A stretch of 39,701 bases of DNA from Candidatus Micrarchaeia archaeon (GTDB taxonomy: Archaea > Micrarchaeota > Micrarchaeia > Micrarchaeales > CABMGC01), in the NCBI GenBank assembly GCA_049964835.1, contig JBMFWW010000003.1:18470-58170 (forward strand), in the 5' to 3' direction. Below are positions 1-39,701 of this stretch, piece by piece. Both the position numbers and the translations under genes were made by a program. Positions within the stretch are counted from its first letter, which is position 1. Every line of letters begins with the position of its first letter. The notes below the pieces were generated by a model that saw nothing but the letters and a program-made list of their open reading frames with translations, had not been told where the DNA came from and did not search any database.

Positions 1-627
1 ATTAATTTCTATATCTTCTATTAGTTGTGAAGCTAATATTATACCTACCGAGTATTTTCTTCCCTCTCTTATTATAGTTTCTATTCCAGAATTATTAAAG
101 ATCATCTTCCATGCTTCATCAATTATTATGAAGAATTTTTTATTTTTATTTACACCCCTAGTTCTCATGAATAATACTAAAGATGATAGAATCTCTTTAC
201 CCGCTTCTATCTTCTTTTTTTCATTTAATGAATCAAGAGAGGCATAAAACAGTTTATTTAGCTTATCCTTATCCGCTTCTATTATCGATTCGTATGAATA
301 TTTTTTGGCCATTACAAAATCTGCAAAGACCTTATACTCACCTGTAAAATCAATTAGTAGTATGATAGAATCTATAAATGCATAAAGTTTAAGCATTAGA
401 TTTTTTACCATAAATGTTTTACCGCTGCCAGTCATACCTACAACAAAGATATGTGGATTCATTAAATACTCAAAATCTAGAAAAAATGGTTTTGATAAAT
501 TAGAGGAAGATCCAAGATATATGCCTGAAGACGATTTTGAGTATATGATCTCAGATTTTTCTTCTGATTCTGATGGTATTACTATCAAATTAGACAGATT
601 TACACTTCCGAGTACCTTTCCTTTCAT
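1..627 (-). CDS. VirB4/CedB/HerA-family P-loop ATPase (3' end outside the window)
   Basis: Not in the ORF track; translated by hand from ATG at 627: MKGKVLGS...GIYLG...PFFLD..LMNPHIFVVGMTGSGKT (Walker A)...LIDFTGEY...FFIIIDEAW (Walker B)...REGRKY...LASQ. The frame is open to the window edge. Confidence 0.9.
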   Translation of the reverse strand, partial: MKGKVLGSVNLSNLIVIPSESEEKSEIIYSKSSSGIYLGSSSNLSKPFFLDFEYLMNPHIFVVGMTGSGKTFMVKNLMLKLYAFIDSIILLIDFTGEYKVFADFVMAKKYSYESIIEADKDKLNKLFYASLDSLNEKKKIEAGKEILSSLVLFMRTRGVNKNKKFFIIIDEAWKMIFNNSGIETIIREGRKYSVGIILASQLIEDIEIN

Positions 628-631
628 TTAA

Positions 632-1351
632 TCACTTGAATAGAGAAAGAAGCGTTTCTCCGCTTAATACTTCATAGTCTAACTTTAACGCGGCAGAAAA
701 AGAATCTGCTACGCGATACAACGTTTTTAATGATTGTGATGATGCTTCAGATTCAGAGTCTGAAGAGCCGAATGCCTTTATCAATAATAGAACATCATAC
801 GCTTTTCCAGATAAGCGAATGTTCTCTATCTCTCCGGTTATTATATCAATTTCTCTTCTTAATGCACTTATTTTATCATATTTACCATCCTTTATTTTGG
901 TTAGCTGTATTTCTTTCATCTTTTTCTTTGTTTCCAAAGGTTCTATTATTCTCTTTTTATCTATCTCTGAACAAAAAATAGAAAATTCAAATGGTTCGTG
1001 TATGCTCTCTATTAAAGATTTTATCGATTCTGATGAAATATTAGCTTGCCCATTCTGCCTAATTGAAGCAACAGACACTCCTTTATAAAAATCGTTATCT
1101 TTTTTAACTACAGATAAGAGATTTTGGCTGAGAACGTAGTTGTTTGCTATTTCTATTATCATTGATTTTTTAATTAGTAAATTATTTATTATATGACCAG
1201 AATGAAGATATAAAATTGAAAGTAAAAGAAATAATGAAGAAATTATTATAATATATAAATAACCGGTAAATAAGCTTATTAATAGAAAAATTATGCTTGT
1301 GGCGTATAGGCCATAAAAGTATAATTTTTTATTTAAATCGCTTTCATCCAT
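632..1351 (-). CDS. Membrane-anchored coiled-coil protein, possible detached N-terminal/accessory part of the VirB4-like ATPase
   Basis: Two N-terminal TM helices and a charged coiled-coil (KISALRREIDIITGEIENI). Stop is 4 bp before the ATPase ATG. ATG 1351 follows GTGA (ORF track starts at GTG 1360). Confidence 0.7.
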   Translation of the reverse strand: MDESDLNKKLYFYGLYATSIIFLLISLFTGYLYIIIISSLFLLLSILYLHSGHIINNLLIKKSMIIEIANNYVLSQNLLSVVKKDNDFYKGVSVASIRQNGQANISSESIKSLIESIHEPFEFSIFCSEIDKKRIIEPLETKKKMKEIQLTKIKDGKYDKISALRREIDIITGEIENIRLSGKAYDVLLLIKAFGSSDSESEASSQSLKTLYRVADSFSAALKLDYEVLSGETLLSLFK

Positions 1352-1359
1352 TCCTATCA

Positions 1360-2415
1360 CTATAGTATATCAAATTTTCCAAAAAATGCTTCCGAACCCA
1401 AAATTGAGGATAGTTCTCTTATTGAAATTCCAGTTAAAATAAGACTAAAAATAGGCAGAATAAATGTATATAGTATTAGATAAGCGATAATACCAAAAAT
1501 TGTATTTAATAAGTTAGTTATTGAATTTACTAGTGAGGTAACGCCTCCAGTTATTGCATTTAGTATTACGTTTGTATTTGTGTAATTACTGTTTTGTGCT
1601 TCTTGACGTGAAGATAGTAATGTGTTTTGTAAACTTGAAGTTGATAATGTAATTTCTGATAAAGAGGTAGAATTTAGTGTGCTAGTATATGAAGATGCCA
1701 TGCTAGCATTTAAAACGTATGACAATGGAAGTACTACATACAAACCGATTGCAACTGCCATTAAGAAACCGCCTAGTTTTCTAGTAGGATAAAATGCTCT
1801 TAGTATTATTCCACTAGGTAATATTATAGTAAGGGCCGAGAACGCTATGAATAGAAGTAGCGAAGACTGTACAAGAGCGCTTATCGCTAGAGTACTTAAT
1901 ATTCTTAATATATACTGTATCTGACTTATTATTGGATTTACTATAGAGGATAAAGAAATTGTAACTATTACCAGATCTATTTTTGTTGAGCCTATAATTC
2001 CAAGACCAGTATTAACCGATACTAAACCAATAATTAACCCAGTAATAGTTGATAATACAGAAAGGTGTTGAGATCCATCAAAAGTATATGGGACTGTGCC
2101 TGTAAGATAGTTATTTGCAAGACAAATCGCGGGATTTTGTGCAAGTATTGAACTACAACTTATAGTAGTATTTTTTGTTAAAGTAAGCTGATTTATTAGA
2201 ACCCCTAATGCGCCACTACTTGAAAAAAGAAGGAATATACTACCAACTATTATTCCATTAAATATTGACTCGTATAACTCATTTTTGCCAAATTCTTTAA
2301 GTCTTTTTTCACTTAGCGCGTATCCAAGACCTAATGAAATCCCACTTATTGATAGCATTATTGCTATTAGATATATGACTATAGTATAATTATAAAAATT
2401 AAATCCGAAAGACAA
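1360..2415 (-). CDS. CedA/VirB6-like polytopic membrane protein
   Basis: About 6-7 hydrophobic segments. LGYAL..KRLKEFGKNELYE and GIILRAFYPTRKLGGFLMAVAIGLYVVLP resemble CedA-type segments from memory. TTG start after GGTG; in an operon with the ATPase. Confidence 0.65.
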   Translation of the reverse strand: MSFGFNFYNYTIVIYLIAIMLSISGISLGLGYALSEKRLKEFGKNELYESIFNGIIVGSIFLLFSSSGALGVLINQLTLTKNTTISCSSILAQNPAICLANNYLTGTVPYTFDGSQHLSVLSTITGLIIGLVSVNTGLGIIGSTKIDLVIVTISLSSIVNPIISQIQYILRILSTLAISALVQSSLLLFIAFSALTIILPSGIILRAFYPTRKLGGFLMAVAIGLYVVLPLSYVLNASMASSYTSTLNSTSLSEITLSTSSLQNTLLSSRQEAQNSNYTNTNVILNAITGGVTSLVNSITNLLNTIFGIIAYLILYTFILPIFSLILTGISIRELSSILGSEAFFGKFDIL

Positions 2416-2426
2416 TATTACACCTT

Positions 2427-2828
2427 CTAACCAGAACTTGCATTTATTATTGAATTTACAGTAGAGTTAGTCAATAGATGTGTTGAAGCTACAGCAAGAC
2501 CAGTAGATGCTACGGACAAAACAGCAACTATTATTGCGCCTATTATTATGTCTATTGATGCGCTATGGAATGTTGCTCGCTTATATGTAGGAAAAAGCTG
2601 ACCGATCGCATAGAATATTCCTGCAAGTATGAAAAGTACTGCGCTTAGAGTAGGTCCTATTTGTGCAAGAATATTTTGCACACTGCCTAAAGTAGAAACT
2701 ATGTCAAATGCATAATTTATACTTGAAGCAGATATAGTTCTACTAGCAAATAGAAAAACAAAAACTAGTAGAGGTATTTTTATAATACCAAATTTTCCCA
2801 CAAAATCACCGATATATCTTTTATTCAT
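2427..2828 (-). CDS. TrbC/VirB2/CedA1-like pilin
   Basis: 133 aa: signal-like N-terminus, then two hydrophobic helices (IGPTLSAVLFILAGIFYAIG; IIIGAIIVAVLSVAS) joined by a short basic loop. First gene of the operon. Confidence 0.6.
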   Translation of the reverse strand: MNKRYIGDFVGKFGIIKIPLLVFVFLFASRTISASSINYAFDIVSTLGSVQNILAQIGPTLSAVLFILAGIFYAIGQLFPTYKRATFHSASIDIIIGAIIVAVLSVASTGLAVASTHLLTNSTVNSIINASSG

Positions 2829-2975
2829 ATATATAACCTTATATCTATGTATATGAATTATTACTTAAATAAATATTTAAATCTTTTGGTAAATATATAA
2901 AATAAGATATTTTCTATAAATAAGGTAAATAGAAAGGAATAAAACATATTGTTCATAATTATATTTGGCGATTGA

Positions 2976-3395
2976 GTGCATAGATATGTAAAAGGAGCAC
3001 GTAGTGAAAGGGAGTTACTTAATATATTTTATAGTAAAGGCTACTCTGTACTTAGAAGTGCAGGATCAGGAGTAAATGCATTAGGGCCAGATATAATAGC
3101 AATTAAGAATAAAGTATGTATAGCAATAGAGTGCAAGGCTTGGGAAAAGAATAGGTTAAGCATTGATAATGATGCTTATCAAAAACTTTTCGAATGGGAA
3201 CAGAATACAAAATTCCCTACATTTATAGCCTGGAGGATGAATAATAAAGGTTGGTTTTTTGTTAAACTTGATGAATTAAAAAAAGGGGAAAAGGATTATA
3301 GTGTAACTAGAATAAAAGCTATTGAAACAAATAGAGTTTTAGACAATATACTAATAGAACTAAGCGAAATAATGTCCTCTACGAAGAGTAATTAA
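2976..3395 (+). CDS. hjc: Archaeal Holliday junction resolvase Hjc
   Basis: KGARSEREL...GYSVLRSAGSG...PDIIA...IECK (PD-(D/E)xK Hjc signature). Confidence 0.92.
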   Translation: MHRYVKGARSERELLNIFYSKGYSVLRSAGSGVNALGPDIIAIKNKVCIAIECKAWEKNRLSIDNDAYQKLFEWEQNTKFPTFIAWRMNNKGWFFVKLDELKKGEKDYSVTRIKAIETNRVLDNILIELSEIMSSTKSN

Positions 3396-4209
3396 GTCCC
3401 AATTTGTTACCGTTTTTTTTAAGCCACATAACTTTTTCTTTATAATCTGGACATGCTTTCGATACATTTGCCCAGAAACTCTTTGAATGACTTGAAAAAG
3501 GTATATGTGAAAGTTCATGTATTATAACATATTTTATAACGTCTTCAGGAGCAAGTAAAAGTTTGAAGCTTAGATATATATTTCGTGTGCGTCTGCCATA
3601 ACTCCCCCATAGAGTATTCTGATTATGTATTGATATATTGTTAAATTCATAATTGTAATGGCTTTTATTTATCTGATTTGCCATTTCCTTTATTTTTGGA
3701 AGAAGAGTTTTTGTAATTCTTTTTTTGAATATTTTCGTAGCTTCCTTTTCTAGGTTAGTTTCAAGAACATTTTTTGAGAGGAATATTTCAATTAAGTTAC
3801 TAGTTATGTGAAGCTTTGACCTATTATTTTGTGACCGTATTAATTTTATATCATAAGATTGACCTAAAAGCGATATCTTTGAATTATCTTTTATAATTAG
3901 AGAGCTATTTTTCATAAGATTGAGTTCTGTCGGATTAATCTGTTCTAACTTTTTAATAAGTTTTGATTTTATCCTCTCAGCCACTTTTATCTTTGCTTTA
4001 TTATTGAGTTTTCTTGGAACTCTTATTATTATAGTATCTTCTTTAAGTCTTGCGGATATGGTATTTCCAATAACTTCTACTAGTAAGGTTTTGAACGCAA
4101 CACCATTTATTAAAACACTGTCGTTTTTATAACTATTAGAGGTGTTGTTAACAGAATCTCTTTGGTAAATGCCAGTTATGTAATCAAGTATGGCTATTAT
4201 TACACCCAT
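3379..4209 (-). CDS. YgjP-like (DUF45) zinc metallopeptidase-fold protein
   Basis: WGS motif, IYLSFKLLLAPEDVIKYVIIHELSH (HExxH), HSKSFW..V...CPDY. Confidence 0.88.
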   Translation of the reverse strand: MGVIIAILDYITGIYQRDSVNNTSNSYKNDSVLINGVAFKTLLVEVIGNTISARLKEDTIIIRVPRKLNNKAKIKVAERIKSKLIKKLEQINPTELNLMKNSSLIIKDNSKISLLGQSYDIKLIRSQNNRSKLHITSNLIEIFLSKNVLETNLEKEATKIFKKRITKTLLPKIKEMANQINKSHYNYEFNNISIHNQNTLWGSYGRRTRNIYLSFKLLLAPEDVIKYVIIHELSHIPFSSHSKSFWANVSKACPDYKEKVMWLKKNGNKLGLNYSS

Positions 4210-4214
4210 TTACA

Positions 4215-4820
4215 TTATGAGAGACTTATTGCTATTGGACATTCTGAGTAATAAGCAGCATTTCCGTATACAGTCATATGATATGCGGTTATTTGAGAAT
4301 AATTTGAGTTGCTATAATTTAGAGATATGCTAGGCTCTGATGCTATATCCTTTTCACAGTTTGTTGCATTTGTATTTACTGGATTTAGAACATGACCTAA
4401 GCCATTAGGAGCGTATGTACAGCTTGTTGCATTTACAACATAAAAATCAATGGTGCTAGCATTTCTTTTGTTAGAAGATACTATAGTATCTATAACACCA
4501 GTAGCGCACTGTGAAATATAAGAATAGGTACTGCTATTTATAAACTGTGAAACTACTGCGACTCTTTGAGCAGAATTGAAATTAGATTTAAATGTTGAAA
4601 AGGATGTTGTATAGTAATTAGAGGTCAGATAATACCAGATTGTGGCTATAATTATTATTATAATAATTACCGCAACCGCTGAAATAAGTACAGACTTTGA
4701 TACATTTCTTTGCTTATCTTTATCCTTTGTTTTTGAGCTTTTTGAATCTGAACTAACCTTCACCGCATTCTCCTCCTTATCTAGAGTATTCTTTTCTGAT
4801 TTTTTTGAAGACTTTGCCAT
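4215..4820 (-). CDS. Single-TM surface protein with a 4-Cys extracellular domain
   Basis: Lys-rich cytoplasmic N-terminus, one TM helix, and an N-x-S/T-rich C-terminal domain similar to the C-terminus of the upstream 703-aa protein. Confidence 0.8.
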   Translation of the reverse strand: MAKSSKKSEKNTLDKEENAVKVSSDSKSSKTKDKDKQRNVSKSVLISAVAVIIIIIIIATIWYYLTSNYYTTSFSTFKSNFNSAQRVAVVSQFINSSTYSYISQCATGVIDTIVSSNKRNASTIDFYVVNATSCTYAPNGLGHVLNPVNTNATNCEKDIASEPSISLNYSNSNYSQITAYHMTVYGNAAYYSECPIAISLS

Positions 4821-4825
4821 TTATA

Positions 4826-6937
4826 TCACTTTATAAAGAATGAACCATAACATGAGTTCATTACTTGATCGCCACCATTTATTGATAATAAAGTACCATA
4901 CATAGAGTAAAGGTTTATTGAAGATGTGTTTGAAGTTGTCAATAATACTACAGGTATGCCTGTTCTTGCAAATGAATTCATACAGTCGCTTACATTTGAT
5001 AGCCCAGGAGTACAGGAGTTTCCTGAAAATTTGTATATCTTAGATATGTAGCCTTCTGATTTTGCAGTATTATTTATCTCTGTGGCACATAATGAAGCAG
5101 AGGTACTATCGGTATTATTTATCACAATAATAAGTGAATGTGAAGAGGATAATGCAGATTTAAATGAGGATAAAGATGAGGTACCATTTGCTGAAGATGC
5201 TATGAAGTAAGTAAGCAATACATATACTAATACAAGTACTATTATCAAGATGAACAATAAGTGCCAGTTCTTTATTGTTTGATTTGATATTCTTATCTTT
5301 TTAGATGATTTTAGTTTTATATACAATAAGAAGATTAAGAGTAGTATTATCAAACCTATTATCAATGAGAATAGTGCGGACAGCAATGGAGCGGATGATA
5401 CTGTTTGTGCATAATTAAGATTTAAAGCACCAGACATTAATGTTACAAATGGACCGTCTATTGCCCTTGATAATGACTGCAAACTAAGATCAGGGCCATT
5501 AACATATGAAATGTTTCCAGATATCTGATTTAAAGATTTGTTTATTGAAGAGGTATTTGAAAGTTGCGAATCTAGCTGTGTGTTTATTTTATTTTCTTCA
5601 AAAGAATAATTAGCTAATTGTACAGAATATGGAGAAGATAATTGCGCACCTATAAGTAAAGCAGTATTATTTTGGGCTTTGCTTAGTATGCTTGAATATG
5701 TTTTATTTAACAAAGTATACATATTATTAACTGTATTTAATTCTGATGAAAGTTTCTTCGAGTAGTTAGTTATATTAAGTGTGAGATAATCTTGCTCTAA
5801 TGTTTTATAATTATTTTCAAGCAGAGTTAATTTTTCAGACAAATTACTATTAGAGATATGAGAGAGTAGCATTTGAGCATTTTCAACGGTTTTATTGTAA
5901 TTTGATAAAGTAGTATTTATTACGCTTTCATAAACAGATGACTTCTGTGATTTTAATTTAGGCACAATATATAGATCTTCATATGATGATACATTCATAG
6001 CCACTTGGTTTATCTTCTCTTGTGTAGGCACCTTTGCATTTATACTATTTAGAACGGCATTTAGATTGCTTAACATTGTATAATTATATGAAAGAAATTC
6101 ACAGTATCCTATTGCATTACAATACCATGGACCAGAACTTGACGAGATATTGAAATTTGCTCCGCCTGCCTGATTACAAAGTGCGAGATCAGAGTTTTGT
6201 GTTGGAGGAAATATGGGATTCTGGTATAAATTTTGTGTAATCTGCGATATATTATTGTATGCCGCAGTAACCATCTGTGCATCTAAATCTATTTTAGAGT
6301 AATTATAAGTAGAAAGATTACTTTCATTAGTATATCTGTAAAAAATGCTAAGGTTATTCTGTAACGCATAGTAAGACTGTTCAAATGACATTATACCTTC
6401 CCCTAATACTCCAGTTGGACCGTTTGTTGCGTATAAGACTTTATTACAAGCAGGTACTAATGCACAAGATTGACAGTAATTAGAAACTGTACATGTTGCA
6501 CGATTTATTCCAGTTTCAACTATACAATCAGATAGTGGCGCGGCTGAGGTCTCCATATATGCAGTTACTCCTTGTTCTAATTGATTATAATTTATCTGCT
6601 TTATAAGAAGCTGAACAGTTTCATTCTTTATTATCTGCGATATTGAAGTAGCATTTAATACAAAGTTGTAGTTACCGGTTATTGAAGTATTTATTAAAAA
6701 ATATGGATTACTTCCTTGATAAACTATTGTGTAATTGTTATTTCCATATGTAACATTTACAAATGAAAATGAAGATATTAAAGAGTTTGAAACATTGTAA
6801 GATTTGAGCAAGGAAACTAGTTGCGTTGAAGATGTAGATGCACCCAAAGAGAAAATAAACATAAGAGAAAATATGAAAATTCCAAGTGGCAATATATTTA
6901 AAGGTCGTGACATTTTATCAATATTCATTAGTAACAA
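4826..6937 (-). CDS. Large secreted/membrane glycoprotein with a Cys cluster and long helical region
   Basis: Signal peptide, Cys cluster (CIVETG..ATCTVSNYCQSCALVPAC), heptad-like helical stretch, two TM helices, C-terminal 4-Cys domain, many sequons. Start may be a downstream ATG. Confidence 0.8.
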   Translation of the reverse strand: MLLMNIDKMSRPLNILPLGIFIFSLMFIFSLGASTSSTQLVSLLKSYNVSNSLISSFSFVNVTYGNNNYTIVYQGSNPYFLINTSITGNYNFVLNATSISQIIKNETVQLLIKQINYNQLEQGVTAYMETSAAPLSDCIVETGINRATCTVSNYCQSCALVPACNKVLYATNGPTGVLGEGIMSFEQSYYALQNNLSIFYRYTNESNLSTYNYSKIDLDAQMVTAAYNNISQITQNLYQNPIFPPTQNSDLALCNQAGGANFNISSSSGPWYCNAIGYCEFLSYNYTMLSNLNAVLNSINAKVPTQEKINQVAMNVSSYEDLYIVPKLKSQKSSVYESVINTTLSNYNKTVENAQMLLSHISNSNLSEKLTLLENNYKTLEQDYLTLNITNYSKKLSSELNTVNNMYTLLNKTYSSILSKAQNNTALLIGAQLSSPYSVQLANYSFEENKINTQLDSQLSNTSSINKSLNQISGNISYVNGPDLSLQSLSRAIDGPFVTLMSGALNLNYAQTVSSAPLLSALFSLIIGLIILLLIFLLYIKLKSSKKIRISNQTIKNWHLLFILIIVLVLVYVLLTYFIASSANGTSSLSSFKSALSSSHSLIIVINNTDSTSASLCATEINNTAKSEGYISKIYKFSGNSCTPGLSNVSDCMNSFARTGIPVVLLTTSNTSSINLYSMYGTLLSINGGDQVMNSCYGSFFIK

Positions 6938-6982
6938 ATATTTAAATACTTAATTAATTTCGTAGGTAATTGATAGTAATAG

Positions 6983-7032
6983 AAATTTGATATCTGCGCA
7001 TAGCGCACATACTAAATTTATCGATAAATTTA
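6983..7032. promoter_or_regulatory. Two overlapping palindromes, putative operator sites
   Basis: 6983-7019 is an imperfect inverted repeat centred on TGCGC-ATA-GCGCA. 7013-7032 is a perfect 20-bp palindrome, TAAATTTATCGATAAATTTA. Confidence 0.5.
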
Positions 7033-7258
7033 TTAAAAGTTAGTCAGGTATTGAAAACAATTTTCTTATTTATTTTATTTTTCTTTGTTTTTAATATAAT
7101 AATATAATCGGAAAAGAAGAAAGCACATTTCAAACTCTCTATTTTTATTGAGAAAAATACTTTCTTTGGATAAAGAAATATATTCAATAATTAATAAACT
7201 TTTGATATTTTGATTTTAAAAAGCAAAAGAAGAATTAAAATGAATAAAAAGATAAATA

Positions 7259-7315
7259 GTGGTTTCCCACCGGATAAAAAGAAAAAGAAACGCCGAAAAG
7301 GCAAAAAAAACAATA
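7259..7315 (-). terminator. Probable terminator / 3' structure of the S-layer mRNA
   Basis: On the minus strand after the stop: T8, hairpin GCC-TTTTC-GGC, oligo-T runs, then hairpin GTGG-GAAA-CCAC. Confidence 0.55.
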
Positions 7316-7345
7316 AACCATTAAGCCTTATGTGTAGCTAACCGA

Positions 7346-10300
7346 TTATGAGGATGCTGCGTCTTGTAACAACTGATTTATGAATGAGTTTCCTGCATTC
7401 ACTGTTTGCTGTGCTGTGTATCCTGCTACTAGTATCTTGTTTCCATACGCTTGCACTATCGTTGAGTTTGGACCGAACGAAGACTGCAATGATGGGTTTG
7501 CATTGAAGATACTTTGTGCTACAGAGTTAACATAGCCGCTTCCTATTACAATCAAATTTGTTGAGTTGTTTGCGTTGCTGTCAAGTACTGCTATAGGTGT
7601 TGTTACTGTATTCAATGGTGAACCAACTACTGCTGATGCTGCTGATGGTACTGCAGTTAGATTTTTCAAGCCTGTTACATTACAGCTCGTTGTTGAGAAC
7701 GAACATGTTGCGTTAACTTTGCCGATTGTTACGTTTGGTATGTTTGTTGCTTGACCTACTGTGTATGGACCATACATCTTTACAGTTGATGCATTTATTG
7801 TATTACCATTTGAAGCTCCAACAAGGAATTCAAGACCATCTACACTCTTTGGTTCGTAGTATGTTATTGATGATGTTCCTATTGATCCTACTTCGCCACC
7901 ACGTTCTGTTCTAAAGCCTTGTACTGCTTTTGTCAAAACATTCTGTGAGCTTTGGTACTCAACTGCATTGTTGTTTCCATTCGTTTCGTTCAACCAATAC
8001 AATGGTGCTGTTGATGTAACGGATGAGCTGTTTGTCAAACCAACGATTATATTTGCGTTAGGTGTTGAGCTTGAGCCCACTGTTATCTCTGGCATAGTAT
8101 AATTGAAGTACTGTCCTCTTGCTACTGTGTTGCCTGGTGTTGTAGATACTCCTAATGCGAAGTTTACATTGTTCTGTTCGCCTGTGTAGGTTGCGGTATC
8201 AACATTTGGTGCAATGTAATAAGAGTACTGTGGTACCTTGTACAACAACGTTGGAGTGCTTGCTGGATTTAATGTTCCAAGTAGAAGATCGTTTCCTCCT
8301 GAACCAGTTGTTATTGGTGCTAATGTATTTGCAGTTTCATACACAAGAACATTTGCTCCTGGTGCTGGAAGCGCCATTCCCAACTGTATGTTTGTTGCAT
8401 TTGTTAGGTAATCTCCCTGCAACGTCTGTGTATTAAATCCGTTAAATGACACAGAGTATGTTGTGGTTGAGGTTGATCCTACCTGTCTGTAACCTGTTAC
8501 ATATACAGTTAATGGATTGCTTGAAGTAACGTAGTTTCCGTTAACTCCGTTGTTCTGCAATACAAATACCAATCCGCCTGATGGACCTGCAATTAAATTT
8601 GCTATACCTGCTGCGTCTACAGCATTAGATGCAGAGAAGGTGTATGGATTAAGGTTGTAATCCAAAGTTTGCAAGTTAGAGGTTGGTGCTGCATAGCTTG
8701 CTGAATTTATCTGGAATGCTGTTGGTATTGAACTTGAGACTTGGAAGATATTAACAGGTTCTGTAACGGTTGTTTCGTTTATCGCCTTCAATGAATTTGG
8801 TGTTCCTGGTGTAACAACATTAAGTGTGTTAAAGCTATAAACGTTTGGGGTTACTAAACCAGTTTGGCCGTTTGAATAAGTCCATGCACTTCCGCCTCCG
8901 TTGTTTGTTGACAATTGCAAAGCATCATAGTTTGCATTTCCGCTGCTAGGTGCTCCTAGTGAGTCTCCAACGAAGTTAACATTCCACTTTGCAGGATTTG
9001 TTATGTACGTCATACTTGAACCAGGTGTTAAGGTTTGCTGGTTTGACTGGTTTGAGTACAGTATTATGCCCTGAAGTGCTCCGTTATATGAGTTTTCATC
9101 TGCAGTATTCGACTGGTTTGTAGTCCATCTTAATGCAGCTAGCCAGTTGTTTCCATTTGCAGAGTTAAAGTTCTGTCCGCTCTTTACCGTAAAGGTATTT
9201 GAGAAGAGCTGGATCTTTGCCCACTTCTGGTACGCATACAAACCTGGGAAGGTCTGTGATACATCTATGTACAACTTTGTGCCTGATGCATTTACAACTA
9301 CATTGTCATTTGATGCAGGACCTGCTGATGTTACATTTGTTAATACACCATTTTTGTATATTGACAAAGCAGCATCTGACAAACCATTTGAGTTAGGATA
9401 TGACAAGTCAGAAAGTACCACCTTGAATGGACCTGTTGAGATATTCTGTCCTACGTATATAGTTTCTACTGGTGTAGATGACTGTGCAAAGGTTGCACTT
9501 CCTCCTACAATAAAGTTGCTTGATGAAACGCCTGTCATTGCAGGAATTGACATGTTATATACAGTCCAGTTTTCTCCTAATAATGAGAACTGAGCAGATA
9601 TCTTACCTGTTGAGGTTGTGTTCTGTATTGGATTGCCAAATGTTATTTGGTATGCGCCGTTTGTGTCAAGAACAGATAACTGACCAGTGTTCTGATCATA
9701 TACTGGGAACCCTGCTAGCCATAATGACTCTGATTCCTGATATGTTCCTGCGCTTGAAAGCAATCCAGGAACCTGGGAGCTTGTAAGCTGCAAGATATTA
9801 TCAAATCCATTGTTTGTAAACCTTGTGAAGGTTACACCGCCTCCGTTGTTTGTTGCTGAAACTGAGGTTGATGGAGAAATTCCGCTGCTTATTCCAGTAT
9901 ACACTGAAGTAGCTGTAGGTGTGCTTGTTATTGGGTATGGAGATGTTGTTGAGTCTGGATAGTCAAAACTTCCTGATGTACTTAATATACTCTTTGTATT
10001 TTCAAGATTTCCAGAGCTTAGTACGCCAGGGTTCAACACTGATCCTATCAATGCACTGAATGAGTAAGATCCTGCTGGAACTACTAATCCTTTTTCGCCT
10101 AAGTAAACCTGTTGGTTTGACAATGTACAAGTAGGGGTTGTTACTACACAGCTTATTCCACTTCTGCCACTTACGTATGCAGTTATGTTTTGGGTTGTGT
10201 GCGCTAAACTTCCTATTACTGCAGCAATGTTTGCAGCAACTACACCGTCACTAGGTTTTGCCTGGGATCCTACTACAATCTGAACAACTGGTTGTCCTTG

Positions 10301-10411
10301 ATTGTTTATTATAGGTACCGTTCCAAAGTTCACTCCTTGGCTTGCAAATGCAAGACCAACTAACAAACTTGCTGCAACAGCAGCTATTCGCTTCGCTTTT
10401 ATGCTTCTCAT
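7346..10411 (-). CDS. S-layer protein
   Basis: MRSIKAKRIAAVAAS signal, IVVGSQAKPSDGVVAANIA (S-layer N motif) and NLIVIGSGYVNSV...ILVAGYTAQQT (S-layer C motif). Ser/Thr/Asn-rich; GTGA RBS. Confidence 0.9.
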   Translation of the reverse strand: MRSIKAKRIAAVAASLLVGLAFASQGVNFGTVPIINNQGQPVVQIVVGSQAKPSDGVVAANIAAVIGSLAHTTQNITAYVSGRSGISCVVTTPTCTLSNQQVYLGEKGLVVPAGSYSFSALIGSVLNPGVLSSGNLENTKSILSTSGSFDYPDSTTSPYPITSTPTATSVYTGISSGISPSTSVSATNNGGGVTFTRFTNNGFDNILQLTSSQVPGLLSSAGTYQESESLWLAGFPVYDQNTGQLSVLDTNGAYQITFGNPIQNTTSTGKISAQFSLLGENWTVYNMSIPAMTGVSSSNFIVGGSATFAQSSTPVETIYVGQNISTGPFKVVLSDLSYPNSNGLSDAALSIYKNGVLTNVTSAGPASNDNVVVNASGTKLYIDVSQTFPGLYAYQKWAKIQLFSNTFTVKSGQNFNSANGNNWLAALRWTTNQSNTADENSYNGALQGIILYSNQSNQQTLTPGSSMTYITNPAKWNVNFVGDSLGAPSSGNANYDALQLSTNNGGGSAWTYSNGQTGLVTPNVYSFNTLNVVTPGTPNSLKAINETTVTEPVNIFQVSSSIPTAFQINSASYAAPTSNLQTLDYNLNPYTFSASNAVDAAGIANLIAGPSGGLVFVLQNNGVNGNYVTSSNPLTVYVTGYRQVGSTSTTTYSVSFNGFNTQTLQGDYLTNATNIQLGMALPAPGANVLVYETANTLAPITTGSGGNDLLLGTLNPASTPTLLYKVPQYSYYIAPNVDTATYTGEQNNVNFALGVSTTPGNTVARGQYFNYTMPEITVGSSSTPNANIIVGLTNSSSVTSTAPLYWLNETNGNNNAVEYQSSQNVLTKAVQGFRTERGGEVGSIGTSSITYYEPKSVDGLEFLVGASNGNTINASTVKMYGPYTVGQATNIPNVTIGKVNATCSFSTTSCNVTGLKNLTAVPSAASAVVGSPLNTVTTPIAVLDSNANNSTNLIVIGSGYVNSVAQSIFNANPSLQSSFGPNSTIVQAYGNKILVAGYTAQQTVNAGNSFINQLLQDAASS

Positions 10412-10579
10412 GACATCACATTTAATATTTTGAGATTTAGTTAAAATGCAAAGTATTTAAATAGATCGTTTTATTTAACATTTTTTTTATAAATTACACA
10501 TTAAATAACGTCTATAAAAGAAATGCAATACTACAATAAACGTATGTATACGACTAAAAGCTAATATGAATTCTTAATG

Positions 10580-10746
10580 TTGACCTTTCCTGGTTTTAGA
10601 TTCAATTGACTTTGTTGTTCTTTGTTTATTGTTTTTGACTTGTTTTTTCTTTTTAAAACAATAATTGACTTTGTTATATGGTATTAAATTGTATATAATT
10701 GTATATTATGGTCTATGTTGTTGTAATATCTCTCAAGTTGTAATAT
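10580..10746. repeat. Arrays of short direct repeats upstream of the S-layer gene
   Basis: TTGAC at 10580, 10606, 10635, 10665 (AATTGACTTTGTT exact twice). AATTGTATAT tandem at 10687/10697. GTTGTAATAT at 10720/10737. Confidence 0.55.
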
Positions 10747-10881
10747 TCTAATATTTATACCGCACATTCTCGATTAGCATATTTCTAGAAACATTTGATA
10801 TATAGTATATAAGTTATAGAATATTATTAATAGAACTTAAGAAGTATATATGTATTATAACTTACGATAAATATTGGACTA

Positions 10882-12138
10882 TTACTTGGTATTATTTTTA
10901 TTTTTGATGCTTTCGAGTTCTTTTATTGCAGAAGACCATCTTTCTTCTACAGCACCATAAGAGAAGTACTCACATACTGTATTTGAATTATTTGATATGT
11001 GCTCTCTTAATTGAATGTCTTTTTCCAATTCAAGAATTAGTTTAGGATAATTATCTATATTATTTTCAAGAACAGCATTTTCCTTGTTTTTTATATTGTA
11101 ACCTTCAAATGCTACTGAAGTGCCGATGACAGGCTTGCATCTTGCAAAATACTCTAGAATCTTAACCTTTATTCCAGATCCATTCTTTAAAGGCGCGATA
11201 CATAAATCCGCTTTATCTAATAGTGCTATCTTCCTCTCGTCAGATATAAAGCCAGTGTATTCTACATTTTCTTTAATTCTTTTTTCGCAGTTAGAACCTA
11301 TTATAATGAATTTCTTATCTTTAAGAAAAGGCGCGATCTTATTTTCTATAAGCAACATCGCTTCAATATTTGGTTCATGTTTGCAGTTTCCTATGAAAAG
11401 TATTGTTTTAATAACTTTATTTACCTTGTATACTGGCTTTTTTAATATACTACTTTGTGGAAATGATGCGGTTGGCAAAACAAAGAACTTACTTTTATGA
11501 TTTGGATAGCTTTTTTCTGAAAGATTTTTATCAATCTCTGTAACAAAGGCTATTCCATCAAAATTATCGAGCATTTTTTTATAAATCTCCCTTGAAAACT
11601 CTCCAAGTCTTTTGCTAGTAATCTCAAACAATGGTCTTTTTAATGATTTGAATCGTGATTTTGAATTCATAAATCTTTCATGCCTAATTTTTATTGCATT
11701 ATCAACTACTCTAATATCATCAGTTATTGAAAATATTATGCTGTCTTTAAGATTTTTTTTAAGAAGTATCCCTGCATCTACAAGAACACGACCAAGAGTT
11801 ATTATTATATCTGGCTTGTAAGATATTATGGACTTTATAAAAACTTTGTTTTGATTCATTATATTATAACTTAATTGTTTCTTCATAAAAAACAAATTAA
11901 CATAATCTAATATTCTTATTTTTGTGTTTCTTGAATCGGTAGAAGCTTTTGAAGAAAAAACTTCTTCTTGTATATTATCTTTTATTATCCTTCTATGTTT
12001 TCTGCCTAGTGAAAAGGCTCTTACGTCATATTTACTAGAAAGGAGTTTAGCCAAATCCATCAATGTTCTTGTACTTCCTAATGCTTCATCTGTTATTGAC
12101 TCAGTATATATTATTGCAACCTTTTTCCTAATCGACAT
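10882..12138 (-). CDS. GT4-family glycosyltransferase
   Basis: ILFIG...HEPN, ADLCIAPL..GSGIKVKILEYFARCKPVIGT. Confidence 0.9.
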   Translation of the reverse strand: MSIRKKVAIIYTESITDEALGSTRTLMDLAKLLSSKYDVRAFSLGRKHRRIIKDNIQEEVFSSKASTDSRNTKIRILDYVNLFFMKKQLSYNIMNQNKVFIKSIISYKPDIIITLGRVLVDAGILLKKNLKDSIIFSITDDIRVVDNAIKIRHERFMNSKSRFKSLKRPLFEITSKRLGEFSREIYKKMLDNFDGIAFVTEIDKNLSEKSYPNHKSKFFVLPTASFPQSSILKKPVYKVNKVIKTILFIGNCKHEPNIEAMLLIENKIAPFLKDKKFIIIGSNCEKRIKENVEYTGFISDERKIALLDKADLCIAPLKNGSGIKVKILEYFARCKPVIGTSVAFEGYNIKNKENAVLENNIDNYPKLILELEKDIQLREHISNNSNTVCEYFSYGAVEERWSSAIKELESIKNKNNTK

Positions 12139-13120
12139 AGATAACCCTGCTTCCTTGAGGCTCTATTTCAAAATTGTGTTCCTTTAGATTTACTGCTTTT
12201 TTAACCTCTTCTCTTTTGTCATTAGGAACTATAAATAATAAGAAACCACTGCCGCCAGCGCCTATGAGTTTTCCGCCTAAAGCTCCAGCATTTATTGCTT
12301 TATTGTAATAAGCATTAATAAAATCTGTTGTTATCCCAGTACTAAGAGTTTGCTTTAACTTCCAGTTTTCGTCTAATAATGAACCTAATTTTTTGAAATC
12401 TAATTTTGATAGCGCATCTCCAGTTTCATATGCTATTTTTGACATCTTTTTGTAGGAATCTATTTTATTAGATATTTGTACAGCTTGTTGTTTATGTATT
12501 TTTAAAGAACTTCTCTCGCTGCCCGTATAAAATAAAATAAGGTTAGATTCTAATTCCTTTCTTGCGTTTCTAGATAGAGGTATTCTTTTTATTGCAACTG
12601 TATCATCACTAAAGAACTCCATAGTGTTTATCCCTCCATACGCAGCTGCATATTGATCCTGAAAACCTCCAGGTTCCTTTAAAATATTTCTCTCTATGTT
12701 TATTGCTTCTTCGGCTAATTGTTTAGGAGTTGGTACTTCGCCCTTCCAGGCATGAAGTGCATTTAGGACACCGACAAGAAAGCTGCTACTTGATCCTAAA
12801 CCGGTTCCTTGAGAAGGTATCTCGGTTATGCTAACAAGTTGGATGCCTGTTTTCATTTTTAATAACTTCATAGCTTCTCTTATTGTCGGATGCTTTATTT
12901 CTTCTATATTTTTTATTGCGTTTTCTGTAGTTGAATAGCTGATTCTTAATTCATCTTCATAAAAATGCTTGCTTATTGTGATATAAACATAGCTATTAAT
13001 TGTAGCTGAAACAGAAACTCCAGTTCCGTAAGTCCTGAAATAATAGGGTAAATCCGTACCTCCTCCACTAAAGGTTATTCTAAATGGTGTTTTTGTTGTT
13101 ATTATATACCTCTCAGACAT
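12128..13120 (-). CDS. hddA: D-glycero-D-manno-heptose-7-phosphate kinase (GHMP family)
   Basis: TPFRITFSGGGTD, IPSQGTGLGSSS, GFQDQYAAAYGG, GALGGKLIGAGGSG; adjacent to gmhA. Confidence 0.85.
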   Translation of the reverse strand: MSERYIITTKTPFRITFSGGGTDLPYYFRTYGTGVSVSATINSYVYITISKHFYEDELRISYSTTENAIKNIEEIKHPTIREAMKLLKMKTGIQLVSITEIPSQGTGLGSSSSFLVGVLNALHAWKGEVPTPKQLAEEAINIERNILKEPGGFQDQYAAAYGGINTMEFFSDDTVAIKRIPLSRNARKELESNLILFYTGSERSSLKIHKQQAVQISNKIDSYKKMSKIAYETGDALSKLDFKKLGSLLDENWKLKQTLSTGITTDFINAYYNKAINAGALGGKLIGAGGSGFLLFIVPNDKREEVKKAVNLKEHNFEIEPQGSRVIYVD

Positions 13121-13139
13121 TTAAACACGTGTTTTATAT

Positions 13140-13697
13140 TTATAATAAATCCTCAATCATTTTTGACCATATGTGACCTACAGCAATATGCACTTCTTGT
13201 ATCATGGATGTTCTATTTGTATTAGACTTAAAAACATAATCAGAAACGCCGTCTATCAAACCCTTTGATGTTCCAGTCATGCCTATAGTTATACATCCTA
13301 GTTCTTTTGCCTTTTTCATAGCTAAGATGATATTTTTGGAGTTGCCACTTGTAGATATTCCTATTACAATATCATTAGGTTTTGCGAACGCTTCCACTTG
13401 CCTTTGATATACGTATTCATAACCATAATCGTTTGCTATTGCAGTCATTGATGAAGTATTTGAATGAAGAGCCATTGCGAATAATGGTTTTCTCTCTTTT
13501 TCAAATCTACCAACAAGCTCTGCGGCAATGTGTTGGGCATCTGCCGCACTTCCTCCATTTCCCATTATTAGTATCTTTCCGCCGTTTACCAAAGATTTTG
13601 ATAATACTAAACCTATATTAAATATGTTTTCTATATCTGATGAAAGTCTTGCTTCTGCTCCCAGTTTAAGATACTCTGCTATTTCTTCTTTGTTCAT
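13140..13697 (-). CDS. gmhA: Phosphoheptose (sedoheptulose-7-phosphate) isomerase
   Basis: GNGGSAADAQHIAAEL, TAIANDYG, ISTSGNS, IQEVHI. Confidence 0.95.
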   Translation of the reverse strand: MNKEEIAEYLKLGAEARLSSDIENIFNIGLVLSKSLVNGGKILIMGNGGSAADAQHIAAELVGRFEKERKPLFAMALHSNTSSMTAIANDYGYEYVYQRQVEAFAKPNDIVIGISTSGNSKNIILAMKKAKELGCITIGMTGTSKGLIDGVSDYVFKSNTNRTSMIQEVHIAVGHIWSKMIEDLL

Positions 13698-14416
13698 ATT
13701 AATTCCCTTTTGTTAAGTTTTTTAATAACGTCGTTGTACTGTTCTATATCATTTATTGTATAAAACTCATCGAGTTTATATGAATATAAAGTATTGTTTT
13801 TGCACTCCTTTTCAAGAAAGTCCTTTTCAAAGGAAAATTTATCTGTCTTTGGCAATTTATTTAGTATGCGCAAATTTATTAGGTAAATTCCTGCATTTAT
13901 CATTCCGCTTTTTTTAATCATAGGTTTCTCAATAAAATCAGTTATTAATGATCCGGAAGTCTTTATGGCTCCTGATTTAGATATGTCGCTTACCATAGTA
14001 ACGCCAATTGTTATCAATGCATTATTTTTTTTATGGAACTCATACATTTTTTTAAAATCTACAAAAAAAATACTGTCTCCATTTATAACTAAAACGTCCG
14101 TTTTGTCCGTACATTTTGAAAGCGCTAATTTTATTGCACCTCCAGTTCCAAGAGGAGTGTTCTCTACTGAATACTCTATTTTTGAGGAAAACTCATTTTT
14201 CTTTTTATTAAAATACTCTATTATTTTTTCTGCTTTATAACCAACAGAAAGAATTATTTTTTTAATGCCATTTTTTTCTGATAAATGTATTATATATTCA
14301 ATTAATGGTTTATCAAAAAGAGTTATCATTGGTTTTGGACTGTTTTCTGTGAAAGGCCTAAGTCTTTTTCCTTCACCACCAGCAAGTATTATTGTAGTTT
14401 CAAGATTTTCCTCCAA
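13694..14416 (-). CDS. Sugar-1-phosphate nucleotidyltransferase, HddC-like
   Basis: ILAGGEGKRLRPFT...PKPM, PLGTGGA, INGD, INAGIY; operon with gmhA and hddA. Confidence 0.85.
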   Translation of the reverse strand: MEENLETTIILAGGEGKRLRPFTENSPKPMITLFDKPLIEYIIHLSEKNGIKKIILSVGYKAEKIIEYFNKKKNEFSSKIEYSVENTPLGTGGAIKLALSKCTDKTDVLVINGDSIFFVDFKKMYEFHKKNNALITIGVTMVSDISKSGAIKTSGSLITDFIEKPMIKKSGMINAGIYLINLRILNKLPKTDKFSFEKDFLEKECKNNTLYSYKLDEFYTINDIEQYNDVIKKLNKRELI

Positions 14417-14603
14417 AATTATGCCCCTATATATTTAGACTATTTTCAATTACATACTTTATATATTTTATTTATGAATAAATACTTTTGCTTCTTTCAG
14501 AGATTAGCTTGGCATTTACGAAATACTCCTAAGCCATAAAATATAGTAGTCTTTATATTATTTTTTGTAGTATAATATTTACTTAAAATTATTATGTGAG
14601 TTT

Positions 14604-17204
14604 TTGGAAGCATATGAAAATAAATTAGAAACCAAAGAGGCAGAATCACACCAAGAAAGTGTTAGTCAGCATCACAATCCAAAAAACAATAACATGAGGG
14701 ATACATTATTCACTAATCAGAATTTGCTTTTTATAGGAATTGTATTAATAATATTAATAGCTACAGTTTACCTAAGAGTACAGCTTTTGCAGTTTCAGGG
14801 TTTTTATGAACCAGATGGATTTTACCATTTTTCAGTAATACGCGCAGCTGTCAATAATGATTTTGTTGTGCCGAAAACCCTATCCATATCTGGATGGCCG
14901 CAACACACATTAGTTACAGAACCAGTAGGATTGTATTGGGTAACTTTATTCCCATATTATATTCTTAGATTCTTTGGAGTTTCATATTATGACGTTATGC
15001 GTCTTGTTCCTCTTCTATTTGCAATCTTCGATGTTCTTGGAGCATACTATCTTTCAAGATTTTTGAGCAAGGATAAAGTATTTGGATTGCTTGTGATGGC
15101 ATTTGTTGCCTTGAGTGCAGGAGATGCAGCAAGAACAAGTGCTTTAATATATAGAGGAGACGGATTCATAACTGCTTTCTTGTTGCTTACATTGATTTTT
15201 ATATCACACCTATTCAAAACAAAGGATAAAAACAGGAAAATAGCGTTTATGCTTTTAGGTGCTCTATCTTTGAGCATTTGTAATGTAGTTTGGAATGGAG
15301 CAAGTTTTGCTGATGCTATAGTTATACTCTCATTAATAGTCTTTTCAGTTTTTGGATTTGTATTTAAAAAAGAAAAGATGTACAATGACAACATATATTT
15401 AATAGGTCTTTTAATAATATGGATATTGTTAATCGAGCTTTACAAAGCGGCTCCACTTTTCTATAATCAGGCGTTGACAGGAATTTACTTTGTATTTTTA
15501 TTAATAATGATAACTATAGGCTGGATTATAGGATACTTCATTAATAAATCTAAAATTGAGTTTTTTGAAACTATTTCTAAAAGAGCAATCTTTATTTTGT
15601 TTTTTGGTTTAATTGTAGGATTTATTATTTTTGTAGGTATGAAACCTTTCATCAATCAAGTATTTATAAATAATGGATTTATTACTACAAATAATACATT
15701 TGCACAAACAATTCAAGAGTTGACACCACCAACACTCCCGTTCCTTTTCGGAAGTTTTGGAATAGCACTTTTTTCTACACCAATGTCAATATTACTAGCA
15801 ATTTCCTCATTGTTAAGCAACGCACAGAATGTTATATGGATAATAATGCTTTTAACATTCATACCTTATCTTTTTATGAATATTTATGACAGTAGGGACT
15901 GGTTTAAAGGTAACCCACGGTTTATTTTTGAAGTAAAACCAGAAATGCTCATAATAATTGTTTACTTTGCTTTAACTGCATACTTGCAACTTTTTGCAAT
16001 AAGATTCAACTCTTTGATATCTGTGCCTTTAGCCATAATGAGTGCTTATACAATATACTGGTTCTTTGCTTTAATACACAAAAATCTACACAAACATAAA
16101 TTAACTCAATTGAGTACAATTTATTCTTTGATTATTTTGGCAGTACTTGTGGTTATAATAAATGTAGCTATGATAATAGAAGCTTTATTCTATAGTTTTT
16201 TGGCTGTTGTTGTCCTCGTATTTATAAGCACAGTTATAGGAATAATTATTGGCTTTCTTATTATTAATAGAAAGGTAACTAATCTTACTGGAATCTTTGC
16301 ATACTTTATAGTTATTTTCATATTAGTTGTTTTGTTTTATGATATAGTATACGGTGGAACTATAACACAAGCAGATAATATTAATCCACTATTTCTAAAT
16401 GCTACCACATGGATAAAGAATAATACCTCTCCAAATAGCGTATTTCTTACATTGTGGCCTGATGGAAGTGTAATAGAAGGCTGGGGCAATAGAACAAGTG
16501 TTATGGATAGTGTGGGATCACAGAATGCATTGAAAGCAGATCCATTTGCAACATGGTTGTACAACTCAAGCAGTGATACTCAATTCATAGAAAGTAATGT
16601 TATAGGTAGTCCTAATTACTTATTAGTAAGGTATAATTGGTTACTTGAAACTCAAGGCATATACACAGAATCTTATCTTAACCCTAAAAATGAAGGAAAT
16701 TATAGTTTCGGATTATTAATACCTACAAATGAAAGTTACCTGGGCAACGGCTCTGCAATAAACTTTATAGGTTCACAAGGATACCCAAGAATTTTTGTTG
16801 CTTATAACAACTCATTATCTAAGGGTGAATCATTTATACAGACACAAACAAGTAGCTTTGGTGGTACCCAGTACCGGTACTTGCCAGTAAGTTATACTGC
16901 TTTCTACAATCAGAATACATTAAATTACACGATAGTTAATGATACTAAATTTTTCAATAGAACTGTAGCCTCTATGGTACTAGTTGTATATTCAAACATA
17001 CCACGTTACCTACCTAATACAAATATTAAGTTAATGAATGTTACAGAGGCATTTGTTTTTGAAGATGGGTTAGCATTTAGCAATATGATTAAATTCCTTT
17101 ATTTCTGTAATGATTATGAATGCACATGGAATAATAAAAATGCAACATTGAGTTTAGACTTTATAAATGGAGATACAAGAATATACAAAATAAATTATAA
17201 ATAA
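14604..17204 (+). CDS. aglB: Oligosaccharyltransferase AglB/STT3, copy 1
   Basis: EPDGFYH (EL1 acidic motif), RGD, TIQE, IRF, many TM helices, TLWPDG in place of WWDYG, then NRTSVMD. Confidence 0.85.
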   Translation: MEAYENKLETKEAESHQESVSQHHNPKNNNMRDTLFTNQNLLFIGIVLIILIATVYLRVQLLQFQGFYEPDGFYHFSVIRAAVNNDFVVPKTLSISGWPQHTLVTEPVGLYWVTLFPYYILRFFGVSYYDVMRLVPLLFAIFDVLGAYYLSRFLSKDKVFGLLVMAFVALSAGDAARTSALIYRGDGFITAFLLLTLIFISHLFKTKDKNRKIAFMLLGALSLSICNVVWNGASFADAIVILSLIVFSVFGFVFKKEKMYNDNIYLIGLLIIWILLIELYKAAPLFYNQALTGIYFVFLLIMITIGWIIGYFINKSKIEFFETISKRAIFILFFGLIVGFIIFVGMKPFINQVFINNGFITTNNTFAQTIQELTPPTLPFLFGSFGIALFSTPMSILLAISSLLSNAQNVIWIIMLLTFIPYLFMNIYDSRDWFKGNPRFIFEVKPEMLIIIVYFALTAYLQLFAIRFNSLISVPLAIMSAYTIYWFFALIHKNLHKHKLTQLSTIYSLIILAVLVVIINVAMIIEALFYSFLAVVVLVFISTVIGIIIGFLIINRKVTNLTGIFAYFIVIFILVVLFYDIVYGGTITQADNINPLFLNATTWIKNNTSPNSVFLTLWPDGSVIEGWGNRTSVMDSVGSQNALKADPFATWLYNSSSDTQFIESNVIGSPNYLLVRYNWLLETQGIYTESYLNPKNEGNYSFGLLIPTNESYLGNGSAINFIGSQGYPRIFVAYNNSLSKGESFIQTQTSSFGGTQYRYLPVSYTAFYNQNTLNYTIVNDTKFFNRTVASMVLVVYSNIPRYLPNTNIKLMNVTEAFVFEDGLAFSNMIKFLYFCNDYECTWNNKNATLSLDFINGDTRIYKINYK
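14775..15116 (+). repeat. 342-bp direct repeat, copy 1 (inside aglB-1)
   Basis: Matches 17284-17625 with 4 substitutions by manual comparison. Confidence 0.95.
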
Positions 17205-17218
17205 TAATTTGGTATGAT

Positions 17219-19494
17219 ATGAAATTAAATAGAATTTTTTTTTTAGTATAGTTTTATTAATACTTTTTATAACTATTTTTTTGAGAGTACAGCTTTTGCA
17301 GTTTCAGGGTTTTTATGAACCAGATGGATTTTACCATTTTTCAGTAATACGCGCAGCTGTCAATAATAATTTTGTTGTGCCGAAAACTCTATCCATATCT
17401 GGATGGCCGCAACACACATTAGTTACAGAACCAGTAGGATTGTATTGGATAACTTTATTCCCATATTATATTCTTAGATTCTTTGGAGTTTCATATTATG
17501 ACGTTATGCGTCTTGTTCCTCTTCTATTTGCAATCTTCGATGTTCTTGGAGCATACTATCTTTCAAGATTTTTGAGCAAGGATAAAGTATTTGGATTACT
17601 TGTGATGGCATTTGTTGCCTTGAGTTTTGCAAATATCTCGAAAACAAGCGCTTTGGATTATAGAGGAGATGGCTTTGTATCCATATTTCTAATTTTGGCG
17701 CTTATATTTTTAATAGAGCTTTTTAAAACAAATAGTAACAATAAAAAATTAGTGTATATGTTCCTTTCTGCATTTTCGCTCAGTATGAGTAATCTTGTTT
17801 GGAATGGAGCACCATTTGCGTTTATTATTTATTTTGTTTCTTCCGTATCAATAATGGTATACTCTTTTGTATATCTTAAAAAAAATATATTGAAAATATT
17901 ACCATATGTTTTTGGTTCTATAATAATATGGTTTTCGTTAGTAAGACTTTATGTTTATGGTAGATTAATAAGTGCAGCAAATCAAGAACTTACTGGCTTT
18001 TCTGCTTTACTTTTAATAATTTTATTTTTAATCGGACTAATACTAGAATTTTTAATAGTAGATTATTCATTTTCAAAATTTTTTGATTCAAAAATAAGGA
18101 GATTTTTATTAATTTTATTATTTTTAATAATTATATTTGTATTTGTTGAAGTATTTTATTATCAGATAATAAACAATATATTTGTTAATAATGATTTTGT
18201 ATCAACTACTAATTTTGTCACATCTAGTATTCAAGAGCTTTCAAAACCTACAACTAGTGTATTAATTAATGATTTTGGAGTAACACTTTTTACTACACCA
18301 ATGTCTATTCTTATTGCAATTTACGGATTATTTGATTCTTTTCAGATTTATTTTTGGATCTTATTATCATTATCTGGTCTTATTTACTTTTTCTTAAATG
18401 TATATGATTCTAATGGATGGATGAATGGAAATTTTAGATTTATATTAGATATTAAAATAGAAATGATTGTTTTATTATCATATTTTATTATAACTGGATA
18501 TTTGAACTTATTTGCTATAAGATTTGATTCTTTATTATCGATACCTCTTGCAATACTAAGCGCATATAGCATATATATAATTTTGTTAAACGTAAAAAAT
18601 AAAAAGTATTTAAAATATGGAATAATTATACTAATAATTCTAATTGTACTTACCATGTTCCTAAATGATTTATATTTAGATAATAATATTCAGTTTGGTG
18701 GATTGATAACACAGAAATTTTTAAATGCAGTATCTTGGATGAAAAATAACTTGAACAAAAATAGTACTGTTTTAACGCTATGGTCAGATGGTAGTGTAAT
18801 TGAAGGTTGGGGAAATTTAACAAGTGTTACGGATAGTGTGGGAGCTCAGAACGGAACAAAAATAGATGCATTTTCTAAATGGCTTTTTAATGATAATGAA
18901 AATTTAAGTTTTTTTTATAGTAGGTATGCAAATAAACCAGATTATTTATTAGTAAGAGATGTATGGTTAATGGAAACTTTAGGATTATTTTTAGAAACAG
19001 GAATAAATGAATCACATTCTACAAATTATAGTTACATAACCTTTAGTAATTTCTCCGAATTTAAAAACTTAAGTTTAGAGGAATTTGTTTTTTCTAAAAG
19101 TTCATATTATAATTTAACTGCATATTTAATTATCTTTAAGAATAATACGGAAGTGAGTTTTTTAAAGTTTCCAAATGGCATTTCATATTTTAAAAATACT
19201 GCTTTTTATAATATAAATAATGAAAATTTCAGTATAATTGAAAATAATATTAACGAAACAAATAATCAAACTTTATTGATAGAGTATTCTAATATACCAA
19301 ACAATAAAAACAATGTAAATGTTACAAGTGTTATGGCTATGGCTAATGGACTTGCAAGAAGCAATATGATTAAATTACTATATTTTTGTAATGATTATGA
19401 TTGCCTTATAAAAAATAATAATACCTCATTTAGTTTGATACATTCAAATACTGATAGCAAAATATTTAAGATAAATTATAATAATAGTTCATGA
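17219..19494 (+). CDS. aglB: Oligosaccharyltransferase AglB/STT3, copy 2; frameshifted at T10 (17235-17244) as assembled
   Basis: Same motifs as copy 1 (EPDGFYH, RGD, SIQE, TLWSDG). ATG 17219 reaches TAG at 17249. T11 or T8 joins it to the long ORF and restores TM1 (MKLNRIFFFSIVLLILFITIFLRVQ). Confidence 0.75.
17284..17625 (+). repeat. 342-bp direct repeat, copy 2 (inside aglB-2)
   Basis: Lies 2509 bp from copy 1, with 4 substitutions. Confidence 0.95.
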
Positions 19495-19503
19495 GGCTAT
19501 GCC

Positions 19504-20124
19504 ATGAAGAAATTTTTTAATATATTAAATAAAAGAGAGAATAAAAAAGGTGAGAATGGTCTGGATGTTTTTAAAAACTCAAGAATATCTTTTAATAGCC
19601 CCATACCAAAATTTACTGATTTGAAAATAGGGGAATGGTCTTCTTGTTCAAATCCTTTGACAATACATGCTTACCATACTTCAAACTTAAAACTTATTAT
19701 AAATAAATTTGTACATATAGGAAAAAATTTCAAGTGGCTTGCGAGTAAAGAGCATACCCCGGAATTAATAAGTAATAATTTAAATGCACTGTTTTTAAAT
19801 GAAGAAGAATTTGAAAAAATATATTTAAAATATCATGAAGATTCACCAATATTAGAGATAGGCAATGATGTCTGGATTGGAGATAATGTTATTATTATAG
19901 GGACTGTCAAAGTAGGTAATGGTTCAGTCATAGGCGCAGGAGCTGTAGTAACGCACAATGTAGAACCATATGAAGTGGTAGCAGGAAATCCTCAGAAACA
20001 TATAAAATATAGATTTGATAAAAATAGTATTGATAAACTTAATGAAGTTGAATGGTGGGATTGGAGTGATAAAAAAATCAAGACTAATATTAATAGATTT
20101 TTTAATAATGATTTATTGAAATGA
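19504..20124 (+). CDS. CatB/Vat-like hexapeptide-repeat O-acetyltransferase
   Basis: IGNDVWIG...VGNGSVIGAGAVVTHNVEPYEVVAGNP..IKYRF...WWDW. Confidence 0.9.
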   Translation: MKKFFNILNKRENKKGENGLDVFKNSRISFNSPIPKFTDLKIGEWSSCSNPLTIHAYHTSNLKLIINKFVHIGKNFKWLASKEHTPELISNNLNALFLNEEEFEKIYLKYHEDSPILEIGNDVWIGDNVIIIGTVKVGNGSVIGAGAVVTHNVEPYEVVAGNPQKHIKYRFDKNSIDKLNEVEWWDWSDKKIKTNINRFFNNDLLK

Positions 20125-20147
20125 GTATTTGATATATTGGTAATTAA

Positions 20148-21272
20148 TTGAAAATAACGCAGATACATAACATATTAATAAAAGGAGATGGCATAAGCAA
20201 CACTATTAGAGTGACACAAAAAATTAACGAAGCTCTAAATATAAATAACCACATAGCAGTAGAACTATTTTCAGAATATTATAATGTTTATGAATTTGCT
20301 ATATATGATTACTTTAAATTAAATTTTTATGAAATGTTTAAAAAATTTATGTTTGTAGAAAATAAATATAAATATGCAAAAATCTTTATTGAAGCTTTAA
20401 AAAGATATAAAAAGAACGTTGCAAAAACTATAATAGAAAATGCAGACATAAGAATGTGGCATTTCGGATCTGGTTATGAACTTTTTAATTTTATACACTT
20501 CAAAGATATAGTATATTACCATAATATTACATTTCCACATCTTGTAACTAATGCAAGGGCTATGGTTGAATCTAGATTGCAATTAATGTCGTTAAAAGAT
20601 ATGAACCCATTTTTCATAACACAAAGTAACTTTAATAAAAAATGTTTAATAAGAATGGGTTTTGAAGAGGAGGATATATTTGTCACAATACCATATCACA
20701 AGAAAAACTTCTCAAAAATACCTATAAAAAAAATTAATAAACCAAGATTATTGTCTTACGGAAGATATAGCAATAACAAAGGTATTCCTGAACTTGCAAA
20801 ACTCTGTAATGAGGCTGATCTTTACCTTACTACATTTGGAGATAACTATAGTGTTACGGAATATAAAAATAATTATAAAAAATCAAAAAAGTATGCAAAT
20901 GGAAAGATAACTATTATTGGCAAAGTGCCTGAAATAGATACATACTTGAATAATTCAGATATTTTTGTATTGAATAGTTACCATGAAGGTGCAAGCTTGC
21001 CATCTGTTGAAGCTGAAGCTTATGGTTTGCCTTTACTTTTGAAAAGTGGTACTGCATTAGATGAATTAATTATAGAAGGTGAAAAGAGAAATGGATATCT
21101 ATTTGATAATGTCTCTGAGATACCCGAACTAGTAGAGAAAATAAGAAAGGATTATAATAAATTTAGATATAATGCGTGGATGCATAGTAAAAAGTATTCT
21201 ATTGATAAATATCAAAAATCTTATTCTGAAGCATTAATTAAATATAAGAATTGGAAGATAAAAAGTAGATGA
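20148..21272 (+). CDS. GT4-family glycosyltransferase
   Basis: GDGISN, YYHNIT, YGRYSNNKG, SYHEGASLPSVEAEAYGLP. Confidence 0.88.
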   Translation: MKITQIHNILIKGDGISNTIRVTQKINEALNINNHIAVELFSEYYNVYEFAIYDYFKLNFYEMFKKFMFVENKYKYAKIFIEALKRYKKNVAKTIIENADIRMWHFGSGYELFNFIHFKDIVYYHNITFPHLVTNARAMVESRLQLMSLKDMNPFFITQSNFNKKCLIRMGFEEEDIFVTIPYHKKNFSKIPIKKINKPRLLSYGRYSNNKGIPELAKLCNEADLYLTTFGDNYSVTEYKNNYKKSKKYANGKITIIGKVPEIDTYLNNSDIFVLNSYHEGASLPSVEAEAYGLPLLLKSGTALDELIIEGEKRNGYLFDNVSEIPELVEKIRKDYNKFRYNAWMHSKKYSIDKYQKSYSEALIKYKNWKIKSR

Positions 21273-22444
21273 AAAATATGCCAATTAAAATTAAAATAGC
21301 AAAGTTATGGTATTTGGCAAAGCAAGGCTACTCTGAAATAGGTTTTGGAATCTCGTTGATAACTTATGCTTTACTTCTTTATTCTGCTACCTTTCTTCAT
21401 GTCTTAGGTTTAATCGGATTTTTTCTAATAACCATAATATTTGTAGGTATACAGCCTTTAGTTGGATATATATTTTATAAATATAAAGTAATGTCTGAAA
21501 TGCATAGAATAAATACAACAACTTCACCATATATAGATGAAATTATTGGAAAAAAGGAGATGTGGTCATATAATGCAACAATTACACAACTTAGAATTCA
21601 GCAGATGCTCTTAGATAATCAAATACAAATAAATAAAAAATTGGGAATAGATCCGCAGGTTTTAGAAAATATAAAAGATAATGAACTTGAAAATATAATA
21701 ATGGGTTATGAAAAGTTTCTTGTACCAGCATATTCAAGTATAAAAGACAATGAAAATGAAAGGTATGTATCTATTGATTATAAAAATAAAACATATAAGT
21801 TTTATTATAAAACGCTTGCTCAAAAAAGAAGTTTGATACATCTTATAGGCGAGCAGTTTTTGGGAGAGAATTATAACTGGCTTGATGTTAAGAATAAAGA
21901 AGTAGTAGATGTTGGAGCGTGTATGGGTGATACGATAGTTTGGTTTTCAGCAAACGGTGCAAAAAGGATAGTTGCATTTGAACCTTATACACAAAATTAT
22001 AATTGCGCAATGAAAACTATAAAAGAAAATCAAATACAGAATGTTATTTTAGAAAGAAAAGGTGTTGGTATCACAAAGGTTATAAGTATACCTAAAGATT
22101 TTAATTCTACAGCATATAGTGAATTATTAATAGATAATAATGGTATTAAAACACAGATTCTAAGTCTTGAAAAAATTGTTAGTTTATATAAAATAAAAAA
22201 AGACGCTGTGCTTAAAATGGACTGTGAAGGCTGTGAATATGATGCGATACTTACTGCAAAAAAAGATACATTAAGAATATTTAAGAAGATGATGTTTGAA
22301 TACCACAAAGGTTATTTACCAATTAAAAAGAAGCTTGAAGATGCAGGATTTCGAGTAGATGGTAATAAACGTCTTTCTTGGAATGATCCTAATACTCCGA
22401 ATCCAAAGGTTTTAGGATTTCTATATGCTGAAAGAATAGATTAA
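21269..22444 (+). CDS. FkbM-family methyltransferase with an N-terminal membrane domain
   Basis: VVDVGACMGDT, IVAFEP, LKMDCEGCEY, FEYH; first ~150 aa carry two TM helices. Confidence 0.85.
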   Translation: MKNMPIKIKIAKLWYLAKQGYSEIGFGISLITYALLLYSATFLHVLGLIGFFLITIIFVGIQPLVGYIFYKYKVMSEMHRINTTTSPYIDEIIGKKEMWSYNATITQLRIQQMLLDNQIQINKKLGIDPQVLENIKDNELENIIMGYEKFLVPAYSSIKDNENERYVSIDYKNKTYKFYYKTLAQKRSLIHLIGEQFLGENYNWLDVKNKEVVDVGACMGDTIVWFSANGAKRIVAFEPYTQNYNCAMKTIKENQIQNVILERKGVGITKVISIPKDFNSTAYSELLIDNNGIKTQILSLEKIVSLYKIKKDAVLKMDCEGCEYDAILTAKKDTLRIFKKMMFEYHKGYLPIKKKLEDAGFRVDGNKRLSWNDPNTPNPKVLGFLYAERID

Positions 22445-23118
22445 TGAATTATTTTTTTCTCATTTAAAAAGTATATACAATATTGGTTAATTGGACAGTT
22501 TGTGCAGGTTGGCTCCTTTTTGCAGTTTGTTTTTGCAAGTTCTACTAACTCTCCGTGAAACTTTTTGTACTCCTTTGCGTTTGGAGTTATCTCGTTATGT
22601 ATAATACTTTGCAAATCTTCATAAGTTAACTCTTCGTTATTACCAAAGACTCGCTTTGTTATTCTTTTAGTATATGCATCTATAACAAAAATTGGCTTGT
22701 TTGCACAGTAAAGCAGTATAGAATCGGCAGTTTCAGGACCTATTCCATTTAATGAAAGCAGTTCTTTTCTTAGTAATTGAGTATCTTTCATGAAAAAGTT
22801 ATCCAAAGAGGTATAATTAGTTATTATATAAGATGCTGAATTTTTAAGGCGTAATGCTTTCTGGTGATAGAAGCCGCTTGGTTTTATTGCATGTTCCAGC
22901 TCTTTAAGATTGCATTTTGATATAAGAGTAAGTGAAAGAAGACCTTTCTCTTTTAAATTGAAAACGGCCTTTTCAACATTCTTCCAGTTGGTATTTTGAG
23001 TAAGGATAGCCCCTATAAAAATTTCATCCTTTGTATCTCCAGGCCACCAAGAATCAAAGTTGAATTTAGTGTCTAGAATTTTGTGTAGCTTTTTAAAAGA
23101 TATATTCTTTTTATTCAT
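22441..23118 (-). CDS. Endonuclease III-related HhH-GPD protein with a 4Fe-4S motif
   Basis: WWP, GAILTQNTNWKNV, LLSLNGIGPETADSILLY, FVIDAY, C-x5-C-x2-CP-x4-C. Confidence 0.9.
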   Translation of the reverse strand: MNKKNISFKKLHKILDTKFNFDSWWPGDTKDEIFIGAILTQNTNWKNVEKAVFNLKEKGLLSLTLISKCNLKELEHAIKPSGFYHQKALRLKNSASYIITNYTSLDNFFMKDTQLLRKELLSLNGIGPETADSILLYCANKPIFVIDAYTKRITKRVFGNNEELTYEDLQSIIHNEITPNAKEYKKFHGELVELAKTNCKKEPTCTNCPINQYCIYFLNEKKIIH

Positions 23119-23119
23119 T

Positions 23120-23587
23120 TTATATTTTTAGCTCTCCGCTCTTTATCTTTGCTATAGCTTCTCTTGCATCCATTCCTTCTACCTTTATATTCATGCTTTT
23201 ACACGTTCCTAAAACTTGATTTACTCTAGATGCAATTGAATTGCCATACATGCTCATGCTTTTTGACTCTGCTATCTTCTTAGCTTGTGAAAGCTTTAAA
23301 TCTCCTGGAACCTCCTCTTTTGTTTTTGCTCCTTTTTGAATACCTAGTTCCTTAAGAATTAGTGCACTTGTTGGTGGAGTTCCTATCTCTACCTTATACT
23401 TTTTTGTAGAAGGATCTACTATTACCTTTACAGGAACCTTTATACCTGAAAATGCACTTGTTTTCTTATTTATCTCAGAAATTATTTCATTTATGTTTAC
23501 TCCGGTAGGACCTAAAGCTGGACCAAATGGTGGACCGCTTGTTGCCTTACCTCCTTCTATTAGACCATTTATTATTATCTCCGGCAT
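23120..23587 (-). CDS. rpl11: 50S ribosomal protein uL11
   Basis: GGKATSGPPFGPALGPTG, VPVKV, PPTSALI, GTCKSM. Confidence 0.96.
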   Translation of the reverse strand: MPEIIINGLIEGGKATSGPPFGPALGPTGVNINEIISEINKKTSAFSGIKVPVKVIVDPSTKKYKVEIGTPPTSALILKELGIQKGAKTKEEVPGDLKLSQAKKIAESKSMSMYGNSIASRVNQVLGTCKSMNIKVEGMDAREAIAKIKSGELKI

Positions 23588-24033
23588 TATGCTCCCTCAG
23601 ATTTTTGTATTATTTTTGCAATATTAGACTTTGTAGTGACAGGTATTGGAACTGCTACATCCATAAGCTCTACCGTTATTTCATCTTTTACAGAATCTAC
23701 CTTCTTTACCTTAGCTTTATATCCTTTGAATGGACCTGACATAAACTCTACTACATCATTTATTGAGATCTTCTGTGATACCTGCTTTACTACTAGCATT
23801 TTAGAAACCTCTTCTTCTGTTAAAGGCTTTGAAAGTATACCTTTAACATGAGGCTCATTTAATATAAGATCCCTGCATGCATTTTCATTCTCGCATTCAA
23901 GTATTATGTAACCACGCATACCATTAGGTAGTATTATAGAGTAAACTGGGATATTTGTCATTCGTACTTTATTCTCTAATATGTCTGCTGTAATCTTTTC
24001 TTGGCTTGAGGTTACTCTTGCTATTAAATACAT
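23587..24033 (-). CDS. spt5: Transcription elongation factor Spt5/NusG
   Basis: NGN domain (RVT..QE, GYIILE) plus KOW (VEFMSGPFKGYKAKV), VPIPVT; directly upstream of rpl11. Confidence 0.93.
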   Translation of the reverse strand: MYLIARVTSSQEKITADILENKVRMTNIPVYSIILPNGMRGYIILECENENACRDLILNEPHVKGILSKPLTEEEVSKMLVVKQVSQKISINDVVEFMSGPFKGYKAKVKKVDSVKDEITVELMDVAVPIPVTTKSNIAKIIQKSEGA

Positions 24034-24140
24034 AATTACCACATTATATTATTTTATTATCTAACTTTATATAGCAGTTGGTTTTTATTACATATGCTTT
24101 AAAACTTTAATCTATTTAATTATATGCTTGTATTGATTAT

Positions 24141-25184
24141 ATGCTTGTCGTAAAAGTAAAAACCAAATATGCTGAAAGTGCTAAAAAGTACCTTTCAGTG
24201 CATACGCTAATTGACAATAATTATAATGTATTAGGTAGTAATTACTTTATATATTTTCCTATAAAGAGCATAACCACTAAGGAACTTGAGATTTTGAAAA
24301 AAAGATTTAAAGCAACAATTGTGAATAAGAAACTTGAATTTAGAAACTCAAATAAAAGCTATGTTGAATTATTAAAAAAAATTCTGGGAGATAAATTTGA
24401 TACCGCTCCACGAGGTTTTGAAATACTTGGCTCTTTAGCAATAATAGATGCTGAAAAAGATATAGCAAAAAAAATAGCAACTGTTATCTTTTCAGTAAAC
24501 ACGAATATTAAAACGGTTGTTAGAAAAGCTGGCTCAGTTAAAGGAAGATATAGAAAGAGAACTTATGAATATGTAGCTGGCGATAAAACCTTCGATGTTT
24601 TATACAGAGAAAATGGTGTAGTGCTTAAATTTGATCTTAGGGATACCTTTTTTTCGACAAGATTAGCTTTTGAGAGAAAACGCATTGCAACACTATCTAA
24701 GGGCGATGAAAATGTTATAGTAATGTTCGCAGGTGTTGGTCCTTTTGCCATAGAGATAGCAAAGCATAACAAAAACTCTAAAGTTGTTGCAATAGAAATA
24801 AACAGAAATGCAGTAAGGTACATGAAAGAAAATATAAAAATTAACAAAGTAGAAAATGTCATTGCTCTTAGCGGCGATGTGAATAAGAAGATTTTGGGGT
24901 ATAAGAACTTTGCAGATAGAATAGTAATGCCGCTTCCAAAAGATTCTGGATCATTTCTAGATGCAGTAGTTTATGCCGCTTCTGAGAGCTGTATTGTACA
25001 TTATTACGCCTTTGTTGATTTGGATGGAGGGGCTAAAGAATTAGAAAATAAATTGAAAACCTTCTTTGAAAAAAAGAACTTTAAATTTGAAAGTGTTTTT
25101 ATTAGAACGGTAAGACCCTATTCTCCGAATATTATTGAAATAGTTATTGATTTTAAAATAATGCGTAAGAAAAGCAAAAAGTAA
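24141..25184 (+). CDS. trm5: tRNA m1G37 methyltransferase Trm5 (Met-10+ family)
   Basis: YRENG, FFSTRLAFERKRI, MFAGVGPFAI, EIN, DRIVMPLP, HYY. Confidence 0.88.
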   Translation: MLVVKVKTKYAESAKKYLSVHTLIDNNYNVLGSNYFIYFPIKSITTKELEILKKRFKATIVNKKLEFRNSNKSYVELLKKILGDKFDTAPRGFEILGSLAIIDAEKDIAKKIATVIFSVNTNIKTVVRKAGSVKGRYRKRTYEYVAGDKTFDVLYRENGVVLKFDLRDTFFSTRLAFERKRIATLSKGDENVIVMFAGVGPFAIEIAKHNKNSKVVAIEINRNAVRYMKENIKINKVENVIALSGDVNKKILGYKNFADRIVMPLPKDSGSFLDAVVYAASESCIVHYYAFVDLDGGAKELENKLKTFFEKKNFKFESVFIRTVRPYSPNIIEIVIDFKIMRKKSKK

Positions 25185-25227
25185 TAATACTTTATATTGA
25201 ATATAAATTCAACAAAGAAAGGATATA

Positions 25228-26280
25228 ATGAGAAAATCAATGAAAGCGCAAGCAACAATAGAGTTCATGAGTACCTATGGTTTCATGTTTTTGATATTAG
25301 GTATAGCTATAGTTGCAATAGTTTTGATTACAACTTATACTAATACAATACAGAGTACAACATGCACTCCTTATGGTGGATTAAACTGCAATTATGTCTA
25401 TTATTACAACAATCAAAATTCTAATTATGGTGTTTTAGAATTATCTTTTGGAAACTCGCAAGAGGTTCCCATAAATATAACAAGTATAAATGCAAGTATT
25501 TTAAATTTGAATGAAACGGGAGTGTGTAGTCCAACATTTTTATATCCAGGACAAGAAAGTATATGCGAAATACCTTTCAATAGCTTAAATCTTGCAGATC
25601 AAAATGAATATGGTTCTTATAGTGTAAACGCAGGTTACTGCAACTCCAATATAAATTACTTGAATGGTACAAGCTGTACGTATAATACAACTATTTACAA
25701 AGGTAACTTCTATTTGTACTCTTCAAGTACTGCAGTTAATCCGTTTGTAACAATATTAGGAGTTGGTTCAAATACCTTGCAATTAAATCCGGAGTTATCA
25801 ATACCAATAATACCGCCTAATTATACAATCGAACAGAATGGAGATCTTGTGCCAATTAGTACTTATAACAGCATAATTTATGCATTTGGAAGTTCAGTAT
25901 ATGTAGGTCAAAATTATCTTGGTGCAAATGTTATTTCTTTTCCTTCAACCCTTTCAGATTTAAATAATATGGAAGTTTCCTGTAATGCCCCATATAATTC
26001 ATTGCTTTCCGTTTCTTATTCGACTTTCTATATGTATCAACCAAATACAATTAGCATAAACGCTTATGCGACTAATGCAATACAAATATATTATAAAAAT
26101 AGTTTATGGAAAAATTGGGCGCAAGCATTTACAACTACCAACTGGAACAAAAATAATGGTATTGTTGAATATACGTCGCAAAACAGCATACCTTCTGGAA
26201 ATTATGAAGTTGCAGTAGTTTGGGAACAGAGTTGTGGTAGTGGACTACAGGCAGTTCAGATAAGCAATATTTACTCGTAA
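25228..26280 (+). CDS. Class III signal peptide (type IV pilin-like) surface protein
   Basis: MRKSMKAQATIEFMSTYG followed by a hydrophobic helix; Cys pairs; beta-rich C-terminus. Confidence 0.75.
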   Translation: MRKSMKAQATIEFMSTYGFMFLILGIAIVAIVLITTYTNTIQSTTCTPYGGLNCNYVYYYNNQNSNYGVLELSFGNSQEVPINITSINASILNLNETGVCSPTFLYPGQESICEIPFNSLNLADQNEYGSYSVNAGYCNSNINYLNGTSCTYNTTIYKGNFYLYSSSTAVNPFVTILGVGSNTLQLNPELSIPIIPPNYTIEQNGDLVPISTYNSIIYAFGSSVYVGQNYLGANVISFPSTLSDLNNMEVSCNAPYNSLLSVSYSTFYMYQPNTISINAYATNAIQIYYKNSLWKNWAQAFTTTNWNKNNGIVEYTSQNSIPSGNYEVAVVWEQSCGSGLQAVQISNIYS

Positions 26281-26328
26281 TCTTATCAAAGAAAAGATTG
26301 AGTGAAATAATACCGATTTTCTTATTAA

Positions 26329-27369
26329 CTAATTTTTTAAAAGATACTTTGGTATTCCAGCTATATTCTTAAATGATGCGAGCTGTTTTCCTGCTTCATC
26401 TTCAGAGTTGTATATTTCTATAAGAACATTTTGCTTATCTGCTTTTTCAAGTATATTCTTTATTTCCCTATTCCATATAACCGAATCGTTGACTATTATC
26501 AATCCTATAGAGTATTTATCAAGAGCTTCATTTATTTTTTCTATTCCAGATATCGAGGTTCCTGCTCTAAGTGAATTTAAGAACATATTTAAGTATTCAA
26601 ACTCTTTTTTAATATGTTCATTCTCAAAAATTCTAGAAACAGATTCGCTCTGCATTACCTCTCTTATTCCTGATCTTTCTGTATCGCTACATGATTCATA
26701 AAATAATTTTTTATTTATTTTTATTCCTTCCTTTTCTATATATTTTTTAATGTCTTCTTTAGTAAAACCCGGACCAGCAATTACAACTATGTTTACTTCT
26801 AGACCTGAAATTAATTTTAGTATTGAATTGAAATAAGTTACTTTTTGTTTTTCAAAATCTTTTTCGTTTAGCTTTTTGCTTAATTTACTGTATACTTCAG
26901 TTATTATGTCAATGCCATAGCCGCGTACATATGCAAATGCTGCTTTTTCATCGTCTAATACAACAATCCCGAGCTTTGATTTCTTTGAATCGGCTACGGC
27001 TTGCTTAAGTCTTTTGAGAATGTATTCGCTCCATTCGGGCTTTTCAATTTCTAAAAGATCAGAAACTCCAATATTTAATGTATGGTATGTGTTCAGGCGA
27101 ACAAACTCTAATGGCTTTGCTTCTATTATCTTTCCTGTTAATCTTAGCCTCCAAGCGGCTTTGTCTATTTCAATTTTTTCTAAAGTAATTCTTATGAAGA
27201 CTTCTTTCTGCTCTCCAGTATCATCTTCGGTTGATTTAAATCTCCTATAGGTATGTGAGCCTATCTTATCGTTATTATTTAGTATTATTGCCAGTAAATA
27301 TAAATCATCAAAAGATTCTGGAACTAGCTTTAACATATTTGAAACAGAATTAAAACTTATTATCTTCAT
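26329..27369 (-). CDS. pelA: Pelota/Dom34 ribosome rescue factor
   Basis: PESFDDLYLL, RLRLTGKI, YHTL, IAGPGFTK, SEDEAGKQL. Confidence 0.93.
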   Translation of the reverse strand: MKIISFNSVSNMLKLVPESFDDLYLLAIILNNNDKIGSHTYRRFKSTEDDTGEQKEVFIRITLEKIEIDKAAWRLRLTGKIIEAKPLEFVRLNTYHTLNIGVSDLLEIEKPEWSEYILKRLKQAVADSKKSKLGIVVLDDEKAAFAYVRGYGIDIITEVYSKLSKKLNEKDFEKQKVTYFNSILKLISGLEVNIVVIAGPGFTKEDIKKYIEKEGIKINKKLFYESCSDTERSGIREVMQSESVSRIFENEHIKKEFEYLNMFLNSLRAGTSISGIEKINEALDKYSIGLIIVNDSVIWNREIKNILEKADKQNVLIEIYNSEDEAGKQLASFKNIAGIPKYLLKN

Positions 27370-27486
27370 TTTTACACTTTTATTACTATATTTTATAATT
27401 AGTAAAGCAGTTATAAGTATTTGCTAATTTAATTAGTACTTTAACAACAAAGGTTATTTAAATTTTTAATATTAATATTAAAGAGC

Positions 27487-27573
27487 GCCCCTGTAGCTCA
27501 GTGGTATTTATTTACACTAAAGAGCGTCTGCATGGTAAGCAGAAGGTCGCGAGTCCGATTCTCGCCGGGGGCT
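27487..27573 (+). tRNA. tRNA-Thr(GGT) with a 15-nt D-loop intron (~27506-27520)
   Basis: Acceptor GCCCCTG/CGGGGGC, D stem GCTC/GAGC, anticodon arm TCTGC-ATGGTAA-GCAGA, T arm GCGAG-TCCGATT-CTCGC. BHB-like helix AGTG/CACT with GTA and AAA bulges. TATA-like box near 27454. Confidence 0.9.
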
Positions 27574-27679
27574 AATTCTTAAAATAATTACTAGAAAGTT
27601 TGATTCCATTTGTATATGAAAAGAAATATCTAATTAAGAAAGTATATAAATAATGATTTTCTAGTTATTAAAGATAATA

Positions 27680-28633
27680 ATGAATAAAAAAGGCAGCAAC
27701 TTGAAAGAACAAAGTGCAATGGAGTACTTAATGACTTATGGCTGGTCCATACTTCTAATAGCCATCGTTCTTGTAATACTTTTTGAATTTGGTTTTTTTA
27801 ATTCTTCACCGCTTTTCCCAAGAGTTTTTCCAGGTTCATGTAATGTTTTTAGACCTGAAGGTCCTGGAACAACGTATGATATTAATTTACAAGGAGTTTG
27901 CCATAATGTACTTCCAGAAAGCGTAATGATTTCTGAAGGTGTAGGAGATTATGTTCAAATTTATAACTCAAACGAGATAAATAGTAGGGAAAATATAGTA
28001 GGTAATCAGATAACTATAACAGCTTGGGTGTATGTAAATGGTGCACCTTACCATGATATTGTAGATAAGGAGGATCAGTACGGAATGAAACTAGATTATA
28101 ACAACCAACCACATAGCTGTTCGCCTAGCGATAGTAGTGGCTTTTGTTTAGAATGGGATACTGCTGCGGCTGCGAATCCTAGTGAATGGATAGGATATAG
28201 CTTCCCAATACCAAACTCTGGTTTTGGTAAATGGATGTTTCTTGCCGTATCTCAAAACGGTAATGAGAAGTACTGGTATGCAAATGGACAAGAAATAGGA
28301 AATCAGATAGTAAGTAGTTCTATGACATATATAAGTTCTAATTTGACTATTGGATCTGTTTCTACGGGATACGCGGCAATAACTTATGGAAATGCAGAAT
28401 GGTTTAATGGGGGTATATCAAATGTACAGTTATATAATGCAAGCTTGAATGCAAATGAGATACAAAGCTTATATAATGAAGGATTAGGAGGCGATCCTAT
28501 AAATCTTGCAAATCTAGTAGGATGGTGGCCTTTAAATGGAAATGCTCAAGATTATTCTGGTAATAATCAAAACGGCTTTGTTTACAATAATATTTATAGT
28601 GGTTCCTGGGCAAACAACTATGTCTTGCCTTAG
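27680..28633 (+). CDS. Class III signal peptide, LamG/concanavalin-like domain surface protein
   Basis: QSAMEYLMTYGW plus TM; ITITAWV, WMFLAVS, FNGGISNVQLYNASL, LVGWWPLNGNAQDYSGN. Confidence 0.88.
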   Translation: MNKKGSNLKEQSAMEYLMTYGWSILLIAIVLVILFEFGFFNSSPLFPRVFPGSCNVFRPEGPGTTYDINLQGVCHNVLPESVMISEGVGDYVQIYNSNEINSRENIVGNQITITAWVYVNGAPYHDIVDKEDQYGMKLDYNNQPHSCSPSDSSGFCLEWDTAAAANPSEWIGYSFPIPNSGFGKWMFLAVSQNGNEKYWYANGQEIGNQIVSSSMTYISSNLTIGSVSTGYAAITYGNAEWFNGGISNVQLYNASLNANEIQSLYNEGLGGDPINLANLVGWWPLNGNAQDYSGNNQNGFVYNNIYSGSWANNYVLP

Positions 28634-28665
28634 ATTGTTTTACTCATTTTACTAATTAGGTTTTG

Positions 28666-28726
28666 GTGACGTCTTCCAACCCGTAAACGGTGTGGACTTT
28701 CTTGTGGGATTTCCCGCTCACGTTGT
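28666..28726 (-). mobile_element. Orphan IS200/IS605-family right end (omegaRNA-like scaffold), with no tnpA/tnpB in the window
   Basis: Minus strand reads AACAACGTGAGCGGGAAATCCCACAAGAAAGTCCACACCG-TTTA-CGGGTTGGAAGACGTCAC: an imperfect subterminal hairpin followed by a GTCAC terminus. GC-rich patch in an AT-rich spacer. Confidence 0.6.
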
Positions 28727-28786
28727 TAAAAATTTACTAAATTTTAAAAATACTTTTAAAATGCTTTTAACATTGCTTTTAATTTT

Positions 28787-30334
28787 TCAATTATCAACAC
28801 TTATGATATTAGACATAGTATTTATAGAATTAAATGAACCACTAGAACTTATAACAAGTACATGATAAGATGCATTGTTTGACAACTCGCCAATTATAAA
28901 ACCGTTTGCACAGGACATATTTCCATAAAAGGTGAAAGTCTGGCTTGAACCTGGTGTTATTGGATATCCAACATTATTAAAAAACATATTTCTCAGATTA
29001 GATTGAGTGGGTTGTGGAATTGAAAGTGTTCCGTTTTTATTAACTATAAGTGCTATTTGATTTATAAATGCCATATCTATTCCAGTATGTTCTACATTTA
29101 GATCCATATTTGACATATTCCATCTATATAAACCAAATTTATTGTTTATGTTTGGTAATGAAATATTTTTGACAATGCCACTTTTATTTATTGTTAATCC
29201 ATTCCCATTTCCAAATACATTTATATTAAAATCCTTATCTCCCATGTTATTTATAAAAATAATTCTTCTTTTGTTAATTATTACCTTAGTATTTATTTTT
29301 CCAGATACAATTATCTGAGTTAGATTTACAGTTTTATTGCCGATGTTTTTTACAGTTACAACTATTTTGGTTTTATTATTATATGTTGATATGTTCGAAT
29401 AAGTAACCTCAAGATTTTGTCTAAGTTGATATACTCTATTTATTAGGGTAAATTCTGAATTATTAAGTGTAAATTTGGAGCCTAATGCTTTTCCATTATT
29501 TTTGTAATTGCTATAAAAAAGTGCTTTTACAACAGGATACATTACAAATGTAGTTCCATTATCTGTATAGACGCTTGAAACTGTTGGTGAAAAATCTATT
29601 AGAATGCTTGAGTTTGAATCAACCAGTGAATTAGAAGATATGTTTGCGTATATGTAATTAGTTACTGGATATACCGGATAGGTATTGTTATTTATTACTA
29701 TACTAGAGTTTTTAATTTTTAATGCTATGCCTTTTATAATATCATTTGATTTTACATTTGTATTTGCTATAATACTACTTACATTTATGAGAGACATGAG
29801 ATTCAATGTGCCCCCATTTGTACTATTTATCCATTCATATGTACCATTACTCTTTAGAACATTAACTGACAAAGATGAATAATTTAGAAATAATGCAGTT
29901 GTATTTTGAGGAACGTGTGGTGGGTCGATAATTTGTATAGATAGGTAATAAGAAGCATTTGAAGATGTTTTTGCAATGCCAGTAATTCCAGATGTAATGT
30001 TGTTTGAATTTGAGTTGTATAAAAATATAACACTTACAATTCCTATAGCTATTAATGCACCGACAGCATATGGAAATATCTCTTTTATTGAACTTTCTTT
30101 TCTTTCTTGTTTCATTTCTTCTATATTGAATGAAGGCACTACCTTGTAATACTTCCATCTTTTAATAAATTCGTTCTCTACCTGTTCTATAGCACCCATA
30201 TTTACAAGTTCGTCAAAGTGTTGTTTTATGGTAGATGGAGAAAGTCCAAGCTTATTGCTAATATCAGTAATTGTTTGTTGCTTCTTAGAAAGCAACTTGA
30301 GAATTTCCTTCTTAGTCTTACCTATCCTACTCAT
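28787..30334 (-). CDS. Membrane-anchored ArsR-like wHTH protein with a large extracellular (DUF4382-like) domain
   Basis: TKKEILKLL...TITDISNKLGLSPSTIKQHFDELVNMGAI...KWKYY, one TM, then IQIIDPPHVP..TALFLNYS and a sequon-rich region. Confidence 0.8.
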   Translation of the reverse strand: MSRIGKTKKEILKLLSKKQQTITDISNKLGLSPSTIKQHFDELVNMGAIEQVENEFIKRWKYYKVVPSFNIEEMKQERKESSIKEIFPYAVGALIAIGIVSVIFLYNSNSNNITSGITGIAKTSSNASYYLSIQIIDPPHVPQNTTALFLNYSSLSVNVLKSNGTYEWINSTNGGTLNLMSLINVSSIIANTNVKSNDIIKGIALKIKNSSIVINNNTYPVYPVTNYIYANISSNSLVDSNSSILIDFSPTVSSVYTDNGTTFVMYPVVKALFYSNYKNNGKALGSKFTLNNSEFTLINRVYQLRQNLEVTYSNISTYNNKTKIVVTVKNIGNKTVNLTQIIVSGKINTKVIINKRRIIFINNMGDKDFNINVFGNGNGLTINKSGIVKNISLPNINNKFGLYRWNMSNMDLNVEHTGIDMAFINQIALIVNKNGTLSIPQPTQSNLRNMFFNNVGYPITPGSSQTFTFYGNMSCANGFIIGELSNNASYHVLVISSSGSFNSINTMSNIISVDN

Positions 30335-30414
30335 ATTATCTAATAAGTTATAATTATAAAATTATAAATAGATATAGTATTGATTAGGTTTTAATTCGGT
30401 TTTATAAATACAAT

Positions 30415-31125
30415 TTATTTAAAAAGAAAGTTTTCAATCTTGAGCTGCCTTATGTTCTTCAATGTCTGCCACTCATGTCTTAAATATGGCATTAACTTAC
30501 CTGTGCCAAGATTTTCTCTTATTGCGGTTATTGTATAGGCATCTGAAGGATAACCTGAACCGATTTCAATTCCAGTTTTTTCCTTAATCATATCTATTTC
30601 TTTGTCACGGACAACTTTAGATATTATACTTGCAGCCGAAACAACAGGATATCTTGCATCAGCTTTATGTTCTGAAATTATATTAGCCTTATTTTTATTT
30701 GATCTATCTTCTTTTGTGTATTTTATGCCCTTTACTAAAAGTTTGTTTTTTGAGAAAAAGCCAACCCTAACTCCAAATCTTTCGGAGATTACATCTGGGG
30801 AATCTAGAAATATATAATCTGGCAAGGTATCTAAAGAATCTATTAGTTTTGCAAAATTTAGTGCTTCTATTTCATTTAATGAGATTTTATTAGACATGGC
30901 TTTGTTTATTTCATCATTGGATATCTTGTATACCTTTATCTCATCCGCTAATGCGTATATCTCATCAAATAAAAAAAGACGCTTTTTCTTTGAAAGCATC
31001 TTTGAATCTCTAACACCGATACGTGCGAACTTGTTCTCTCTACCTTTAGAAATTTTAACTATACTTACTACTAAAGGGCCTAAAACGGCGCCGCGGCCTG
31101 CTTCATCGCCGCCGGCAATAAGGAT
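30415..31125 (-). CDS. rnhB: Ribonuclease HII (apparent non-canonical ATC start)
   Basis: LIAGGDEAGRGAVLGP, GVRDSK, HKADARYPVVSAASIISKVVRD, GSGYPSD. The catalytic DEAGRG lies upstream of the ORF-track start (30999). Confidence 0.93.
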   Translation of the reverse strand: MLIAGGDEAGRGAVLGPLVVSIVKISKGRENKFARIGVRDSKMLSKKKRLFLFDEIYALADEIKVYKISNDEINKAMSNKISLNEIEALNFAKLIDSLDTLPDYIFLDSPDVISERFGVRVGFFSKNKLLVKGIKYTKEDRSNKNKANIISEHKADARYPVVSAASIISKVVRDKEIDMIKEKTGIEIGSGYPSDAYTITAIRENLGTGKLMPYLRHEWQTLKNIRQLKIENFLFK

Positions 31126-31135
31126 ATGATCACCT

Positions 31136-31378
31136 TTATACTAAGCCTTTTCTTTCGACTACTATAAAATCGTTTACTGCAAGAACGCTTGAGTATGGAA
31201 CACTTAGCTTTCCGCTTTTTACAGACATCTTGCTTACTAGTTCGCTGTCTACATTAGGCTCTATTATTAATAGATTTAGTTTGCCACTGCTTTCATTTAT
31301 TTCTGCATCTACAAACTTACCCAAATCAAAACCATCATTGGTTACTACTTCTTTGCCCACGAGCTGTTCTGCTATCAT
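31136..31378 (-). CDS. PRC-barrel protein (CdpB-like cell division candidate)
   Basis: LVGKEVVTNDGFDLGKFVD..IN..SG.L, VPYSSVLAVNDFIVV; start 31378 or 31390. Confidence 0.85.
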   Translation of the reverse strand: MIAEQLVGKEVVTNDGFDLGKFVDAEINESSGKLNLLIIEPNVDSELVSKMSVKSGKLSVPYSSVLAVNDFIVVERKGLV

Positions 31379-31503
31379 ATATTTTACCATACAATACACC
31401 TTTTTGAAACATCTAAAAGTATATAATTGCTTATATTTATATACTTATCTAAAAATTAGTTGTTATTTAATTACTTGTATTCAAAATATAAATGTTGCGT
31501 TTT

Positions 31504-31797
31504 ATGGAAAATGGAGAATTAATTATACTAAAAGAAAAACAAATAAAGATACTTTTATTGCTTTTAAAGCAAGAAAAAAATAATTATATATCGGATATTG
31601 CGAAGATTACGGGGGTTAGTTATGTGCATACAAGTAGATTTCTTTCAGCATGTGAAGATAAAAAATTGATTTCTTATGAAAAACATGGAAAGATAAAAAG
31701 TATCTTCCTTACTGATAAAGGTAAAGAAGTAGCAAGTTATATAGAAAAAATATTGGAGATTACAAGAGTAGATAAAAAACAGGAAGAAAAGAAATAA
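31504..31797 (+). CDS. Small winged-helix (MarR-like) DNA-binding protein
   Basis: YISDIAKITGVSYVHTSRFL...KHGKIKSIFLTDKGKEVA. Confidence 0.8.
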   Translation: MENGELIILKEKQIKILLLLLKQEKNNYISDIAKITGVSYVHTSRFLSACEDKKLISYEKHGKIKSIFLTDKGKEVASYIEKILEITRVDKKQEEKK

Positions 31798-31799
31798 TT

Positions 31800-32213
31800 T
31801 TATAGTACTTCAAGTATTACTCTTTTTCTCATTTCATTTATTATATGTGCATAGTCTCTGTAGTGTACAAAAGCAGTTAATGTTATTGTATAACTGCCTT
31901 TATCAGTACCTACACCTCCATATATCTCTACATAATTATATTTTTCTTCGTTTGGAGCCATGTTTCCAATCTTTATCTCTTTTTGCTTTGACATCCCCAT
32001 ACTATCAAAACTTAATTGCTTAGGCAGTTCTATAACTACAGAGCTCAGAACTGCTTCATTCATTAGATTCTTCACTTTTATATTAAGAGTGCAGTTGTTT
32101 TTTTCTCTAGACTTTAGCCTGTATGGAACAAACTCAGTTGTCAACATAAAAGGAAGCTTCTTGCTTATATCGCTTGAAACATCTTTCTTACCAAATAAAT
32201 CAAATAAACTCAT
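31800..32213 (-). CDS. Hypothetical protein, probable Ig-like beta-sandwich
   Basis: PYRL, LNIKVKN, IGNMAPNEEK, GSYTITLT; GTGA RBS. Confidence 0.7.
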   Translation of the reverse strand: MSLFDLFGKKDVSSDISKKLPFMLTTEFVPYRLKSREKNNCTLNIKVKNLMNEAVLSSVVIELPKQLSFDSMGMSKQKEIKIGNMAPNEEKYNYVEIYGGVGTDKGSYTITLTAFVHYRDYAHIINEMRKRVILEVL

Positions 32214-32221
32214 ATAATCAC

Positions 32222-33592
32222 TTACGAAGCAGTAATATTTTTAACGTATATACTTGCATTATTACCCAATAAAAATACTTCGTATGTATTGTTTTCAATA
32301 GGTATAAATATATTATTGCTTGCAAAGGTTATACCTCCGTAATAACTAATAGTTTTGTATGAATTAGAAGGTATGTAAAGTCCCGAGGATAAGTTTTGAA
32401 TATCGCTTGAGTTAGAAAGCAACAACGTTCCGTTTCTTTCAATAATAAAAGAGGTATAATTTAATTCTTCATACTTTACATCCAATGATCCGAGATATTC
32501 TGACTCAACAGAAGAGATTATTTGGCTAACATTCTTGATATTGTTTGATATATTTATATTTGAAATTTTTGTTATTTTGCCGCTTATTTTATTTTCTATA
32601 TTAGAATAATTAATTTTTTCTATGTAACTTAACAATGACGAAGAGAGATTGGTGCTGCTAATATAACCTCCGAAACCAGATAAAACATTTCCTATCTTAC
32701 TATTATAAAATTCTTGTTTTATGGGTTTTAGATAATTTGAGAATGATGAAAGTACATTTTCCTCTGTTATATTTATTGTTCCGCCTAACGTATTGTTAAT
32801 AAATGTATAATTTAATAGATTTTTAATTTTTTCTAATTGAGAAATGTTTATACTTGAATTTATATTATTTATCGGTTGTAGTTTACCAACTAAAAGAACA
32901 GATTTTATTAATACAGGTTTATTTGCATTGTTGGAAATATTTAAGTAAAGTGAGGTATTTTTACCATTATTAGAAAGCCTTGCCTTTTTAATAATTATTG
33001 AATTTGATGAGCTATTTTTGTTTATAGAATTATTCAAACTTTGATTTATATTTTGATTTGAAGATAATTTTCCAGAGCTATAAGTAAAAAATCTTAAAAC
33101 ATTGCTTGAAAATACTGGTGCTATAAATCCCGATAAATATAATATAACATTGGTATTTTTTAACTGACTAGAACTTCCAGACACATAAGCAGAGATTGTC
33201 TTGTTGAGCAAGGTAGTGTTATAAAAGGTATTATTTAGCTCAAGATCTATATTAGAGATATTAATTGATATAGAGTTTATAGAAGCATTTATTGGAATGT
33301 AAATTTGACCTAGAAAAACTGGAGAACTTTGATTTGGAAAGAAGTAAATGTTTCCTGAATTGGAGATATTAGCTGAGGTTTCATTGCTGTTGCTTAAATA
33401 GGCCTTTATATGAGTATAATTTATTAGTATGGCATTAGACCCTGATGGAAATAAAAACTTACTATAGCTGTATATTGAAACTGTTTTGTAAGATGAATAA
33501 AAGCTAGTACTCTTATTTGGAAGTATTAGAAACACAACAACTAATACTGCAATTATAATTACAAGAAATAGTGTTGCGAGTATTTTATTCAT
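32222..33592 (-). CDS. Membrane-anchored surface protein, paralog of the extracellular part of 28787-30334
   Basis: N-terminal TM; FPSGSNAILINY, LNISNNANKPVLIKSVLLVG, FIIERNGTL, ISYYGGI align by eye with the HTH protein. Start moved to ATG 33592 to avoid the tRNA. Confidence 0.75.
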   Translation of the reverse strand: MNKILATLFLVIIIAVLVVVFLILPNKSTSFYSSYKTVSIYSYSKFLFPSGSNAILINYTHIKAYLSNSNETSANISNSGNIYFFPNQSSPVFLGQIYIPINASINSISINISNIDLELNNTFYNTTLLNKTISAYVSGSSSQLKNTNVILYLSGFIAPVFSSNVLRFFTYSSGKLSSNQNINQSLNNSINKNSSSNSIIIKKARLSNNGKNTSLYLNISNNANKPVLIKSVLLVGKLQPINNINSSINISQLEKIKNLLNYTFINNTLGGTINITEENVLSSFSNYLKPIKQEFYNSKIGNVLSGFGGYISSTNLSSSLLSYIEKINYSNIENKISGKITKISNINISNNIKNVSQIISSVESEYLGSLDVKYEELNYTSFIIERNGTLLLSNSSDIQNLSSGLYIPSNSYKTISYYGGITFASNNIFIPIENNTYEVFLLGNNASIYVKNITAS

Positions 33593-33660
33593 TTCATCAA
33601 TATATACATTAAAATGAATAATATAAAGTTTTTTGCATTTGGCTATTTTAAAAAATATAT

Positions 33661-33765
33661 TGCAGGGGGTGAGATTTGAACTCACGAAGGCGCTAAGCCA
33701 CAGGATCTTAAGTCCTGCGCGTTTTTCCGTGGCTTCTGAGCCAGACCAGACTCTGCCACCCCTGC
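33661..33765 (-). tRNA. tRNA-Leu(TAA) with a ~21-nt D-loop intron (~33724-33744)
   Basis: Acceptor GCAGGGG/CCCCTGC-A, anticodon arm CAGGA-CTTAAGA-TCCTG, long variable arm, T arm GTGAG-TTCAAAT-CTCAC. Insert has hairpin TGGCT-CAGA-AGCCA and BHB-like helix TCTG/CGGA. Confidence 0.92.
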
Positions 33766-33784
33766 ATAAATATAATTTTACATT

Positions 33785-34525
33785 TTATGCATACATCGAA
33801 GGTCCTTGATCTGATATATTATCACTTGAATTGTATGTTTCATGTGAATCCTTTACCTTCTTTAACATTTCGCGTATCTTAGCTTCTACTTGTTTTGCTT
33901 CATTATCAAGTTCATTAAGATCTATATTTATATCAAGTACCTTATTTAAACCTTTTATTGCTTTTTCTGCATTTATTGGATCCGTTAAATTAGGATCTAC
34001 CTCTACAAGTATATTTAAGGTTTCAATACCAAATTGCTCTGACTTTACAAGCAAGCCCGCACTTACACCTGCAACAACGCCTTCAGAGATTTGTTTTAAA
34101 CCATTTTTAAGTGCTTTCTTAATCACATCTTTATTGATAGAGGTTAGGTATATCGTTTCGGATGGTTTTTGAGCAGGCATACCTCCAACAGAGATTATTT
34201 GTTTTATTGAGTACTTTCTTGCAAATGTTAATAATTCGTCAGATAATTGATGTACCAATGTTGTAGGTATTGTAAACTCCGATATAAATAAAAGAAGTTT
34301 ATACTTATCTGATTTGTATATTCTAGCTGGAAACATAGGAGTATTTTTATGTATGGCTACAATAGGAGGAAACTGCTCGCTTTCTATTCTGCCTATATAC
34401 TCCATTTCTAATTTTTCTATCATATAACTTCCAGCCATAGGTCCTACAAGACCTATTCCAGGAAATGCTTCTATTATAGTGTAACCGGAGATACTCTGTT
34501 GCTTGTTAAGAATTATTTCTATCAT
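33785..34525 (-). CDS. PAC2-family proteasome assembly chaperone (Pba)
   Basis: FPGIGLVG, FPP, PARIY, SVGG, DP..A, C-terminal HbYX-type MYA. Confidence 0.9.
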   Translation of the reverse strand: MIEIILNKQQSISGYTIIEAFPGIGLVGPMAGSYMIEKLEMEYIGRIESEQFPPIVAIHKNTPMFPARIYKSDKYKLLLFISEFTIPTTLVHQLSDELLTFARKYSIKQIISVGGMPAQKPSETIYLTSINKDVIKKALKNGLKQISEGVVAGVSAGLLVKSEQFGIETLNILVEVDPNLTDPINAEKAIKGLNKVLDINIDLNELDNEAKQVEAKIREMLKKVKDSHETYNSSDNISDQGPSMYA

Positions 34526-34649
34526 ACAATCAATATATTATTACAAATCAACATTTAAAAAATAGATAGTAAGCATATTGTATTTTAATGACGTGATTAC
34601 GACGATATATATAAAAGCATATGTGTTTCATAGAATAGTGGTGAACATA

Positions 34650-34913
34650 ATGAATGAAAAGATGACGAAGGAAAAAATAGAAAGAGAAGATGGATACCTA
34701 TATTTTGTAGGTAAGGATGGGTATGCATGGAGAACACCTATGAAAAATAACCCAAGAGGAAGAAAAGCAAAGGTAGGATCAGAAAAAGTAACTAGAGTTG
34801 ATGGTTATTTGTACTTCGTCGATAAGAACGGATATATAGCAAGAACAAAAATGAATAGAAAGGGAAGAATTAGCACAAGAAAAGCAAAAATGAGCAAAAA
34901 GGGAAGAAGATAA
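34650..34913 (+). CDS. Small basic Cc1-like chromatin/nucleic-acid-binding protein
   Basis: Internal duplication EKIEREDGYLYFVGKDGY / EKVTRVDGYLYFVDKNGY, Lys/Arg tail, GGTGA RBS before ATG 34650, T-rich terminator after. Confidence 0.75.
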   Translation: MNEKMTKEKIEREDGYLYFVGKDGYAWRTPMKNNPRGRKAKVGSEKVTRVDGYLYFVDKNGYIARTKMNRKGRISTRKAKMSKKGRR

Positions 34914-34914
34914 T

Positions 34915-34985
34915 CTAACTTTTATTTTATTTTGTTTTTGTAATTTTAACTTATTTTTCTTTTTATTTTTATTATTTTATTTACG
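34915..34985 (+). terminator. Oligo-T terminator region
   Basis: Repeated T4-T6 tracts directly after the Cc1-like stop codon. Confidence 0.55.
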
Positions 34986-35028
34986 CTCTTATTCTTCAAA
35001 TACTTATTTTTGAAAATATTTTTATTGA

Positions 35029-36372
35029 TTAGAAAGTCTCTGCTCTAGGCCACTCTATTCTTTCAGTTACTTCGGATAGATGTAGACTGCCTATGTTGCT
35101 CATTTTACCTGCCGCAAGAACAACCATAGTTAGTACATAAACCATAAATAAATACAAAAAGTAGTATACGTTAGTAGATAGATAAGTGTAACTGACTAAA
35201 AATGTTATTGCAGCTAAAAATAAAGTTGCTATTATTGTTGCTTTTTCACTTTTCATAAATAAGAATAAAGAACCTATTACAGTAAAGACAAGAATTAAAA
35301 GATTTCTGATCTCAAATAAATAATTGATATTTATAGATTTTATAAAATTTAGTATGCCTAAATTTTTTATTGAGAGAAGCATATTTGAGAAGGAATAATG
35401 TATCTGTGGATACGAGTAATAAAGAAGTATTCCTATAGATAATAAAAATATAATTCCTGCAATATAATTATAGATATATATCTTTTTAACAAGTACGGAT
35501 TGAACTTTGGATACCTCATCTATATCTTCGAGACAGTAGTTTTTGCCGCCACTCTTTGCAATATCTGCGTAGCAGAAAGGCCTATGGCAATAACTGCACA
35601 TTGCATACGCGCTTCTCCAAGGATGATTTATACATGCAAGTCCATCTACACTTTCCTCCTTTTGATTTGAAGCTTTATTTTTTTCCGGTCTTTTTTTATT
35701 TGAAGTTTTACCCGTAGAATCAGGAGATAAAAGTAAGTCTTCTGAAAATAAATCTTTATCTGTACTAGAGTTATTATTTTCAAATGTCAGAGCGTTTCCT
35801 TCTTTGCTTATTTCCATATTTATTTTTCTTTCTATAGCTTGATTCCTTTCAAACAATTTTTTACTAAGAGCATCGTTATCTGTTTTTGTTTTTGCTGTAT
35901 CAGTTTTTGATGTGATAATTGTCGGATTAGTCATAGGTTTGGATCCTGATTTTAGTGAAATTGGTTGATTTGGATGATTTGACTTAATGTTGTCTTTTTT
36001 AGTTGCCTCCGGTTGTATTTTAGAGGTATCCGATTTTGTAGGGATAACAGAAGTTGGTGTCGTAGCTACTGTTTTTTCACTTTTCTTTTCTTGCGCAATT
36101 GGAGGTTTATTACTAATACTAGACGTATTTGCAATATTAGAAGGATTTGAAGTACTAGAAATATTTGTAGTATTAGAAAGATTTTTTGCAGGTAGATTAA
36201 TATCTTGGGTATTAATTTTTGGTTGTGGCTTTTGCTGGACAACACTGCTTTCTAGTGGTTGCTTTTTTCCATTAACTACATTATTAGAGGAGTCATTAGT
36301 TTTTGATGAAGATGCTGATCCTGAAATTCCTCTTTTTTTGAATATTAGAAGATCATCAGGATTTATTTCCAA
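35029..36372 (-). CDS. Membrane protein with a long disordered N-terminus and B-box-like zinc finger
   Basis: S/T/K/N/P-rich low-complexity ~240 aa; CINHPW...CSYCHRPFC..D...YC; about four C-terminal TM helices. Confidence 0.75.
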   Translation of the reverse strand: MEINPDDLLIFKKRGISGSASSSKTNDSSNNVVNGKKQPLESSVVQQKPQPKINTQDINLPAKNLSNTTNISSTSNPSNIANTSSISNKPPIAQEKKSEKTVATTPTSVIPTKSDTSKIQPEATKKDNIKSNHPNQPISLKSGSKPMTNPTIITSKTDTAKTKTDNDALSKKLFERNQAIERKINMEISKEGNALTFENNNSSTDKDLFSEDLLLSPDSTGKTSNKKRPEKNKASNQKEESVDGLACINHPWRSAYAMCSYCHRPFCYADIAKSGGKNYCLEDIDEVSKVQSVLVKKIYIYNYIAGIIFLLSIGILLYYSYPQIHYSFSNMLLSIKNLGILNFIKSININYLFEIRNLLILVFTVIGSLFLFMKSEKATIIATLFLAAITFLVSYTYLSTNVYYFLYLFMVYVLTMVVLAAGKMSNIGSLHLSEVTERIEWPRAETF

Positions 36373-36382
36373 AACAACTCAC

Positions 36383-36616
36383 CTATATATTTCTTTTTGC
36401 TTCTCTTTGAGCCGCTGCTTTTTTCTTCTCGAATATTCCTCTATGCTTTGCACAACTTATGCAATAATATAATTTTCTAGTTGACATGAACTTTGCAGTC
36501 ATCTGTGTAGAAGGATCTCCTACGTAGCGTATGACTTTTTCAAAAATTACGCCTTTGTTTCTTGGCATCTTCCTACCGCAGCTGTCGCATGTTACAAGTG
36601 GTTCTTTTCCTCTCAA
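36383..36616 (-). CDS. rps26e: 30S ribosomal protein eS26 (short form)
   Basis: VTCDSCGRKMPRNK...YYCISCAKHRGI zinc motif; TTG 36616 after GGTG (alternative TTG 36631). Confidence 0.82.
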   Translation of the reverse strand: MRGKEPLVTCDSCGRKMPRNKGVIFEKVIRYVGDPSTQMTAKFMSTRKLYYCISCAKHRGIFEKKKAAAQREAKRNI

Positions 36617-36770
36617 ATAAACACCGTTCAATATTTAATATATTAATTAGATAGTATACTATTAATAATATGTATGTAAAATTGTTTATATATAGGTTTG
36701 TGCAAGCTTGCAAAAAATTTGTAGATTTTGGGGCTTTCCGAATCTCATGAAATATTTATTAAGTGATAAA

Positions 36771-37340
36771 ATGAAGGTCTTTGTAATAGGAGATGAAAAA
36801 ACTCTTGAAGATGCTCTAGATTTCTTTTCTGATCTTGGAATGACGGTTGTAGGTAAAGTCATAAACCCAAATGATGTAAGTGGCATAACAACCGCAATAA
36901 ATGATAGTTTTACAAAAGGCTACGGAATTGTAGTTGCTTATGTAAAAGATACAATAGGTGCAAGTATCTTTTTGAATAGAGATAAAAGAATAAAGGCTGC
37001 TGTTTGCAATACCGAGTTAGATGTAGCACTTGCAGAAAAAAACAATGTAAATGTATTTCTGATAAATAATGATGTAGATGTTTCAATAGGAATATTTAAG
37101 GCTATGAAAAAAAATAAAAATAATGCAAAAGATCAGTTAGAAGAACGTAAGAGCGAAAAACATATTGCAAGTAAAAGCGCGGTTGAAAGTACGGAATATT
37201 TTGTTAAATTGAATAAATCAGGCGAACAAAAAAAGGCCATAGGAGATGAGCCTCTTCAAGAAGAAAGAGAACCAAAGGAATCTAAAGGTAAAGGATTCTT
37301 TAAAAATATTAAAGACTCATTAGGAATAGTTGATGAGTAA
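36771..37340 (+). CDS. Degenerate RpiB/LacAB-fold protein with a charged C-terminal tail
   Basis: TIGASIFLNRDKRIKAAVC...AEKNNVNV resembles RpiB GIGMSIAANK..GIRAALC...HNDANV; the catalytic CGTG is missing. Confidence 0.6.
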   Translation: MKVFVIGDEKTLEDALDFFSDLGMTVVGKVINPNDVSGITTAINDSFTKGYGIVVAYVKDTIGASIFLNRDKRIKAAVCNTELDVALAEKNNVNVFLINNDVDVSIGIFKAMKKNKNNAKDQLEERKSEKHIASKSAVESTEYFVKLNKSGEQKKAIGDEPLQEEREPKESKGKGFFKNIKDSLGIVDE

Positions 37341-37648
37341 TGGAACAAAGTTGTAATAACATAACAAGGATTATATTGCCGGCAGTAAGAGCTTCTATAT
37401 CGCAAAGTATGAAGAAAGAGTATGGCTGGACTCAAGAAAGAATAGCAAAAGAATTAGGAATAGTGCAAGTTGCAGTTAGTAAGTATCTTAATAAAAGATA
37501 CTCAAAGGAGGTTGGACTTCTTGTCAGTAAGATAAATGAAGATGTAGAAAGTAAAAAAATTGCGGCTATGATGAATGATGGAATAGGTAAAAATGAAATA
37601 ACAAAGCAAATAGACAAATTTTGTGCAGATATATTTAAAAATAGTTGA
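37340..37648 (+). CDS. XRE-like HTH transcriptional regulator
   Basis: ILPAVRA, GWTQERIAKELGIVQVAVSKYL, terminal FC. Confidence 0.82.
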   Translation: MEQSCNNITRIILPAVRASISQSMKKEYGWTQERIAKELGIVQVAVSKYLNKRYSKEVGLLVSKINEDVESKKIAAMMNDGIGKNEITKQIDKFCADIFKNS

Positions 37649-37652
37649 TTTT

Positions 37653-38918
37653 ATGGTAGAAGAACTAAATCCTTTTGAAATAAGCAAAGAGCAGCTCAAT
37701 AAAGCTGCAGAAATTATGAATTTAGACAAAGTAGCTCATGAGATATTGAGCGAACCTATGCACACGCTTATAGTTAACTTTCCAGTAAAGATGCGCGACG
37801 GAAGCATCAAGACATTTAATGGCTTTAGAGTGCAGTACAACACAGCTAGAGGCCCGGGAAAAGGTGGTATAAGATATCATCCAAAAGAAACTATTGATAC
37901 GGTAAAGGCGCTATCGGCTTGGATGACATGGAAGTGCTCGCTAGCAAACATACCTTATGGTGGAGCTAAAGGGGGAGTAGTATGCGACCCTAAGCAGCTT
38001 AACGAGGTTGAGCTAGAAAATCTCTCTAGAGCTTATATAAGAGCATTAGGTAATAACATAGGCCCTAATGTTGATATACCCGCTCCAGATGTATATACAA
38101 ACGCACAGGAGATGGCTTGGATGATGGATGAGTATAGTAAGCTTGTAGGCCACAACGAGTTCGGCGTAATAACAGGAAAGCCGCTAGAAGTAGGAGGATC
38201 TGAGGGAAGATTTGACTCAACGGCAATGGGAGGAATGTACGTTTTAAGAGAGGCGGCTAAGCTCAAAAAAATAGACCTTAAAAAAGCTAGAATAGCAATA
38301 CAAGGATTTGGAAATGCTGGAAACTTTGCATTTGACTTATGCAAAAGATTATTCGGTTCAAAAATAGTTGCAATAAGCGACTCAGTAGGCGGTGTATACA
38401 ACGATAAAGGATTGGATTATCAAAAGCTCAAAGATGCAAAGACAAAAACAGGAAGCATTGATGGTTATAAAGGTGCAGAAAAGATAACAAATGAGGAACT
38501 TCTGGAGCTTGATGTTGATGTTTTAATACCTGCAGCTATTGAAAACCAAATAACAGAGAAAAATGCAGATAAAATAAATACTAAAATTCTGCTTGAGCTT
38601 GCAAATGGTCCAGTAACACCTGGTGCCGATGAAATCCTATTCAATAATGGCGTTTTTGATCTTCCAGACTTTCTAGTTAACTCAGGGGGGGTAATTGTTT
38701 CTTACTTTGAATGGGTTCAGAACATACAGAGCTTCTATTGGACTGAGGAGGACGTATACAAAAGACTTGATAACATAATAACTAAATCATTTAAAGATGT
38801 TATACAAACTCAGAAGGAGTATGCAGCAAAGAACAAGAAGATAAGCGCTAGAATGGCCGCATATATAATAGCTGTAAACAGGGTTGCAGCAGCAATGAAG
38901 ATACGTGGTTGGTACTGA
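37653..38918 (+). CDS. gdhA: Glutamate dehydrogenase
   Basis: GPGKGGIRYHP, MTWK, PYGGAKGG, DIPAPDV, QGFGNAG, ELANGP, NSGGVIVSYFEWVQN. Confidence 0.96.
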   Translation: MVEELNPFEISKEQLNKAAEIMNLDKVAHEILSEPMHTLIVNFPVKMRDGSIKTFNGFRVQYNTARGPGKGGIRYHPKETIDTVKALSAWMTWKCSLANIPYGGAKGGVVCDPKQLNEVELENLSRAYIRALGNNIGPNVDIPAPDVYTNAQEMAWMMDEYSKLVGHNEFGVITGKPLEVGGSEGRFDSTAMGGMYVLREAAKLKKIDLKKARIAIQGFGNAGNFAFDLCKRLFGSKIVAISDSVGGVYNDKGLDYQKLKDAKTKTGSIDGYKGAEKITNEELLELDVDVLIPAAIENQITEKNADKINTKILLELANGPVTPGADEILFNNGVFDLPDFLVNSGGVIVSYFEWVQNIQSFYWTEEDVYKRLDNIITKSFKDVIQTQKEYAAKNKKISARMAAYIIAVNRVAAAMKIRGWY

Positions 38919-38937
38919 TAATAATCAAGGAGATTCC

Positions 38938-39432
38938 ATGGTAGAAACACCCGAGTACTTAATCAAAAAAAGAGTTGGAGAGGCTGAGTTACGCCAGTAT
39001 AAAAATATAATTTTGGTTACAGCAACAAAAAACAAAGTAGATAGTTATAGCGTTTTCGGTTTACTTGCAGGATATATTTTTGGAGGCAATGAAAAAGGTG
39101 AGAAGATAAAAATGACTGCCCCGGTAATTACATCAAATGAAAATAATTTATTTTCAATGAGCTTTATAATGCCTAGAAAGTATAGTATGAAAGCACTACC
39201 AAAGCCTTTAAAAAATAATAAATTAAAGTTTGAACAGTTTAAGGTTATGAAACTTCTTGTTTTGAGATTTTCAGGAAGCGTTAACGATGATAAAGTTCTA
39301 AAACAAACTGAGATGTTGAAGAAAATACTGAAAGAAAACAATCTCAAGCCAAAAAGGATATTTCTTATGCAATATAATCCACCATGGACTCTTCCTTTTT
39401 TAAGAAGAAATGAAATAGCTGCTCAGATATAA
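38938..39432 (+). CDS. SOUL-family heme-binding protein
   Basis: ETPEY, ELRQY, F..LAGYIFGGN, IKMTAPV, MSFIMP, YNPPWTLPFLRRNEI; AGGAG RBS. Confidence 0.9.
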   Translation: MVETPEYLIKKRVGEAELRQYKNIILVTATKNKVDSYSVFGLLAGYIFGGNEKGEKIKMTAPVITSNENNLFSMSFIMPRKYSMKALPKPLKNNKLKFEQFKVMKLLVLRFSGSVNDDKVLKQTEMLKKILKENNLKPKRIFLMQYNPPWTLPFLRRNEIAAQI

Positions 39433-39652
39433 CATGTAAAAATTAATATCTACAAATAAGATAGTAGCTATCGCATCAGAAAGACAAAGAATATGGGGGG
39501 TTATATATAGAAGCCTCAAACGTTACCTTTTTCTAACATAGCTTTAGCATGGATTTAGTTTCCTTTCATAGTTGTTCGTTTTGTATTATTTAATTATGAA
39601 CCATAAAATAACCTTAAATACTAGTTTGTATACTAAAGTATAAGGTGAGGTT

Positions 39653-39701
39653 TTGGACGAGATTGATTACCATATATTAAGGTTAGCTTCAACAAAGAAA
39701 G
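39653..39701 (+). CDS. 5' fragment of a probable HTH protein
   Basis: GGTGAGG RBS, then TTG start of MDEIDYHILRLASTKK..., resembling Lrp/wHTH N-termini; runs off the window. Confidence 0.5.
   Translation, partial: MDEIDYHILRLASTKK

What the first reader, a model, noticed from the sequence alone, without database searches (positions are those of the whole stretch)
1..2828. Ced/VirB-like DNA-transfer operon in a DPANN-type chromosome
Seen: four tightly packed co-oriented genes encoding a small two-helix protein with a signal peptide, a 6-7 TM protein, a TM plus coiled-coil protein, and an ATPase with NPH..GxTGSGKT / DFTGEY / IIDEAW / REGRKY / SQ motifs. Known: pilin (VirB2/CedA1) + VirB6/CedA + VirB4/CedB is the architecture of the crenarchaeal Ced/Ted DNA-import systems, which are domesticated conjugation machines. 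Inference: no relaxase, integrase or plasmid gene is visible, so this may be a domesticated channel. In a host-attached ectosymbiont it could move DNA, nucleotides or proteins between symbiont and host, or among symbionts. I know of no characterised DPANN version.
Basis: partly seen in the sequence, partly recalled or inferred. Interest (0 to 1): 0.85.

Follow-up and report, generated by a model that had tools for sequence, protein, structure and literature searches.

The report
Conjugation-like pilus machine in Micrarchaeota
A tiny symbiotic archaeon carries, fixed in its chromosome, a nine-gene operon for a membrane machine related to bacterial conjugation pili and to the DNA-import systems of heat-loving archaea, which may be how these cells exchange DNA or other material with neighbours or hosts.

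Summary
On the minus strand of window 1-2828 lie four tightly packed genes: a signal-peptide pilin-like protein, a 7-TM protein, a 2-TM plus coiled-coil protein, and a HerA/VirB4-class ATPase cut by the window edge.

Five more genes follow outside the window, ending in a second 731-aa ATPase.

The genome is a Micrarchaeota (DPANN) MAG. Genes 1-4 are syntenic in 19 of 19 related loci from three families, often with the same flanking genes. No integrase or relaxase family was found in the genome. This is a vertically inherited chromosomal system, not a mobile element.

- **Pilin:** homology to VirB2 is supported. A family profile hits the R388 TrwL pilus (PDB E 0.0017; hhalign 91.6%), and Pfam TrbC/T4SS_pilin match 15 of 20 orthologues.
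- **ATPases:** their best NCBIfam matches are CedB/CedD, far below cut-off and level with HerA.
- **7-TM protein:** homology to VirB6/CedA was not shown.
- **Gene 3:** it is predicted to bind the ATPase.
- **Second locus:** it repeats the module with six tandem 7-TM paralogues.

Verdict: a new Ced/Ted-like variant of T4SS-derived machines. The substrate is unknown.

The parts
2427..2828 (-). g1: VirB2/TrbC-type pilin-like protein, 133 aa. It has a signal peptide ending in an A-x-A-like SAS, two hydrophobic helices joined by a short basic loop (PTYKRATFH), and a C-terminal tail with N-x-S/T sequons.
   Evidence: - ORF and sequence. Hydrophobic segments.
- Alignment of 20 orthologues. Residues 40-121 average 66% identity.
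- Pfam TrbC and T4SS_pilin each match 15 of 20 orthologues at E<=1. Among the 10 orthologues tabulated with bit scores, 1 is over the T4SS_pilin gathering score. The window's own copy gets only TrbC at E 0.036.
- An 81-sequence family profile hits PDB 8s6h TrwL at E 0.0017. hhalign to R388 TrwL gives 91.6%, E 8.3e-7.
- The AF2 model shows a signal helix plus a helical hairpin, pLDDT 78.
1360..2415 (-). g2: polytopic membrane protein, 351 aa, about 7 TM. It has a conserved Cys pair (C87, C98) and a Ser/Thr/Asn-rich loop. It is the presumed channel or platform subunit, in the role of VirB6/CedA. Homology to those families is not shown.
   Evidence: - ORF. TM segments. Alignment.
- An orthologue is present in 39 of 41 relatives. 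The family is found in 175 of 201 genomes of the phylum.
- AF2 model: pLDDT 72.8, pTM 0.64.
- No Pfam, PDB, Foldseek or R388 TrwI match.
- ESM Atlas lead: a Microcaldota cluster in which 23% of members carry Pfam CedA1 (score 0.90).
632..1360 (-). g3: 242 aa. It has an N-terminal two-helix membrane hairpin and a cytoplasmic alpha/beta plus coiled-coil domain. It is the predicted membrane tether or adaptor of the ATPase g4.
   Evidence: - ORF. TM segments. Alignment.
- Its start codon overlaps the g2 stop by 1 nt.
- Complex prediction used the same-genus orthologues of g4 and of the g3 soluble part. Score 0.83, best of 3 controls 0.00.
- No Pfam, PDB, VirB4 or VirB3 similarity.
1..627 (-). g4: the N-terminal 209 aa of a 370-aa HerA/VirB4-class P-loop ATPase. 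It carries Walker A GMTGSGKT, Walker B IIIDEAW and REGRKY. The gene continues left of the window.
   Evidence: - ORF.
- Pfam: DUF87 in 20 of 20, AAA_10 in 18 of 20, TrwB_AAD_bind in 18 of 20, TraG P-loop in 14 of 20.
- PDB profile: HerA-like 8wiv 7.5e-21, VirB4 C-terminal domain 4ag5 6e-14.
- NCBIfam best names for orthologues are CedB (8e-14) and CedD (9.7e-18), far below cut-offs.
- 268 bases of the gene are withheld as N.
2829..2975 (.). AT-rich 147-bp intergenic region upstream of g1, shared with the divergent hjc gene. It is the presumed promoter region of the operon.
   Evidence: The sequence was read and holds several TATA-like runs. No promoter test was run, so this is inference only.

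Best explanation
The four genes are the first part of a nine-gene, single-strand operon. The operon is fixed in the chromosome of a Micrarchaeota (DPANN) archaeon and inherited vertically. [quoted passage not shown] It is of the same kind as the crenarchaeal Ced and Ted DNA-import systems, but it is a separate lineage.

Proposed working, with the status of each step:

- The VirB2-type pilin g1 is exported by Sec, cleaved, and held in the membrane by its two helices. Topology is shown. Processing is inferred.
- It is polymerised into a short pilus or conduit on a platform made of the 7-TM protein g2 and the small membrane proteins g6-g8. This is inferred.
- The ATPase g4 is held at the membrane by the hairpin protein g3. 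That contact is predicted, not measured.
- g4 powers assembly and/or translocation, in the role of VirB4/CedB. The second, 731-aa HerA-class ATPase g9 acts as a second motor, in the role of CedD/TedD or the Ted-locus HerA-like helicase.

The most likely cargo is DNA taken up from or exchanged with neighbouring cells. I put that specific point at about 40-45%.
For: 1. Pilin homology.
- Pfam TrbC and T4SS_pilin each match 15 of 20 orthologues at E<=1, best E 4.1e-5 and 4.1e-7.
- An 81-sequence family profile has PDB 8s6h TrwL as its only hit below E=1, at E 0.0017.
- hhalign to R388 TrwL gives 91.6%, E 8.3e-7, over 56 columns.
- The topology fits conjugative pilins: signal peptide, two helices, basic loop.

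2. ATPase class.
- Walker motifs are present.
- Best NCBIfam names are CedB, CedD and CD1110 VirB4-like.
- Pfam AAA_10, TraG P-loop and TrwB match.
- g4 and g9 share the core (hhalign 97.8%).

3. Operon architecture.
- Pilin, polytopic protein, membrane adaptor and ATPase sit with overlapping or near-touching genes.
- g1-g4 are present in 19 of 19 loci, g5 in 13 of 19, g9 in 15 of 19.
- g6-, g7- and g8-like small TM ORFs hold the same positions in 15 of 15 loci with g9.

4. The g3-g4 contact.
- Complex prediction score 0.83, best of 3 controls 0.00.
- That mark was reached by 58 of 80 solved complexes and by 2 of 110 mismatched pairs.
- The runs agree in at least 69% of contacts, and the partner's pLDDT is at least 76.
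- My own alignments were used, so the calibration counts hold only roughly.

5. Chromosomal and vertical inheritance.
- A g2 orthologue is in 39 of 41 relatives, with identity falling from 73% to 37% with taxonomic distance.
- All six gene families show the same gradient between families.
- Nre and M24-peptidase flanks recur in 7 and 5 of 19 loci.
- GC content is as in the rest of the window.
- No Phage_integrase, Relaxase or TrwC match was found in the 94%-complete genome.

6. Co-distribution. The same seven families of the phylum sample lack both the pilin and g2.

7. Hints of DNA as cargo.
- Ced and Ted use two HerA/VirB4-class ATPases plus a VirB2-like pilin and a polytopic protein (PMC9905601, PMC11868833, PMC11823120).
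- The DNA-repair gene nre is the convergent neighbour in the window's own locus and in 7 of 19 others. hjc is adjacent in the 3 genomes of the genus that were looked at.
Against: - g2 shows no detectable similarity to VirB6/TrbL. Pfam matched 0 of 20 orthologues. The PDB profile gave nothing better than E 1.6. Foldseek's best hit was E 0.45, with no VirB6 among the 50 rows shown. hhalign to R388 TrwI gave 0.1%.
- The N-terminus of g2 is not significantly like the pilin (hhalign 3%). Only consistent sub-threshold hits were seen.
- g3 shows no similarity to the VirB4 N-terminal domain or to VirB3.
- By PDB and PADLOC profiles the ATPases match HerA-type proteins as well as or better than VirB4. 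NCBIfam scores of 51-73 bits are far below the CedB and CedD cut-offs of 700 and 600.
- The window's own pilin alone is below Pfam thresholds (E 0.036). Foldseek with the pilin model listed no pilin.
- Locus 1 is not universal. By my reading of the rows, pilin orthologues at E<=1e-30 occur in about 76 of 91 sampled genomes of the order. One closed single-contig genome (G210) has none.
- Nothing shows expression, a filament or any cargo. Conserved neighbours in small, syntenic genomes need not be functional partners.
Confidence: 0.6

Rival explanations
1. It is the same T4SS-derived machine, but it does not move DNA. It serves the symbiosis instead, as an adhesion or contact pilus, or as a conduit for proteins, lipids or nucleotides between the Micrarchaeota cell and its host. 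This would parallel the relaxase-less chromosomal T4SS of Patescibacteria.
For: - The organism is a small-genome DPANN archaeon: 0.81 Mb, 94% complete.
- No relaxase was found.
- PMC12102498 (abstract and passages) reports relaxase-less T4SS clusters in most Patescibacteria. It says the system was found essential for epibiotic growth in Saccharimonadia.
- The mature pilin is the most conserved component (66% mean identity).
- A second locus holds six tandem 7-TM paralogues, which suggests an elaborate membrane pore.
Against: - The characterised archaeal relatives (Ced, Ted) import DNA.
- There are two HerA/FtsK-class motors and DNA-repair neighbours nre and hjc.
- No candidate effector or cargo gene is evident in the operon.
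- None of this is decisive.
Confidence: 0.3
2. It is a HerA-type DNA-repair or anti-phage defence module that happens to include membrane proteins, and is not related to conjugation machinery.
For: - The top PDB profile hits of g4 are HerA-like proteins: 8wiv 7.5e-21 and Sulfolobus HerA 4d2i 2.1e-19.
- PADLOC HerA models score 67-70 bits.
- g9 matches HerA_C and DUF87 weakly.
Against: - No NurA was found in the genome.
- None of the six non-ATPase proteins tested matches a PADLOC family.
- The pilin's VirB2 homology stands.
- Conservation is order-wide and syntenic, unlike patchy defence islands.
- CedB and CedD are themselves HerA-clade proteins.
Confidence: 0.05
3. It is a remnant or active part of an integrated conjugative element or plasmid.
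For: - Its components are of conjugative descent.
- PMC5498576 (passages) speculated that genomic islands with many membrane proteins in another Micrarchaeota are 'likely conjugative elements'.
Against: - The same gene order and the same flanks occur across three families.
- Identity tracks taxonomy.
- No integrase or relaxase families were found in the genome.
- GC content is uniform.
- tblastn against 72,556 plasmids gave only 6 weak partial ATPase hits and no pilin hit.
Confidence: 0.03

Closest known systems
Ted system of Thermoproteales (TedC pilin, TedA, TedB, TedD; Beltran et al. 2023, PMC9905601; PMC11823120)
   Same: - It is a chromosomal, relaxase-less cluster.
- It has a VirB2-like pilin with a cleavable Sec-type signal peptide, a neighbouring polytopic membrane protein and a VirB4-class ATPase.
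- A further HerA-like or VirD4-like ATPase sits in the same locus (passages).
   Different: - No sequence-level equivalence was found. The pilin profile did not hit PDB 8DFT.
- Here the ATPase has no N-terminal domain of its own and is paired with a separate 2-TM protein, g3.
- There are extra small membrane proteins (g6-g8) and g5.
- The host phylum is a mesophilic DPANN lineage rather than hyperthermophilic Thermoproteota.
- No ParA or Rad50 was seen in the locus.
Ced system of Sulfolobales, Desulfurococcales and Acidilobales (CedA, CedA1, CedA2, CedB, CedD, CedE)
   Same: - It has a two-helix pilin-like protein, a 6-7 TM protein, and two membrane-associated HerA-clade ATPases. It also has paralogous polytopic proteins, CedA and CedE.
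- The best NCBIfam names for the Micrarchaeota ATPases are CedB and CedD.
   Different: - Scores of 51-73 bits fall far below the equivalog cut-offs of 700 and 600.
- According to the passages read, Ced pilins lack a cleaved signal peptide.
- Here all parts sit in one operon.
- Ced function (UV-induced DNA import) is shown experimentally. Nothing is shown here.
Conjugative VirB/Trw T4SS of plasmid R388 (TrwL pilin, solved pilus 8s6h)
   Same: - Pilin homology is detectable.
- The gene order begins the same way: pilin first, then a small 2-TM protein directly before the ATPase (R388 annotation).
   Different: - There is no relaxase, VirB5, B7-B11 or VirD4 equivalent.
- g2 versus TrwI, and g3 versus TrwK or VirB3, show no similarity.
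- The system is chromosomal and vertically inherited.
Chromosomal T4SS of Patescibacteria/CPR (PMC12102498)
   Same: It is a conjugation-derived system fixed in the chromosomes of ultra-small episymbionts. It is mostly without a relaxase, has VirB2-like pilins nearby, and is present in most genomes of the group (passages).
   Different: - It is bacterial, with a canonical full-length VirB4 of the MPF-FATA class.
- The Micrarchaeota ATPase is short (about 370 aa) and lacks PF03135.
Rickettsiales vir homologue T4SS with tandem VirB6 paralogues (recalled; PMC2653234 seen only as a search listing)
   Same: Tandem multiplication of the polytopic subunit resembles locus 2 of this genome, which has six tandem g2 paralogues.
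   Different: It is bacterial and diderm, with bona fide VirB6. The resemblance is recalled, not tested here.

Membership tests
VirB2/TrbC-type conjugative pilins (Pfam PF04956, PF18895) | A small protein with a signal peptide and two hydrophobic helices joined by a short basic loop | tested here: met
   Hydrophobic segments at 9-27, 61-79 and 94-112. Conserved loop PxxKRAxFH. The AF2 model shows a helix plus a hairpin.
VirB2/TrbC-type conjugative pilins (Pfam PF04956, PF18895) | Sequence-profile match to the family | tested here: met
   Met at family level. TrbC and T4SS_pilin each match 15 of 20 orthologues at E<=1. Of 10 orthologues tabulated with scores, 8 match T4SS_pilin at E<=0.01 and 1 exceeds the gathering score. 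PDB TrwL E 0.0017. hhalign to TrwL 91.6%. The window's own protein alone is sub-threshold (TrbC E 0.036).
VirB2/TrbC-type conjugative pilins (Pfam PF04956, PF18895) | Polymerises into a helical, lipid-containing pilus | not testable with these tools
   This needs filament isolation and cryo-EM.
VirB6/TrbL/CedA/TedA polytopic channel proteins | A polytopic (5-7 TM) protein encoded beside the pilin and ATPase genes | tested here: met
   7 hydrophobic segments. The gene is adjacent to the pilin gene in 19 of 19 loci. Pilin and polytopic genes are also adjacent in other orders of the phylum (coordinates).
VirB6/TrbL/CedA/TedA polytopic channel proteins | Detectable sequence or fold homology to VirB6/TrbL or CedA/TedA | tested here: not met
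   Pfam 0 of 20. TrbL was not found in the genome, though that model does not ring in the S. acidocaldarius control either. PDB profile: none. Foldseek: none at E<=0.001. hhalign to TrwI: 0.1%. CedA and TedA profiles were not available. The only lead is an ESM Atlas neighbour cluster with CedA1 in 23% of members.
VirB6/TrbL/CedA/TedA polytopic channel proteins | An N-terminal region homologous to the cognate pilin, as reported for CedA/CedA1 and VirB6/VirB2 (PMC9905601) | tested here: inconclusive
   hhalign of the pilin against g2 gives 3%. The g2 profile gives many sub-threshold hits (about 5-13 bits) that always map its positions 13-67 to the pilin hairpin.
VirB4/CedB-class ATPases (HerA-FtsK superfamily) | A P-loop core with Walker A, Walker B and an Arg-rich motif, of the HerA/VirB4 type | tested here: met
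   Motifs. DUF87 in 20 of 20 and AAA_10 in 18 of 20. PDB HerA and VirB4 C-terminal domain hits.
VirB4/CedB-class ATPases (HerA-FtsK superfamily) | Closer to VirB4/CedB/CedD than to repair or defence HerA | tested here: inconclusive
   NCBIfam puts CedB or CedD first, with HerA_antiphage within a few bits. PDB and PADLOC favour HerA. hhalign to TrwK gives 31% and to TrwB 43%. No reference phylogeny was possible.
VirB4/CedB-class ATPases (HerA-FtsK superfamily) | A VirB4-type N-terminal domain (PF03135) | tested here: not met
   It was not found in the genome. g4 has only about 45 residues before the P-loop region. g3 shows no similarity to TrwK. PF03135 also fails to ring in the Ced-bearing S. 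acidocaldarius control.
VirB4/CedB-class ATPases (HerA-FtsK superfamily) | Membrane association through its own TM segment or a VirB3-like partner | tested here: met
   Met by prediction only. The g3 soluble domain docks on g4 with score 0.83 against a best control of 0.00. g3 has a 2-TM hairpin.
Ced system sensu stricto (NCBIfam equivalogs CedB NF041017, CedD NF053655) | A score over the curated equivalog cut-off | tested here: not met
   51-73 bits against cut-offs of 700 and 600. This is not a member of Ced proper.
Integrative conjugative element or conjugative plasmid | A relaxase and an integrase, with variable presence or location among relatives | tested here: not met
   PF03432, PF08751 and PF00589 were not found in the genome. 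Synteny and flanks are conserved.
HerA-NurA repair module or HerA defence systems | A partner nuclease or effector (NurA, Sir2, DUF4297 and the like) beside the ATPase | tested here: not met
   NurA was not found in the genome. The six non-ATPase operon proteins tested have no PADLOC match.

The most novel reading that the evidence does not exclude
Micrarchaeota carry an ancient T4SS-derived organelle of their own. It is a lipid-bearing VirB2-type tube, built on a heteromeric pore of many 7-TM paralogues and driven by split, membrane-tethered HerA-class motors. This organelle would be the physical bridge through which these DPANN cells draw DNA or nucleotides, and perhaps lipids, from host or sister cells. 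If so, conjugation machinery was domesticated independently as a 'feeding and mating tube' in ultra-small archaea, parallel to the T4SS of Patescibacteria.
Probability: 0.2. Interest if true: 0.9.

Novelty: new variant of a known kind. Interest (0 to 1): 0.68.

Why it matters
How DPANN archaea obtain DNA, nucleotides and lipids from their hosts is an open question. The cell-cell connections seen by microscopy have no assigned genes.

This operon gives a concrete, conserved candidate that can be tested in the few cultured Micrarchaeota. It would extend the known range of domesticated conjugation machines in archaea beyond Thermoproteota, where Ced and Ted are found. It adds an unusual architecture: an ATPase split from its membrane tether, a second HerA-class motor, and a second locus with six tandem polytopic paralogues.

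Public records name the pilin 'hypothetical protein'. The ATPase carries inconsistent names. The system is therefore invisible to routine annotation.

Tried and rejected
- **Foldseek, g2 model.** No match at E<=0.001 against PDB. The best hits were TTYH2, MsbA and BAR domains.
- **First pilin profile (20 sequences).** It found nothing in PDB. Only the broader 81-sequence profile reached TrwL.
- **g3 as a VirB3 plus VirB4 N-terminal-domain equivalent.** I considered this from a pattern I recalled. No Pfam, PDB or hhalign support came, so I keep only 'membrane tether of the ATPase'.
- **g5 C-terminus as a winged helix.** It looks like one by eye. PDB hits were only at E about 0.09 (GntR-like and similar), so it stays a weak lead.
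- **PF27251 (CedA1).** It is not in the local Pfam copy, so the ESM Atlas lead could not be tested.
- **Reference phylogeny of the ATPases.** It was not possible. No CedB, CedD, TedB or HerA reference sequences could be obtained from the tools.
- **Plasmid relatives.** There were 6 weak partial ATPase hits and no pilin hit.
- **RNA evidence.** The look-up of sequencing runs listed no RNA holder.
- **Supplements.** Supplementary files of the Ced and Ted papers were not readable. These include the HHpred figures and the homologue tables S1. They may list homologues outside Thermoproteota.
- **Rejected readings.** Chance ORFs and a mobile-element origin were considered and rejected (see rivals).

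Full report
**What is in the window**

Window 1-2828 carries four minus-strand ORFs.
- g1, 2427-2828, 133 aa.
- g2, 1360-2415, 351 aa.
- g3, 632-1360, 242 aa.
- g4, 1-627, 209 aa, open at the window edge.

They are separated by 11 nt, a 1-nt overlap and 4 nt. A hydropathy scan gives a signal-peptide-like segment plus two helices in g1, seven segments in g2 and an N-terminal two-helix hairpin in g3.

**Beyond the window**

The window is G000:C3:18470-58170 of an 806-kb, 46-contig genome. The genome is 94% complete and carries an archaeal 16S rRNA gene.

Reading the contig to the left (L001) shows that g4 is 370 aa in full. 268 bases directly beside the window are withheld as N, so its middle third cannot be read here.

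The operon then continues on the same strand with overlaps or gaps of a few bases:
- g5, 230 aa, soluble.
- g6, 176 aa, one N-terminal TM.
- g7, 61 aa, two TM.
- g8, 84 aa, three TM.
- g9, a second ATPase of 731 aa. It has weak Pfam HerA_C and DUF87 matches.

The convergent neighbour of g9 is the DNA-repair gene nre, followed by an M24 peptidase. On the other side, the Holliday-junction resolvase gene hjc is divergent from g1.

**Organism and inheritance**

The best 80 listed of 143 pilin relatives in the species-representative genome collection are nearly all labelled Micrarchaeota, Micrarchaeales or Micrarchaeia. A few are labelled Marsarchaeota, 'uncultured archaeon' or 'archaeon'.

A g2 orthologue occurs in 39 of 41 relatives (26 of 28 genera). 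Identity falls from 73% in the genus to 37-44% in another family of the order.

I fetched 19 of these loci, choosing long contigs from three families and leaving out the unpublished genome. Results:
- g1-g2-g3-g4 are present in the same order in 19 of 19.
- g5 was recognised in 13 of 19.
- g9 was recognised in 15 of 19. Some loci end at contig ends.
- nre was recognised in 7 and the M24 peptidase in 5.

Between g5 and g9, all 15 loci that have g9 hold ORFs of the same three kinds as g6, g7 and g8. Their sequences have diverged too far for BLAST.

All six alignable families show the same identity gradient between families. GC content is the same as in the rest of the window.

Phage_integrase, Relaxase and TrwC were not found anywhere in the genome, although the controls ring.

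The locus is therefore a vertically inherited chromosomal operon, not a mobile element. It is not universal. By my reading, pilin orthologues at E<=1e-30 occur in about 76 of 91 sampled genomes of the order. One closed genome (G210) lacks them.

**The pilin**

The mature part of g1 is the best-conserved protein of the operon, at a mean of 66% identity over residues 40-121. Its conserved pattern is L-x-Q-x-GP-x-LSAVLF-x-AGIFYA-x-GQ, then a basic loop, then a second helix, then a tail with N-x-S/T sequons.

Evidence for VirB2 homology:
- Pfam TrbC/VirB2 and T4SS_pilin each match 15 of 20 orthologues at E<=1.
- Of 10 orthologues tabulated with scores, 8 match T4SS_pilin at E<=0.01 and one passes the gathering score. 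The window's own copy has only TrbC at E 0.036.
- An exhaustive profile search of 1.84 billion representatives found only 87 at E<=0.001, so the family is narrow.
- A profile of 81 of these sequences has the R388 VirB2 pilin TrwL (pilus structure 8s6h) as its only PDB hit below E=1, at E 0.0017.
- hhalign against TrwL taken from the R388 record gives 91.6%, E 8.3e-7.

Foldseek with the AF2 model was uninformative. I regard VirB2 homology as supported.

Three representatives show that the domain is modular. Two carry two pilin domains in one chain, and one carries a pilin-like N-terminus on a 343-aa protein.

**The ATPases**

g4 orthologues match these Pfam families:
- DUF87: 20 of 20.
- AAA_10: 18 of 20.
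- TrwB_AAD_bind: 18 of 20.
- TraG P-loop: 14 of 20.

The family profile hits HerA-like proteins best in PDB, at 7.5e-21. The VirB4 C-terminal domain 4ag5 scores 6e-14.

In NCBIfam the first names are CedB or CedD. HerA_antiphage and VirB4-like CD1110 lie within a few bits, and all are far under the cut-offs. PADLOC HerA models score alike.

g4 and g9 share the core (hhalign 97.8%). No NurA was found in the genome.

According to PMC11868833 (section 9), CedB and CedD were themselves classed in the HerA clade. Closeness to HerA therefore does not argue against a Ced-like role. A proper tree with references could not be made here.

**g2 and g3**

g2 has no match in any of these tests:
- Pfam: 0 of 20.
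- PDB profile.
- Foldseek, with a model of pLDDT 72.8.
- R388 VirB6 by hhalign: 0.1%.

The only positive sign is an ESM Atlas neighbour cluster from the same phylum, with score 0.90. In that cluster 23% of members carry the new Pfam family CedA1. I could not test this. The VirB6/CedA role of g2 therefore rests on position and topology alone.

g3 has no detectable relatives outside the phylum. Its soluble domain is predicted to dock on g4:
- Score 0.83, best of 3 controls 0.00.
- The mark was reached by 58 of 80 solved complexes and by 2 of 110 mismatched pairs.
- At least 69% of contacts are shared between runs, and the partner's pLDDT is at least 76.
- My own alignments were used, so the calibration counts hold only roughly.

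With its two-helix hairpin, g3 would hold the otherwise soluble, N-terminally short ATPase at the membrane. PMC11823120 discusses that role for VirB3 or for the ATPases' own TM segments in Ced.

**A second locus**

The genome has exactly one more copy of the module. It lies directly after the ribosomal-protein operon on contig 1 and holds, in order:
- a 368-aa protein;
- six tandem g2 paralogues;
- two g3 paralogues (hhalign 98.4% and 97.2%);
- a 504-aa ATPase whose best NCBIfam name is CedD;
- a 98-aa protein like the g4 C-terminus;
- a g5 paralogue.

This locus has no pilin.

Across the phylum sample the g2 family is present in 175 of 201 genomes, with up to 11 matches per genome. The pilin family is present in 164 of 201. 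The same seven families lack both. These tallies include the unpublished genomes G038 and G214, and related genomes are not independent.

**Comparison and novelty**

The parts list matches the Ced and Ted DNA-import systems as described in PMC9905601, PMC11868833 and PMC11823120. I saw passages, abstracts and one section of these. The shared parts are:
- a VirB2-type pilin with a cleavable signal peptide;
- an adjacent polytopic protein;
- two HerA/VirB4-class ATPases;
- paralogous polytopic proteins;
- no relaxase.

It also resembles in principle the relaxase-less chromosomal T4SS of Patescibacteria (PMC12102498). It is not a member of Ced proper, because the equivalog cut-offs are missed by an order of magnitude.

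Seven full-text searches found no paper that describes such a system in Micrarchaeota or other DPANN. The nearest are:
- a proposal that VirB4/TraG-like ATPase domains of giant nanohaloarchaeal proteins form part of a T4SS (PMC10266531);
- a general speculation about conjugative islands in one Micrarchaeota (PMC5498576).

Public records call the pilin 'hypothetical protein'.

I class it as a new variant of a known kind.

**Function**

What is shown is homology, architecture and conservation. Nothing is shown about expression, a filament or cargo.

I favour DNA uptake or exchange, at about 40-45%. The reasons are the characterised archaeal relatives, the two HerA-class motors and the nre and hjc neighbours. 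A role as a host-contact conduit for other cargo is nearly as likely, at about 30%.

Noticed in passing
L023 5136-18730 (G000:C1:191135-204729): A second, pilin-less copy of the module sits directly after the ribosomal-protein operon. It holds a 368-aa protein, six tandem 7-TM paralogues of g2, two g3 paralogues, a 504-aa ATPase (best NCBIfam name CedD), a 98-aa protein like the g4 C-terminus, a 109-aa protein and a g5 paralogue.
   Followed up: partly
window 2976-3395 (+) and 3379-4209 (-): The hjc Holliday-junction resolvase gene is divergent from the pilin gene. Its 3' end overlaps a convergent YgjP-like metallopeptidase gene by 17 nt. hjc flanks the operon in the 3 genomes of the genus that were examined, though at the other end in one of them (L035).
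   Followed up: partly
L001 12881-14104 (+): The archaeal DNA-repair gene nre (Nre_N plus Nre_C) is the convergent neighbour of the second ATPase g9. It recurs there in 7 of 19 related loci from two families.
   Followed up: partly
window 4215-4820 (-) and 4826-6937 (-): There are two Asn/Ser/Thr-rich membrane or secreted proteins (201 and 703 aa) with many N-x-S/T sequons and no Pfam family. They are conserved next to the operon in a genome of the same genus (L036). They may be surface proteins.
   Followed up: no
window 7346-10411 (-): A 1021-aa ORF lies in the only stretch of the window with raised GC (0.38-0.41 against about 0.30). It was not identified.
   Followed up: no
window 27487-27573 (+): This is the only Rfam match in the window. 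It is a tRNA spanning 87 nt against a 71-position model, so it may carry an intron or a long arm.
   Followed up: no
P0214, P0224, P0268 (representatives): Two proteins of 278 and 295 aa carry two pilin domains in tandem. A 343-aa protein has a pilin-like N-terminal hairpin followed by a long non-membrane part.
   Followed up: partly
G000:C13:18081-18551 (-): A 156-aa ORF weakly matches the pilin profile (19 bits, E 1.4e-4 over the genome's ORFs). Its context was not examined.
   Followed up: no
L001 18202-18469 (just left of window position 1): 268 bases inside the ATPase gene read N (withheld). Two other genomes of the order (G192, G080) also have withheld bases and lack a strong pilin match.
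   Followed up: no
G001 (C2 and C27): One genome of the genus holds two near-full copies of g2 (69% and 67% identity to the window's) on different contigs. Its contamination estimate is 5%, so this may be strain mixture rather than duplication.
   Followed up: no
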